Shown here in pieces: positions 1 to 64,000 of a stretch of 64,000 nucleotides of DNA. Position 1 is the first letter of the stretch. Each line of letters opens with the position of its first letter. The stretch is taken from NCBI GenBank assembly GCA_965243135.1, contig OZ251539.1, positions 3,360,001-3,424,000 of the forward strand, given 5' to 3'. The position numbers and the translations under genes were made by a program. This DNA is from Alphaproteobacteria bacterium. Its GTDB lineage: Bacteria; Pseudomonadota; Alphaproteobacteria; MPNO01; UBA830. The notes beneath the pieces were generated by a model. That model was given only the letters and a program-made list of their open reading frames with translations. It searched no databases and was not told where the DNA came from.

Positions 1-515
1 ACTCCCCGCTGGTCCTCATCCGGATCGCGGAACTTCACGGCGGCGGACTGGACGCGATCGACCCGGGCTTCGCCAAGCTCGCTTCGATAAAGGAGCGCGT
101 GCAGATATTCAGGATCTTCGAAATCCTCGACGCCATCAACCAGGGCGACGCTTCCGTCTCGCCGATGCTGAACATCTTCGTCAAGAAGGATCCCAAGGTG
201 CCGCTCGCCTTCGCCTGGCCGAAGGACGGCGGAATCGGCGTCCTGAACCTCGCCTGCGTGGTGAAGGGGACGGCGAACAAGGCGGTCGCCGAGGAGTTTC
301 TGGATTTCTACCTCTCGGCCGAGAACCAGAAGCGGATAGCGGAGGGCGGCGGAGACTCGCCGGTCAACAAGACCGTCAAGGTGCCGACCGGAACCAGGTA
401 CAACATGGTCACCGAAGATCAGGTCGCGAAACTGCACTTCTACGACGCGACGACGGTCGCCGGCAAAAGGGCCGGCTGGCTGACCCGCTTCCAGGAGGAA
501 ATCGTCGCCAGATAG
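1..515 (+). CDS. ABC transporter substrate-binding protein, PotD/PotF-like (5' partial)
   Basis: C-terminal portion (FAWPKDGG...AEEFLDFYLSAENQ...SPVN) typical of polyamine-type binding proteins; directly upstream of the ABC ATPase; runs off the window start. Confidence 0.8.
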   Translation, partial: SPLVLIRIAELHGGGLDAIDPGFAKLASIKERVQIFRIFEILDAINQGDASVSPMLNIFVKKDPKVPLAFAWPKDGGIGVLNLACVVKGTANKAVAEEFLDFYLSAENQKRIAEGGGDSPVNKTVKVPTGTRYNMVTEDQVAKLHFYDATTVAGKRAGWLTRFQEEIVAR

Positions 516-524
516 ATCGCCCCG

Positions 525-1589
525 ATGGCCGACGTCGAAATCCGCGGGATCTCGAAGCGTTACGATCGGACATGGGCGTTGCGGCGGGTCAGTTTCGCGG
601 TCCCGGCGGGCAGCTTCGCGAGTCTGCTCGGACCGAGCGGGTGCGGCAAGACGACGACGCTCCGGCTGATCGCGGGCTTCATCGAACCCGACGAAGGGGA
701 GGTGCGGATCGGCGGCGCCGTCGTCGATTCGCTGCCTCCCTGGCGGCGCAACCTCGGGGTGGTGTTTCAGAACTACGCCCTGTTTCCCTTCATGACCGTG
801 GAGGACAACGTCGCCTTCGGGCTGCGCCGCCGCGCGCTCGGCGCGCCCGAAATCGAGCGCCGGGTGGCCGCCGCCCTCGATCTCGTCTCGTTGCCGGGGC
901 TCGAACGGCGATACCCGCGGCAACTGTCCGGCGGACAGCAGCAGCGCGTCGCTCTGGCCCGCGCGCTCGTGATCCGGCCGGAAGTGCTGCTGCTTGACGA
1001 ACCCCTCTCCAATCTCGACGCCAAGCTGCGCGCCGAGATGCGCTTCGAGCTCAAGCGCATCCAGCGCGAAACCGGAGTGACCTCCATCTTCGTCACGCAC
1101 GATCAGGAAGAGGCGCTGACGCTGTCCGACCGGATCGTCGTTCTGAACCGGGGAACGGTCCGCGCCGACGGCGCGCCGCGGACGATCTGGGAAAACCCGG
1201 AAAGCGCCTTCGTCGCCGATTTCCTCGGCATGGAAAACCTGCTTCCGGCCCGCGTCGAAGGAAGCGGCGGGGAGTCCCGATTCGCCGTCGGCGACGCCGT
1301 CATCACCGCGACGGAAAGGTGCGAGCGAAACCCGGGAGACGACGTGGTTCTGGGAATCCGGTCGGGCGACATCGTGATGGACCCGGAAGCCCCGGAAGGC
1401 GCGGGCAACGAAACCGTCGGCGAGATACGCGAGTTCACCTACCTGGGGGCGAGCATCGCGTTCCAGGTTCAGACTCCGCTTCACGCCCTGCCGCTGATCG
1501 CCACCGGCCGGCGCGACTACGCCCCGGGAGCGACGGTGCGGCTCCGCCTGCCGGAAGACCGCATCAAGATCCTGAAACCCGACGAGTGA
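525..1589 (+). CDS. ABC transporter ATP-binding protein, PotA-like
   Basis: Walker A GPSGCGKT, signature LSGGQQQR, Walker B LLLDEP, C-terminal TOBE-like region. Confidence 0.95.
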   Translation: MADVEIRGISKRYDRTWALRRVSFAVPAGSFASLLGPSGCGKTTTLRLIAGFIEPDEGEVRIGGAVVDSLPPWRRNLGVVFQNYALFPFMTVEDNVAFGLRRRALGAPEIERRVAAALDLVSLPGLERRYPRQLSGGQQQRVALARALVIRPEVLLLDEPLSNLDAKLRAEMRFELKRIQRETGVTSIFVTHDQEEALTLSDRIVVLNRGTVRADGAPRTIWENPESAFVADFLGMENLLPARVEGSGGESRFAVGDAVITATERCERNPGDDVVLGIRSGDIVMDPEAPEGAGNETVGEIREFTYLGASIAFQVQTPLHALPLIATGRRDYAPGATVRLRLPEDRIKILKPDE

Positions 1590-2428
1590 CGACGCGGCGC
1601 ATCCCTCTCGGACTCGCGGCTCCGGTGGCGCTCGCGATGATCGCGGTCGTACTCGTGCCCTGCGCGAACCTGCTGGTCCAAAGCCTCGATCCCGTCGGCG
1701 ACGCCGGAACGTGGCCGGATTTCCGCAATTTCGCGGCGCTGTTCGACAGCAAGATCGGCTATCAGGCGCTGGAACGCACCGTCCGAATCAGCGTGATCGT
1801 GACGGTCATCTGCATCGCCGCGGGCTACCCGGTCGCCCTGTTCATCTCCAGAACGGGCAGGCGCTGGCAGGCGATTCTGCTTGCGCTCGTGATCTTCCCC
1901 TTCCTGATCTCCGCCGTGGTGCGCGCTTTCGGATGGACCGTCATCCTCGGACGCTCGGGTCTCGTCAACAAGGCGCTGATCTGGACCGGACTCGTCGAGA
2001 AGCCGCTGGCGCTCGTCCAGAACGAAATCGGCATCATCGTCGGCGAGACGCATCTGCTGCTGCCTTACATGGTCCTCTCTCTGCTGGCCGTGATCCAGCG
2101 CATCGATCCGAACCTCAAGGACGCCGCCCAGAGTCTCGGGGCCACGCCCGTCGGGGTCTTCTGGAGGGTGGTCGTGCCGATGACCCTGCCCGGACTGCTG
2201 ACCGGGACGCTGCTCGTCTTCAGCCTGGCGATGACGGCCTTCGCGACCCCGTTCCTGCTCGGCGGCGGACGAACGCCGATCCTGACGACGCTTCTCTACC
2301 AGTACGCCTTCGCCCTCTACGACTGGACGAAGGCGGCCACGGTCGGCGTCGCGCTTCTGTGCCTCGGAGCCGCGTTCGTGACGTTTCACCGCCTGCTGTC
2401 GGGCCGGGGATTGCGCAGTTATGGTTGA
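1586..2428 (+). CDS. ABC transporter permease, PotB-like
   Basis: GTG at 1586 overlaps the ATPase stop (GTGA); multiple TM helices; EAA-like loop DAAQSLGATP. Confidence 0.9.
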   Translation: MTTRRIPLGLAAPVALAMIAVVLVPCANLLVQSLDPVGDAGTWPDFRNFAALFDSKIGYQALERTVRISVIVTVICIAAGYPVALFISRTGRRWQAILLALVIFPFLISAVVRAFGWTVILGRSGLVNKALIWTGLVEKPLALVQNEIGIIVGETHLLLPYMVLSLLAVIQRIDPNLKDAAQSLGATPVGVFWRVVVPMTLPGLLTGTLLVFSLAMTAFATPFLLGGGRTPILTTLLYQYAFALYDWTKAATVGVALLCLGAAFVTFHRLLSGRGLRSYG

Positions 2429-3227
2429 CGCGGCGCTTCGCCTCGGACGCGGCTTCCTCGCCGCGTTCGCCGCGTTCTGGCTCGCGTTCCTGGTGGCTCC
2501 CATCGCGGTGACGGCGATCGCTTCTCTGACCAGTTCCTCCTACCTCGTGTTCCCGCCATCGGGCCTTTCGCTGCAATGGTATGCGAAGGGGCTCGGAATG
2601 GACTGGTTCTGGTCGACGCTGGGCAACAGCCTGATCATCGCCATCGGCTCCACGGCCGTCGCGGTCGCCATCGGCATCGCCGCGGCCCGCGTCCTGGCGC
2701 GCCACCGCTTCGCCGGTCGCGGCGCGTTCGAGTACGTCGTGCTCAGCCCCCTGGTCATCCCCGGCGTCGTCGTCGGGTTCGCGCTGTTCAATTTCGCGAT
2801 CATGATCGATTTTCAGGACGCGCCGCTGGTCAACCTGATCGTCGGCCATACCGCCGTCACCGTTCCGTTCACCGTCCGGTCGATCTGGAGCACGATGGCC
2901 GGCTCCGACATTTCCCTCGAAGAGGCCGCGCAGAGCCTCGGGGCGACGCCATGGACCACCTTCCGGACGGTGACGTTTCCGTTGATCGTGCCGGGCATCG
3001 TCGCCGGCGCCATCATCGCCTTCACCTTTTCGTTCAACGACGTGACCATTTCCGCGTTTCTCGTCGCCAGGGAGACCCGCACGCTTCCCGTCGAACTGAT
3101 GGCGCATATCGAATACATCCCCGATCCGACCCCCGCCGCCGTGTCGTCGATCATGATCCTCATGACGCTCGGTTTCTTCCTGCTGATCGAACGCACGGTG
3201 GGGATCGGCGTCTTCACGGAGAAATGA
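2421..3227 (+). CDS. ABC transporter permease, PotC-like
   Basis: TM helices; EEAAQSLGA motif; FPPSGLSLQWY. Confidence 0.92.
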   Translation: MVDAALRLGRGFLAAFAAFWLAFLVAPIAVTAIASLTSSSYLVFPPSGLSLQWYAKGLGMDWFWSTLGNSLIIAIGSTAVAVAIGIAAARVLARHRFAGRGAFEYVVLSPLVIPGVVVGFALFNFAIMIDFQDAPLVNLIVGHTAVTVPFTVRSIWSTMAGSDISLEEAAQSLGATPWTTFRTVTFPLIVPGIVAGAIIAFTFSFNDVTISAFLVARETRTLPVELMAHIEYIPDPTPAAVSSIMILMTLGFFLLIERTVGIGVFTEK

Positions 3228-4226
3228 ATGCAGATCGATCCCTTCGTCGCGGCCATGCCGAAGGCCGAGCTTCACGTCCACATCGAGGGCACGATCGGCC
3301 CCGCGCAGCGCGCGGCGCTCGCCCGGCGCAACGGACTCCCCTGTCCCGACGAAGAGGAGATCGCGGCGTCCTTCGACTACGCCGGGCTCGAGGAGTTCCT
3401 GCGGGTCTACTACGAAGGCGTCCGGATGCTCGCGACGGAACGCGACTTTTACGAGACGGCCCGCGCGTTCCTCGACCGATGCGGCGAAGAGAACGTGATC
3501 CATGTCGAGAGCTCGTTCGATCCGCAACCGCACGTCGAGCGGGGAGTTCCGATCGAGGCGGTGATGGACGGACTCATTGCCGCCTGCCGCGAAGCGCGGG
3601 TTTCGACCAGGCTCGTCATGTGCGTCAATCGCGACCGCCCGCTCGACGAAGCGATGCCGCTTTTCGATCTCGTGCGGCCCTGGCGCGAACATATCGCAGG
3701 CGTCGGTCTCGACTCCGCCGAGCGCGGCAATCCGCCCGTCAAGTTCGCGGCGTTCTACGACAAGGCGCGCGCCGAAGGCTACCGGCTCACCGCGCATTGC
3801 GACGTGGATCAGGAAAATTCGGTCGAGCACATCCGCCAATGCCTCGACACGCTGAAGGTCGAGCGCATCGACCACGGCGTCAACGCCCTCGAGGACCCCG
3901 AGCTCGTCGAGAGAATACGGGACAGCGGAACATGCCTGACCGTATGTCCCACGTGGAGGCCTTCCGATCCGGCTCCGCGGCGCCTCGACCGCCTGCGGCG
4001 ACTGTTCGATCTCGGCGTCCGGGTCACGGTGAATACCGACGATCCGGGCCTGTTCGCGAGCGGGTACATGAATCGCACCCTGTCCGCCGTCCGGTCCGCC
4101 GGCGGCTATTCGAAGTCCGAGACGGTCGCGCTCATGCGCAACGCGTTCCTCGGCTGCTGGGCGGAACCGGACGAGAAGGCGGCGATGCTCGAAAGGCTGT
4201 CGGCGTACGCGGATTCTTCATTCTGA
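3228..4226 (+). CDS. adenosine/adenine deaminase family protein (HCD variant)
   Basis: PKAELHVHIEGT, RIDHG and NTDDP motifs. Confidence 0.9.
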   Translation: MQIDPFVAAMPKAELHVHIEGTIGPAQRAALARRNGLPCPDEEEIAASFDYAGLEEFLRVYYEGVRMLATERDFYETARAFLDRCGEENVIHVESSFDPQPHVERGVPIEAVMDGLIAACREARVSTRLVMCVNRDRPLDEAMPLFDLVRPWREHIAGVGLDSAERGNPPVKFAAFYDKARAEGYRLTAHCDVDQENSVEHIRQCLDTLKVERIDHGVNALEDPELVERIRDSGTCLTVCPTWRPSDPAPRRLDRLRRLFDLGVRVTVNTDDPGLFASGYMNRTLSAVRSAGGYSKSETVALMRNAFLGCWAEPDEKAAMLERLSAYADSSF

Positions 4227-5255
4227 AGCGGCGAGTTCGTCGAACTTCTCCATCCACTCGGCGCGCATCGCGCTCCTCGCCGAATCGTCGACCCAGGCGC
4301 CGTCGATGCCGTTCAGCACGAATTCCCGAAGCCGCTCGAACGGCAACTTGAAGGTCTCGACCATCTCGGCGTAGGCGTTGGCCGGATCCGTGCGATGCAG
4401 CGGCGGGTCGTCGCTGTTGGGCACGATTCGGAGTCCCGCTTCCGCCATGTGCCGGATGGGATGATGCACCGCGAAGTCCTTGCCGCGCAGTTCCCGGTTG
4501 TAGTGGGAATTGGTCGGCACCACGGTGAAGACGATTCCCTCGTCGCGGCACCGGGCGAGCAACGCCTCGTCCTGCAGCACGGTATATCCATGGTCGATGC
4601 GGTCGCATCCGAGCAGATCCAGCGACGTTTCTACGTTGCGGGGCGGCTCGCCGAACTCGCCGGCGTGGGCCGTCCGCCGGAGGCCATGCCGCCCGGCCAG
4701 CCGGTAGGCCTTCCAGAACTTCTCCGGCGGATGGCCGACTTCGAGATAATCCATTCCGATTCCGATCACTTCCTCGCGCGGGTGGGCGACAACGGCTTCG
4801 ACCATCTCGTAGCCGAGCTCCGGGCTCGACTCCCGGTCGATCGAGGGAATCAGCCGGCCGACTATCCCGAAATCCCGTCCCGCGTCCCGCAATCCGGCGA
4901 TCATGCCGTCAACCGCCTCGCCATAGGAAACGCCCGCGATCGCTTGGTGATCGGTCGGGTTCCAGAACATCTCGCGATAGCGCACGCCGCATTCGGCCGC
5001 ATGCTTCTGCGTATCGTAGACGGCGCGGCGAAAGTCGCCGGCTCCTCGCAGCGTCCGGCAGACGACCTTCAGCGTCTTGAGCACGCGGTTGAAGTTCTCG
5101 CCTCGGGCGTAGAGGTCCTCCGGCGCGTCGTGCGGCGGCAAGTCGACGGAATTTTTCCGGGCGAGGAACAGGAACGTCTCGAGCGGAACGGCGCCAGTGA
5201 AATGAACGTGAAGTTCCGCCTTGGGAACCGCACGGCAAAATGATCGCAAGTCCAT
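4218..5255 (-). CDS. adenosine deaminase family protein
   Basis: Real start MDLRSF at 5255 within the long ORF; PKAELHVH, HAGE, RIDHG and NSDDP motifs. Confidence 0.9.
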   Translation of the reverse strand: MDLRSFCRAVPKAELHVHFTGAVPLETFLFLARKNSVDLPPHDAPEDLYARGENFNRVLKTLKVVCRTLRGAGDFRRAVYDTQKHAAECGVRYREMFWNPTDHQAIAGVSYGEAVDGMIAGLRDAGRDFGIVGRLIPSIDRESSPELGYEMVEAVVAHPREEVIGIGMDYLEVGHPPEKFWKAYRLAGRHGLRRTAHAGEFGEPPRNVETSLDLLGCDRIDHGYTVLQDEALLARCRDEGIVFTVVPTNSHYNRELRGKDFAVHHPIRHMAEAGLRIVPNSDDPPLHRTDPANAYAEMVETFKLPFERLREFVLNGIDGAWVDDSARSAMRAEWMEKFDELAASE

Positions 5256-5311
5256 ATGAAGTTCTCCGTTCAATCGCAAGATGCGCCCGACAGCGGCGCG
5301 CGCCCGTCCCG

Positions 5312-6148
5312 TCAATTCTCGTAGGCGACATCCGCCGTCATCGCCAGAGCGCCGGAGGCGGTGGCCGTCCACAACCTGCAGGCGTCGTCGGCGTCGTTCG
5401 GCGTTCCGTGCACCGAAAAATCGGCGACGTCGTAGACCGGCGAAACGGCGCGAACGTCCAGGGACGTCATCCGGGCCTCGGGCCGCTCGCGGCGGAAGAG
5501 GTCGAGCATCAACGTCATGAGCAGCGGTCCGTGAACCACAAGGCCGGGATAACCCTCCACGTCGCGAACGTAGTCCCGGTCGTAATGGATGCGATGACTG
5601 TTCATCGTCAACGCCGAATAACGGAACAACAGCACGCTGCGAGGGCGAATCGCGCGGCTCCACGCGGGATTTTCCGGCGCGGGCTTCGCCGCCGGCGGCG
5701 TCTTCGGAGGATTTCGATAGACCTGCGTTCGTTCTTCCACGGTCGCGATCCTCCCGTCGCCGCCGAGCACCTCTTCGGTGGTGGTCACGAAACACAGCGG
5801 ACCGTTCTTTCCCTGTTTTTCGGAAACGCCGGTAATGGTTATGACCTTCCGCACCGCCTCGCCGATGCGGATGGGACTCTCGAACCGCATCCTGGACCCG
5901 GCCCACAGGCGTTGCCGCAAAGGGATCGGCGGGGTGAACCGCCCCCTGATCCGGTGGCCGTCGACCGACGTCTCGGCTAGGGGAACGAGTTCGTGGAAAT
6001 AAAAATAATGCCATGCGGGCGGCAGCGGATCCCCGCCCTCGTAGCGGGGGTCGTCGCGGTCCAGCGTGACGGCGAAGCAATCGGCGGGATAGGACGAAAC
6101 GAAACCATGCTCGGTGACCGAACGACCGATCCACTCGTCGTAACTCAT
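5312..6148 (-). CDS. double hot-dog (MaoC/FAS1-like) acyl-CoA hydratase, itaconyl/mesaconyl-CoA hydratase-like
   Basis: LPPAWHYFYF, RLWAGSR, LFRYSALTMNSHRIHYD and GLVVHGPL motifs; start overlaps the CoA transferase stop. Confidence 0.88.
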   Translation of the reverse strand: MSYDEWIGRSVTEHGFVSSYPADCFAVTLDRDDPRYEGGDPLPPAWHYFYFHELVPLAETSVDGHRIRGRFTPPIPLRQRLWAGSRMRFESPIRIGEAVRKVITITGVSEKQGKNGPLCFVTTTEEVLGGDGRIATVEERTQVYRNPPKTPPAAKPAPENPAWSRAIRPRSVLLFRYSALTMNSHRIHYDRDYVRDVEGYPGLVVHGPLLMTLMLDLFRRERPEARMTSLDVRAVSPVYDVADFSVHGTPNDADDACRLWTATASGALAMTADVAYEN

Positions 6149-7263
6149 CCCGCAAACTCCCTTCTGATCGCTTCCGAATGCTCGCCGATCGCCGGAATCG
6201 GACCAAGCTCGCGAGCGTTCGCCGGCGGCGCCGGCATGTCGATCGGGCCGGTCGGAGACGCCACGCGCGTTCGCTTCAGGGCCGGATGGCGCGACAGCCC
6301 CGCGACGTCGTTCACTTCGCCGAAGGCGATGCGCGCGCCGCGCAAACGGCGGACGAGTTCGTCGCGCCCGGTCGCGCCGAAAACGCGATTGATTATCTCG
6401 TCGAAATCCGCGCGGTGGGCGCAACGCGCTTCGTTGTTCGCGAACCTCGAGTCTTCGGGAAGCTCGGCGTCGAACAGCACGTCGGAGCAAAGGCGCGCGA
6501 ACTCCCGTTCGTTCTGAATGGCGATCAGGATCGCCCCGCCGTCCGCCGTAGCGTAGGCGCCGTAGGGATGGATGGAGGGATGGTTGAGGCCGACCCTCGG
6601 CGTGATCTCTCCGCCGTAGTCGTAGTGCAGCAGCGGCACGGTCATCCAGTCCGCCATGCCGGCGAACAACGAGGTGCCGATGGCCGTCCCTTCTCCCGTT
6701 TTCTCGCGCGCGATGAGCGCCTCCAGCACCGCCATGTAGGCGTACATCCCGCACGAAACGTCGCAGGCCGAAACGCCCACCCGTCCCGGGCCTTCAGGCC
6801 GGCCGGTAACGGAGCAGAGGCCCGATTCCGCCTGAACCAGAAGATCGTAAGCCTTCATGTCCGAATATTCGCCTTCCGCCCCGTAGCCGGAAATGTCGAC
6901 GGTCACGAGGCGCGGATTGCGCCGCCGCAACTCTTCGGAACCGTACCCGGCGCGCGCCGCGGCGCCGGGCGCGAGGTTCTGGATGAACACGTCCGCACGA
7001 TCGATGATGCGATGGAGCAGCGTCTTGTCGCCCTCGTCCTTTATGTCGGCGACGAGAGATTCCTTGCCGCGGTTGAGCCATACGAAATACGCGCTTTCGC
7101 CGTGGACGACCGTATCGTAGCGGCGGGCGAAATCGCCCTCGGCGCGCTCGATCTTGATCACCCGCGCGCCGGCGTCGGCCAGCCGCGACGCGCAATAGGG
7201 CGCGGCCACCGCCTGTTCCATCGAGACGACGAGGATGCCGTCCAGAGGCGCGTCGCCGGACAT
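6145..7263 (-). CDS. family III CoA transferase (CaiB/BaiF)
   Basis: EQAVAAP, LADAGARVIKIE, WLNRGKES and KAYDLLVQAESG motifs; start MSGDAP at 7263. Confidence 0.93.
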   Translation of the reverse strand: MSGDAPLDGILVVSMEQAVAAPYCASRLADAGARVIKIERAEGDFARRYDTVVHGESAYFVWLNRGKESLVADIKDEGDKTLLHRIIDRADVFIQNLAPGAAARAGYGSEELRRRNPRLVTVDISGYGAEGEYSDMKAYDLLVQAESGLCSVTGRPEGPGRVGVSACDVSCGMYAYMAVLEALIAREKTGEGTAIGTSLFAGMADWMTVPLLHYDYGGEITPRVGLNHPSIHPYGAYATADGGAILIAIQNEREFARLCSDVLFDAELPEDSRFANNEARCAHRADFDEIINRVFGATGRDELVRRLRGARIAFGEVNDVAGLSRHPALKRTRVASPTGPIDMPAPPANARELGPIPAIGEHSEAIRREFAG

Positions 7264-8417
7264 CAGTAAGACCGCGGCAGACCGAGGACGTGTTCGCCCA
7301 CGAACGACAACACGAGGTTGTTGGAGATCGGAGCGATGCGGTAGAGCCGGGTTTCCCGGAACTTGCGCTCCACGTCGTATTCCTCGGCGAAAGCGAAGCC
7401 GCCGTGGGTCTGCATGCACATGTCGGCAGCCTTCCACGACGCCTCCGAAGCAAGGTACTTCGCCATATTCGCTTCCGCGCCGCACGGCTCTCCGGCCTCG
7501 AACTTGCGGGCGGCTTCCGCCACCATGAGGTTCGCCGCTTCGGTCTGCACGTGAGCCTCGGCGATCGGGAACTGGATGCCCTGGTTCTGGCCGATGGGGC
7601 GGTCGAACACGTTGCGGTCCCTGGCGTAAGCGGCAGCCTTGCCGATGAACCAGCGGGCGTCGCCGATGCATTCCGACGCGATGAGGATGCGCTCCGCGTT
7701 CATGCCGTCGAGGATGTATCTGAACCCCTTGCCCTCCTCGCCGACCAGGGAGTCGGCGGGAATTCGAAGGTCCTCGAAGAAAACCTCGGTGGTCGCGTGG
7801 TTGATCATGGTGCGTATGGGCTTGATTTCGAGGCCGTTGCCCCGCGCCTCGCGCATGTCCACGATGAACACGGAGAGGCCGTCCGTGCGTTTCTCGACCA
7901 TGTCCCGCGGCGTGGTCCGCGCGAGCAGCAGCATCAGGTCCGAGTGCTCGGCGCGCGACGTCCAGATCTTCTGGCCGTTGACCAGGTAGCCGGAATTGCC
8001 GTCCTTCACGGCCGTCGTTCGCAGGCTCAGGGTGTCGGTGCCGCTGGTGGGTTCGGTCACTCCGAACGCCTGCAGGCGAATCTCGCCGGAGGCGATGCCG
8101 GGCAGGTATCTGCGCTTCTGCTCCTCGGAGCCGTGGCGCAGGACCGTTCCCATGATGTACATCTGGGCATGGCAGGCGGCGCCGTTGCAGCCCGATTTCT
8201 GGATTTCCTCCATGATCGCGGCCGCGGCGGCGATCCCGAGGCCCGACCCGCCGTATTCTTCGGGGATCAGAACGGACAGGTAGCCGGCTTCGGTCAATTC
8301 CCGCACGAATTCCGTCGGATAGGCGCGTTCGGCGTCCCGCTCGCGCCAGTATTCGCCGGGATAGCGATCGCACAGCCTGCGCACCTGTTCGCGGATTTCG
8401 GAATGGTCTTCTGTCAT
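7263..8417 (-). CDS. acyl-CoA dehydrogenase
   Basis: FGVTEPTSGTD, NGQKIWTS, QTHGGFAFAEEYDVER; start MTEDHS at 8417. Confidence 0.95.
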   Translation of the reverse strand: MTEDHSEIREQVRRLCDRYPGEYWRERDAERAYPTEFVRELTEAGYLSVLIPEEYGGSGLGIAAAAAIMEEIQKSGCNGAACHAQMYIMGTVLRHGSEEQKRRYLPGIASGEIRLQAFGVTEPTSGTDTLSLRTTAVKDGNSGYLVNGQKIWTSRAEHSDLMLLLARTTPRDMVEKRTDGLSVFIVDMREARGNGLEIKPIRTMINHATTEVFFEDLRIPADSLVGEEGKGFRYILDGMNAERILIASECIGDARWFIGKAAAYARDRNVFDRPIGQNQGIQFPIAEAHVQTEAANLMVAEAARKFEAGEPCGAEANMAKYLASEASWKAADMCMQTHGGFAFAEEYDVERKFRETRLYRIAPISNNLVLSFVGEHVLGLPRSY

Positions 8418-8505
8418 TCTGAATTTCCCGGATGGATGAACGCCCTGTCGGACCCTCGCAACACTATCCAAAGAGAATTATATGTTCTCAAGCCGCAATC
8501 TATTG

Positions 8506-10749
8506 TTATTGAACATTTAAATGTTTGAGAATACTGACAGTGCTTTCTTGCAAATCTCTTTTCTCTTCGAATTGCAAAAACTCGTCGCCCGCTACAAGAT
8601 GAAACCATTTTGTCCGTTTACCGGATACAGGAACGTTATCTCGAATTTTTAGTCTATCGTACCGTTCAAGCAGCGCACAAATTTCATCCCAATGGTCTGA
8701 ATCGGTAATTCTTGTGGTATCCTCGTCTCCTTCTCTGAGCCAGTATCTTTGCATGGAAATGCGAGAAAATTTTTCAAGAAGCCTCCAACGTTCGTCAGGC
8801 ACCCCCTTTTCGTCCGGCTTATCAGATCGTTCGGCGATCCAATTCCTTATCCTATTAGCATCAAATATTCGCTCTTTTCTTCCAGAAACATCATGTAAAT
8901 TCAGCGACTGAACATTCGGTACATTATCTCCAAATTTGACGAACGGGCCAACGAACATTTCGTATGCTTCTACCTTGCGAAACGAAATACCGCTGAGGTC
9001 CGCATTTCCAACAACCAGTCTGCTTATTGAAAGATCAACCAATTCTCCCCTCTGCACCCCAATCTGGTCGGCCATCCAAACATCTTGCAATTGCACATTC
9101 TCCATAACGAAATCCCCTTCGGATTGGTCTTCCTCAAAAGGTATGAATGATAAAAGAAGACCGCCAAGATTGGAGGAAAAATATCCGATCGCGCTTCTCG
9201 TACGAAGGGCATCTTTCATCGATCTTCGAAGATCTATTTGCCTCGACACCGGAACGCGGCGAACAACGCTGTTGAAAATCCGAAAATCTTCAGCGTTAAG
9301 CGGTACACGATACATTGCATTCGTAGCGTTATGTTTCGGAAAATAGTTCAATATGTGTTTCGAATAGAAATATGACTTTATGATCTCGTGAGGAAATACG
9401 CGCACCCCGTCGTCGTTCACATCAATTTCAAAAAGGGCAAAACTCTCAACACGTTGAGCAAGCGATTTCTTGGTTTCCTCATTGAGGTGCCCTTCAAAGA
9501 CTTCTTCCGCGATAAGTCTCAAAAATTCCACGTCGATACGGTCCGACTCGTCATCCATCATCATTCGTGCCGCTTCCGACAGTATTGTCGAGTAAAGATC
9601 GGAAATAGAACCGGTATTCGTATGCTCCTCTCCTTGTGGTAACAATTTTTCGCTTTCCCGAATAACCATACCATCCATCAAATAGGAAATAGGATCCCCG
9701 CCGATTTCACTGTAACCGCTTGGTTCGAATTCTGATATTTTGGAAATGAAAAACGGGCGTCTTAAGTATTCAATGGTCTTTGTTTGCTCTTCTATCCGAT
9801 TTAGAACCTCTCTATTTTCACGCCCCTTCCATTTCGGCTTTTCGGAAAGCCATGCACGAATATCCCGTGGCTCTGGAAAGTCCAGATTTAATATTGTAAT
9901 AGCCGATTCCTTCACAGTATCCCCCATACCAGCGTGCACCGTCTCCCGGTTCAACATCGTATCCCGGCCTGCCAATATGCATGTGCCCTTGCCACCAAGA
10001 TCGCGTATGAAATCTCTCAACGCACCCCATGCCCGCTCGTAACCCCGACTGTCCGATAGCTCGTCGAATCCGTCTATCGCCACCTGAACGAGGTTACGCC
10101 TTACCAACGGCTTAAGCTCATCTCCGTAAAATCCGGCTTTTAGATTTGACAGAGTTCCAGCAATACGATCATCAAGTGCTGTAAGCACTTTGCCCAAACT
10201 CTTAACATGAAGAAGCAATGGGTTTCCAGATCTATAGGATAGCGGCAATGATCGCTCTCTTACCAGGCGCTCAATGAGCAAGGTTTTGCCAACACCAGCC
10301 ACTCCGTTTATCACAAAAATGTGAAGATCTTCGGACGATTCTTGCAGCAGCTTCGAAACATTCTCAAACGACAAATCACTCTTTTTTTCTGACTTTTCAC
10401 TTTCTGCATTTTTCCCAGAAACAATTTCGCCCCGACAAGCGATAAACGTTTTATTTTCGCCGCTCTTTTCGTCTATCAAGTTGCGCGTCTCATGTCGTTG
10501 AGCCATCGCGAGCCTTTCAAGATTGGCAAATTTTTTATTGAATAATAACGACCTGAAACTCATAAAATTCGACTTTACTCCGTCTGACGTCATTCGAATC
10601 CTGTCGCGATCTCTCACCAGACGAATTTTTTGACCTTCGCGCACCAATCTTATTGCCCATCCTTTCTCCCTATCAGCGTATTCAAAAGGTTCGAACGGAT
10701 CAGAAAAAATCCGTAAATCGTCAACTTCCGTTTGGATTTTATCGGTCAT
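8506..10749 (-). CDS. NACHT/STAND-like P-loop NTPase (747 aa), putative defence protein
   Basis: Walker A GVAGVGKT, Walker B VAIDGFDE, ILAGR sensor-like strand, RRPFF, winged-helix-like FPHEIIKSYF, pentapeptide-like C-terminal stretch; AT-rich. Confidence 0.75.
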   Translation of the reverse strand: MTDKIQTEVDDLRIFSDPFEPFEYADREKGWAIRLVREGQKIRLVRDRDRIRMTSDGVKSNFMSFRSLLFNKKFANLERLAMAQRHETRNLIDEKSGENKTFIACRGEIVSGKNAESEKSEKKSDLSFENVSKLLQESSEDLHIFVINGVAGVGKTLLIERLVRERSLPLSYRSGNPLLLHVKSLGKVLTALDDRIAGTLSNLKAGFYGDELKPLVRRNLVQVAIDGFDELSDSRGYERAWGALRDFIRDLGGKGTCILAGRDTMLNRETVHAGMGDTVKESAITILNLDFPEPRDIRAWLSEKPKWKGRENREVLNRIEEQTKTIEYLRRPFFISKISEFEPSGYSEIGGDPISYLMDGMVIRESEKLLPQGEEHTNTGSISDLYSTILSEAARMMMDDESDRIDVEFLRLIAEEVFEGHLNEETKKSLAQRVESFALFEIDVNDDGVRVFPHEIIKSYFYSKHILNYFPKHNATNAMYRVPLNAEDFRIFNSVVRRVPVSRQIDLRRSMKDALRTRSAIGYFSSNLGGLLLSFIPFEEDQSEGDFVMENVQLQDVWMADQIGVQRGELVDLSISRLVVGNADLSGISFRKVEAYEMFVGPFVKFGDNVPNVQSLNLHDVSGRKERIFDANRIRNWIAERSDKPDEKGVPDERWRLLEKFSRISMQRYWLREGDEDTTRITDSDHWDEICALLERYDRLKIRDNVPVSGKRTKWFHLVAGDEFLQFEEKRDLQESTVSILKHLNVQ

Positions 10750-11384
10750 CGTAAAACACCCCTATAGCTGTGAACGAGACTCTTCGCATGCGCCATGAAT
10801 TTGACGTTTACATTCGATTTTCTCAATAGTTTGACTTGTGCGCCCACCGCTTCTGCGGAAAACAAACCTGGTAATACATCGTCATCTTCGGAGACGACAA
10901 TGTATCTATCCGCCTCTTTACGCCACGCCAGAACCAGAAGGTCTGAAACCATAGCTGTGTCGACCATTTTTTCGCGCTTGCATCCGCCATCATAACGGAC
11001 CATATTCAACAAGTGAACGCCTTCCTTACGCGCCAGGCGGTCGCTTCTGCAAGCCAATTTGTCACCGGTTTGAATGCCTTCATTGCCTCCGTCGAAAACG
11101 CAATTCCCAAATCTTCTTGACGTTCTGGCGTAGTATTGCCTTAGCTTGTCGACGCCTCTTCGATAGTTCGTTGGAGTCTTCCCGCTCCACCATCCCGAAT
11201 ACAGACGAAGCCGCACCAGACACGGCGGCCGTCCAGACAGTTCTGTAAGGTATTCGGAAATTGCGAATTCGGCATATTGCAGAGCCATTTCAGCAATCTT
11301 GCGGTCTCGCTTCAACCCAGAAGCGCCCGACGCGATAACGGCAGTGTGCCAGTCAACAAATCCGATAACTTTTTCCGGGGGCAT
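10746..11384 (-). CDS. NYN/LabA-DUF88 (PIN-like fold) nuclease
   Basis: FVDW at the N-terminus, EKMVDTAMVSDL, IVVSEDDDVLP acidic motifs; ATGA overlap with the NTPase gene. Confidence 0.78.
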   Translation of the reverse strand: MPPEKVIGFVDWHTAVIASGASGLKRDRKIAEMALQYAEFAISEYLTELSGRPPCLVRLRLYSGWWSGKTPTNYRRGVDKLRQYYARTSRRFGNCVFDGGNEGIQTGDKLACRSDRLARKEGVHLLNMVRYDGGCKREKMVDTAMVSDLLVLAWRKEADRYIVVSEDDDVLPGLFSAEAVGAQVKLLRKSNVNVKFMAHAKSLVHSYRGVLR

Positions 11385-11759
11385 CGTCCATCCTAGCTGC
11401 GAGGTCCTCTGGCCCGATCTCGGAAGACCATGGGTGGAAATTCAGGGAGCTCCAATGGTAGATTGAACAAATGGAAATTTCAAGGGGGTACCCAAAAACC
11501 CCTGCGGTCGGCGGCGGAGAGCGGCACCCTTGCCCGCGCAATCTTCGTTGCGGATTGCGGGCGCGACAAGACCCTGCAAGGCTGGAATCCCGCCGCTGGC
11601 GTCTGTCGCCGCGAGTTGGCGCTTCTTCCGGGCGATTGTCCGGACCCCGCCGCCGCGCCCTCGACTTGTCGGAAACTACCTTCGGTCGGCGAACGCCTGT
11701 GGAGAATGCTGTCCCCGACCGTGCTATAGTCCGGCGTCCCGACACTGGAGGCTGGAAGC

Positions 11760-12929
11760 ATGTCCGTCGTCAACCGCATCGCCGAATTCCACGAGGAGAT
11801 GACCGCATGGCGTCGGCATATCCACGCCAACCCCGAGACCGCCTTCGAGGAACACGACACCGCCGACTATGTGGCTCTGAGGCTGCACGAGTTCGGGATC
11901 GACGTGCATCGCGGGCTGGCCGGCACCGGCGTCGTGGGAACCCTCAAGGGAGAAAAGGGGGAAGGTCCGGCCATCGTGCTGCGCGCCGACATGGACGCGC
12001 TCGACATCGAGGAGAAGAACGCGTTCGGCCACAAATCCCGGAACCCCGGCAAGATGCATGCCTGCGGCCATGACGGGCATACCGCGATGCTGCTTGGCGC
12101 CTCCAAGTACCTCGCCGAAACGCGGCGCTTCGCGGGAACCGTCCATTTCGTCTTCCAGCCCGCCGAGGAGAACGAAGGCGGCGGTCGCGTGATGATCGAG
12201 GACGGGTTGTTCGAGCGGTTTCCCGCCGAGTCGGTATACGGGATGCACAACGTACCGGGCATACCCGTCGGCGAATTCGCCGTCCGCCCCGGCCCGATCA
12301 TGGCTTCCTTCGACATCTTCGAGATAACGCTGACCGGCACCGGCACGCATGCCGCGATGCCGCATCTGGGCCGCGACGCCATGGTCGCGGCGGCGCAGCT
12401 CGTGACCGCGCTCCAGACCATCCGCAGCCGCACCGTCAGTCCGTTCGATTCCGCGGTCGTCTCGGTCACCCAGATGCATGCGGGCGACACCTGGAACGTA
12501 ATTCCCGAGGAGGTGGTCGTGCGCGGCACCACCCGCGCCTTCAAGGAGCATGTCCAGGAGCACATGGAGGCCGAAATCCGGCGCATTTCCGCCGGCGTCG
12601 CGGCCGGGTTCGCGGTCGCTGCGGAGACCCGCTACGAACGCCGTTATCCGCCCACGGTGAACGATCCGCGGGAGGCCGAACTCACGGCTCGCGTCGCGGG
12701 CGACGTGGCCGGCGCCCCGAACGTATCGCTCGACAAGGATCCGATGATGGGCGCGGAGGATTTCGCCTTCATGCTCAACGAGAAGCCCGGCGCCTACGTA
12801 TGGATCGGCAACGGCCCGCGCGACGGCGGCTGCATGCTCCACAACCCGAATTACGACTTCAACGACGACATACTGCCGCTCGGCGCCAGCTACTGGGCGC
12901 GGCTGGTGGAAACCAGGCTGGAAGCCTGA
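11760..12929 (+). CDS. M20D amidohydrolase (hippurate hydrolase-like)
   Basis: RRHIHANPE, RADMDAL, MHACGHDGH, FQPAEE, GAEDF. Confidence 0.95.
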   Translation: MSVVNRIAEFHEEMTAWRRHIHANPETAFEEHDTADYVALRLHEFGIDVHRGLAGTGVVGTLKGEKGEGPAIVLRADMDALDIEEKNAFGHKSRNPGKMHACGHDGHTAMLLGASKYLAETRRFAGTVHFVFQPAEENEGGGRVMIEDGLFERFPAESVYGMHNVPGIPVGEFAVRPGPIMASFDIFEITLTGTGTHAAMPHLGRDAMVAAAQLVTALQTIRSRTVSPFDSAVVSVTQMHAGDTWNVIPEEVVVRGTTRAFKEHVQEHMEAEIRRISAGVAAGFAVAAETRYERRYPPTVNDPREAELTARVAGDVAGAPNVSLDKDPMMGAEDFAFMLNEKPGAYVWIGNGPRDGGCMLHNPNYDFNDDILPLGASYWARLVETRLEA

Positions 12930-12967
12930 CGGCGCCGCGCCGCCTGGTAACGGCAAGGAGAAGGCTC

Positions 12968-14545
12968 ATGGCGACCGATGTTTTCGCCGGCGTGCGGCTC
13001 GCGCGCTCTCCGGTTTACGGCACCCGCGGGATGGTGGTGTCCGGCCACTCCCTGGCGTCCGCGGCCGGACTGCGGACCCTCGATCGCGGGGGCTCCGTGG
13101 TCGACGCGATGATCTCGACCTCGGCGGCCCTGTCGGTCGTGATACAACAAGCGACCTCGCTCGGCGGCGACGCGTTCTTTCTCTATCACGACGCGGCCGA
13201 AGAAAAGACGATCGGACTCAATGCCACCGGCCATGCGCCCGACGGCGCGACGACGGACTATTACGCGGACGGCATTCCCGACCGGGGGCCGAACGCGATC
13301 AGCGTGCCGGGGATGGTGCGCGGATGGGAGCGTCTGCACGAGCGATACGGCAAGCTTCCCTGGAACGATCTGTTCGACGATGCGATCGGCCTCGCCGAAG
13401 CGCACCCGGCGTCCCGCGTGCTGACGGCCGGACTCGACCTGTTTCGGGACGACGTGCTCGCCGACGACGGATGCCGGGCGGCCTATTTCGACGGCGGGGA
13501 ACGCATCCGGGCGGGCGACATCCTGCGCCAACCTGCGCTCGCCGAAAGCCTGCGCGCGATCGCGGCGGGCGGCAGCGCCGCCTTCTACGAAGGCGATATC
13601 GCGGCGTCGATCGGAGCTTGCGTCGCATCCGGAGGCGGCCTGCTCCAACCCGGCCAGTTCGCCGGCTACGAGCCCGAATGGGTCGAACCGCTGTCGACGG
13701 ACTATCGCGGCCACGCGGTGACGGTCATGCCGCCCAACTCCTACGGCATCCTGATGCTGATGCAACTCAACGGCCTCGCGGCGCTGGAGTCTTCGCAACT
13801 CGCCGGCAGCGACGCGGATCGGCTGGATTACCTGATGAAGGCTATGCAGGCGGCCTTCGACCTGGGGCAGCCCTGCATCGCCGACCCGCGCTACGAGGAC
13901 GCGCAGGTCGACCGCCTGCTGTCGGCGGAAACCGCGCGCGAGTTGCAGGACAGCGTCGCGAACGGCGGACGCCGCGCGACGTTCGAAAACAAGGGCGGCA
14001 CGTCCTGCATCGTGCTCGCCGACGGCGAAGGCAACGCCATGTCCGTGGTGCAGAGCGTGTTCCACGTCTTCGGCAGCGCCTTCCTGGACCCCGGCACCGG
14101 CATCCTGATGAACAACCGCATGACGGGTTTCCGGGTCGATCCCGCCGACCGGCGCAAGGTCGCTCCGCGCCGGCGACCGCCGCACACGCTGAATCCCGTG
14201 ATGACGTTCCGGAACGGCCGGCCGAAATATCTGATGACGACGCCCGGCGGTCCCGGTCAGACGCTTTCGATGGTCCAGGTGCTGACGAACCTCGTGGACC
14301 GGGGCATGGAACTGACCGCCGCCATCGAATACCCGCGCTGGAGCGTCAGCCTCGGCGGCGACTTCCTTCTCGAAGAAGGCTATTCCGAAGAGACGGCGCA
14401 GGAGCTCGAGCGGAGAGGCCACCGCGTGACGCACGGTTCGGGCTCGTCGTATTTCGGATCGGCCAAGACCATCGAAATCCTCGACAACGGCGTTCTGACG
14501 GGCGCCGCCGACACGCGCCGGGAAGCGTTCGCGGCCGGGCGGTAA
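12968..14545 (+). CDS. gamma-glutamyltransferase family Ntn-hydrolase
   Basis: LGGDAF, SVPGMVRGW, N-terminal nucleophile Thr in GGTSCIVLAD, TGILMNNR, TPGG. Confidence 0.92.
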   Translation: MATDVFAGVRLARSPVYGTRGMVVSGHSLASAAGLRTLDRGGSVVDAMISTSAALSVVIQQATSLGGDAFFLYHDAAEEKTIGLNATGHAPDGATTDYYADGIPDRGPNAISVPGMVRGWERLHERYGKLPWNDLFDDAIGLAEAHPASRVLTAGLDLFRDDVLADDGCRAAYFDGGERIRAGDILRQPALAESLRAIAAGGSAAFYEGDIAASIGACVASGGGLLQPGQFAGYEPEWVEPLSTDYRGHAVTVMPPNSYGILMLMQLNGLAALESSQLAGSDADRLDYLMKAMQAAFDLGQPCIADPRYEDAQVDRLLSAETARELQDSVANGGRRATFENKGGTSCIVLADGEGNAMSVVQSVFHVFGSAFLDPGTGILMNNRMTGFRVDPADRRKVAPRRRPPHTLNPVMTFRNGRPKYLMTTPGGPGQTLSMVQVLTNLVDRGMELTAAIEYPRWSVSLGGDFLLEEGYSEETAQELERRGHRVTHGSGSSYFGSAKTIEILDNGVLTGAADTRREAFAAGR

Positions 14546-14564
14546 GCCGCGCCGAAAGAGAACG

Positions 14565-16244
14565 ATGCGGGATGCCGACCTGATCTTCGTGAACGGCAGG
14601 GTCGTCACGCTCGACCCTGCGAACCGCATCGCGGAGGCGGTCGCCTGCCGGGGCGAACGGATCGCCGCGGTCGGGACGACCCGGGACGTCCGGACCATGG
14701 CCGGCGCCGAAACCAGGGTCGTCGACGCAAAGGGGAGGACGATCGTTCCCGGCCTGATCGACGGTCACGCTCATATGGACCGCGAGGGCCTCAGAGACGT
14801 CTTCCCGTCCCTCGAGGGTTGCCGGTCCGTCCGCGACGTTCTCGACCGCATCCAGGCGCTGGCCGCCGCCGCCGAACCCGGCGAATGGGTGGTCACCATG
14901 CCGGTCGGCGATCCGCCCTACTACTGGAACGTGCCCGGCTGCCTCCGGGAAAACCGGTTCCCGACTCGCCGCGAACTCGACGAGGCGGCGCCCGGCAATC
15001 CGGTCTACATTCGCCCCATCTGGGGCTACTGGCGCCATATCCTGCCGCTTGAGTCGGTCGCCAACACGCGCGCGCTCGAGCTCGCCGGCATCGGCAGGGA
15101 CAGCGTTCCGGAAACCGGCAGCATCTTCTTCGAGCGGGACGGAAAGGGCGAGCTGACCGGACTGATCCGGGAAGAGACGTTCATGCCGGTCGCCGAACTC
15201 GGCTACTTCCATATGGTGCCGCGCTTCACCCGGGGTCACCGGATCGACGGGATCCGGAAGGCGATGGAAATCTACAACGCGACCGGCACGACCAGCGTCC
15301 TGGAAGAACACGGCGCTGCGCAGGAACTGATCGCCGCTTACCGGACAGTCCGCGAGGCGGACGCTTCGACCGTTCGCGCCCATCTCGTCTTCAGCCCGTC
15401 CTGGGGCGCGGCGGAAGACATCGACTATGCGGCCGCGCTGGGCGGCTGGGGCGGTTGGCTCGGCGGACGCGGGCTCGGCGACGACTGGCTCCGGGTCTCG
15501 GGAATGTACACCGGCATCGGCGTCGACGCCGATGCGCGGTTCCGCTCCGCCGCGGCGCCCTATACCGGTTGGTCCGGCTTCAACTACGACCACGGCGTTC
15601 CGGAACGCCGCATGATCGAATTCCTGATCGAGGCGGCTCGCAACGACATCCGCATAGCCGTCATCGGACCGAAGTTCCTCGATCTCTTCGAACAGGTCGA
15701 TCGCCGGACGCCTCTCGCGGGCAAACGGTGGATCGTCGGCCATCTCGACGTGATGGACGAGAGGCGGATCCGGCAGGCGGCGGACCTCGGAGTAGGCATG
15801 ACCACTCACACCAACCGCTACGTCTACAAGCACGGACACATGCTGCGCGAGGAGCTGGGACCGGACGGCGAGAACGACATCGTGCCGCTCCGCAGGCTTC
15901 TCGATGCGGGGGTCAATATCGGGCTCGCCACCGACAACGTGCCGACGACCCTTTTCTATCCCCTCTGGCACGCGGTGTCGCGTCGCAATCTGTTCGCCGA
16001 AGACCGCATCGCGCCCGAACAGGCGCTGACGCGAGAGGAGGCGCTCCGCTGCGCGACGCTGGGCGGCGCCTGGCTGACCTTCGACGAGGACCTCAAGGGA
16101 TCGATCGAAGAAGGAAAGCTCGCCGACATGGCGGCGCTCTCCGCCGACCCGCTGACCTGCGCGGAAGACGAGCTTCGGGATATCGTGGCCGAAACCACCG
16201 TCGTCGGCGGCCGAATCGTATACGAACGGGGGCGCGCTGAATGA
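14565..16244 (+). CDS. amidohydrolase family 3 (YtcJ-like)
   Basis: PGLIDGHAH, LATDN, GSIEEGKLAD, TVVGGRIVY. Confidence 0.9.
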   Translation: MRDADLIFVNGRVVTLDPANRIAEAVACRGERIAAVGTTRDVRTMAGAETRVVDAKGRTIVPGLIDGHAHMDREGLRDVFPSLEGCRSVRDVLDRIQALAAAAEPGEWVVTMPVGDPPYYWNVPGCLRENRFPTRRELDEAAPGNPVYIRPIWGYWRHILPLESVANTRALELAGIGRDSVPETGSIFFERDGKGELTGLIREETFMPVAELGYFHMVPRFTRGHRIDGIRKAMEIYNATGTTSVLEEHGAAQELIAAYRTVREADASTVRAHLVFSPSWGAAEDIDYAAALGGWGGWLGGRGLGDDWLRVSGMYTGIGVDADARFRSAAAPYTGWSGFNYDHGVPERRMIEFLIEAARNDIRIAVIGPKFLDLFEQVDRRTPLAGKRWIVGHLDVMDERRIRQAADLGVGMTTHTNRYVYKHGHMLREELGPDGENDIVPLRRLLDAGVNIGLATDNVPTTLFYPLWHAVSRRNLFAEDRIAPEQALTREEALRCATLGGAWLTFDEDLKGSIEEGKLADMAALSADPLTCAEDELRDIVAETTVVGGRIVYERGRAE

Positions 16245-17329
16245 AAGCCGCCGATCTCGATACCCCGGTCCTGCTGCTGGACGCCGGCGCGCTCCGGCGC
16301 AACATCGCGCGAATGGCTGAAATGGCCGCCTGCCTCCGGCACCGTCCGCACGCCAAGACGCACAAATCGCCGACGATCGCCCGCATGCAGATGGATGCGG
16401 GAGCGGTCGGCATCTGTTGCGCCAAGCTGGGCGAAGCGGAAGTGATGGCGGCGGCGGGGATCGACAACATCCTGATCACCACCCCCGTGATCGGAGAAAG
16501 CAAGATCGGCCGGCTGCTGCTCGCGCGCAACCGGACCGCGGTCGCCGTGGTCGCGGACGACGAAGCCAACGTCGCCATGCTCGGCCGGTCGGCGCAGCTG
16601 GCGGGAACGAGTCTGGACGTGCTGGTGGAAATCGATGTCGGCCAGGGGCGCTGCGGCGTGCCGCCGGGCCCGGAGGCGGTGCGGCTCGCCCGCGCCATCC
16701 AGTCGCAGCCCCGACTGAAATTCGCGGGCATACAGGGCTACCAGGGCCGGATCCAGATGGTCGGCGACGCGGCGGAACGAAGCGCGGAAATCGACGCGGC
16801 GCTCGGTCGGCTGGACGAGACGGCGGCGGCCCTTGCGGCGGCGGGACTGCCGGCCGCCGTCAGGACCGGCGGCGGCACCGGTTCCTCTCCCTTCGACCTC
16901 AAGCGCGAATCGCTGACCGAGATCCAGCCGGGAAGCTACGTGTTCATGGACGCGGCCTATGGCGGCATCGGCTGGCCGGGCGCGGAATCGCCGCCCTTCG
17001 AACAGGCGTTGCATGTCCTGACCGCGATCGTCAGTCGTCCCGTCCCCGGCCGCGCGGTCGCGGACGCCGGGCTGAAGGCGGTAAGCAGCGATCACGGGCC
17101 GCCCCTGATCGTCGACGCGCCGGGCGCGACGTTCGAGTTCGGCGGCGACGAGCACGGCATCATCCGAATGCAGGACGGAAGCGACGTGCCTTTGGCGGTC
17201 GGAGACAAGCTGCGACTCGTTCCCGGGCATTGCGACACCACGGTGAATCTCCACGATCAGTACATGGTGATGGAGGGAGACGACATCGTCGACGTATGGC
17301 CGATCGCGGCTCGGGGCCGTTTTCAATAG
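16241..17329 (+). CDS. PLP-dependent D-threonine aldolase / DSD1 family enzyme
   Basis: RPHAKTHK (PLP lysine), RCGV, GGGTG, EIQPGSY, DEHG, PGHCD. Confidence 0.92.
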   Translation: MKAADLDTPVLLLDAGALRRNIARMAEMAACLRHRPHAKTHKSPTIARMQMDAGAVGICCAKLGEAEVMAAAGIDNILITTPVIGESKIGRLLLARNRTAVAVVADDEANVAMLGRSAQLAGTSLDVLVEIDVGQGRCGVPPGPEAVRLARAIQSQPRLKFAGIQGYQGRIQMVGDAAERSAEIDAALGRLDETAAALAAAGLPAAVRTGGGTGSSPFDLKRESLTEIQPGSYVFMDAAYGGIGWPGAESPPFEQALHVLTAIVSRPVPGRAVADAGLKAVSSDHGPPLIVDAPGATFEFGGDEHGIIRMQDGSDVPLAVGDKLRLVPGHCDTTVNLHDQYMVMEGDDIVDVWPIAARGRFQ

Positions 17330-17373
17330 GAGGCATTTGCGCTGCGCCATTTTTTTGTCGGTCCGCCGCGCGG
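17330..17373 (+). repeat. solitary IS terminal remnant (copy of the left end of the IS at 23786)
   Basis: 40/45 identity between 17329-17373 and 23785-23829. Confidence 0.75.
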
Positions 17374-17469
17374 TCGCACGCGACGGTGAGTCCTTGCGGC
17401 CTCGCCGCCTCCACTGCGGGGCGCGAGGGCGTCATGCGCCGACATCGGCAAAACCTCGGCGGGCACGGG

Positions 17470-17862
17470 TCACTTCAACTTCAGCAGGGGACTGTCCGGC
17501 GATTCCGGGCGCGGCCCGACCGTGCGATTTGCACAGTCCGCCACCAGGTCCAACGCTTCCAGTACAATCTGGCCGATCAACGGCTCGCTCAAGGGCGGGC
17601 CGACGATGCAGTCGGCGTTCATGAAGCGGTTGCCGATTTGCACCGTCACCGGCCCGGCGACCTGGCGGGTCTCCTCATTGGCGTAGGCCACGACCACCTC
17701 GCGTTGCGTTTCGAGCCCTAGCCGGTCGACGACGTCCTTCGGCAGCACGAGCATGACCGCGCCGGTGTCCACCACGCCCTCCACCGTCGTGCGACGCACC
17801 GTGGCTTCGTCGCGAAGCCCCTGTTTGACGACTCCGCGATCGACGGCGTTTTCCAGTTCCAT
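17470..17862 (-). CDS. clan AA (retropepsin-like) aspartic protease, AF_0612-like; start uncertain
   Basis: VDTGA catalytic motif, PLIGQIVLEALDL; GGAGG at about 17888 with no canonical start codon right after it. Confidence 0.8.
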   Translation of the reverse strand: MELENAVDRGVVKQGLRDEATVRRTTVEGVVDTGAVMLVLPKDVVDRLGLETQREVVVAYANEETRQVAGPVTVQIGNRFMNADCIVGPPLSEPLIGQIVLEALDLVADCANRTVGPRPESPDSPLLKLK

Positions 17863-18577
17863 CGAAGCGATTATCTCGCCCCCCGTTCCTCCGTCAACCG
17901 CCGCAGCCCAAGTTGCCGCAGACGGCCCATTGCTCCGCACGACCAACCCGCCGCCCCGCTACGCCGTGACCGATCGCGCCGGTCGATGTCGAACTTCGCG
18001 ATGAAGTGAACGCAGGGATAGCCGGGGCCGTCCTGAGCGTCCCGCCGCCTTGGAGAAGATCTCCGTGCGCGCCTTCGGCACGTCCGGCGCCCTGTCCGTG
18101 GCAATCAACCGCCTCGCTGTCGATCTTTACGTCCGCCGAAGGATCGTCTTCGTGATCGAAGCCGGGCTTGCCGCTGACGATGTCGGCGAAGCGGATCTTG
18201 AAGGCCGCTTCCTCGCGTACTTGCTGATCGTTCACCTCGAACCTCCGCATGTTGCCTGAACAGCGCATGGGCGACGAAGTCGCGCCCGGCGTCCGCCCGC
18301 TCGAACCGGGGTTCGTTCCGCGGAGGCAATGTAACATGGAACATCGGAGTCTTGGCAAGCGTCCGTGTACAGGTCGGGTTGGCGATGCCCCTTCGGCATC
18401 TTGCGTTCAGCCGGAAAAAATTTCCCGGCGCTCGGCGGAACCTCTCGCGCGCTTGATGAAAAGCTCCCCGTTGCCGCCGAACCGCTTCCCGAAGGAACGC
18501 GGCATCGTTCGACGAACCGCGGATTCGGAGGCGAAGTCGGTTCCACGAAGCATCCTTGCGCATGCGGCAAATGTAAG

Positions 18578-18610
18578 GCATATTCGCCGCAAAAAATGCG
18601 GTGAATATGC
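18578..18610. promoter_or_regulatory. 14-bp-arm inverted repeat overlapping the fic start (putative operator)
   Basis: GCATATTCGCCGCA-AAAAA-TGCGGTGAATATGC, 13/14 arm match. Confidence 0.65.
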
Positions 18611-19746
18611 CTGTCTGGATACACCAACTTGAAGAGTGGCCGAACCTGATCTGGGATGGTGCCGCCCTGAGCGCAAGGCTTGCCGACGTTCGCCATCGAA
18701 TGGGCCGTCTTCAAGGCCGCACGGAGGCGCTCGGCCTCGACCTCCGGCGAGAGGCGACCCTGAACGCGCTCGCGACGGATATCGTGAGATCCTGGGCGAT
18801 CGAGGGAGAAACGCTCGATCTCGAAGAGGTCCGCTCGTCGATCGCTCGGCGCCTCGGGTTCGCCGCCGCTCTCTCGAGTTCCGCAAGCCGCGATGTCGAG
18901 GGCAGCGTGGAAATGACGCTGGACGCGGTCCAGCGCTACGACGAACCGTTGACGGCCGACCGCCTGTTCGGATGGCATGCGGCGTTGTTTCCCACCGGAC
19001 ATAGCGGCCTGCGCCGCATCGCGGTGGGCGCGTGGCGGCCCGAAAGCGCCGGAAGAATGCAGGTCGTGTCCGGCCCTCTCGGCCGCGAGAAGGTGCATTT
19101 CGAAGCGCCGGAAGCAACGCGGCTGAAAGGCGAGATGTCGGCCTTCCTCGCCTGGTTCGAGAATCCGGGAAGAATCGATCCGGTGCTTCACGCCGGCCTC
19201 GCTCATCTCCGTTTCGTCACCATTCATCCGTTCGAGGACGGCAACGGCCGGATCGCCCGCGCGATCGCCGATATGGCGCTCGCGCGGGCCAACGGTTCCC
19301 GCGAACGCTACTGCGGCATGTCGACGCAGATCGAAGCCGAACGCAACGCCTACTACCGCGAGCTCGAACTTCACCAACGCGGCGGCACGGACGCCACTCC
19401 CTGGCTCAAATGGTTTCTCGACTGCCTTGGGCGAGCGGTCGACGGCGCTGAAGATGCGCTCGCCGCCGTGCTTCACAAGGCGCGCGTGTGGGAACTCGCC
19501 AACCGCCGGTCCGTAAACGGCCGGCAGCGGCTGGTGCTGAACCGAATGCTCGACGGCTGGCGGGGGCGCATGACAAGTTCGAGATACGCCAAACTCGCCA
19601 AATGCTCCGTCGATACGGCCTTGCGAGACATTCAGGATCTGGTCGACGGCGGCGTTCTCGTGCGGAACGCGGCCGGCGGGCGCAGCACGAACTACCGCGT
19701 AGCAGGCCCGGAAGAACTCGACGCCTTTCCGGCGGCGGGCGACTGA
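18607..19746 (+). CDS. Fic family protein with N-terminal DUF4172-like region and C-terminal HTH
   Basis: HPFEDGNGRIAR Fic motif; N-terminal WIHQ..EWP; C-terminal SVDTALRDIQDL. Confidence 0.92.
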   Translation: MPVWIHQLEEWPNLIWDGAALSARLADVRHRMGRLQGRTEALGLDLRREATLNALATDIVRSWAIEGETLDLEEVRSSIARRLGFAAALSSSASRDVEGSVEMTLDAVQRYDEPLTADRLFGWHAALFPTGHSGLRRIAVGAWRPESAGRMQVVSGPLGREKVHFEAPEATRLKGEMSAFLAWFENPGRIDPVLHAGLAHLRFVTIHPFEDGNGRIARAIADMALARANGSRERYCGMSTQIEAERNAYYRELELHQRGGTDATPWLKWFLDCLGRAVDGAEDALAAVLHKARVWELANRRSVNGRQRLVLNRMLDGWRGRMTSSRYAKLAKCSVDTALRDIQDLVDGGVLVRNAAGGRSTNYRVAGPEELDAFPAAGD

Positions 19747-19773
19747 GAGGCAAGTTCTCCCGTTGGACCGGCG

Positions 19774-21711
19774 CTACCCGAATAGCAACGACGGATACCA
19801 CATCACCGCGACGACCCGCTCGAACATCACGTAGAGGAACGCAAGGCCGCCCGCCGCGTAGAGCGCCCCGAGCCACAAGCGATAACCGCCCCAGACGACG
19901 ATGTAGACCGCCATGAACAAGGGCAGGGCCACAAGCTGGCCCGCGACCATCGTCGCTGCGCCCGTCCCCGCGAGCCAGAGAAAGAAACCGCCCGCGCTCG
20001 CCAGCGTCCGAGGCGCCAACGGCGCAGCGCCCGAACCGTCGCCCATGAAACGCAACTGCGCCAGAGCCAGGACGCAAAGCGCCAGCCCCGGCAACGCGGT
20101 GACGATCGGAATGCGACCGGAATCGCTCGGCCATGACAATGCCGGGATCAACGCATAGACGAATGCGGCGGCAATCAGCGCCAGCATCAGCAAGGCGATC
20201 CGCGGATCAAGGCTTTCCTCCGTCTGCCTGCGGCTCTCGCGGCGGTCGCGCCGGCTTGCGCGGGCGGCGAACGCCACCGTCAACGCGATGCCTGCCAGAA
20301 TGATCAGCGAAATCGGCCGTTGCGCGAGGCTCGACCAAGTGTATCCCTCGGCCGTGATGTGCAGCGCGTCTTCCATGATCGGGCCGAGTATGAAACCGAG
20401 AACCAGCGGCGGCCGCGGAATGCCGCCCTGCTTCATCAGATAGCCGACGACGCCGAAGACCAGCAGCGACGCCAGATCGCCCGGACTGTTGCTGGCGAGC
20501 CACGCGCCCATGAACACGAACATGCAGACCACCGGCACGATCAGATGACCGCGAACGAAAGTGACCCGGGCGACCTGCCGCCCCCAGATCATCAGCAATA
20601 CCGCTCCGCCGACATTTGCGATCGCCAGCGTCCACATCATGGAGAAAGTGATATGGAGATCCTGGGTGAGCATCTGGGGGCCCGGCTGCAGTCCCTGAAT
20701 CAGCAGGGCGCCGAGAAGGATCGCCATCGATGCGCTGCCCGGAATGCCGAAGGCGACCGTCGGAATCAACGCGCCGCCCTTCATGGCGTTGTTCGCCGTC
20801 TCGGGCGCGATCACGCCGCGAACGTCGCCCTTGCCGAACTGCGACTTGTCCCGCGAGCTCTGGACCACATGCCCGTAGGCGACCCAGTCGACGATGGAGC
20901 CGCCGAGCCCGGGAAGCATCCCGACATACGCTCCGATGACGGTCGATCTCAGAACCAGCCACCAGTGACGCGCCGCATCGCGAACGCCGTCCAGAACGCC
21001 GGCTTTCGCCTGGTCCCGCGCCACGCGGGAAATCGACGTGTCGCGCACCGCGAGTTCGAGCACCTCGGGCAGCGCGAAGAGTCCCAGTACGACGGGAATC
21101 AGCGGGATGCCGTCAAGGAGATAGGTCAGCCCGAACCAGTAACGCGGCGTTCCGCCGGTCACGGAATAGCCGACATACGACAGCAGCAGGCCGAACAGGG
21201 CGGCGATCAATCCCCTGACCATCGAGCCGCCGCTCAGCGACCCCACCATGGTCAATCCGAGCAGTCCCAGCAAAAAGAACTCCGGCTGCGCGAAGGACAG
21301 GATCAGGGGTTTCACGATGGGAATCGAGATCCCGAGAATCGCGGCGCCGAGCAAGCCGCCGACAGCCGAAACGGTGAACGCCGCGCCGAAGGCGCGCGCC
21401 GCCTCCCCGCGCATAGCCATCGGATAACCGTCGAGAATCGTGGCCTGGGAAGCGGCCGTCCCCGGGATGCCGAGCAGAACCGAGGCGACCGTGTCGCTCG
21501 TCGTGGTGACGGCGAACATGCCGAGAAGAAAGGCGAAAGCCGAAACCGGCTCCATCCCGAAGGTGAACGGCAGCAGAATCGCCATGCCGACCAGCCCGGA
21601 CAGACCCGGAACCGCTCCGAAATACAATCCGATCGCCACCCCGAGCGCCAGCCAGCCGAAGGCCGGCCACGCGACCACCGACGCGAGTCCGGCGACGGCG
21701 GCGTCGAACAT
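19774..21711 (-). CDS. tripartite tricarboxylate transporter TctA with fused TctB-like C-terminal helices
   Basis: GAVPGLSG, GIPGT, DGYPMA, APETANN, GIPGS; about 150 aa of extra TM tail. Confidence 0.9.
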   Translation of the reverse strand: MFDAAVAGLASVVAWPAFGWLALGVAIGLYFGAVPGLSGLVGMAILLPFTFGMEPVSAFAFLLGMFAVTTTSDTVASVLLGIPGTAASQATILDGYPMAMRGEAARAFGAAFTVSAVGGLLGAAILGISIPIVKPLILSFAQPEFFLLGLLGLTMVGSLSGGSMVRGLIAALFGLLLSYVGYSVTGGTPRYWFGLTYLLDGIPLIPVVLGLFALPEVLELAVRDTSISRVARDQAKAGVLDGVRDAARHWWLVLRSTVIGAYVGMLPGLGGSIVDWVAYGHVVQSSRDKSQFGKGDVRGVIAPETANNAMKGGALIPTVAFGIPGSASMAILLGALLIQGLQPGPQMLTQDLHITFSMMWTLAIANVGGAVLLMIWGRQVARVTFVRGHLIVPVVCMFVFMGAWLASNSPGDLASLLVFGVVGYLMKQGGIPRPPLVLGFILGPIMEDALHITAEGYTWSSLAQRPISLIILAGIALTVAFAARASRRDRRESRRQTEESLDPRIALLMLALIAAAFVYALIPALSWPSDSGRIPIVTALPGLALCVLALAQLRFMGDGSGAAPLAPRTLASAGGFFLWLAGTGAATMVAGQLVALPLFMAVYIVVWGGYRLWLGALYAAGGLAFLYVMFERVVAVMWYPSLLFG

Positions 21712-21764
21712 TCAGACTCCGCCCCGCGCCCCGGCGCGCCGGAACGCGGGGATCGGCGCCGGGC

Positions 21765-22835
21765 CTACTTGCCGGCCGCCGCGAAGTCCTTCAGGAAGGC
21801 GACAATCTTCGAGTCCACCTTCTTGAGCGAATCGATGTGCTTTTTCGCGCCCGCCGCCTGGATGATCTTCGGCGGCGCCTTGAAGGCGCGCGTATATTCG
21901 GCGACGAACTCCTGGTCGCCGGGAAGCGCCGACCAAGCCGCCCGCAAGTCGGCCAACGCCGCCGCAGGCGTGCCCTTGGGCGCGAACGACCCGCGCAGCA
22001 TGTAGGTGGACAGATTGTTGACGATCTTGAGCGCCTCCCACTTGACGCCGGACGGCTTGCCGCCTTTCGCCTTCGCGTAGAATTCCTGAAAGGTCATGAT
22101 TCCCGCGAGGTCGTCGTACTTGACGTCGCTCCCGTCTTCCGCGACCGGCGCGTAATAGTAAGTGCTCATCGCGATGCCGGGCGCGATGAGGGTCGGTTCG
22201 ACGCGGCCGCGATAATTGGGCACCGAACCGCAGGAATACTGCGTTTCGTTCTGCAAAACGCCCGCCGAGACCTTGGAGAGGCCCCGATATCCCGTGACGT
22301 AGGTGTACTTCGCGCCGAGAAGATCGAGCGCAAGGCGCAATCGCAGGTCGTGGCTCGACGTGTTGCGCATGCCGGCCGCCTTGAAGCCCGAAATCCCGAT
22401 GACGCCGGTCGCCGACTCGAGGCCGCCGCCCGCATCCTTGCGGACGTAGCAGACCTGCGGCTGGCCGACGCCGGCCAGCCATTCGAAATCCGAAAAATCG
22501 GCCCTGAGGCCCGGATCGTCGAGAAGCTGCGACATGACGGGCGGAGTGAAGACGGCGATCGTAAGCCCGTCGGGCTTCGCGACCTCGGCCATGAAGTTGG
22601 AGCCGACGATCCCGCCCGCCCCCGGCCTGTTCTTGACGATCATGCGCGGCTTGCCGGGGATATGCTTGGCGAGATGCTTGGCGATCACGCGGCCTTCCAC
22701 GTCCGTCGGCCCGCCGGCGCCGTAGTTGATCACCACGGTAACGGTCTTGCCCTCGTAGAACTGCGCCTCGCTTGCCGCGGAGCCGAACGCCAGCGCCGCC
22801 GCAAGGGCGAGGCTGCATTTGAAGAACCGGTTCAT
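21765..22835 (-). CDS. TctC/Bug family substrate-binding protein
   Basis: Signal peptide MNRFFKCSLALAAALAFG; YGAGGPTD, NRPGAGG, PDGLT. Confidence 0.9.
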   Translation of the reverse strand: MNRFFKCSLALAAALAFGSAASEAQFYEGKTVTVVINYGAGGPTDVEGRVIAKHLAKHIPGKPRMIVKNRPGAGGIVGSNFMAEVAKPDGLTIAVFTPPVMSQLLDDPGLRADFSDFEWLAGVGQPQVCYVRKDAGGGLESATGVIGISGFKAAGMRNTSSHDLRLRLALDLLGAKYTYVTGYRGLSKVSAGVLQNETQYSCGSVPNYRGRVEPTLIAPGIAMSTYYYAPVAEDGSDVKYDDLAGIMTFQEFYAKAKGGKPSGVKWEALKIVNNLSTYMLRGSFAPKGTPAAALADLRAAWSALPGDQEFVAEYTRAFKAPPKIIQAAGAKKHIDSLKKVDSKIVAFLKDFAAAGK

Positions 22836-22870
22836 TCTCTTCTCCCTTGTCTGCATGAGGTTTTTCCGCC

Positions 22871-23704
22871 TCAGCCTTCCTCTTTCGCCAGCCGGAACGG
22901 CTCGAAGGTAGGTTTGTAGCTCTTTTCGTCGAGAAACTGGCTGAGGCCGGTCTTGTAGGAATCCTCCTCGTCGCCGACCTTGATCGCGGTTCCCTTCTCG
23001 GCGAGGTAGTCGTAGGACTGGCCGAAATCCATCGTACGGACGTTGCGCACCGCCTGTTTGGTGGCGCGCAGCACGCGCGGACTCTTGGCCATCAGTTTTT
23101 CCGCCAGCTCCGTGACCTTCGCCTTCACTTCCCCGGCGGGCACCGCGAAATTGATCATGCCGATGCGCTCGGCCTCCTTGCCGTCGAACGGCTCGCCAAG
23201 GCAACAGTAATACAGCGCGTGGCGCGGCAGGATGGCGTCCGCGACCACCTTGCTGACCAGGGCGCCCGGCAGGATGCCCCAGTTCACCTCCGACAGGCTG
23301 AAAGTCGCGTCTTCCGCGGCCACCGCGAAATCGGTCCCCAGAAGCTGCATGAACGCGCCGCCGACGCAGTAGCCTTCGACCATCGCAATGGTGGGCTTGT
23401 CGAAACTGTAGAGCAACTCCCAGCGCCAGCGATTGGCGGCGCGTTGCGCCTTTTTCCGCCCGAGCGGGTTCGTCTCGTTTTCGCGGAAGAACAGTTTCAG
23501 GTCCTGGCCTGCGGAGAAGTTGCCGCCCGCGCCCGAGATGACGACCACCTTCGCTTCCGGATCGACCTCGAGCCCGGTCAGGGCCGCCTCCATCTCTTCG
23601 TGAAGCTGCGGACTCATCGCATTCCGCTTTTCCGGGCGGTTGAGCTGCACCCACGCGATTCCGTTTTCAAGCTTGACCTTGACGCATTCGAAGTTGTCGT
23701 ACAT
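22871..23704 (-). CDS. p-hydroxycinnamoyl-CoA hydratase/lyase (crotonase family, Ech/FerB-like)
   Basis: NRPEKRNAMSP, AGQDLKLFFRE, LSEVNWGILPG, GLSQFLDEKSYKP, characteristic of HCHL. Confidence 0.9.
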   Translation of the reverse strand: MYDNFECVKVKLENGIAWVQLNRPEKRNAMSPQLHEEMEAALTGLEVDPEAKVVVISGAGGNFSAGQDLKLFFRENETNPLGRKKAQRAANRWRWELLYSFDKPTIAMVEGYCVGGAFMQLLGTDFAVAAEDATFSLSEVNWGILPGALVSKVVADAILPRHALYYCCLGEPFDGKEAERIGMINFAVPAGEVKAKVTELAEKLMAKSPRVLRATKQAVRNVRTMDFGQSYDYLAEKGTAIKVGDEEDSYKTGLSQFLDEKSYKPTFEPFRLAKEEG

Positions 23705-24759
23705 CCGGCTCTCCCTCGCCATCCGGCAGTCGTCGATGATCGACAATGTCCTATCGAACGCGCCAAGTCAAAGGCGGCCCGGACGGAGGCGCTTGCGCTG
23801 TGCCATTTTTTTGTCGGCCCGCCGCCCGGCCGCCGCCCCGCGGACCGCTCCGCCCGCCCGCCGACGAGCCCGCAAGGGCCTCGCGGACGTTCAGACTTCA
23901 GAACAAAAAGCGAATATTCGGTTGCCGCGCCGCCGCGCCACAAACCCGGGGCGAGCCAGACCGTGGCCTGAACGCAGGCGGTCAGTCGCGGGGAGGGGGG
24001 CGGTCAGACGACCGCAGCGGTCATCCCGTGTCGCGCAGCCCGACCGGAGCGACCAGCGACCGCCCTGGCGTTCCGCCCGCAGGTGCCCGAGCGCCGTCGC
24101 CATCATGACTACTGTCACGAGGCCGAGCCGCAGGTGCCCGCAGGCCGCGGACATAGTGCTTCTCCATGCGGTAAGCGTTGTCGACCCGGCTGTAGATCCG
24201 CTCCATGGCGGAGCGGCGGTCCGCGCTTCCAGGAGGGGCTGCCCCAGGGGACCGGCGTGAACCCTGTCATGCTTCTCCAGGTCGACGCGGACGATGCGAC
24301 CGTACTCGCCGGCCTGGCACTCGGCGGCCCGGTGGCATTCCTTGCGGCCTGCGCAAGCCAAAGGCCGCCGCCGGGCAACGGTACTTGAGGGTGCCGCACG
24401 CCCCGCGGTCCCTGGAACGCCATGTGCCGCTGGACGTTGGTTTCAGGACATTTGCACAGCACTTCGCCCCTCTCGGTATGGTAGATGTTGTCGTCGAAGA
24501 GCGGGCGGACGATAGGCTTGTCGGGGTCGTAGTCGGGGTCTTTCTTTTCTTCCCGCCACAACAGGCGCGTATCAATCAAGGGGGCCGAACTCGTCCCACA
24601 GCTTCGCCTTGAGCGGCCCGCTGTCGAGCCCCCGGTCCGCGCTGAAGTCCTTGCAGCGCCCGGCCAGCAGCGGCGTTTCCCCGAACAGCCTGTCCAACAT
24701 CGCGTCCAGCTCCCTGGTCTCGGCTCTCGACGCCTGTGTGACGCTGAAGGCCACCGGGA

Positions 24760-26377
24760 GGGTGCAAATCTGATATGGCTAAATCGAAGATTACATAAAA
24801 CGTTGATTTTCAATGATTATCCAAGCCCGTGTCGCGGCGCTGCGGGGCCGAAATCAGCGATTTCGTGACAAAACGTCGTTCCGGGGGCGGATTTTGTGGG
24901 GGAGTTGGAGAGCAAAAAAAGGAATGCTCCAAGCCGCAAGATGCGGCAGAATGTTGGCACCAACACACAACATCATTCCCATGTCAGCATCACAGCCTTC
25001 GACCGGTTTGTCCATCGATTTCTCGGACCTCCCCGCGACGACCGCCGAGGCGCTTCGGTCAGCCGCAGCCTTCATCTGCAAAGAAATCGAACGACGGGAA
25101 CAGGGTTCCGAGGCGTTCGCCGGTTTCGAGGCTGAGTTAATGGAGCATGCTTTCACGATCTGTCGTGCGGCCGTAGGCGATTACATTGAAGCGCGAGACG
25201 ACGAACAAGGTCCGATTCACCGGGAGGGTCAGGTCTTCTACCGGGCTGCGCCGACGCCAAAAACCACGTTGTTCGGTCCGGTCACGTATTGCCGTTCTCG
25301 GTACCGCGCCCGAAACTCGTCCATCATGCCCGTCGACGAAAGCCTGGGTCTGGTTGACGGTTACCTCACGGTTCCCGCCGCTTACCGCGCTCTCCTGGTC
25401 ATGGACCACTGCACGCCGAGAGACGCGGCCAAACTCTTCGGAAAGCTGGGGGGCATGAACCCGTCGTCGAGCCACCTGCGACGTCTTCTGGTGACGGCGG
25501 GCGATCTCTGGAAGGAGAAGGGCCAAGCGGCTCTGGATGAAATCCGCGAGGCGAAACCGGTGCCGTCGGAAGCGGTTTCCTTCGCTGTCTCGCTCGACGG
25601 CGTGATGGTTGCGCTTCGTCCCGACGAGCACGAAGAAGCGTGCTGGCGCGAAGCGTCCTGCGGTACGATAAGTTTCCATGACGCGGACGGCAATCGCCTG
25701 GAAACACTGTATTTTGCGCAGATGCCGGAAGCCGGCAAGACGACGCTGAAGGCGCAGATCACCGAAGAAGTCGAGCACATCCGGAAAGTGCGGCCCGACC
25801 TTCAGATCGTTGCCGTCGCCGATGCCGCAGCCGACAACTGGACGTTTCTCGAGAAACTTCGACCCGACGAACAGGTGGTCGATTTCTTTCATGCGTGCGA
25901 ACATCTCAGCGACGTTGCCGACCGTCGCGACCGACTGGTACGACAAGTACCGCGCTGTCCTGCGTGACGACGCCAACGGCATCGACAAGGTCATCCGGGC
26001 GATCCGCCATCTTCGCGACAAGGCGACGACAACGACGGCGCTCAAGGATCTCGAACGCGAGCTCAAGTTTTTCCGGAAGCACAAGCGCCGCATGCGCTAT
26101 GCAAGCTTGAATGCTAGGGGCTATGCGATCGGGTCAGGCGTTGTCGAAGCCGCCAACAAAGTTCTGGTAAACCAGCGCATGAAGCGGGCCGGCATGCGTT
26201 GGAGTATGAGGTCAGAACGTCCTCACTTTCAGAGCATTGATAAGATCCGGCCGTTTCGATATAGCATGGCAAGCTATGGTCGGAGTTCCTGCCGCAAATG
26301 ACAATCAGGAAATAACAGTCCTTGCAGCTTGAAAATGTTGCACTTTATGCAATTTTAGCCATATGAGATCCACACCC
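24760..26377 (+). mobile_element. ISKra4/ISLre2-like insertion sequence (1618 bp)
   Basis: 24-bp IR (20/24) GGGTGCAAATCTGATATGGCTAAA; 8-bp target duplication CACCGGGA at 24752-24759 and 26378-26385. Confidence 0.92.
24980..26301 (+). pseudogene. ISKra4-like transposase, frameshifted
   Basis: SLDGVMV, ADAAADNW, DFFHACEHL in one frame; IGSGVVEAANK..RMKRAGMRWS in another. Confidence 0.85.
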
Positions 26378-27635
26378 CACCGGGATCTCGTACTTGGTAT
26401 CGGCGTGCAACCCGAACCCGAACCACGACTTCACCTTCGTCCAGAGGTTGCCGGTCTTCCCGTCTATGCCGGCGGTCTCGTGCTTCCCCCAGTTGGCGTC
26501 GGGGTCGGAAGTCTTCCCGGTCTTGCGGCTGACCTGCCCCGTCGAGTGGCTGTTCACCGCCTTGCCGTCGTAGCCGAGGTGCTCCCCGAAATCCGGTAAC
26601 TCCGCCGTCAGTTGCTCCCGCAACTCCCGGACCATGCCGCCGACCCAGGGATCCTTGCTCTCGAGCTTGATGGGGGCGCTCAGGAACCGGGAGAAGTTGT
26701 GGCTCCCGGGAACCGTGCTGCGAGGTTCCGGAGACGTCGTCCACCGCTTGCCGTCGTCGTCGACCTTGACCTTCGGCTTGCCCTGGTAGTCGAGCGGGTT
26801 GAAGCCGCACAACGCCAGAAGCGCCGGGTTGCGGTTGAGTTCCCGAATCAGCGACTCGATGGACTCGTGCTGAAGCACGATGTCGGCGACCGTCGCTCGC
26901 CACGCGAACCGGGTAGTCGTCGCGCCCGCGCCCGCGCTGCTCCTCGAGCCGCGCCAGAAGCGCCTCGTCCGGCAGCGCGTCGAGAACCAGCGTCAGGCGC
27001 TGGAGGTCGGGCAGCCTGTCGACATCGGTCCAGGAAAAGAATGTTCTGTCGCCATGGGTACCTCACAGTGTTGTGGGTTGAGATGCTGACAACACTACCC
27101 GTGGCGAACCCCTTTGGCCAGATTTTTTTGCCCGGTGCGGCCGTTTGCCGCAGGGGGCGGCGGCGTCCGGTCGGCCGTGGGGTGGAATCCGCGAAAATCG
27201 CGACCTCGGCGCGGAGAATTCGCAGTTTTCCGTACCCGAGGAAAAAAATTCCGCACCCCTGAAAGCTGTCCGCATTTCAAGACGTTACGAACAGCGCACG
27301 CGGCTCGGACGCGTCGAAGCGCGCTACCGGAAGTCAGCTGTCGCCGCGCTGGAAAGATCCTGCGCGGTCACGCAGAAACGCAGCGGAAAGCCTGCACGGC
27401 CCCGACGATCCGGAGTGCGCATCCGTGGACAAGACCAACCTCGTAATCCGCCGGCGCACGCGCATCCCGGCCGATGTCGCGCAACGCTGGCGGCTTGCGG
27501 CGGCGCAGGGTGTCGCCGTAGCCCACTCGCGCAGCCCCAGCAACCTCGGAGCCCCAACCCACGTCCCCCGGCGCCAAGGCGACGCGAGCGGTTGCCATCA
27601 AGCAACGAAGCGCGGCCGGTCGGCCGACCGTCGCG

Positions 27636-28793
27636 TCAGCCCCCATATTGCCGCAGCACGTGCCGGGCGAGCGCCATCTTCAGGATTTCCGTCGGTCCCT
27701 CGGTGATGACGAAACTTCGCTGGTCGCGCCACATGCGCTCGATCGGGAGATCCGTGGTCAGTCCGAGGCCGCCGTGTATCTGCATGCATTTGTCGGCGGC
27801 CTCGAAAGATTTCGTGTCGCCGAAATACTTCACGAGATAGGCGTCGTAGCGTATGTCCCCGCCCGCGTCGTGCTTCGCCGCCGCGTTGCGGACCATCAGC
27901 CTGAGCATGTGCAGATCGGCGTAGGAATCGACCAGCATCCACTGGACCGCCTGCCGTTCCGAGAGTCTCTCTCCGAAGGTCTCCCGCTGCCGCGCGTAGG
28001 ACGCGCCGAGCTCGAGGCACCTCTCGATGACGCCGACGCCGCGCGCGCCGTGACGGATCCGGCCGGCCCCGATCCAGTTCTGGGCGAACCTGAACCCCTC
28101 TCCCTCGCCGCCGATCATGTTTTCGACCGGGACCCGGACGTCCTCGAACGCGATTTCCCACGGCCGGTCGTGCATCATCGTTTCCTGCTGGCGCAACAGC
28201 TTCACTCCGGGCGTCTTCATATCGACGAGAAACGCCGAGATGCCGCCGCGAGACCCCTTTTCGCGATCCGTCGCCGCGATCACCTGCGCGAAATCCGCCT
28301 CGCCCGCGCCGGTGATGAAGCGCTTCACGCCGTTGATGACGTAGTGGTCTCCGTCGCGCGCCGCCGTCGTCCGCATGCCGCCCGGGTCGCCGCCGGCATC
28401 CGGTTCCGTCTGCGCGAAGCAATGGCGCAACTCGCCCCGCAGAACGGGATGGAGATAACGTTCCTTCTGTTCGTCGTTCAGGTAGTAGAGGATCGGGCTC
28501 ACGATCGGCCCGAATATGTTCGCGTTGCGCGACGGCAGCGCGACCGTGCGCGCCAGCTCCGCCCAAACCACCGTGCGCGCCAGAAGCCCGAGGCCCTGGC
28601 CGCCGTATTCTTCCGGAACGTCGTAAAGCCAGAGACCGACGGCCTTCGCCTTCTCCGCGAGATCCGCATGGATATCGGGGCGAAGCTTCGATCCCTCCAT
28701 GCTCTCCATTTCGATGGGGATCAGTTCGCGGTCCACGAACCGCCGCACGGTCTCCTGAAGCAGACGCAGTTCCTCGGGCAACTGGTGGTCCAT
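27636..28793 (-). CDS. acyl-CoA dehydrogenase
   Basis: FAQTEPDAGGD, NGVKRFIT, QIHGGLG, ITEGPTEI; start MDHQLP at 28793. Confidence 0.95.
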   Translation of the reverse strand: MDHQLPEELRLLQETVRRFVDRELIPIEMESMEGSKLRPDIHADLAEKAKAVGLWLYDVPEEYGGQGLGLLARTVVWAELARTVALPSRNANIFGPIVSPILYYLNDEQKERYLHPVLRGELRHCFAQTEPDAGGDPGGMRTTAARDGDHYVINGVKRFITGAGEADFAQVIAATDREKGSRGGISAFLVDMKTPGVKLLRQQETMMHDRPWEIAFEDVRVPVENMIGGEGEGFRFAQNWIGAGRIRHGARGVGVIERCLELGASYARQRETFGERLSERQAVQWMLVDSYADLHMLRLMVRNAAAKHDAGGDIRYDAYLVKYFGDTKSFEAADKCMQIHGGLGLTTDLPIERMWRDQRSFVITEGPTEILKMALARHVLRQYGG

Positions 28794-28800
28794 GGTCGGC

Positions 28801-30870
28801 TCATCCTCGCGTTTCGGTCCGCGCGACGGCGCGGATATCGACGGCGCAAGCGCCTTCGCCCCGGGCGCGCAGGACGAGCGGGTTGATTTCGATTTCGGAT
28901 ATCCGGTCGCGCAGGACGGCGTAGGCGTCCGACAACCCGGTCGCGGCGGCGGCAAGGGCGTCGACGTCCCGCGCCGGTTCGCCCCGAAAACCGTCGAATA
29001 GAACCCGCCCGCGCAACTCCGCGATCATTTCCGCGACGTCGCCGCGACCGATCGGCAGCAGTCGGTAGGCGACGTCCCGGATCGCTTCGACGACGACGCC
29101 GCCCAGGCCCAACGCGAGGCAGGGGCCGAACTGAGGATCGTCGACAATCCCGACGATGACCTCCAACCCCGACGCCATCTCCTGGACGAGAAATCCCTCG
29201 ACGCCGGCCGCGGACATCCGCCCCTCCATGCCGCGCGCGGCGGCGACGGCATCCTCGGCCGACGTCACGCCGAGCGCCACCCCGCCGAGTTCGGTCTTGT
29301 GAACGGCCTTCGGCGAGACGATCTTGATCGCCACGGGGAATCCGATTTCCGCGGCGAGTTCGCCCGCTTCCGACGCCGTTCGCGCAACGGCGGATTTCGG
29401 CATGACGATGCCGTGGCCGGCGAGCACGCTTTCGACCGGACTCCCGGTCGCGCCCGCCGACCTGAACGGCGCGGCGGCCCCGCGACGCCGTATCGCGGCA
29501 TGGTCGCCCAACGATTTCAGCGTCCTGGCGACTTCGGGCAAACGCTGGAGAAAGGGTATCCCCGCGGCCTTCTGGAAAGCGCGCCCGACCTCGTTGACGT
29601 TCTGCGACATGCGGTTGTGCGCGAGAACCGGCTTGTCCGTGGAATCGCGGACTCCCAAAAACAGCGCCGGATCGCCTTCGGTTCCCTCGACGAAAGGCAA
29701 CTGCCCCTGCATCGAGATCATGTCCACGTTTTCGTCGGCGGCGACGATCCTGCACACCTCGGCGAAGGCGTCGTACCGGCGCGCAAGGCCGGCGCCTGTG
29801 TCGAGCGGGTTGTCGGGCCGCACTCCGGGATCGATCAACGGTGCCAGTTTCTCCCGGGTCGCGGCCGTGAATTTCGGCAAGGGCAGGCCGATGTCGCTCG
29901 CGTAGTCGCTGAACAGCCCCTTGGCGCCGCCCGAGTAACCGACCATCGCGACGCGCGGCCCGGCCGGCAGGCGCCCCGCCGCGAAAGCGAGCGACGCCTC
30001 GATCATCTCGTCCAGGCTCTCGACGCGGACAATGCCGAATTTGCGGCAGAACGCGTCGAACACCTTGTCGTCGCTCGCCAGAGCTCCCGTATGGCTCGCC
30101 GCCGCCGCCCGGCCTTCCTCGGAGCGGCCCGACTTGAGCATCACCACCGGCTTGCCGGCGTCGAGCGCCCGCCCGGCCGCCGCCATCAGGGCGTCGCCGC
30201 GGCGCACGCCTTCCGCCATGCAGGCGATGACGCGGGTGTGCGGATCGTCCGCCAGAAAATCCACGTAGTCGGCCATGTCGAGGTCGAGCTCGTTGCCGCT
30301 CGACACCGCGCGCGAATAGCCGAGGCCTCGCGCCGCGCCTTGCTCCAGCCAGTACTGGAACGTGCCGCCGGACTGGAACACGACCCCTACCGGGCCGGCG
30401 GGGAGCCTGCGGACTCGCGGCGTCGGGTAGAGCAGCAGCCGGTTCGGAAGCGACAGCGCGCCCATGCAGTTGGGACCGGCGATCCGCAGGCCCGTTTCGG
30501 CGGAAAGCACCCGCAAGGCGTCCGCCCGCGCGGCGCCTGCCGGATCGCCTCCTTCGCCGAAACGCGCCGAGAAGATCAAGGCTCCCCGAAGCCCGGCGGC
30601 GGCGGCTTCCGCGAGAACGGCGGGCACCGAGTCGGCCGGGACGATAACGATCGCCAGATCGATTCGTTCCGGCAGCGAAGCGAAGTCCGGATAGACCTTC
30701 CGCCCCCAAAGCTCGGTCCGGCGCGGGTTGACGAGGTAGACTCGCGCCGGAAAGTTCTCGTGCTCGAGATTTTCGTAGAGCCCTTTGGGCCAGCCCCCTC
30801 CGCCGGTGTCGGAAGCGCCGACGATGGCGATGGCGTCGGGCCGAAAGAGTAGCTCCGGCGACCGGAACAT
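28801..30870 (-). CDS. NDP-forming acyl-CoA synthetase (acetate-CoA ligase family, ATP-grasp)
   Basis: IAIVGAS, GPNCMG, QSGG, SHTGAL phospho-His, HKTELGGV, EINP. Confidence 0.92.
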   Translation of the reverse strand: MFRSPELLFRPDAIAIVGASDTGGGGWPKGLYENLEHENFPARVYLVNPRRTELWGRKVYPDFASLPERIDLAIVIVPADSVPAVLAEAAAAGLRGALIFSARFGEGGDPAGAARADALRVLSAETGLRIAGPNCMGALSLPNRLLLYPTPRVRRLPAGPVGVVFQSGGTFQYWLEQGAARGLGYSRAVSSGNELDLDMADYVDFLADDPHTRVIACMAEGVRRGDALMAAAGRALDAGKPVVMLKSGRSEEGRAAAASHTGALASDDKVFDAFCRKFGIVRVESLDEMIEASLAFAAGRLPAGPRVAMVGYSGGAKGLFSDYASDIGLPLPKFTAATREKLAPLIDPGVRPDNPLDTGAGLARRYDAFAEVCRIVAADENVDMISMQGQLPFVEGTEGDPALFLGVRDSTDKPVLAHNRMSQNVNEVGRAFQKAAGIPFLQRLPEVARTLKSLGDHAAIRRRGAAAPFRSAGATGSPVESVLAGHGIVMPKSAVARTASEAGELAAEIGFPVAIKIVSPKAVHKTELGGVALGVTSAEDAVAAARGMEGRMSAAGVEGFLVQEMASGLEVIVGIVDDPQFGPCLALGLGGVVVEAIRDVAYRLLPIGRGDVAEMIAELRGRVLFDGFRGEPARDVDALAAAATGLSDAYAVLRDRISEIEINPLVLRARGEGACAVDIRAVARTETRG

Positions 30871-31063
30871 GTCCGTTCCCCTGTGACAGATCGTGGCCCG
30901 ACGGGCGAACCGAGTATTTCCGGGCCGGGCGGCGCGGTCAATGGCCGGCGCGGCGCCGGTTGCCGCTCGACCGCGCCATGCCTATGATCGTTCGCGCTAA
31001 CTTCCCGCGGTCGGCGTCGAGTTCGGCCGGCGACGCGCGAGGCGGCCCGGGGAGGCGAAAAGG

Positions 31064-32356
31064 ATGCTGGCCAGTTTCGCGATCGAGAATTTCAAGAGCT
31101 ACCGCGACGCGACGCTGAAACTGGCGCCGTTGACCGTCCTGATCGGTGCCAACGCCTCCGGCAAGAGCAACGCCGTCGAAGCCCTGCGCCTTCTGTCGCG
31201 GATCGCTCAAGGCGGCAGACTCGGCCGCCATGAGGTGCAGGCCGGAGACCGCGCGATGCGCGGAGCGATCGAAGATTTAGGTTTCCGCCGCGCTCCTTCC
31301 TTCAAGCTTTCGTGCCGCGCCGTCGAATCGGAGTGGGAGCGCTACTCTATCCGCCTCGAAAGACTGAACGACGGCGAACTCCGCATCGTCGAAGAAGAAC
31401 TCGTCCCGAATAGCGGGGGTTTCCCCTTCTTCCGTGTCGCGTCGTCGTCCGAAGCCGGCGACGACATGCGTGTCGCTTACGACAATTTCAAGCGCGGCGG
31501 CAAGAAACCGCAGGTGACCTGCAACGACCGGATCGCGGCTCTGGTGCAACTGCAGAGCCCGGCGCGCTTCGCCCACGGCCACAAAAAGGCGCAAAGGACG
31601 ATCCCGAAAGCCGCGGCGCAATGCCAGCAATCGTTGTCCGATGTCGTTTTTCTGCAGCCGCAGCCAACGAACATGCGGGGCTACTGCTTCACGAACGAAC
31701 GGACGCTGGCGGGAAACGGCGCTAACCTGTCGGGCGTTCTGTTCAATCTCTGCAAGAATGGCGAATCCAAAGACCGACTCCTCGAGTTCGTAGCGGCCCT
31801 GCCGGAACGGAACGTCGTCGAAATCGACTTCTCCAAGACCGAACGCGGCGAGGTCATGGTCAAGCTCGTGGAGACATTCGGCGCGAGAAAAGCGGACTAT
31901 GACGCCACGCTGCTCTCCGACGGCACGCTCCGCGTTCTTGCGATTGCCGCCGCCGCGCTGTCGGCGCCGGAAGAAAGCCTGCTCGTGATCGAGGAAATCG
32001 ATAACGGCGTCCATCCCGGCCGCGCGGATAGGCTCCTCGACCGGCTTTGGCGCGTCGCGCGGGAGCGCCGTCTCCGAATCCTCATTAGCAGTCACAACCC
32101 CGCTCTGCTGGACGCATTGCCGCTCGAGACAGTTCCGAACGTCGTGTTCTGCTATCGGGATCCTGAAACGGGTTTCAGCCGGTTGACAAGCCTGGAGGAC
32201 CTCCCGGACTACCCGGAACTCGTCGCGCAGGGAACGATCGGCCGCCTTATAACTCGCGGCATCCTCGACCGTTTCGTAAAGCGCCGCCCACGTTCGGAAG
32301 AAAAGCTTCGACGCAATCAAGCTTGGCTCGCCGAACTATGGAAACGGACTGGATAA
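31064..32356 (+). CDS. ABC-type AAA ATPase (AAA_21/AbiEii-like)
   Basis: IENFKSY, Walker A GANASGKS, LSDGTLR, IEEIDNGVHP, SSHNP. Confidence 0.88.
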   Translation: MLASFAIENFKSYRDATLKLAPLTVLIGANASGKSNAVEALRLLSRIAQGGRLGRHEVQAGDRAMRGAIEDLGFRRAPSFKLSCRAVESEWERYSIRLERLNDGELRIVEEELVPNSGGFPFFRVASSSEAGDDMRVAYDNFKRGGKKPQVTCNDRIAALVQLQSPARFAHGHKKAQRTIPKAAAQCQQSLSDVVFLQPQPTNMRGYCFTNERTLAGNGANLSGVLFNLCKNGESKDRLLEFVAALPERNVVEIDFSKTERGEVMVKLVETFGARKADYDATLLSDGTLRVLAIAAAALSAPEESLLVIEEIDNGVHPGRADRLLDRLWRVARERRLRILISSHNPALLDALPLETVPNVVFCYRDPETGFSRLTSLEDLPDYPELVAQGTIGRLITRGILDRFVKRRPRSEEKLRRNQAWLAELWKRTG

Positions 32357-32609
32357 CCAGCAGCGTCCGAAATCGTCATCGTCAACACGAGCGCGCCATT
32401 CAGCGCGGTTTCCGGCCGCGAGACGGTTCGCGAGGGGATGCCGTCGGCGCGAGCTTGTTGTCGCCGCTGGCGGTCGTGACCGGCAATCGCGTCGCCAAAT
32501 CATCGAACGGCAGACGGTTGCAACGAAATTCCGCTATGAAATCCGCGAGGCGCTGAACTGACAAAGCCCGCGGATCCAGCTGGCCGGAACCGAGCTTCTC
32601 GCCGACGAT

Positions 32610-32738
32610 TCAAAGAACGGTCAACGCCAGCAGCCCCAAGACCACGACGATGCCCGCCGTCGTAACGAAAAGCAGCTTCGCGAAACCTTCCCATCCCTGC
32701 CGATGCCGGACGATTTCGCCTTCGGTGTCCCAAGCCAT
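32610..32738 (-). CDS. aa3-type cytochrome c oxidase subunit IV-like small membrane protein (42 aa)
   Basis: GGAGG-AAAA-ATG; MAWDTEGEIVRHRQGWEGFAKLLFVTTAGIVVVLGLLALTVL (H..GW.GF plus one TM helix); below the ORF track cutoff. Confidence 0.75.
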   Translation of the reverse strand: MAWDTEGEIVRHRQGWEGFAKLLFVTTAGIVVVLGLLALTVL

Positions 32739-32903
32739 TTTTCCTCCGTGCCGAGTATTTCGCACGACGTGTATACCCAAATCCCGGCCGAACGTGAACC
32801 GGGCTGAGGCGTTCGCTCCGCCCCGCGCCGGTCGGCGCCCGGTCGCCTGCCGGCCAAGCGCGAGAACGGCCAGCCGACCGGCCAGCCCGCCGACGCTCCC
32901 TCG

Positions 32904-33538
32904 CTATTCCGGGTTGAGCAACATCGCCCGGCCGCGCTCCGCGCCGTCGATCCGCACTCTTCCGCCTTCGAGGCGAACCCTGTTCTCGGCGATAAGCCGG
33001 ACGGCCAGCGGGTAGCATCGATGTTCGGCGGCGAGCACCCTGGCGGCGAGCGTTTCCGGATCGTCGCCGTCGAGCACCGGCACCGCGGCCTGCGCGATGA
33101 TCGGCCCCGAATCCATCTCCGGCCGGACGAAGTGCACGGTGCAGCCCGCGATGCGAACTCCGTCGGCCAACGCCCGTTCGTGAGTGCGGAGTCCCTTGTA
33201 GGAGGGCAACAGCGACGGATGGACGTTGATCAGCCGGTCTCGCCAGCGGTCGACGAAGCCGCGCGTGAGAAGCCGCATGAATCCGGCGAGGCATACGAGC
33301 TCCGCGCCGGCCCCGGTCAGCTCCGCATGCAACGCCTCCTCGAATTCCTCCCGCCCGGGAAAAGCCCGGTGATCGACCACGGCGGTTCGAACGCCGGCTT
33401 CGACGGCGTAGGCCAGTCCGGCGGCCGACGGCGCGTTCGACGCGACCAGAGAGATTTCCGCAGGCCAGGAAGGCTGCCGGGCCGCTTGCAGCAACGCGCG
33501 CAGGTTGGATCCCCGGCCGGAGATCAGAACGGCGATCT

Positions 33539-33551
<13 letters not shown>
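32904..33551 (-). CDS. purN: phosphoribosylglycinamide formyltransferase
   Basis: [34 protein letters not shown]; TTG start inferred. Confidence 0.95.
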
Positions 33552-34604
<1,053 letters not shown>

Positions 34605-34618
34605 GGTAGAATCCTCGC

Positions 34619-35776
34619 ATGAAAATAAACGGCACCCGCGAAGGCGGCAACATGCGCGACCTGCCGGCGAGGGGCGTTCGGCCGCTTCTCGCGGCAGCGA
34701 TCGTTTTCCTCGGCGTTTCCGGAGCCGCGGGGTCGCCGGACGTCTACACCGTGTCCGGCGTCGAGGTGGACGAAACGGCGGAAACGGCCGCCGCGGCCCG
34801 CGACCGGGCCATCGCCGCGGGCCACCTGCTGGCGTTCGAGCGGCTCGCCGCGCGACTGGCGCCGCGCGCCGGACGGAAACGGCTGCCGCCGCCGGACGCG
34901 CCGCGGATCGCTGCCATGGTCGGCAGCTTCGGGATCGACGAGGAAAGGGCCTCCGACGTCCGCTATCTCGGAAAGTTGACCTTCCGTTTTCGGAAAGCCG
35001 AGGTGAGGCGGTATTTCCGATCGAACGGGGTGAGTTTCGCGGAAACCCGGTCGAAGCCCGTTCTGGTGTTGCCCCTTTACGAGGATGCGGGCGCGCTTCT
35101 CCTGTGGGACAAGCCCAACCCGTGGTTCGAGGCATGGAGGGCGTTGCTTCCGGTCGACGGGCTGCTGCCGCTGCTTCTGCCCGCCGGAGACCTCGCCGAC
35201 ATTCGCGACCTGAGCCCCGAGCAAGCGGCGAGGGGAGAGGCGGATCGTCTGAAGGCGCTCGCCGACCGCCATGGCGCGGCGTTCGTCGCAGTCGCGCGGG
35301 CCGGCGCCCGCATTCGCTCCGGCTCGCGGTCATTAACGGTCGCGATCCGGTTTTTCGGAGGCGAACGCCGCGAGAAGACGGAAACGCTGGAGGTCGCGTA
35401 CGACGGCAGGGACGGCCTTGGCGCGGTCATCCAACGGGCGGCGCGAGACGCCGCCGAGCGGCTCGAGGACGACTGGAAGACAGCGAACCTGCTGCGATTC
35501 GACGACCGGCATGAACTCGTCGCCGCGGTTCCGTTGGCGGGCCTGCGTGACTGGGTGGCGATCCGCTCGCGGCTTCGCTCGGCCGAACCGCTGAGCGAAG
35601 CGAGGCTGGTTTCGATTTCCAGACGCGAAGCGACGGTGCGCCTGAGCTACTTCGGCGCCTCCGATCAATTGCGCCTCGCGCTCGCGCAGCGCGACCTCCT
35701 TCTCGAAGAGGTATCGGGGAACTGGACGCTGCGTCGAACGCCGACCGACTTCCAAGGCGAGGAAGACGCCCGGTGA
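34619..35776 (+). CDS. DUF2066 family exported protein
   Basis: Signal-like segment, [18 protein letters not shown]; conserved position divergent from purM. Confidence 0.8.
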
Positions 35777-36339
35777 ATCTGGCCAACGCGATCACGCTCG
35801 GACGTCTGCTGTCGGTGCCCGTTACCGTATACCTCCTGATGCAATCCGCCTACATGGCGGCGTTCCTGGCGTTCCTTCTGGCCGGCGCGTCGGACGCGCT
35901 CGACGGTTATCTCGCCAAGAAGCACAACCAGGCGACCCAGATCGGCGCCATGCTCGATCCGCTGGCCGACAAGGCATTGCTGGTGGGCGTCTACGTCACG
36001 CTGGGACTGCAGGAGATTCTCGCGGACTGGCTCGTCGTCCTGGTGGTCTCCCGCGACGTCATGATCGTCGGCGGCGTCATCCTGCTGTTTCTGGTGCGGC
36101 TGGACGTCAAGATGCGCCCGCTGGTCGTGAGCAAAATCAACACGGCGGCGCAGATCGGGCTGGCGGCCTTCGTTCTCGCGCAGCTCGGGTTCACGCAACT
36201 CGGTCTCGCGTTCGGAAACGTATGGCTGGAGAGCGCGCTGATCTATCTCGTGGCCGCCACCACGGTGATTTCCGGCGCCAGCTACGTCGTCGCCTGGACG
36301 CGCCAGATGGCGGGCACGGAGTCGACGCGCCGGCTGTGA
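35773..36339 (+). CDS. CDP-alcohol phosphatidyltransferase
   Basis: DALDGYLAK...GAMLDPLADK motif. Confidence 0.93.
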   Translation: MNLANAITLGRLLSVPVTVYLLMQSAYMAAFLAFLLAGASDALDGYLAKKHNQATQIGAMLDPLADKALLVGVYVTLGLQEILADWLVVLVVSRDVMIVGGVILLFLVRLDVKMRPLVVSKINTAAQIGLAAFVLAQLGFTQLGLAFGNVWLESALIYLVAATTVISGASYVVAWTRQMAGTESTRRL

Positions 36340-36992
36340 CCATCGACGCGCAACTGACGCTGAACCTGGATCACCGTCCGGCGATGGAGCGAGAGGACTT
36401 CCTGGTCTCGCCCGCCAACGCGGAGGCGGTGGAATGGGTCGATCGGTGGCCCGAATGGCCGGGTTCGGCCATCGTCATCGTGGGCCCCGCCGGCAGCGGC
36501 AAGAGTCATCTCGGCCATGTCTGGCGGAAACGTTCGCAAGCGGCGTTCGTCGGTCCCGACGCGACGCCCGACCCGGCCGCGACGCCGAAAAACGTTTTCG
36601 TGGACGACGTGGACTCGCAGAATCGCGACGCCTTCATCTTTCATCTTTACAACGCGGTTTCCCGCGACGGCGGACACGCGCTGCTGACGACGCGCACGCC
36701 GCCTGCGCGCTGGACCGGACGGCTTCCCGACCTCGCCTCGCGTCTGGCCGCCGTCCCCACCGTACGTATCCGTCCGCCCGACGAAACGTTGATCTCCGCC
36801 TTGATCGTGAAGATGTTCGCCGACCGGCAACTGGACGTGGAAACCGAAGTCGTCGAATACATGGCGACGCGCATGGAGCGGTCCTTCGAAACGGCGCGCG
36901 AGCTGGTGGCCGAGCTGGATCGGGTTTCTCTGGCCGGCCGGCGACGCGTCACGGTGCCGCTGGTTCGCGACGTTCTGGACCGTCGCGGATAG
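36336..36992 (+). CDS. hdaA: DnaA regulatory inactivator HdaA
   Basis: QLTLNL clamp-binding-like motif, EDFLVSPAN, GPAGSGKSHL, PDLASRL, RMERS. Confidence 0.88.
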   Translation: MTIDAQLTLNLDHRPAMEREDFLVSPANAEAVEWVDRWPEWPGSAIVIVGPAGSGKSHLGHVWRKRSQAAFVGPDATPDPAATPKNVFVDDVDSQNRDAFIFHLYNAVSRDGGHALLTTRTPPARWTGRLPDLASRLAAVPTVRIRPPDETLISALIVKMFADRQLDVETEVVEYMATRMERSFETARELVAELDRVSLAGRRRVTVPLVRDVLDRRG

Positions 36993-38072
36993 AAGGCTTG
37001 CGTCAGCGTTGTCCTCGCCGCCGTCGGCCGGAGATCATCGGGCGGGCGCGTCCGCCGCCGCCTCCCGGCCGGAGAATTCCGGGGCTTGGAGCTCGCGCGC
37101 TTCGATTTCGACCCGGTTCACCTCCGGTATTTCCGCGCCGGCCGGAGCGGCGCCGAGAGACTCGAATTTTCTGGCGGTCGGCAGTACCCGCCCTTCCAGA
37201 GAGCCGACCCCTTTGTTGTACCGTTCGACGGCCTGGCGGAGCGAACGGCCGAGACCGTCCATATGCGTTCCGAAGATCTTGATCCGTTCGAACAGATCGT
37301 TCGCGAGATCGACGACAGCTTGCGTGTTTTCGGCAAGTTTCTGCTGCTGCCATCCGTAGCCGATCGCCTTCACGAGCGCGATGAACGTCGTGGGCGTGGC
37401 GATCAGAACGCGATCCTTTATGGCGCGTTCGAAGAGTTCGGGATCGCTTTCGATGGCGGCCGCGAAGAACGCCTCGCCAGGGACGAACATCACGACAAAA
37501 TCCGGGGTGACGGGCAACGCCTTCCAGTACTCCTTCGAGGCGAGCGCGCGGACATGGTTGCGCACGTGCCGGGCGTGGTTCGCGATGAAAGCGGTCCGCT
37601 GCTCCTCGTCGCTGGTTTCCACGGCGTCAAGATATGCTTCAAGGGGCGTTTTCGCATCGACGATGACCGACTTGCCGCCCGGCAGGCGGACGATCACGTC
37701 CGGTCGCAGTTGCCCGTCTTCCCCGGGAACCGCCTGCTCCTCGACGAAATCCACATGCTCGGTCATTCCGGCCATTTCGAGCACGTTATGAAGCTGGTAC
37801 TCGCCCCATCTTCCGCGGGTCTTGGGTTGTCGAAGCGCCTGCACCAGGCGGTTGGTTTCGAAACGCAGGTTCGTTTGTCCTTCCGTCAGGTGCTTGATCT
37901 GTTCGGTAACGGAACGATAGGCGCCCTCGCGGGCCTTCTCGATCTCGCCGATCTTGCTTTCGAACTTGACGAGGCCTTCCCCCAGCGGCTTGACCAGCGT
38001 CTCGATCGCCTTCTGGCGTTCCTGGAGGTCCTTGTCCGCATTCGCATGATGCTTCTCGAACCGTTCGCTCGC

Positions 38073-39720
38073 CAGCAATTCCCGCTAAGGCTCGAAACCC
38101 TTGAAAAATATGGGGCCGGAAAAAAGTCTTTCGTGGACTTTTCGAGGTGATTCGGGGCTATTTGCCTTCGAGCGGAGCATTTTTCTCTGGAAAGTGGTCC
38201 GAAGGCGAGGCGGGATTGTACCAAAATGGCCAGAATACCAGGCATGCGCAAGACGCTCAGCGCTCCGGGATTGCTGAAGGAAGTGCGAGCTTGTTTCGAC
38301 CGTATTGAAGATCCGATCGCGAGCCGGGGGCTGAACCAGACGGACTGTCTGATGTCGGGTCTAGCGGTGTTCGGTATGAAGTATGCGTCGCTTCTGCAAT
38401 TCGACGAAGCCGCGCACGCCGACGAAGCGGTTCGGCACAACCTCGCGACCTTATACGGCGTCAAGCGCGTGCCGTCGGACACTGCGATGCGCGAACGGCT
38501 TGACGAAGTCTGTCCGCGGCAATTGCGGCGTTGTTTCACGAAGATGTTCCAGGTTTTGCAACGAGGCAAGGGGTTGGAACAATACACTTGTCTGAACGGG
38601 CATTACGCTCTTTCGATCGATGGAACGGGATACTTCTCGTCGAACAAGGTGCACTGTAAAAATTGCTGCGAGAAACACCACCGCGACGGTACGATTACCT
38701 ACTACCACCAGATGTTGGGAGCCGTTCTGGTGCATCCGGAACAAAAGGAGGTTTTTCCGTTTGCACCGGAACCGATCCTGAAGGAAGACGGCGCAAAAAA
38801 GAACGATTGCGAACGCAACGCAGCGAAACGGCTTCTGGAAGATGTGCGTCGTGAACACCCGCACCTGAAGCTGGTTGTGTTGGAAGATGGGCTGGCCTCG
38901 AACGGACCACATGTCAATCTTCTCAAGGAGTTAGACATGCGTTTCATACTGGGGGCGAAGCCCGGCGACCACAAATTCCTGTTCGAGTGGGTCAACAACG
39001 CGCCGTCCGTGGAGCGCCGGGAGTTCACGGACGGTGACAACATACGGCACGAATTCCGGTATCTCAACGGAGTGCCTCTGAACGATACGCACTTCGACCT
39101 CAAAGTGAACTTTCTCGAATACTGGGAGAAGCTCCCAAACGGTAAGAAACAACGTTTCTCCTGGGTCACGGATCTGCCAATCGACGAAGGGAACCTGATG
39201 GAGTTGATGCGCACCGGGCGGGCGCGCTGGAAGATCGAGAACGAAACTTTCAACACCCTGAAGAACCAAGGCTACTGCTTTGAGCACAACTTCGGTCACG
39301 GTAACAAGAATCTGTCGACGGTCTTTGCGTTCCTGATGATGCTGGCGTTCCTGATTGACCAGATTCAACAGCGATGTTGCAAACTGTTCCAACAGGCACA
39401 AACGAAGGCCAAGCGGCCCATTTACTTCTGGGAAAAGGCGCGGGGATTGTTTCTCGAATACTTCTTGAAGGACTGGGAAACACTCTACCGAATGATCGCG
39501 TTTGGATACCGGAAAGCAGAGGGAATTCCCTACGACACCTCCTGACCTGGCACCGTGACCGAATGTGCTAAAGCAAGTTTTTCAGGGGAAACAGGATGGT
39601 CAAGGCTAAGTCGGCACCAAGCCGAAGCGGGGAAGGTGCGTCGCGGCGGCTGATCCCTCGGTAACGACGCTATCTCGACGCGCCTTTCGCAAAGGGCGGC
39701 CACCTTAGCGGGAATTTCTG
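38073..39720 (+). mobile_element. insertion sequence (1648 bp), IS4-superfamily/ISNCY-like
   Basis: 18-bp IR CAGCAATTCCCGCTAAGG (17/18); 9-bp target duplication TTCGCTCGC at 38064-38072 and 39721-39729. Confidence 0.95.
38226..39545 (+). CDS. DDE transposase, apparently intact
   Basis: SIDGTG, EDGL, RARWKIENETFNTLKNQGY..EHNFGHG. Confidence 0.92.
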   Translation: MARIPGMRKTLSAPGLLKEVRACFDRIEDPIASRGLNQTDCLMSGLAVFGMKYASLLQFDEAAHADEAVRHNLATLYGVKRVPSDTAMRERLDEVCPRQLRRCFTKMFQVLQRGKGLEQYTCLNGHYALSIDGTGYFSSNKVHCKNCCEKHHRDGTITYYHQMLGAVLVHPEQKEVFPFAPEPILKEDGAKKNDCERNAAKRLLEDVRREHPHLKLVVLEDGLASNGPHVNLLKELDMRFILGAKPGDHKFLFEWVNNAPSVERREFTDGDNIRHEFRYLNGVPLNDTHFDLKVNFLEYWEKLPNGKKQRFSWVTDLPIDEGNLMELMRTGRARWKIENETFNTLKNQGYCFEHNFGHGNKNLSTVFAFLMMLAFLIDQIQQRCCKLFQQAQTKAKRPIYFWEKARGLFLEYFLKDWETLYRMIAFGYRKAEGIPYDTS

Positions 39721-40565
39721 TTCGCTCGCGAGCTTCAGGAAGTTCTCGCTGGTCTTTCCGAGCGCCTCCGCCGCGAGCGCCGTGAACTTTCGCTCGATTT
39801 CGACGCCCATCCTTTCCAGCTCTTCGACCCGAGCGGCATGACTCTTGCGTTCGGTCTCCAGCGTCGCGCGGGTTTCGGCGAGTTCGCCGTTCACCGTTTC
39901 GAGTTGCGAACGGAGCTTTCCGACCTCCTGCTCCAGCTGCTGCGAGCGCCGAGCCTCCACCTCAACAGCGGCTTTTTCGACCGCCAGCGCTTCGCGCTCC
40001 GTCCGGCCGCTTTCGATCCGTTCCTCCATCTCGATCGTTCGCGCCTCCGCCTTGGAAGCCCTCGCCTTCATCGGCACGGCGAACGCGAAATACGCGATAC
40101 CGGCTCCGACGAAGCCGGCCGCCACGCCCACAATGATTTGGAGTTCCATTTCGCTCCCCTTTCCGTTCGACGCGCCAGCATGGCCTCGAGTCCGCCGAGC
40201 CGGGCCCGCAGGCGGTTGCCGACGCGCCACTGCCCCCGACGTCTGCATCATCGCAAGTCGAACGTTTCTTCTGTTCGTTGACGGAAAAACAGCTGAGACG
40301 AGGCGTCCGCCATTCGACTGCCGATCCTGAGCAAGCCGCCTATAATGTCAACGATGACCTGTGCACCGCCGTTGTTCGACGATCTTGCGACACCGTCGGC
40401 GTCCACCTTCGAACTGCGTAAGGGCCGGAACCGGCCTGCGCCAGAACGCCGCGACGGACAGGTGGCGAAAGGGAGAAACGTGAACGGCGAGAACATCGAC
40501 AACTGCATCTCTCTCCTCGATGCTCTCCGCAGATATTGTCCAAATCAATCTGGAAGCACCGTGAT

Positions 40566-41862
40566 ATGACTGGGACGCCCGAACAGAAAGCGCGTCGCGA
40601 AATCGACGAGAATCTCACGGCGGCCAGCTGGCTGGTGCAGGGCCTCGACGAGCTTGACCTCACGGCCGGCCGCGGCATCGCCGTGCGCGAGTTTCCGATG
40701 AAGCCGGGTTCCGGCACGGCGGACTACATAACTCTATCTCGACCGCGAGGCCGTCGGCGCGATCGAGGCCAAGGCTGGCGGCACCCTGACCGGCGTCGAG
40801 GCGCAAATCGCCAAATACGCCGCCGGCCTGCCCGACAATCTGCCCGCGCGCCGCCGTCCTCTGCCATTTCTGTTCGAATCCAACGGTTCAGTGACGTACT
40901 TCACCAACGAGCTCGATCCTGCGCCGCACAGTCGGCAGGTGTTCAACTTCCCAAGGCCCGAGACGCTGGCCGACCGGGCCGCGCAACCCATGCAACTGCG
41001 CGCCAGACTTGGAGAGCTGCCGCCGCTCGACGAATCGCGACTCTGGTCCGTACAAGCCCGCGCCGTCCGCAATCTTGAGGGATCCTTCGCCGAAGCTCAT
41101 CCGCACGCCCTGATGGCGACAGGTTCCGGCAAGACCTTCACAGCGGTCAACGTCGTTTATCGCCTGTTAAGGTTCGGCGAGGCCAAGCGCATCCTCTTCC
41201 TGGTGGACCGAAGCAATCTCGGCAAACAAACGGAAAACGAGTTCGCGAACTTCACGCCGCCCGACGATCCGCGCAAGTCCCCGGAGCTCTACACGGTCCA
41301 GCGGCTTTCGACAAATTCGATCAATCCTGCCGCCAACGTGGTCATCACCACCATCCAACGCCTCTATTCGATGCTCAAGGACGATCCCGAGTTCGACGCC
41401 GGAAACGAGGAAGAATCCGGCTTCGACGCCGCCGTCCCATGGCGCAGCGAGCCGCCGGACGTAGTCTACAACGCCGCTATCCCGCCGGAGTTCTTCGATT
41501 TCGTCGTCGTGGACGAACGCCACCGATCAATCTACGACCTGTGGAGTCAAGTCTTGCTCTATTTCGATTCCTTCATGATTCGGACTGACCGCCACGCCCG
41601 CCGGCAAGACCGTCGGTTTCTTCAACCAGAACCTCGTCATGCAATACGGCCACGACGAGGCGGTCATCGACGGAGTCAACGCGGACTTCGACGTCTACCG
41701 CATTCGGACAAAGATCACCGAGCATGTCGCCACCAGCCTCGCCATCGAGCCGGACGATTTCGAGGGTTCGGCCAGCACGCCGACCTCGGTCTCGCGCACG
41801 CGCTGTTCGGCGACAAACTCAGGCCGATGATGGCGGAGTTGAACGAGCGGTTGGCGGCGTGA
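40566..41862 (+). pseudogene. hsdR: type I restriction endonuclease R subunit remnant
   Basis: TPEQKARREID, AVREFP, IEAK, MATGSGKT, DERH (for DExH), GLTATP; frameshifts and a large internal deletion before the C-terminal HVATSL...ELNERLAA. Confidence 0.88.
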
Positions 41863-41931
41863 ACGGAGGATCTTGCGCTGTTCGCTCAATCAGCCAATGA
41901 TCTGGTTAGACTGGTCGGAAAGGTTCGCATC

Positions 41932-42189
41932 ATGCAGAGATGGCAGTTGCAGGAAGCCAAGGCACGTCTCAGCGAACTGGTGCGCGAGGCGGCCACTGAT
42001 GGCCCGCAGACGATCACGGTGCGTGGGCAGCGAGCGGCCGTACTCCTTTCGGCGGAGGACTACGATCGTCTGAAACGTCCGAAGTCTTCGCTGGCGGAAC
42101 TGCTGCGGGCGTCGCCGCTGGCCGGGATCGACCTAAACATCAAGCGTGACCGGTCACCACCGCGCGACATCGATCTACGAGCTTCCTGA
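41932..42189 (+). CDS. Phd/YefM family antitoxin
   Basis: WQLQEAKARLSELV, GPQTITVRG, AVLLS. Confidence 0.92.
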   Translation: MQRWQLQEAKARLSELVREAATDGPQTITVRGQRAAVLLSAEDYDRLKRPKSSLAELLRASPLAGIDLNIKRDRSPPRDIDLRAS

Positions 42190-42569
42190 TCGACACCTGC
42201 ACACTCTCGGAATTGACCAAGCCCAAACCGCCGTGCTTGGTCCTCGACTGGTTCGACGCGGCGAAGCCCGAGACCCTGTTCATCAGTGTCCTGACGCTCG
42301 GCGAAATCCGCAAGGGCATCGAAAAGATGGACGGTGGTCGCCATCGTGCCCGGATCGTCGGATGGCTGGAAACAGCGTTGCCGCGCTGGTTCGACGACCG
42401 CGTTCTTTCGGTTGACGCCAATGTCGCAGACGAGTGAGGTCGCCTTGTCGCTCGGTCTCGCAACGTCCCAGCCGTTGACGGTCTGATTGCAGCAACCGCC
42501 TCCTGCCATCGCCTCACGGTCGTTACCCGCAACGAGGCCGACTTCGCCGTCACGGGAGTCGACCTGTTC
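42177..42569 (+). pseudogene. vapC: VapC/PIN toxin pseudogene
   Basis: (ACG)SFLIDT..LSE, ISVLTLGEI, in-frame TGA at 42435, DGLIAATA, VTRN..DF. Confidence 0.88.
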
Positions 42570-42719
42570 TGGATCAAGGACGAGAGCCTCACCGATACCG
42601 ACTCGTTGCCTGCGCCCCACGTCGTCGCCGCCGAGATCGTTGACGACCTGAAAACGGCTCTGACGCAATTTGCGAAGATCGCGGCTCGGCTGGAACAAGC
42701 GGACATGGCTCGCGATTAA
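42561..42719 (+). pseudogene. hsdM: C-terminal remnant of type I methyltransferase, fused in frame to vapC
   Basis: DLFWIKDESLTDTDSLPAPHVVAAEIVDDLKTALTQFAKI matches the typical HsdM C-terminal tail. Confidence 0.75.
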
Positions 42720-43324
42720 ATCGGGCGCCGCGGAGCCTTTCCTCGCCGGGCGCCAAGTACCGTCAGGATCTCGGGCAGCAGCCCGCGCGCGCCTTTGGCG
42801 CCCAGCAAAAGCCCGTCCCGCTCAACCCGCCTCGGCGCGAACGAAATCCTCCGCCCCTGAACGGCGGAAAGTTTCTTGCTGGACATGTCCGTAAACGAAG
42901 ACGCGGCCCCAGCTGAAAATCTTCGGCATGGCGACCTTGGCGTCGGTAAGCGCACCCGGCGGCGCGGCAACGGCCTGACCCACATCCAACCGCTCTCCGA
43001 CGGCGAATTCGTCCGCGAACGCAGAGGGTGCGGCAAAGAGAGCTCCGCCGCCTCGGGATATCGACGCTCGAAACGCATGAAGGATCTTTCCGTTCGGTCG
43101 CGGCCGGCGATCACCCGGAACCTGCCGCCAGCGGCGAAGATCGTCGTCCGCGGGCCAGATCAAAAAAATGGCTCGGCCTCGGCGGAGCGTCCCTCCGTCG
43201 CGATCGTTCCCGGCGCGTTCGGGAAAATGGAACCGCGCCGACCGATCCTTCGTCTGGAGATCCCGCGGACCGCCGCCTTTCCATGCCGCTCGGGTCGCAG
43301 GATGAACCGCAAGCGGCGGCCGCC

Positions 43325-44467
43325 TCAAATCTCCAGAAGTTCGATCTCGGGGCCGCGCGCCGTCAACGCGATCTCGCCGCGCTTAAGGCGCAGCGCATCG
43401 TCCCCGAAGACCTGACGCCGCCAACCGTGGAGGGCCGGAACGTCGTTGCCGTCCGCGAGTTCCTCCAGGTCGCTCGACGAAGCGACCAGTTTCTGGGCGA
43501 CTCCGTGGCGCTGGCACTTTTGCTTGAGCAATATCTTGAGAAGGTCGATCGTCGCCTCGTCGCTCCGCCTTGAATCCCGTTGCGCAGGAACCGACGGGTA
43601 GAGGGACGGGTCCGTCGCGCGAACGCCGTCGAGAACGGCGACGATCTCGGCCGCGCGCTGCTTGCCGACCCGGTTTTGTGCGACGCGGCGCAGGGACATC
43701 AGATCGCCGACCGACCGGGGCGCCGCGGCGCAGATTTCGACGAGGGCCTCGTCCCTGAGAACCCGGATGCGGGGCATGTCGTCCCTCTGCGCCGCGGTTT
43801 CCCTCCACGCCGCCAGCGCCCGCGCCATCGCCAGATCGCGCGGTTTGCGCGTCTTCAACCTCAGGCGCTTCCAAGCGTTTTCCGGATCGATCCGGTAGGT
43901 GTCTAGATCGGTCAGAACCGTCATTTCTTCCGACAGCCACGGAGTCCGGCCGCTGGCTTCCAGCCGCTCCGAAAGCTGTGCGTAGATCGCCCGAAGATGG
44001 GTTACGTCGCTCAAGGCGTAACGAATCTGCTTGGCGCTCAGAGGCCGCTTCATCCAGTCCGTGAACTGCATCGACTTGTCCACCGAACCGCCCGCCAGAT
44101 CGCGAACCAGCCGTTCGTAGCCGACGGAATCGCCGTAGCCGCAAACCATCGCCGCGATTTGGGTGTCGAAGATCGGAACGGGCACCCGCCCCGTCCGATG
44201 GACGAATATCTCCACGTCCTGCCGGGCGGCATGAAAGACCTTGAGAACGCGCTCGTCGTCGAGAAGGGCGAAAAGGGGCGACAGATCGATGCCCGCCGCC
44301 AGCGCGTCGATCGCGCGGGCTTCGTCGGGCGTCCCGACCTGAATCAGCGCCAGAACCGGCCAGTAGGTTCTCTCGCGGAAAAACTCGGTATCGACGGTGA
44401 CGAACGGAAAGCGCGACGCGCGCGCGCAAAACGCCTCGAGGCCCGCGGTCTCGGTGATCAGCGACAT
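43325..44467 (-). CDS. rnd: ribonuclease D
   Basis: VDTEF, HAARQD, FDTQIAA, TDW..RPL, YALSDV, HRDC region. Confidence 0.95.
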
Positions 44468-44583
44468 GGCGTTGTCTTACATGCATTCCCTCCGGACTTG
44501 AAGCGGAACCGCCAAGCATCTACAAACCCGTTGCGCCGCCGTCCCGGGGCGCCGATCGGTCTCGCCAGCGGCAGGTTCCTCGC

Positions 44584-46356
44584 ATGCACCCGTACCGCAC
44601 CCATAACTGCGGCGAACTCCGCGCCGCGCACGCCGGCGCCGAAGCCCGGTTGTCCGGCTGGGTCCACCGGATCCGCGACCACGGCAATCTGCTTTTCGTC
44701 GATCTCCGCGATCATTTCGGGCTGACGCAATGCGTGGTCGAGGTCGACTCGCCGGTTTTCGCGGAAGTCGAGGCGTTGCGCCTCGAAACTGTGGCCTGCC
44801 TGACCGGCCGCGTCGAGCGCCGCTCCTCGGAAACGCGGAATCCGGGATTGCCGACCGGCGAGGTCGAACTCCGCATCGCCGCTCGCGAAGTGCTGGGGGC
44901 GAGCGAACCGTTGCCGCTGGAAGTCAACAGCGATCGCGATTACGGGGAGGATGTCCGCCTGAAGTACAGGTTCCTCGACCTGCGCCGCGACAGGATCCAC
45001 CGGAACGTCATGATGCGAAGCGCCGTGATCGCCAGCATTCGCAGGCGCATGATCGAGCAAGGCTTCATGGAGTTCCAGACGCCGATCCTGACCTCCGCCT
45101 CGCCCGAAGGCGCGCGGGACTTTCTGGTGCCCAGCCGCCTGCATCCCGGAGAATTCTACGCCCTCCCCCAGGCACCGCAGCAGTTCAAGCAACTGATCAT
45201 GGTCGCCGGCTTCGACCGCTACTTCCAGATCGCGCCGTGCTTCCGCGACGAGGACGCGCGCGCCGACCGCTCGCCCGGCGAGTTCTATCAACTCGACTTC
45301 GAGATGTCGTTCGTCACGCAGGAGGACGTGTTCGCCGCGATCGAGCCGGTGCTGCACGGCGTATTCGAGGAATTCGCGAACGGACGCGGCGTCTCGCCGA
45401 CGCCGTTTCCCCGCATTCCCTACGCCGAGGCGATAAGCAAGTACGGCTCCGACAAACCCGACCTCCGCAACCCCATCGAAATGCGCGACGCCACCGGCGT
45501 CTTCCGCGGTTCCGGATTCCGGGTCTTCGCCGGCATGATCGAAAGCGATCCGGAGGTCCGGGTGTGGGCGATACCGGCGCCGGGGGGCGGCTCGCGCTCG
45601 TTCTGCGACCGCATGAACGCCTGGGCGCAGCAGGAAGGACAGCCCGGGCTCGGTTACGTCTTCTTCCGCGACGGCGAAGGCGCCGGCCCGGTCGCCCGCA
45701 ACCTCGGCCCCGAACGGACCGGGGAGCTGCGGAGCCGGCTGGATCTCGCGGACGGCGACGCCGTCTTTTTCGTCTGCGGAACGCCGGATCAATCCGCCGC
45801 CTTCGCGGGCCGGGCCAGGAACGAACTGGGGACGCGGCTGAAGCTTGCGGCCGAAGGCCGGTTCGAATTCTGTTGGATCGTCGACTACCCCATGTACGAG
45901 CCCGACGAACGGACCGGCGGCTTCGCCTTCAGCCATAATCCGTTTTCCATGCCCCAGGGAGGTCTGGAAGCGCTGGAAACCCGGAATCCGCTGGACGTCC
46001 TCGCCTGGCAGTACGACATCGTCTGCAACGGCGTCGAGCTGTCCAGCGGCGCGATCCGGAATCACCGCCCGGACATCATGTACAAGGCGTTCGAAATCGC
46101 CGGGTACCCGAAAGAGCGGGTGGAAACGGAATTCGCGGGCATGCTGAACGCGCTCAAGTTCGGCGCCCCGCCCCACGGCGGGTCGGCGCCGGGCATAGAC
46201 CGGATCGTCATGCTTCTCGCCGACGAACCGAGCATCCGCGAGGTCATCCTGTTCCCAATGAACCAGCAGGCGCGCGATCTGATGATGAACGCGCCGGCGG
46301 CCGTGCCTGAAGACCGCCTGCGCGAACTCTCGTTGCGAACGACCGCTCGACCGTAG
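44584..46356 (+). CDS. aspS: aspartate--tRNA ligase
   Basis: [36 protein letters not shown]. Confidence 0.97.
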
Positions 46357-46747
46357 ACGCCGCGGCGCGGGAGAGCCGTTGCCGCGGCGCTCGCGTTTCC
46401 TCCGAGGGCGGACAGCGCGGAGGAAGGACGGCGCATCGAGAAAAAACGAAAGATGCCGGGACCCGGAATCGGAACGTTTCGTGCGGACGCGAGCCGCGAT
46501 TCCCGCGGCGGACGAAGCGCCGGGGGGCGAACGTCGGCGCCGCGCCGGAAGGGCGCGAACTTTTCGCCGAAAAACGGCTCTTGCCGAACGGAAAAAAATA
46601 TTGTTGAATACTATGGAATCCCGGCTAAGCTTCGAATTGAAGCTGCGCGGACAGCCGCCAGCCGGACAAATCCCGCTTGAACCCGCAGCGAAGCGGCGAA
46701 CGGACGATGCGGGAAGAATCGCTCCACAAACGGACAAGAAAGGCGCC

Positions 46748-47194
46748 ATGAGACAGGGCCCGAACAACAAGCGCATCAGGGGACGGGGCAACGGACGAAA
46801 GCACTCGAACCCGCGCAACCAATCATTCGACAGCAACGGTCCCGACGTAAAGGTGCGGGGCAACGCGCAGCAGATAGTCGAAAAATATCTCACGCTTGCC
46901 CGGGACGCCTCGTCGACGGGGGACCGCATCGCGGCCGAGAACTACTACCAGCACGCCGAACACTACTATCGGCTGCTCAATGCGAACGCCCCGGCCGGCG
47001 AGCACCGCCCGCCGGCCGGGGCGGAACCGGGCGTCGAACCGCCGCGGGAGGACACGGAAGAGTCGGCGCCGGAGAGCGCCGGAAACGGTTCCAAGCGCGG
47101 GAACGGCTATCAAGCGACGCGGCATGCCGCCGACGGACCGCAGCCCGAGGTCGCGTCGGGAGAAACGGCGGAAAGAGCCGGCGACGGCGCCTGA
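46748..47194 (+). CDS. DUF4167 domain protein
   Basis: FDSNGPDVKVRGNAQQIVEKY..LARDA...AENYYQHAEHYYR. Confidence 0.9.
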   Translation: MRQGPNNKRIRGRGNGRKHSNPRNQSFDSNGPDVKVRGNAQQIVEKYLTLARDASSTGDRIAAENYYQHAEHYYRLLNANAPAGEHRPPAGAEPGVEPPREDTEESAPESAGNGSKRGNGYQATRHAADGPQPEVASGETAERAGDGA

Positions 47195-47299
47195 GCCCGC
47201 GAACCGAAGCGGCGCCGCCGCGAGCCGCCGACCGAAGCGCGGAGAGAATTCTCCCGGCTCCGTCCGCGAGCGGCTTGACCAACCGCGAGGCAAACCGGA

Positions 47300-48079
47300 A
47301 TGACCGACCTTCCCATTCGCATCTGGTACCAGGGCTTCACGGACCCCGTCGCGCACGCGAATTACGTCGACAGGCTTCGCAAGCACCTCGACGCGGTCGC
47401 CGGCGACGGGGTTTCCGTCGAGTTTCACGGCGTGGTTCCGCCGGCCAGCCAGCTTCATCCGATCGAGGAGCTGCGATGTTCGCTCGGCGCGATGGCCAAT
47501 GCGCTCAAGGCGCAGGAAGAAGGCTACGACGCCTTCGCGATGGGCCATTTTCAGGAGGCCGGCATCCACGAAATCAAGGCCATGCTCGACATACCTTGCC
47601 TGTCTCTCGGCGAGGCGAGCATGCTGTTCGCCTGCACCCTCGGCCGGAAGATCGGACTCGTCACCATCGATCCGATATTCGTCTCCTGGCATGAAGACCA
47701 GGTCGTCCGCGCAGGGCTGTCGCAGAGGGTGATCGGCGTTCGAGCGATGCGGACCTCGCCCGCGGACTACATGCGAGCCTTCGCCGACGAGGACGCGTAC
47801 CGGAACGTTCTCGGGCAGTTTCGGGAACAGGCCCGTCCGCTGCTCGACCGGGGGGCTGACGTCCTGATCCCGGCCGGCGGCCTGCCCATGCTCCTGCTGT
47901 CCCGCGAAGAAGGGCTGACGATCGACGGCGCTCCGGTGGTGAACGGCATCAACGTGCTGGTGAAAATGACCGAGACGGCCGTGCGCCTGAAACGCATCGA
48001 CGGAGTGGCGGTCAGTCGGCGGTCGAATTACGCGCGTCCTTCGGACGCGGCGATGGCGGAGTTCCGAAAAATCCTGTAG
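47300..48079 (+). CDS. Asp/Glu/hydantoin racemase family protein
   Basis: AQEEGYDA, LGEASM, GADVLIPAGG; fold-level similarity. Confidence 0.8.
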   Translation: MTDLPIRIWYQGFTDPVAHANYVDRLRKHLDAVAGDGVSVEFHGVVPPASQLHPIEELRCSLGAMANALKAQEEGYDAFAMGHFQEAGIHEIKAMLDIPCLSLGEASMLFACTLGRKIGLVTIDPIFVSWHEDQVVRAGLSQRVIGVRAMRTSPADYMRAFADEDAYRNVLGQFREQARPLLDRGADVLIPAGGLPMLLLSREEGLTIDGAPVVNGINVLVKMTETAVRLKRIDGVAVSRRSNYARPSDAAMAEFRKIL

Positions 48080-48094
48080 CCGCGCCGCCGGCCG

Positions 48095-50464
48095 TTACGC
48101 CTCCGGCCGTTGCGCCGCCGCCTCCGCGAGCCTGAAGAGGCGCTCGGGCGTGGCGGGGAGCTCCATGATCTCGATTCCCGGCAACGCGTCCGATAAGGCG
48201 TTGGCGACGCAGGCCGGAGCCCCGATGGTTCCGCCTTCTCCGAGACCGCGAAATCCGCCGATCGTCGCCGGCGGCGACGCCTCGAGGTGAACGACCTCGA
48301 TCGGGGGGATTTCCGCTGCCGACGGCACCACGTAGTCGACCAGGCTCGCGGTAAGGAGCTGACCCTCCCCGTCGTGAACCACCTCCTCCAGGAGGGCGAC
48401 GCCGATGCCCTGCGCGACGCCGCCGTGCGCCTGCCCGTCGGCGACGAGCGGATTGATCACCCGTCCGCAATCCTCGACCACCAGATACCGCTTGACCGCC
48501 GCCTCCCAGGTCTCCGGATCGATTTCGACGAGGCACAAATGCGCGGCCGACGTCGTCGTGCCGAAGAACGGATCGTAGACGCGGGTCGCCTCCAGATTGT
48601 CGATCTCCTCGCGCAGTTCCTTCGGAACCCGTCCCATCTGGGAATACAGCGCATGGGCGAGTTCGCCGATCTCCATGGAGCGGTCCGTGCCCTTGACCCA
48701 GACGCGGCCGTCGCCGGTTTCGACGTCCTCTTCCGCCGCTTCGAGCAGATGTCCCGCGACGCGGACGATTTTTTCCCGCACCGCCCGCGCGGCCAGCGTT
48801 CCGGCGCCGCCGCCGAACACGGCGCCGCGGCTGGCGTAGGTGCCGGTGGTGTGGCTCACCGCCGCGCTGTCGCCGAGGATCACCTCCACGTCCCCGACCT
48901 TCGCGCCGACCTCCTCCGCGACGACCTGGGCGAGGGTCGTCTCCATTCCCTGCCCCTGGCTCGACAGGCCGAAACGCGCCGTCACGGCGCCGGTCGAATC
49001 GATGGCGACGGTCGCCGTTTCCGTGCCGGTGTTGATCGGCATGCCGGGCGCGACCGCGATTCGCGAACCGACGCCCGTCAGTTCCGCGTAGACGGCGATC
49101 CCGATGCCCACCAGCCTGCCCTGAGCGCGCGCCTGTTCCTGTTCCCGGCGCAGCGCATGGTAGTCCTGCGTCGCTCTTTTAAGACAGGCATGAAACGCCG
49201 ATTTGTCCCACACCAGGCCGGAGGCCGCCTTGTAGGGAAACTCGTCGTCGCCGACGAGGTTGCGGGCGCGCGCCTCGACCGGATCCAGGCCCGCCTTTCG
49301 CGCCGCCATATCGACGAGCCGCTCCATCACGAACGCCGAAATCGGCCGTCCCACGCCGCGATAGGCTCCCATCAGGGTCTTGTTGGTGGCGACCGCGCGG
49401 ACCCGCGCCGCGTAGTTCTCGACCCTGTAGGGCCCGGGCAGGAAGCTCGCCGCCTGGACGGGTTCGATGGTCGCGGTCCAGGGGTAGATGGAATAGGCTC
49501 CGACGTCGCCGATCACGTCCGCCTTCAGTCCGAGTATCGTCCCGTCTTCGGCCAGAGCGATCTCGGCGTCGACGATCTCGTCGAAGGCCTGGGCGGTCGA
49601 CATCAGATCCTCCATGCGGTCGCTCACCCATTTGACCGGGCGTCTCAGGTCGCGGGCGACGGCGCAGACGACGATCTCCTCGGAATAGAGCGACGTCTTG
49701 GCGCCGAAGCCGCCCCCGACATCCGGCGCGATCACGCGGATGCGGAGGCCCGGCAGGATCTCGGAAAGCTTGTCGCGAACGATGCCGGGGATCTGCGTCG
49801 TGCTGTGCAGCGTGAGCGACCGCGCGCCCCGATCGTACTCGGCCGCGGCGGCGCGCGCCTCGATGGCGACCGGCGTGGTCCGGGTGAAACGGAACCGTCC
49901 GCCGGCCGTCACGCGCGCGGACGCGAACGCGCCGTCCACGTCTCCGCGCCCGAAAGACCTTTCGGCCAGAACGTTGGACGCAAGGTCTTCGTGCAAGAGC
50001 GGCGCGCCTTCGACCGCGGACTCCTCCGGATCCGCCAGCGGCGGCAGCGGTTCGACGTCGACTTCGATCAGCCCGAGCGCGTCTTCCGCGACGTACCGGC
50101 TCTCGGCGACGACGGCCGCGACCGCTTCGCCGACGTAGCGCAGCTTGCCTAGGGCGAGCGGCGGTATGTCCGTCGGCTGGTAGCTCTTCATGCGCGAGGT
50201 CGCCCGATAGGGCTTGACGAGCCGGGCGATGTCCTCGCCCGCGTAGACCGCGGCGACGCCCGGCATCGCCGCCGCCGCCGACGCGTCGACCGATACGATG
50301 CGGGCATGGGCGTGATCGCTGCGGCGAAACGCGACGTGCAGCATGCCGTGGCGTTTGATGTCCGCGACGAAGTTGCCCGCGCCCGCGAGCAGCCGCGGAT
50401 CCTCCTTGCGCGCCACGCGCGCGCCGACGTACCGCGGCCGGACGAGGGACGCGTCGCCGGTCAT
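48095..50464 (-). CDS. xanthine dehydrogenase/CoxL-like molybdopterin-binding subunit
   Basis: RKEDPRLL, GGGFG, AYRGVGR, GTYASR, GGVAQGIG, GEGG. Confidence 0.93.
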   Translation of the reverse strand: MTGDASLVRPRYVGARVARKEDPRLLAGAGNFVADIKRHGMLHVAFRRSDHAHARIVSVDASAAAAMPGVAAVYAGEDIARLVKPYRATSRMKSYQPTDIPPLALGKLRYVGEAVAAVVAESRYVAEDALGLIEVDVEPLPPLADPEESAVEGAPLLHEDLASNVLAERSFGRGDVDGAFASARVTAGGRFRFTRTTPVAIEARAAAAEYDRGARSLTLHSTTQIPGIVRDKLSEILPGLRIRVIAPDVGGGFGAKTSLYSEEIVVCAVARDLRRPVKWVSDRMEDLMSTAQAFDEIVDAEIALAEDGTILGLKADVIGDVGAYSIYPWTATIEPVQAASFLPGPYRVENYAARVRAVATNKTLMGAYRGVGRPISAFVMERLVDMAARKAGLDPVEARARNLVGDDEFPYKAASGLVWDKSAFHACLKRATQDYHALRREQEQARAQGRLVGIGIAVYAELTGVGSRIAVAPGMPINTGTETATVAIDSTGAVTARFGLSSQGQGMETTLAQVVAEEVGAKVGDVEVILGDSAAVSHTTGTYASRGAVFGGGAGTLAARAVREKIVRVAGHLLEAAEEDVETGDGRVWVKGTDRSMEIGELAHALYSQMGRVPKELREEIDNLEATRVYDPFFGTTTSAAHLCLVEIDPETWEAAVKRYLVVEDCGRVINPLVADGQAHGGVAQGIGVALLEEVVHDGEGQLLTASLVDYVVPSAAEIPPIEVVHLEASPPATIGGFRGLGEGGTIGAPACVANALSDALPGIEIMELPATPERLFRLAEAAAQRPEA

Positions 50465-50928
50465 TCGGAACCCCTCTTGCCGGCCGCCGTCCGTATGGCG
50501 CGGACGATGTGCTCGTATCCCGTGCAGCGGCAGATGTTTCCCGAGATCCCGTCGCGAATCTCGTCGTCGGTGGCGAGCGGATACTTGCGCAACAGATCGG
50601 TCGCCGTCATCAGCATGCCCGGGGTGCAGAATCCGCACTGGAGCGCGTGATGTTCCCGAAACGCCTCCTGCAGCGGACTCAGCGCGTCGATTTCTCCGAG
50701 GCTTTCGACCGTCTCGATCTCGCCGCCGTCCGCCTGGACCGCGAAGGTCAGGCAGGAACGCACGCTGTCGCCGTCCATGATCACCGTGCAGGCGCCGCAT
50801 ATCCCGTGCTCGCAACCTACGTGTGTGCCGGTCAGGTCGAGATTCTCGCGGATGAAGTCGGCCAGCAGCAGGCGCGGCTCGACGTCGGCCTCGCGCGTCG
50901 CGCCGTTGACCTTGACGGAAATCTTCAC
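50461..50928 (-). CDS. CoxS-like 2Fe-2S subunit
   Basis: GCEHGICGAC, QCGFCTPG, GNICRCTGY; GTG start overlapping the coxM-like stop. Confidence 0.93.
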   Translation of the reverse strand: MKISVKVNGATREADVEPRLLLADFIRENLDLTGTHVGCEHGICGACTVIMDGDSVRSCLTFAVQADGGEIETVESLGEIDALSPLQEAFREHHALQCGFCTPGMLMTATDLLRKYPLATDDEIRDGISGNICRCTGYEHIVRAIRTAAGKRGSE

Positions 50929-51794
50929 GACCGGCGGCGCTTCAAGGCGGCCGCGAGCGCGCGCCGGGTCAGAACATGGGTCAAGTGACGCCGGTAATCC
51001 GCGGAACCGTGAAGGTCGCCCTCGGGTTCCGCCGCGTCGCGCGCGGCGGCGGCGGCGGCGACGAGAGCGTCCGGCGCGGGCTCGGCGCCGGTCAGTAGCT
51101 CTTCCGCCTCCCTGGCGCGAAGCGGGGTCGGATGCACGCCGGCCAGCGCGATCCGCGCCTCCGAGATCCTGCCGCCGTCGAGCGCGACCACCGCGCACGC
51201 CGCCGCCACGGCGAAATCGCCGCGGCGCCTCGCGACCTCCTCGAAACCCCATCCGGCGCCCGCCGGAAGCGCCGGCAGGGAAACCGCGACCGTCATCTCG
51301 TCGGGACGCAGGGCGGTCGTCAGCGGCGCAAGGAAGAAATCCGATGCCGGAACGGCGCGGGCGGAAGAAGGTCCCGAAATCTCGACGCGGGCGTCCAGAA
51401 GCAGGGAAAGCGCCGGCAGTTCCGCCGCCGGATCCGCGTGGGACAAGCTGCCGCCGACGGTGCCGCGATTGCGGATCGCGAGATGCGCGACATGCTTCAT
51501 CGCCGCCCCGAGAACCGGAAACCGTTCGCGAACCGCGGCCGAGGTCTCCAGGGCGTAGTGGCGCGCCAGCGCGCCGATGCGAAGCCCCCCGTCCGCCGTT
51601 TCCTCGATCCCGGAAAGACCCTCGATGCGGTTGACGTCGATGAAAGTCCGGGCGTCGACCAGGCGGAAATTGAGCATCGGAACCAGACTCTGGCCGCCAG
51701 CCAGCAACTTCGCCTCGCCGCCGCGTTCCGCGAGCATCGCCGTGGCCTCGTCCACGCCGGACGCGCGGACGTAGTCGAAGGAAGCCGGCTTCAT
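50925..51794 (-). CDS. CoxM-like FAD-binding subunit
   Basis: MKPASFDY, AGGQSLVPM, RNRGTVGGSL, RRRGDFA. Confidence 0.93.
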   Translation of the reverse strand: MKPASFDYVRASGVDEATAMLAERGGEAKLLAGGQSLVPMLNFRLVDARTFIDVNRIEGLSGIEETADGGLRIGALARHYALETSAAVRERFPVLGAAMKHVAHLAIRNRGTVGGSLSHADPAAELPALSLLLDARVEISGPSSARAVPASDFFLAPLTTALRPDEMTVAVSLPALPAGAGWGFEEVARRRGDFAVAAACAVVALDGGRISEARIALAGVHPTPLRAREAEELLTGAEPAPDALVAAAAAARDAAEPEGDLHGSADYRRHLTHVLTRRALAAALKRRRS

Positions 51795-51804
51795 CGAGCC
51801 GACA

Positions 51805-52743
51805 TCAGCCTCTCTGGATTCCCTTGTAGAGAAGCGCCTCGCCCATGCCCTCGGCGAGGCACCATTCGGCGAAGTTCTCGGGCGTCGATTCCCAAACTCC
51901 GGGCTTCCATTCGTCGTCGACGACGTCGGAATCGAAATCGTATTCGGCCGCGCCGCCGCACGGGTTCTTGAAGTACCAGAAGTAGCAGGACGAGATCGGA
52001 TGGCGGCCCGGACCGATCATGGTTTCCCAGCCGCGGCGGGTCATGTTGTTCCCGCCGCCGAAGAGTTCGTGGATGGTGCCCAACTCGAAAGCCGCGTGAT
52101 GAAATCCCTGCCCTCCATCTCCGGACGCGAGCAAAAACAGGTTATGGTGATGATGGGCGCCGGCGCACCGCATGAAGTAGCCGCGACCCGGATAGAGATC
52201 CGTCAACCTGAAGCCCAGCCTTTCGGCATAGAACTCCTTGTGGGTCTCGATATCGTCGGTGGTGTAGACGATATGGGAAATTTCCATAGGCGAAGCCCGT
52301 TCGGAGACCGCGGCGCGCTTGTTGACGCGGCTCGCGCGGCCCGGGACGTTGACTTCCTGTTCGGGAGCGGTCACGGGCGAGGTTCGCGAGACCCGGAACG
52401 CGACGCCGAACCCCTGCGGGTCGACGGCATGAACGGTTCCTTCGCCGTCCTCGCGCACGTCGCGATCCTGCGCGAGGTTCGCCGCCAGTTCCGCGAGATC
52501 CCCTTCGGACGCCACGCCGAAAGTCGCTTCGCGCATCGTCGCATTCGCGTCGCCGCCCGCGGGCGGCGGCAGTTCGGGATCGTCCGCCGGCCGCAATTCG
52601 ACGACCGCGCCGTTCAACGCCGCGAAAGCGGGATGGCCGTTACCGGATTCGACGGAAGTCAAACCGAAATCCTTCCAGAACCGCGCCGCCGCGTCCGGAT
52701 CGCTCACGCCGTAAGTCAGCTTGTCGATGCCCGTATGGATCAT
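51805..52743 (-). CDS. VOC family protein (extradiol dioxygenase-like)
   Basis: SHIVY, HHNLFL, HHAAFE, GPGRHPISSCYFWYFKNPCGGAAEY. Confidence 0.85.
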   Translation of the reverse strand: MIHTGIDKLTYGVSDPDAAARFWKDFGLTSVESGNGHPAFAALNGAVVELRPADDPELPPPAGGDANATMREATFGVASEGDLAELAANLAQDRDVREDGEGTVHAVDPQGFGVAFRVSRTSPVTAPEQEVNVPGRASRVNKRAAVSERASPMEISHIVYTTDDIETHKEFYAERLGFRLTDLYPGRGYFMRCAGAHHHHNLFLLASGDGGQGFHHAAFELGTIHELFGGGNNMTRRGWETMIGPGRHPISSCYFWYFKNPCGGAAEYDFDSDVVDDEWKPGVWESTPENFAEWCLAEGMGEALLYKGIQRG

Positions 52744-52874
52744 CCTGGTTCCCTTTCTCCGCGAAACCTAAACCGGAACGCCCGCATTGTCATCAACCGG
52801 ACGCACGCAGACGCGCAGGGAACGGCCCGTTCCCGCTGAACGGCGCCGGGGCCGCGACGGACAGGGCGTCCCGG

Positions 52875-54638
52875 CTATCGCAGTTCCCGGCGCGCGGAGG
52901 TCATTTCGCCGAACGGATCGGCCCCCTTCAACCGTTCGAGTGCCGCGGGGTCTTCTTTCAGATAACGGTCGAAAACCGCTCTCGCATACCAGTCGCGAAC
53001 GACGTAGGGCATGAAGACCGATCCGGCATCGTCGGTTTCGACCCAGTCCATCCGGTCGTACGGCGCGCCGGAAAAATTCCGCTCCCGGATCTCGTCGCCG
53101 ACCGCCTTGCGCCGCCCGGAGGGGGACAGGGCGAACGGCAAGGCGCCCTTCCGGAATTCCGGCCACGGGAACATCCGGGCGAAGTTGTTGACGAGCCGGC
53201 CGTGATCGACGTCCCGAACGATGACGAGAACGCGGTCGGAGGTCTGTCTCCGGTAAGCGCTGAGAGCGACCGGCTGGGGGTTGGCCCGGCGGTCCGGCAC
53301 GGCGCGCTCCGCTTCCAGCGGAAAGGCGGCTTTCGGATCGCCGCCGGCCGCGGGCAACATTCCCTGGAACAGGTTTTGGAACACCCATTGCACGAAACCG
53401 TCCTCGTCTCCGATCATTTGCACGGTCGGCTTCCGGCTGCCCTCGGGCAACCCTTCCGGAGTCCGCCCGCCGCCGAAGAATTCCTCGGGCGTCCACGTGA
53501 AGGGCGGGCCGTTGTTGAAGCCGAGCGCCACGGAAACTCCGGGAATGTGGTTCGCGCCCATCTGCGAAGTCATCGAGCCCAGCGAATGTCCGGAAAGCCC
53601 GACCGCGTCGGCCACCCGTCCGGACAGGAGGCCGCACAGTTCCCGCGCCGCCGAGGCGGCGCCCATCGAATTCAGCCCGGCCCTGCAGTCGGCCTCGTCC
53701 GAACCGAGCAGCTTCAGCGTGTGGATCACCAGGCCCACGTCCGCCACGCGCTGGCGAAAGAGATTCTGCATCATCGTGGTGGTGCGGCGGACGCCGCCCG
53801 GGACCGCCTTCGCGGACGCGGGGTCGGGACCGTCGAACATGAATCCGAAAAAGTTCGGGATGACCTTCCGCTCGCCCATGACGAGCCGGTACGCCTCCTG
53901 CACTTCGTCCTTCGAAGTTTGGCGGGCGAAAACGGAATCGGGATCGTGGAACACCAACGGGACGCCGCTGTCGGAGATGAAACTCGGCGCGGCGACGACG
54001 TAACCGTGCGAAGCCAGGAATTCGCCGAGGAAGTTCCACATTCCGTAATTGCCGCCGAGCCCGTGCGACAGGATCACCGCGGGGAACCGGCCGGCCGCCG
54101 GCGGGGCTTCGAGATACGCTCCGCGGGCCGCGGCGAAATAGCGCTCTCCGATTTTCTTCAGGGCCTCTTGCCGGGCCGGTTCGGACAACTTGTCGAGCTT
54201 GCCGCCGTCCTTGAAATGCAGGCGCGCGTAGGTGCTGGGAAACAGTTCGGCGGAGGACAGGACCTGGACGGCGTATTCGCCGAAGAAAAAGTCCCCCATG
54301 TTCGCGCGTCTGCCGGACGCCGCCGGCCAGGGAGACCGCGGCCCGGCCAGCCTGCTTCCCGAACGGTTCGCTTCTGCCGGGTACCACAAGTGAAAGATCA
54401 CCGTGCGCGGCTGCCCGGCGGCCTCCACCTTGCGCAGCATCGCCCGGTATTCGGGGCTTGCATAAGCCGTGTTCCACGGGTCGAAGCGCTGACGGTTATC
54501 GACCGCGAAGCCGATCTTCGCGCCCACGGCGTAATCGCCGTAACCGGCGCTGGAAGGAAGCGGCGCGGCTTCGCCGGCGGCCAGAGCGCCCGAAACGGTG
54601 AACGCCGCGAACAGCGTTCCGACTTTGCCTATGGTCAT
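52875..54638 (-). CDS. exported alpha/beta hydrolase (PAF-acetylhydrolase/dienelactone hydrolase-like)
   Basis: GGAGG then ATG at 54638; signal peptide; WYPA, FPAVILSHGLGG, LASHGYVV, GHSLG nucleophile elbow. Confidence 0.82.
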   Translation of the reverse strand: MTIGKVGTLFAAFTVSGALAAGEAAPLPSSAGYGDYAVGAKIGFAVDNRQRFDPWNTAYASPEYRAMLRKVEAAGQPRTVIFHLWYPAEANRSGSRLAGPRSPWPAASGRRANMGDFFFGEYAVQVLSSAELFPSTYARLHFKDGGKLDKLSEPARQEALKKIGERYFAAARGAYLEAPPAAGRFPAVILSHGLGGNYGMWNFLGEFLASHGYVVAAPSFISDSGVPLVFHDPDSVFARQTSKDEVQEAYRLVMGERKVIPNFFGFMFDGPDPASAKAVPGGVRRTTTMMQNLFRQRVADVGLVIHTLKLLGSDEADCRAGLNSMGAASAARELCGLLSGRVADAVGLSGHSLGSMTSQMGANHIPGVSVALGFNNGPPFTWTPEEFFGGGRTPEGLPEGSRKPTVQMIGDEDGFVQWVFQNLFQGMLPAAGGDPKAAFPLEAERAVPDRRANPQPVALSAYRRQTSDRVLVIVRDVDHGRLVNNFARMFPWPEFRKGALPFALSPSGRRKAVGDEIRERNFSGAPYDRMDWVETDDAGSVFMPYVVRDWYARAVFDRYLKEDPAALERLKGADPFGEMTSARRELR

Positions 54639-55454
54639 GTCCCCCTCCTTGAAGCCGAATGGATCTCGCCTTGCGCGCTCGTTCCAGAAAACCACCATCG
54701 GCCATGGAAGGCAACAGCGCGTCTTCGGGAACGCGTCGGAATCTTTCGTCGACCCGATATTCGTCGACAGCGCTTTCAGGTTGGAAGCGGGATATGCAAA
54801 ACACAATGCGTGAACGACCTTGCGCATGCTGCGTTGCGTTCGAGTCAACTTGCCCTGCGCATCAGGAGCTGAACTCCGCAAATCCGACTTCACTCCCGGA
54901 TTACGCGGTTTCTTTCGTGACTTGCGGGTTTTCGGCCCGGCTTCGTCATGGCGACAGTTTCCTTTGCGCAGGGTTCCGGGCGCCTTGCGCCGAAGCGGCG
55001 GCGGTTTCGCCAGCGCGGGAAGCGGGCGGTCCGGCTGGCTCCGGGCCTTTTTCGGCGCGACCGCTTGGTCCCGGCGACGGTGCGAGACTCCGGAAACTTC
55101 CTGAACGACCACGCAAACGTTCGGCCCAACGCCCGAAACGAACCTCCCCCGGTTCATCCTTGTCGGCCTCTTGAGGTTGCGGTCAACGATCTCTGCGGGA
55201 CGGCGCCGACGCGCTGACCGGCATCGTTAAATCGGGCGCACCGAAATCCCGGCATCCGCTGACGCCTGCGGCCCGGTTTCGCCGTTGCGGGCGGCCGCAT
55301 GCGAGCCGAAGGCGGCTGGGGCCGGGCTGTCGCCGCTCGACCGCTACTCGTCTTGCCGGTCGTCCGACGCACGGGCTGCGCTTGGACTCCGAACGCGGTT
55401 ACCGCTGAATGCGGCCGCGTCCCGGCGGCCGGAAGGAGAGCCCGGCAGCGATTC

Positions 55455-55488
55455 GCAAAATTTTGCTAAAATGTTACCTGTCTGGTAA
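55455..55488. promoter_or_regulatory. palindromes upstream of higB (putative TA operator)
   Basis: GCAAAATTTTGC (55455-55466) and TTACC-N5-GGTAA (55474-55488). Confidence 0.45.
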
Positions 55489-55502
55489 TGAATTCAATGA
55501 CG

Positions 55503-55838
55503 ATGAACATCACGTTCCGAATCCGCAAGCTTGAGAGGGTCTTCAATTCCGCAGATAACCTCAAGCGCGCCTATGGCAGGCAAAGGGCCAAGACCATCGA
55601 GAGACGCATGGCGGTGCTGAAGGCCGCCCCCGCTCTCGCTTCGGTGCCGACGCGCCCGCCGGAGCGGAGGCACATGCTTCAAGGGAAGCGGCATGAGCAA
55701 TTCGCGGTCGATCTCGATCAACCGTATCGGCTTGTTTTTCGCCCCGATCAAGATCCATTGCCGCGTAAAGACGACGGAGGGCTCGATGTCGAAAAAGTGA
55801 CGACCGTCAAGATCGTCGAAGTCATCGACTACCACTGA
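55503..55838 (+). CDS. higB: HigB/RelE-like toxin (plasmid maintenance killer family)
   Basis: MNITF...HMLQGKR..QFAVDL..PYRLVF...IVEVIDYH. Confidence 0.88.
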   Translation: MNITFRIRKLERVFNSADNLKRAYGRQRAKTIERRMAVLKAAPALASVPTRPPERRHMLQGKRHEQFAVDLDQPYRLVFRPDQDPLPRKDDGGLDVEKVTTVKIVEVIDYH

Positions 55839-55853
55839 CCGAGGAGAGAAAAA

Positions 55854-56933
55854 ATGATTGCGGCAAACCAGCATTTCGCGCCTGACTACGCCGTGGCCCC
55901 CGGGGAGGTGCTCGAAGAACATCTGGCCGCGCGCGGTCTTTCCCAGACCAGATTCGCCAAGCTATGCGGTCGCTCGTCCAAATTGATCAACGAGATCGTC
56001 TCCGGAAAAGCGCCCGTCGAACCGGAGACAGCCCTTGAGTTCGAAAGGGTCCTGGATCTCGACGCCCGAATTTGGCTGGGCATCGAATCGGAGTACCGGC
56101 TTCGTCTCGCTCGCCGAGCCGAGGCAGAGGAGACTGCGGCCGCTGTCGAGTGGAAGAACGAATTTCCGCTCCGCGAAATGAAAAAGCGCGGTTATTTGAA
56201 GAAATCTGCGTCGGACGCCGAGGTCGCGACAGAACTGCTTTCCTTCTTCGGAGTCGGCTCCATCGAAGCGTGGAGGACGAAGTATGCCGAATCGGCGGTA
56301 GCCTATCGCCACTCGCCGAGTTTCGGGAGCGACCGGGCCGCTCTGGCAGCATGGCTGCGTCTCGGGGAGCGGCATGCCGAAGGCCTGAATTGCGCGAATT
56401 ACGACCGCCAAAAGTTCATGAAGGCGACGCAACGGATTCGCCGCCTTACCCGAAAGCCCGTGAACGAGGCTCTGGCCGACGCGCAACGACTTTGCAGCGC
56501 TGCGGGAGTTGCGCTTGCTCTGATCAAGCCGCTTTCCGGAGCGGCTGTCAGCGGCGCCGCTTGGTGGCTGTCGCCCCGAAAAGCGGTGATCCAGCTCAGC
56601 ATGCGCCACAAGACGGACGACCATCTCTGGTTCAGTTTTTTCCACGAGGCCGCGCATGTTCTGCTCCACAGCAAGAGAAACACCTTCGTCGACGGCATGA
56701 AGGATCAGGCGGACGAAATCGAAGCGGAGGCCAACGAATGGGCCGGTGACAAGCTTGTCGCGCGGCGCGAATGGAAACGATTCGTCGAGACGCTACCGGC
56801 GGACGAAGACGCGGTTCGCGCCTTCGCCGAACGGCAGGAAATCGCTCCGGGCATCGTCGTCGGCAGGCTCCAGCACGAGCGACGTCTGCCATGGTCGCGT
56901 CTGAACCATTTGAAGGTCAGGCTCGAAGGGTGA
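55854..56933 (+). CDS. higA: HigA HTH antitoxin fused to an ImmA/IrrE-like metallopeptidase domain
   Basis: PGEVLEEHL...INEIVSGK HTH; WFSFFHEAAH (HExxH); EAEANEWA. Confidence 0.9.
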   Translation: MIAANQHFAPDYAVAPGEVLEEHLAARGLSQTRFAKLCGRSSKLINEIVSGKAPVEPETALEFERVLDLDARIWLGIESEYRLRLARRAEAEETAAAVEWKNEFPLREMKKRGYLKKSASDAEVATELLSFFGVGSIEAWRTKYAESAVAYRHSPSFGSDRAALAAWLRLGERHAEGLNCANYDRQKFMKATQRIRRLTRKPVNEALADAQRLCSAAGVALALIKPLSGAAVSGAAWWLSPRKAVIQLSMRHKTDDHLWFSFFHEAAHVLLHSKRNTFVDGMKDQADEIEAEANEWAGDKLVARREWKRFVETLPADEDAVRAFAERQEIAPGIVVGRLQHERRLPWSRLNHLKVRLEG

Positions 56934-57084
56934 CGCGCCTCCGGCGCCGACAGGCTCGGTCGGCGCAGAACGCCTCGCGCGCCGCGCCGGTAGGCGAACG
57001 CGGCGGCCGCGAGCCGCGAACTTCCTCCGCCCGCGCCGCTCATGGTAGGCTTCGACGGGAATATGGAAACCGGGAGAGAGTCGG

Positions 57085-57699
57085 ATGGCCGATTTTCCGA
57101 TCGTTCCTTCGAACATGGCGCTGATCAACGTCGACATGCAGAACTGCTTCGTCGAGAACTCGCCCGTCGCCGCGCCGGGCGGCCTCGAGGTCCTGGAAAG
57201 AATCAATCGCCTGATCGCCGCCTGCCGGGACGCCGGAGTTCTCGTCGTGCACACCGCGCACGTCGTGCGCCCCGACGGCAGCAATATCGGCGTGATGGGC
57301 GAAATCGTTCCGCCGGTGAACGACGGCGTGATCGACAAGGGCGCGCAAAGCGCCGAACTGCATGGCGGCCTCGACGTCGCGGACGGCGACATTCTTCTCG
57401 ACAAGCCGCGCTTCGGATCGTTTCACGGCACCGACCTCGAACTGATCCTGCGCGCCCGCGGCATCGACACCATCGTCGTCACCGGCATCTGCACCAACAT
57501 CTGCTGCGAAACCACGGCGCGCGAGGCGAACGTCCGCGATTTCCGGGTCTTCTTTCTCACCGACGGCACGGCGACGTTCGGCATCGGCGACTTGACGGCG
57601 GAAGACATCCAGGCGGCGACCTGCGCCACCCTCGGCTTCGCGTTCGCGCAGCTCGCCACCGTCGACGAGATGATCGCCGGACTGCGGCGGTCCGGCTGA
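57085..57699 (+). CDS. isochorismatase family cysteine hydrolase
   Basis: [27 protein letters not shown]. Confidence 0.92.
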
Positions 57700-57728
57700 G
57701 CGGCGCCGCGCCGCGAGCGCGGTCTCCG

Positions 57729-58601
57729 TCAGACCGGCTGGCGCACCAGCTTTTCGTAATCTTCGAGCAATGTCCGGCTGATCGAACCGACCTGCATGTG
57801 ATATTCGTCGATCCGGCCGACCGGCGTCACTTCCGCCGCGGTTCCGGTGACGAAAACCTCGTCCGCGGACGTCAACTCTTCCGGCATGATCGCCCGCTCG
57901 ACGACCTCTATGTCGCGCTTCCTGGCCAGCCCGATCACGGTTTGACGCGTGATTCCGTCCAGAAAGCAGTCGGGCAACGGAGTGTGAATCTTCCCTTCCC
58001 GGACGAGGAAGATGTTCGCTCCGGTCGTTTCGGCGACCCGTCCGCGCCAGTCCAGCATGAGTGCGTCGTCGAATCCTTCGGCTTCCGCGGCGTGCTTGCT
58101 CAGGGTGCAGATCATGTAGAGCCCCGACGCCTTGGCGTGAACGGGCGCCGTGTCGGGCGCCGGGCGGCGCCATTGCGAGGTCTTCAGCTTGATTCCGCGC
58201 GTCCGCGCGTCGGGCGAAAAATAGGACGGCCACTCCCAGACCGCGATCGCCACGTGGATTTTCGTATCCTGCGCCGAAACGCCCATCATCTCGCTTCCGC
58301 GCCAGGCGACCGGACGCACGTAGGCGTCCGCGTAACCCTGCGCCGCCACCGTTTCGCGAGTCGCCCGCTCAAGCTCGTCGAGGGAATACGGCAGTTCGAT
58401 TCCCAAGGCCGCCGCGGATTCGATCAGGCGTTGCGTGTGCTCCCGAAGCTTGAAGACCTCGCCGCCGTAAACGCGCTCTCCCTCGAACACGCAACTGCCG
58501 TAATGAAGGCCGTGCGACAGGACGTGCAACTGGGAATCCCGCCAAGGCACCAGTTCCCCATCGTACCAGATATGCCCGTCCCGGTCGTCGAAGTTCGCCA
58601 T
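57729..58601 (-). CDS. ilvE: branched-chain amino acid aminotransferase
   Basis: HGLHYG..VFEG, AKASGLY, ETTGANIF, LDGITR, GTAAEVTP. Confidence 0.95.
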   Translation of the reverse strand: MANFDDRDGHIWYDGELVPWRDSQLHVLSHGLHYGSCVFEGERVYGGEVFKLREHTQRLIESAAALGIELPYSLDELERATRETVAAQGYADAYVRPVAWRGSEMMGVSAQDTKIHVAIAVWEWPSYFSPDARTRGIKLKTSQWRRPAPDTAPVHAKASGLYMICTLSKHAAEAEGFDDALMLDWRGRVAETTGANIFLVREGKIHTPLPDCFLDGITRQTVIGLARKRDIEVVERAIMPEELTSADEVFVTGTAAEVTPVGRIDEYHMQVGSISRTLLEDYEKLVRQPV

Positions 58602-58665
58602 CGTTTTCACGCTCCGTCCGCATGTCGTATTGCATAACCAATCGTTGGAACTAATATACGACAAC

Positions 58666-59133
58666 ATGACTGACGTAAAGTCCGGTATCAATCCGCTCTA
58701 CCTGCGCGAAGAGGATCTTCGCCAGGGAATGGAACTGCTTTATTTCGCCTATCGCGACTTCACGACGGAACCGGACGCCATCCTCGGCAAATACGGGTTC
58801 GGACGGGCGCACCACCGCGTGATCTACTTCGTCGGCCGCAATCCGCAGATCACCGTTTCCGAGCTCCTGTCGATTCTCCGGATCACCAAGCAAAGCCTGT
58901 CGCGGGTGCTCGGCCAGCTCGTGCGCGACGGATTCGTCGTGCAACGCAAGGGGGAGAGCGACCGGCGCCAACGGCTTCTGGAACTCACGCCGAAGGGCGT
59001 CGAACTCGAAAGACGCCTCTCGGAGAGCCAGCGCAAGAGAATCGCGGACGCCTACCGCGAGGCCGGCGCGGAGGCCGTCGAGGGATTTCGGCGGGTGCTG
59101 AGCGGCATGATCGGCGACGCTCGCCACAAGTAA
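58666..59133 (+). CDS. MarR family regulator, PetP-like
   Basis: ELLYFAYRDFT, GRAHHR, ITKQSLSRVL, DRRQRLL. Confidence 0.9.
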   Translation: MTDVKSGINPLYLREEDLRQGMELLYFAYRDFTTEPDAILGKYGFGRAHHRVIYFVGRNPQITVSELLSILRITKQSLSRVLGQLVRDGFVVQRKGESDRRQRLLELTPKGVELERRLSESQRKRIADAYREAGAEAVEGFRRVLSGMIGDARHK

Positions 59134-59256
59134 CGACCCGGGCCCTCGGCGCGTCCTGCGGCCGCCGACCCGGCTTCGCGGCGTTTCGCGAGGACGCCGC
59201 GGGACGGACCGCAGGCGAATCGCCGCAAACGCGGCTTGGAGGAGTCCTCCGCGGCT

Positions 59257-60039
59257 TCAGCGCTCCGCGAAATGACCGAGCGGGCCATGCCCGGCGCCAA
59301 GTCCGGGCGCGCGGCGAATCGCCTCGACCACATAGGCCTGCGCCCGGCCGACCGCCGCCGGCAGCTTCATGCCCTGGGCGATCCCGGTCGCGACGGCCGA
59401 CGCGAGCGTGCAGCCGGTGCCGTGCGTATGCGCGGTCTCGATGCGCGCGGTCTCGAAAACGTGGATGGACCCGTCGTCGAGCAGCACGTCGAACAGCCGG
59501 TCCCCGTCCATATGCCCTCCCTTTACGAGCACCGCGCCGGGGCCGGCGTCCGCGAGCGCGTACGCGGCTTCCTCCATCTCTTCCCTGGAAGCGATGCGCC
59601 GTCCCAGCAGGGTTTCCGCTTCCGGAACGTTCGGGGTGACGATGGCGGCCAGCGGCAACAAGCGCTCCCGCAGGGCGCCGACCGCATCGGAATCGAGAAG
59701 CGGCGCGCCTCCTTTCGCGACCATCACCGGATCGGCGACAAGGGGAATCTTCGCCGCCGAGGCGACGTCGCATACGGCTTCGATCACTTCGGCGTTGTGG
59801 AGCATGCCCGTTTTCAGGCAATCGGCGCCTATGTCGTCGAGCACCGCATCCATCTGCTTCCGGATGAAGGCCGGCTCGACGCCGAGCACGCCGTGGACCC
59901 CGAGCGTGTTCTGCGCCGTAAGCGCCGTCACCGCCGTCGCGGCGTACCCTCCCAGCCCCGTTACCGTCTTGATGTCCGCCTGAATGCCGGCCCCGCCGCC
60001 GGAATCGGAACCGGCGACGACCAGAACCCGCCCCTTCAT
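59257..60039 (-). CDS. thiD: hydroxymethylpyrimidine/phosphomethylpyrimidine kinase
   Basis: [32 protein letters not shown]. Confidence 0.96.
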
Positions 60040-61394
60040 GCCGAACGTTCCCCGGCGGCATGTTCGATCGCGTCGACGATCTCGCCGACGACGGCGGCGA
60101 TCAGAGCGGAATCCTCTCCCTCCGCCATTACCCGGAGAACGGGTTCCGTCCCCGACTTTCGGACCAGAAGCCGCCCCTCCGCGCCGAGCCGGTCCTCTCC
60201 GTTCCTGATCGCCCTGACTATTCCGTCGTCCGTCAGGGACGGAGGCCGGGCGACCCTCACGTTTTCGAGGATTTGCGGGAGCGGATCGAATCGATGCCCG
60301 ATTTCGCTGAGCTTTCGCCCCGATCCGACCATCATCGAAAGCAGCTGCAGCGCGGCGACGAGGCCGTCGCCCGTCGTCGCGTAGTCGCCCAGCACGATAT
60401 GCCCCGACTGTTCGCCCCCGACGTTGAGGCCGTGCGCCCGCATGTGCTCCGCGACGTAGCGGTCGCCGACCGGCGCCCGGACGAGCCTGAGGCCGAGGCC
60501 GTTCAGATAGCGCTCGAGCCCGAGATTGGACAGAACCGTCGTCACGACTCCGTCGCCCTTCAACCGGCCCGTCCCGAGCCACAAATCGGCGATCGCCGCC
60601 ATCAACTGGTCGCCGTCGAGCAGCGCGCCGGTCTCGTCCGCGACGAGGACCCGGTCGGCGTCGCCGTCGAGGGCGATGCCGAGATCGGCGCCGTGCTCGA
60701 CCACCAGCCGGCGCATGGAGTCCGTGTTGGTGCTGCCGCAGTCCTGGTTGATGTTGAACCCGTCGGGCGCGGCGCCGCAGGTTACGATCTCCGCCCCGAG
60801 TTCCCACAGGGTAGCCGGCGCGACCTTGTAGGCGGCACCGTGCGCGCAATCGATCACCACCTTCAGACCGTCGAGTCTCTGTCCTCGCGGAAAGGTGCTC
60901 TTCACGAACTCGATGTAGCGGCCCTCGGCGTCGTCGAGGCGGCGGGCGCGGCCGAGCTCCGCGGGCGCCGCCAGCTCTTCGGTGATGTCCGAGTCGATCA
61001 GGGTCTCTATCTTCTCCTCCGTCCGATCGGACAGCTTGTAGCCGTCCGGCCCGAACAGCTTGATGCCGTTGTCCTGATAAGGATTGTGGGAAGCGGAAAT
61101 CATGACGCCGAGATCCGCTCGCAGATTGCGGGTCAGCATAGCGACCGCCGGCGTCGGCATCGGCCCCGCCAGAATGACGTCCATTCCCATGGCGATGAAG
61201 CCGGCCGTGAGCGCCGGCTCCAGCAGGTAGCCGGAGAGTCGGGTGTCCTTGCCGATCACCACCGAGTGACGATGCGCCCCGCGGGTGAAGATGCGGCCGG
61301 CCGCCATGCCCGTCCGTAACGCTGTCGCGGCCGTCATGGGTTCGGTGTTCGCGAGGCCGCGAAGGCCGTCGGTGCCAAAAAGCCTTCGCGCCAT
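60036..61394 (-). CDS. glmM: phosphoglucosamine mutase
   Basis: FGTDG, ISASHNP, DGDADR, GEQSGH, SGTEP. Confidence 0.97.
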
Positions 61395-61429
61395 TTTGCG
61401 CTCGTTCTCCACGCGACAGAGAACGGCGA

Positions 61430-62485
61430 TTATAGCAGGTCGGCTCCGGAGGTCATCGCCCGCCAGATCGCGATCGCTTGGCGGATCTCGCCGACGTCGT
61501 GCACCCGATGCAGCTGCACGCCGCGCGAAAGCGCGATCGCCGTCGCCATTATCGTGCCCGGAACCCGGTCGCGCGGATTCGCCGCGCCGGCGACGCGTCC
61601 GATGAAGCTCTTGCGCGACGCGCCGATCATTACGGCGCAGCCTAGGCCGTGGAACGACCCGGCGCGATCGAGGAGTTCCACGTTGTGATCGTCCGACTTG
61701 CCGAATCCGATCCCGGGGTCCACGGCGATGCGGTCGCGCTCGATGCCGGCCGCAAGGCAGGCCGCGACGCGCCGTTCCAGCCAGCGGAAAATGTCGAAGG
61801 AAGCCAGACGGTATGCCGGCGCCAACTGCATCGTCCGGGGATCGCCCTGCATATGCATGAGAATCACCGACGCCCGAGAGGCGGCGACCGTCTCGAGCGA
61901 CTCGGGATCGCCCGTCAGCGCCGACACGTCGTTGACGATCGCCGCGCCGGCGGCCAAGGCCTGCCGCATGACCTCCGCTCGACGGGTATCGACCGAAACC
62001 GGTACGCCGCTCACCGCTTCGATCACCGGCAAGACGCGGCGCAATTCCTGGGAGACGGAGACCGGCTCCGCGCCCGGACGGGTCGATTCGCCCCCTATGT
62101 CGACGATATCGGCCCCCGCTTCGACAAGTTCGTGAGCCCGGTCGATCGCGCGCGGCGGATCGCCGTCGCCTCCGGAAAAGCTGTCGGGCGTCGCGTTCAC
62201 CACCGCGACGATCCTGGGACGGTCGATCTCGACCCCGGCGAACGGCATTCTCTCGCCCGAGAGCAACGCCATGCGCCGCGAAAAACGCCGGGATGCTTCG
62301 GCGAGATCGATCAGGCGGAACGCCGGCTTCGCCGCCGCTCTGATCTCCTCGACGGTCGAAAACGCGACCCGACCGCCCGCGAGACTCGCCGCGCCGCCGT
62401 CGGCCAGCGCCGCCGCCGCCGCCGCGCCGGTCAGAAATCCCGCCGGATTGAGAACCGCTCTCCGGGCCGCGGCGCCGGGAGGCAT
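61430..62485 (-). CDS. folP: dihydropteroate synthase
   Basis: [35 protein letters not shown]. Confidence 0.96.
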
Positions 62486-64000
62486 CAGGTGCCGGGTTGC
62501 GGTTCCGGATTAAGGTTTCCCGCGTCTCCGCCCTTCTTCCGGAAAGGCTTCTTCTTGCCGGACGTCGGCACCGACGATTTTCGTTCGGCTCCGGCCGCAG
62601 GTTCCTCCGGCGCGGGACGGTAGACCGGCTCGCCGCGCAACACCGCCCCGACCTCGTCGCCGGACAGGCTTTCGTACTCCAGAAGCGCCTTGGCCAAAAC
62701 GTCGAGATCCGCGCGGCGTTCGGTAAGGATGCGCCGGGCCGTCCGTTCCGCTTCCTCGATGAGGCGGCGGATTTCGGAGTCGATCTTCTCGGCCGTGCTG
62801 TCGGACACGTTCTTCCGCTGCGTCACCGAATGGCCGAGGAACACTTCCTGTTCGTTGTCGGTGTAGCGCAGCGGACCGAGCACGTCGGAGAAGCCGAATT
62901 CGGTAATCATGCGGCGCGCGAGATCCGTCGCCTGGCGGATATCGTCCCCGGCGCCCGTCGTGACGTTGTCGACGCCGAACACCAGCTCTTCGGCGACGCG
63001 GCCGCCGAACATCATGGCGAGCCGCGATCGAAGCTCGACCTTGGAGTATCCGTATCGGTCGCGCTCGGGAAGCGACATCGTGACGCCGAGCGCGCGCCCG
63101 CGCGGGATGATCGTCACCTTGTGGAGCGGGTCGTGCTTCGGCACGGAAAGGGCCACCAGCGCGTGCCCGCCCTCGTGATAGGCGGTCAGCGCCTTTTCGT
63201 CTTCGGTCATGACCATCGAGCGCCGTTCCGCGCCCATCATCACCTTGTCCTTGGCGTTCTCGAACTCGGTCATCGTCACGAGACGCTTGTTCTTCCGCGC
63301 GGCCAGCAACGCGGCCTCGTTGACGAGGTTCGCGAGATCCGCCCCGGAGAAGCCGGGCGTGCCGCGCGCGACGACCTTCGCGTCGACGTCGGGCGCGAGC
63401 GGCACCTTCTTCATATGGACCTTGAGAATCATCTCGCGGCCCAGCACGTCGGGATTCGGCACGGTCACCTGCCGATCGAAACGGCCCGGCCGGAGCAGCG
63501 CCGGATCGAGGACGTCCGGCCGGTTGGTCGCGGCGATGAGGATCACGCCCTCGTTGGCCTCGAATCCGTCCATCTCGACCAGCAGCTGGTTGAGGGTCTG
63601 CTCGCGCTCGTCGTTGCCGCCGCCGAGCCCGGCTCCCCGATGGCGTCCGACGGCGTCGATCTCGTCGATGAATATGATGCAGGGCGCATTCTTTTTGCCC
63701 TGCTCGAACATGTCGCGCACCCGGCTCGCGCCGACGCCGACGAACATCTCCACGAAATCCGAACCGGAAATCGTGAAGAACGGCACGTTCGCCTCGCCGG
63801 CGATCGCCCGGGCGAGGAGCGTCTTTCCGGTGCCGGGGGGTCCCACCAGCAGCACGCCCTTGGGGATCTTGCCGCCCAGGCGCTGGAATTTCTGAGGATC
63901 CCTCAGGAACTCCACCACCTCCTCGAGTTCCTGCTTCGCCTCCTCGATCCCGGCGACGTCCTCGAACGTCACCCTGCCGACCTTTTCCGTGAGCAGCCGG
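62485..64000 (-). CDS. ftsH: ATP-dependent zinc metalloprotease FtsH (5' part outside window)
   Basis: [26 protein letters not shown]. Confidence 0.97.

Follow-up and report, generated by a model that had tools for sequence, protein, structure and literature searches.

A horizontally acquired gene pair of a NYN-type nuclease and a NACHT-clade NTPase as a candidate NLR-like immune module

Within the 64,000-nucleotide stretch of alphaproteobacterial DNA analyzed here (the window), two genes on the minus strand form a compact cassette amid catabolic genes. Both open reading frames were found where the initial annotation had placed them, together with the overlap that joins them, and they lie in a longer segment that is missing from related genomes:

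8418..11758, no strand: inserted segment missing from the empty sites of relatives (homology break, flank spacing, GC profile)
8506..10749, minus strand: gene of the NACHT-clade STAND NTPase, 747 aa (ORF call, AF2 model, Foldseek, Pfam NACHT)
10746..10749, minus strand: ATGA overlap of NYN stop and NACHT start (the plus strand reads TCAT)
10746..11384, minus strand: gene of a putative NYN/LabA-like PIN-fold nuclease, 212 aa (ORF call, Pfam NYN, BFVD fold match)

The TCAT read on the plus strand at 10746-10749 is ATGA on the coding strand, and the NYN stop and the NACHT start therefore share four nucleotides. The AT-richer composition that had also been noted is seen in a GC content of 0.456 over 8506-11384, versus 0.651 and 0.676 in the flanks, and the GC profile delimits the low-GC core of the inserted segment to approximately 8480-11400. 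On one side the cassette is bordered by genes for an acyl-CoA dehydrogenase and a CoA-transferase III, on the other by those for an M20 peptidase and a gamma-glutamyltranspeptidase. The two genes next to the cassette are spaced about 140-360 bp apart in related genomes, which identifies the cassette as an insertion, and the match to these empty-site genomes ends at 8417 and restarts at 11759; the NYN-NACHT cassette is horizontally acquired. No meaningful direct or inverted repeats were detected flanking the insertion, and promoter-like and terminator-like sites occur at chance level. At this position, two genomes of the same genus (G001 and G002) have different inserts, that of G001 with native GC.

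The large protein, of 747 aa, belongs to the NACHT clade of STAND NTPases, and its motifs for ATP binding and hydrolysis are intact. Its parts, from the N-terminus onwards, are the following:

10372..10749, minus strand: N-terminal domain, aa 1-126, beta-rich with helices (secondary structure of the model)
9880..10368, minus strand: nucleotide-binding domain, aa 128-290 (model; sensor-1-like R262 in 64/64 relatives)
10282..10305, minus strand: Walker A GVAGVGKT (G149, A151, G152, G154 and K155 each in 64/64 relatives)
10060..10080, minus strand: Walker B AIDGFDE (D226, D229 and E230 each in 64/64 relatives)
9145..9870, minus strand: helical and winged-helix region, aa 294-535, including His454 of FPHE (F452 in 64/64, H454 in 58/64 relatives)
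8866..9108, minus strand: beta-rich module, aa 548-628, candidate sensor part (strand pattern of the model)
8509..8859, minus strand: C-terminal alpha/beta domain, aa 631-747, candidate sensor part (model)

The motifs on which the initial annotation had based a STAND/NACHT fold are all present in the translation (GVAGVGKT at 149-156, AIDGFDE at 224-230 and FPHEIIKSYF at 452-461), and structural comparison agrees with that assignment by placing known NLRs on top: the AF2 model (pLDDT 83.2) yielded 125 Foldseek matches in the PDB at E≤1e-3, headed by NOD2 (5irm, 7.5e-11) and followed by NLRC4, NLRP3/7/2 and NAIP5. In sequence, the Pfam family NACHT (PF05729) matches the window protein with 16 bits (E 0.011), below the gathering cut-off of 26.7, and is the top family of its relatives, of which 32 of 34 match at E≤0.01 (best 1.3e-8); a sequence-profile search against the PDB returned NLRP3 at E 0.13, which is not significant.

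The N-terminus had been described as lacking a recognizable effector, and its approximately 126 residues indeed match no family at E≤1, the best value of the domain in the atlas fold search being 0.83, below the lead level. The domain holds an invariant DPFE motif and the invariant residues E8, D17, P18, F19, E20, W31 and R37. For the C-terminal 212 aa, no family match was obtained, and the atlas search with the C-terminal alpha/beta domain gave no lead (best 0.79). The pentapeptide-like C-terminus of the initial annotation is not confirmed, as no Pentapeptide family matches at E≤1 and the model shows only the beta-rich module at 548-628; the family search likewise returned no LRR, TPR, WD40 or pentapeptide match, and no DNA-binding output domain. 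The NTPase lacks the tripartite layout in which a recognizable effector at the N-terminus is combined with a sensor of C-terminal repeats.

The small protein, of 212 aa, appears to be a NYN/LabA-type PIN-fold nuclease, in which the putative metal-binding acidic residues are intact. NYN enzymes are usually RNases. The residues in question are located as follows:

11352..11354, minus strand: Asp11 at the end of strand 1, FVDW (D in 56/56 aligned relatives, with 22 further alignment rows, gapped at this position, left out)
10941..10973, minus strand: motif EKMVDTAMVSD with E138, D142 and D148 (D142 in 76/78, D148 in 75/78 relatives)
10878..10892, minus strand: motif SEDDD with D167 and D169 (each in 76/78 relatives)

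The acidic NYN/PIN-like residues that were claimed at first sight, namely D11 in FVDW, EKMVD at 138-142 and SEDDD at 165-169, are thus present and conserved in relatives. We take D11, D142, D148, D167 and D169 to be the NYN catalytic positions, and their conservation argues for an active nuclease. Pfam NYN (PF01936), the sole family matched by the small protein, spans residues 129-187 with 18.1 bits (E 0.0042), below the gathering cut-off of 24.2; it is also matched by 32 of 34 relatives (best E 3e-6), and distant partner proteins score 23.4 and 24.0 bits. The model (pLDDT 79.6) found a LabA-like/DUF88 protein in BFVD (E 1.2e-3, TMt 0.62), with NYN, PIN, FEN-1 and XRN proteins at lower ranks. 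Foldseek against the PDB returned nothing at E≤1e-3, the best weak match being T4 RNase H (probability 0.87), and the sequence profile gave only a chance-level match to a 3C protease there. A search for longer proteins that carry the NYN domain in fused form found none, which is weak evidence. One candidate fusion, P0005 (1075 aa), was rejected, since it is an NTPase partly duplicated in tandem.

The NYN and NACHT genes are a translationally coupled and co-inherited unit. The conserved pairing for which a survey had been suggested was recovered in 76 of 80 genome loci, where a NYN homolog lies immediately upstream on the same strand; paired loci occur in at least eight phyla (Pseudomonadota, Acidobacteriota, Spirochaetota, Myxococcota, Bacteroidota, Bacillota, Desulfobacterota and Actinomycetota), and NYN directly precedes the NACHT-like gene in 10 of 11 viral contigs of IMG/VR. 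The predicted NACHT start lies between -34 and +26 nt of the NYN stop in all 65 loci compared (65/65), and at -4 in 30 of them, and the pairwise identities of the NYN and NACHT proteins correlate with r=0.885, a value matched by 0 of 500 permutations. At one locus (L012) the NACHT-like gene is solitary, without NYN; at four (L002, L004, L028, L046) the NYN match is split and the NTPase reading frame intact; and at another (L034) the upstream slot is occupied, with the same 4-nt overlap, by a small DUF1643 protein, which looks like a swapped output module. No function of DUF1643 was found in the literature.

A physical interaction of the two proteins, as previously suggested, is predicted by a complex model, with one NYN docked to the NACHT module at its winged-helix/HD2 face:

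9307..9576, minus strand: predicted NYN-docking surface, aa 392-481, with the motif EAARMMMDDE (E392 in 63/64, A394 in 64/64 relatives)

The model has an ipSAE of 0.66 (runs 0.68, 0.66 and 0.63), versus 0.01 for the best of three controls; the ipSAE mark is reached by 58 of 80 solved complexes versus 2 of 110 mismatched pairs, a calibration that holds only roughly because the complex alignments were self-made. The runs share at least 88% of contacts, with a partner pLDDT of at least 83. In the model, the interface residues of the NTPase are 392-416, 448, 469-481 and 521-522; NYN is docked on the WHD/HD2 region (392-481, 521-522) instead of on the N-terminal domain, where the interface had been expected. 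The interface segments of both partners vary between clades.

This predicted position on the regulatory WHD/HD2 lid, away from the N-terminus, would suit a different division of labor, in which the N-terminal domain (aa 1-126) is the true output or effector and NYN an accessory, for instance an RNA-binding co-sensor, a processing enzyme or a regulator of the switch. The invariant residues of the domain are compatible with such a role, and the bacterial NACHT proteins described by Kibby et al. (2022, bioRxiv 10.1101/2022.07.19.500537) bear their effector at the N-terminus. However, the domain matches no enzyme or pore family, the catalytic-type acidic residues of NYN are all conserved, and the DUF1643 protein in the upstream slot resembles an exchanged output module, so that we regard this arrangement as rather improbable.

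The family is abundant and its occurrence is patchy, with 232 clusters at E≤1e-30 among 1.84 billion representatives. In the order-level survey it was present in 1 of 78 genomes, the source genome (G000) alone, which holds two copies that are 27% identical. The cassette has foreign GC not only here but in many of its other hosts as well. The 11 IMG/VR contigs with the family include prophage-like contigs in which copies adjoin baseplate and tail-fiber genes, and tblastn searches of plasmid and phage record collections found the family in neither. Mobile-element carriage, patchy distribution and foreign composition are thus all seen for the family. The survey of neighbors covered 129 flanking ORFs at 46 loci. 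At E≤1e-8, the PADLOC matches listed for these ORFs include PDC-S01 (2), mad3 (2), BrxL, PDC-S05, PDC-S02 and MTase_II (1 each), and the Pfam matches are mostly housekeeping, with integrase (5) as well as resolvase, transposase and TrbI (2 each). Of the enrichment in defense islands that had been envisaged, a few defense-gene matches are left, and the neighbors are mainly housekeeping genes; the signal is weak, coming from crude ORF picks without a background control.

Two further explanations have to be weighed against this distribution. MalT and AfsR are STAND regulators, and by analogy with them and with NYN RNases in RNA turnover, the pair could serve housekeeping or regulatory RNA metabolism and have no role in conflict. 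Its mostly ordinary metabolic neighbors would fit such a function, and STAND clades that are non-immune are described by Lee et al. (2026, bioRxiv 10.64898/2026.01.04.697583). Nevertheless, a family that was found in a single one of 78 genomes of the order, faces empty sites in close relatives, has foreign GC here as in many further hosts, occurs as two divergent copies in one genome and is also located in prophages, and whose NTPase shows no detectable DNA-binding output domain, is very unlikely to have been kept for this purpose.

Alternatively, the pair could act as an addiction module of the toxin-antitoxin kind, in which stoichiometric binding by the NACHT-like protein holds a NYN toxin in check and any effect on phages is secondary; such a pair would persist since its loss, or the shut-off of host expression, frees the nuclease. 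The tight coupling of the genes, the solitary, mobile, low-GC cassette, which usually has no adjoining defense genes, and the predicted 1:1 complex, with its modeled interface away from the active-site residues of the nuclease, are all in keeping with addiction. Yet type II toxin-antitoxin systems have a small, labile, autoregulating antitoxin, whereas the partner here is a 747-aa STAND NTPase, and its conserved Walker A and B motifs, sensor-1 and WHD histidine go far beyond the needs of sequestration. The solitary NACHT-like gene without NYN also speaks against addiction, and the four loci with a split NYN and an intact NTPase are the reverse of what antitoxin loss would permit, although they fit loss of the toxin. 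We consider addiction unlikely.

The explanation that we favor, and hold to be probable, is that the NYN-NACHT pair is a mobile two-gene NLR-like immune module, whose role in defense is inferred. In the resting state, the ADP-bound NTPase would keep NYN in a 1:1 complex, inactive or monomeric. A cue from a phage or another mobile element might be sensed by the two short domains at the C-terminus, one beta-rich and one alpha/beta, and lead to nucleotide exchange, rotation of the WHD/HD2 lid and oligomerization, upon which the bound NYN subunits would be clustered or released; the freed or clustered NYN could then cut RNA and thereby arrest growth of the infected cell. More tentatively, the family may be a distinct NLR-like class, in which an exchangeable stand-alone output (mostly NYN, once DUF1643) is pre-loaded on the WHD/HD2 lid and the movement of the lid gates the nuclease, in contrast to the clustering of N-terminal effectors in fused-effector NLR-like proteins. 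We see this as possible, but doubtful. If it were true, the N-terminal domain would have another role, such as oligomerization or a second output, and the clade-specific interface segments would insulate two copies within one genome.

A widespread family with a separate nuclease subunit would offer a simple, separable model of how a STAND switch controls an enzyme, and the compact cassette of 2.9 kb is suited to trigger screens and structural work. The NYN-NACHT family would bring an RNA-directed NYN output into the catalog of NLR-type immunity; if non-defensive, it would mark another functional switch inside the NACHT clade.

Bacterial NLR-like proteins have mainly been described as single polypeptides with fused effectors. 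That the pair belongs to no named system, as was first proposed, is in line with PADLOC-DB 2.0.0, which was run on both window proteins and 34 relatives of each: there was no full-length significant match to its system models for either protein, only weak ones to P-loop or NYN cores (PDC-M16A at 1e-4 over residues 129-165, NYN PDLC01154 at 1.7e-4). NCBIfam gave no match, and no description of a NYN plus NACHT/STAND pair was found in the literature. Lee et al. (2026), who cluster only sensors of at least 400 aa and distinguish 589 clades, make no mention of NYN, PIN, operon or pentapeptide in their main text.

With the bNACHT proteins, as described by Kibby et al. (2022), the NTPase has in common the NACHT-fold core, the Walker A and B motifs and the WHD histidine, a C-terminus that is short and has no long repeats, like that of the bNACHT01 type, and an accessory, patchy distribution; the difference lies in the nuclease, which here is a separate, conserved gene (76/80 loci). 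The Avs/AVAST systems (Lee et al., 2026) similarly link a STAND NTPase sensor to a nucleic-acid-degrading output, with activation by oligomerization to be expected, but in the account given there their effectors are fused and their sensors large, whereas here approximately 200 aa follow the WHD and the effector is separate. The PADLOC Avs2 models match the NTPase family weakly (11/34 members, best 3.6e-5).

For the NYN family, the best PADLOC match is HEC-09 (26/34 members, best 5.4e-6), which covers the NYN core alone. HEC-09 is a NYN-type (MARF1-like) PIN-fold nuclease with conserved aspartates and a proposed RNase defense effector; as described, it differs in being a single protein that has an HTH-like part at its N-terminus, located within Hma systems and without an NTPase partner, and, as the only stand-alone NYN defense candidate tested, it gave no protection against the phages used (Payne et al., 2024, bioRxiv 10.1101/2024.01.29.577857). 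In Gabija, Hachiman, Azaca and Menshen, too, one operon encodes a small nuclease that forms a complex with a larger NTPase, but these systems combine PD-(D/E)XK, PLD or Toprim nucleases with SF1/SF2 helicase or ABC-type NTPases; complex formation is reported as universal among 16 nuclease-NTPase defense systems, and the two-gene systems set out in that report include none with NYN and STAND/NACHT (Ragucci et al., 2025, bioRxiv 10.1101/2025.07.10.664194).

In structure, the NTPase model as a whole is closest to the animal NLRs NOD2, NLRC4 and NLRP3 (Foldseek E 7.5e-11 to 1e-8), with which it shares the order NBD-HD1-WHD-HD2 and the WHD histidine. The NTPase differs from them in having neither CARD/PYD nor LRR, and its proposed output would be a bound nuclease rather than the recruitment of an adaptor. 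The pair would represent an apparently undescribed form of NLR-like immunity in bacteria, in which the nuclease effector has a gene of its own.

The two-gene cassette reported in the initial annotation is real. It comprises an NYN-like gene followed by a gene for a NACHT-like NTPase, and both open reading frames and their shared orientation were verified:

10746-11384, minus strand, NYN-like ORF, 212 aa
8506-10749, minus strand, NACHT-like NTPase ORF, 747 aa

At 10746-10749 the plus strand reads TCAT and the coding strand therefore ATGA, giving the two genes a 4-nt overlap between the NYN stop and the NTPase start. Every motif quoted in the initial annotation was found in the two proteins, and the AT-richer stretch between catabolic genes was likewise recovered, with a GC content of 0.456 over the gene pair; the corresponding values are 0.651 and 0.676 for the two flanks and 0.646 for the whole window. 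The neighbours are CoA-transferase III and acyl-CoA dehydrogenase genes on one side and M20 peptidase and gamma-glutamyltranspeptidase genes on the opposite side. A GC-rich, non-coding segment of ~360 bp (11400-11758) separates the NYN start from the M20 peptidase gene and gave no alignment to the short spacer found in empty-site genomes. A promoter-like sequence that could serve the cassette, a consensus match only, is located at 11483-11455 on the minus strand.

The pairing of the two genes is strongly conserved. Word-indexed searches with the NTPase returned 234 relatives and those with the NYN protein 94, with 19 'longest contig' sizes common to both lists. Of 80 NTPase loci drawn from a one-genome-per-species collection, 76 have an NYN-profile match immediately 5' of the NTPase gene and in the same orientation. 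In two of the four loci without a match, L016 and L063, the sequence breaks off at the 5' end of the NTPase gene. In L012, a close NTPase homologue (7923-10244, ~47% identity) stands alone without an NYN gene; its upstream neighbour, on the opposite strand, encodes a luciferase-like monooxygenase. L034, from a Pseudomonadales MAG, carries in the NYN slot a DUF1643 protein (PF07799, E 6.1e-37), which may be a swapped output module:

7468-7980, plus strand, DUF1643 gene of L034, with a 4-nt overlap with the NTPase gene at 7977-10205

Two separate ORFs share the NYN match in L002, L004, L028 and L046; they lie upstream of ~8001, or of ~1476 in the case of L046. In L004 the halves are separated by ~1.2 kb, and an ORF of 397 aa intervenes. 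Frameshifts, insertion or assembly errors could account for such splits.

The predicted NTPase start falls between -34 and +26 nt of the NYN stop in all 65 computable loci, and at exactly -4 nt in 30. Hosts of the pair include Alpha-, Beta- and Gammaproteobacteria, Vicinamibacterales, Holophagales, Spirochaetia, Polyangiaceae, Desulfobacterales, Bacteroidota, Lachnospiraceae and Actinomycetota. Loci L029 and L039 belong to Methylobacterium soli and Dongia mobilis, both cultured non-pathogens. Pairwise identities of the NYN and NTPase proteins are correlated (r=0.885, reached by 0 of 500 label permutations), which shows co-inheritance of the two and not co-evolution as such. We consider it improbable that this co-inherited pair constitutes an addiction-type module. 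An exhaustive NTPase profile search of 1.84 billion representatives gave 232 clusters at E<=1e-30, 712 at 1e-10 and 909 at 1e-3, and full-length family members are uniformly ~710-775 aa long.

The AlphaFold2 model of the NTPase (pLDDT 83.2, pTM 0.72) gave 125 Foldseek matches in the PDB at E<=1e-3, headed by NOD2 (7.5e-11), NLRC4, NLRP3/7/2/14/9 and NAIP5, with ORC, Apaf-1 and plant NLRs lower down. The model has the following domain order:

aa 1-126, N-terminal domain
aa 128-290, NBD
aa 294-535, helical and winged-helix region
aa 548-628, beta-rich module
aa 631-747, small alpha/beta domain

Pfam NACHT scores 16 bits on the window copy, below the cut-off of 26.7, and is the top family in 32 of 34 relatives (best 1.3e-8). 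Residues G149, A151, G152, G154 and K155 of Walker A, D226, D229 and E230 of Walker B, and R262 are kept in all 64 diverse relatives, and the histidine of the FPHE motif, H454, in 58 of them. Family searches gave no match for either the N-terminal or the C-terminal domain, and the 'pentapeptide-like' label formerly attached to the C-terminal region is therefore unconfirmed. In one metagenome relative, P0005 (1075 aa), a partial NBD-helical copy corresponding to residues 135-464 of the window NTPase is fused in frame ahead of a full-length copy; either partial duplication in tandem or mis-assembly would explain it.

For the small protein, the sole Pfam match is NYN, with 18.1 bits in the window copy versus a cut-off of 24.2, and this family matches 32 of 34 relatives (best 3e-6). 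All 56 aligned rows retain D11, and D142, D148, D167 and D169 are kept in 76, 75, 76 and 76 of 78, respectively; these acidic residues are those expected of a PIN-like metal site. The model (pLDDT 79.6) has no significant Foldseek match in the PDB; in BFVD, the second match is a LabA-like/DUF88 protein (E 1.2e-3, TMt 0.62), with NYN, PIN, FEN-1 and XRN proteins lower down. On the sub-threshold Pfam score, the conserved acidic residues and these structural comparisons, the protein is likely an NYN protein, an assignment that the fold does not prove.

Modelling indicates that the two proteins probably form a complex. Full-length NTPase and NYN gave an interface score (ipSAE) of 0.66 (runs 0.68, 0.66 and 0.63), with 0.01 for the best of three controls; no less than 88% of contacts recur between runs, and the partner pLDDT is 83 or higher. 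Of 80 solved complexes, 58 attain the score mark of this model, as do 2 of 110 mismatched pairs, a calibration that is only rough for this pair because our own alignments were used. NYN had been envisaged to dock on the N-terminal domain of the NTPase; the predicted interface lies elsewhere, at NTPase residues 392-416, 448, 469-481 and 521-522 and NYN residues 1-5, 53-56, 88-98 and 154-159. It includes the invariant EAARMMMDDE motif on the NTPase side, and its segments covary between clades (ARMMMDDE with xRKEADR; ARD[LM]AE[ND]Q with xxDPxxW), a pattern expected of co-inherited partners and hence not independent proof of the interface. That NYN is accessory and the NTPase N-terminal domain the output appears unlikely to us.

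The cassette is an insertion between its flanking genes. When window 7000-13000 was searched at the DNA level against 21 related genomes, both flanking genes were matched in 20 genomes, and the 3.3 kb between them in the window's own genome (G000) only. The flanking matches are 3341 bp apart in the window, ~140-360 bp in G003, G006, G007, G010, G011, G012 and G017, and ~925 bp in G013. Pairwise blastn alignments put the boundaries of homology at 8417 and 11759; flanking repeats marking the insert were looked for and none was found. Two same-genus genomes have different inserts at this junction of the acyl-CoA dehydrogenase and M20 peptidase genes, a site which seems permissive for insertions:

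G001:C48:6152-14250, 8.1 kb insert, GC native, ORF sizes resembling an ABC transporter operon
G002:C2:971877-977542, 5.7 kb insert

By protein profile (E<=1e-20), the NTPase family occurs in 1 of 78 genomes of the order, G000 being the sole carrier. The same genome holds a second NYN and NACHT-like pair at ~C1:1386232-1389158 (L092:6232-9158, plus strand), whose NTPase is only 27% identical to the window copy and which also lies in a low-GC patch (0.50-0.57 versus 0.67-0.70). Foreign GC is seen in other hosts too (L001, 0.51 versus 0.68; L029, 0.46 versus 0.63; L048, 0.41 versus 0.57).

Eleven IMG/VR contigs carry the family, and NYN is present in ten; the other, L097, is cut at the locus edge. 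In two of the contigs, the pair adjoins baseplate and tail-fibre genes:

L095, 8500-16150, pair and tail module
L104, 3966-11665, pair and tail module

In both, it sits at the edge of a myovirus-like tail module (baseplate protein, tail fibre, tail protein, baseplate wedge), a position typical of a prophage accessory gene. The 109 flank ORFs of the IMG/VR loci include baseplate, tail fibre, endolysin, repressor, CII-like and integrase families. Among 129 flank ORFs of 46 chromosomal loci (crude gene calls, no background), the listed matches to PADLOC defence-system models were few (BrxL 1, MTase_II 1, mad3 2, some PDC-S), and Pfam matches were mostly to housekeeping families, with five to integrase and two each to resolvase, transposase and TrbI.

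We favour, with some confidence, the reading of the cassette as a candidate NLR-like immune module whose NYN nuclease is encoded by a gene of its own, which is the most likely one. The architecture of a NACHT switch plus a nuclease, the patchy distribution and foreign composition in the window and many other hosts, the two divergent copies in one genome, and the IMG/VR contigs with the pair beside tail genes count for defence. By the crude gene calls in the chromosomal flanks, the scarcity of listed PADLOC matches and the predominance of housekeeping genes may count against it. A role outside conflict is, in our estimate, very unlikely.

Lee et al. 2026 (bioRxiv 10.64898/2026.01.04.697583) describe 589 STAND clades, clustering only sensors of at least 400 aa, and the main text mentions neither NYN nor operon partners. 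[quoted passage not shown] 2025 (bioRxiv 10.1101/2025.07.10.664194) pairs NYN with a STAND NTPase. In Payne et al. 2024 (bioRxiv 10.1101/2024.01.29.577857), HEC-09, a candidate consisting of NYN alone, did not confer protection.
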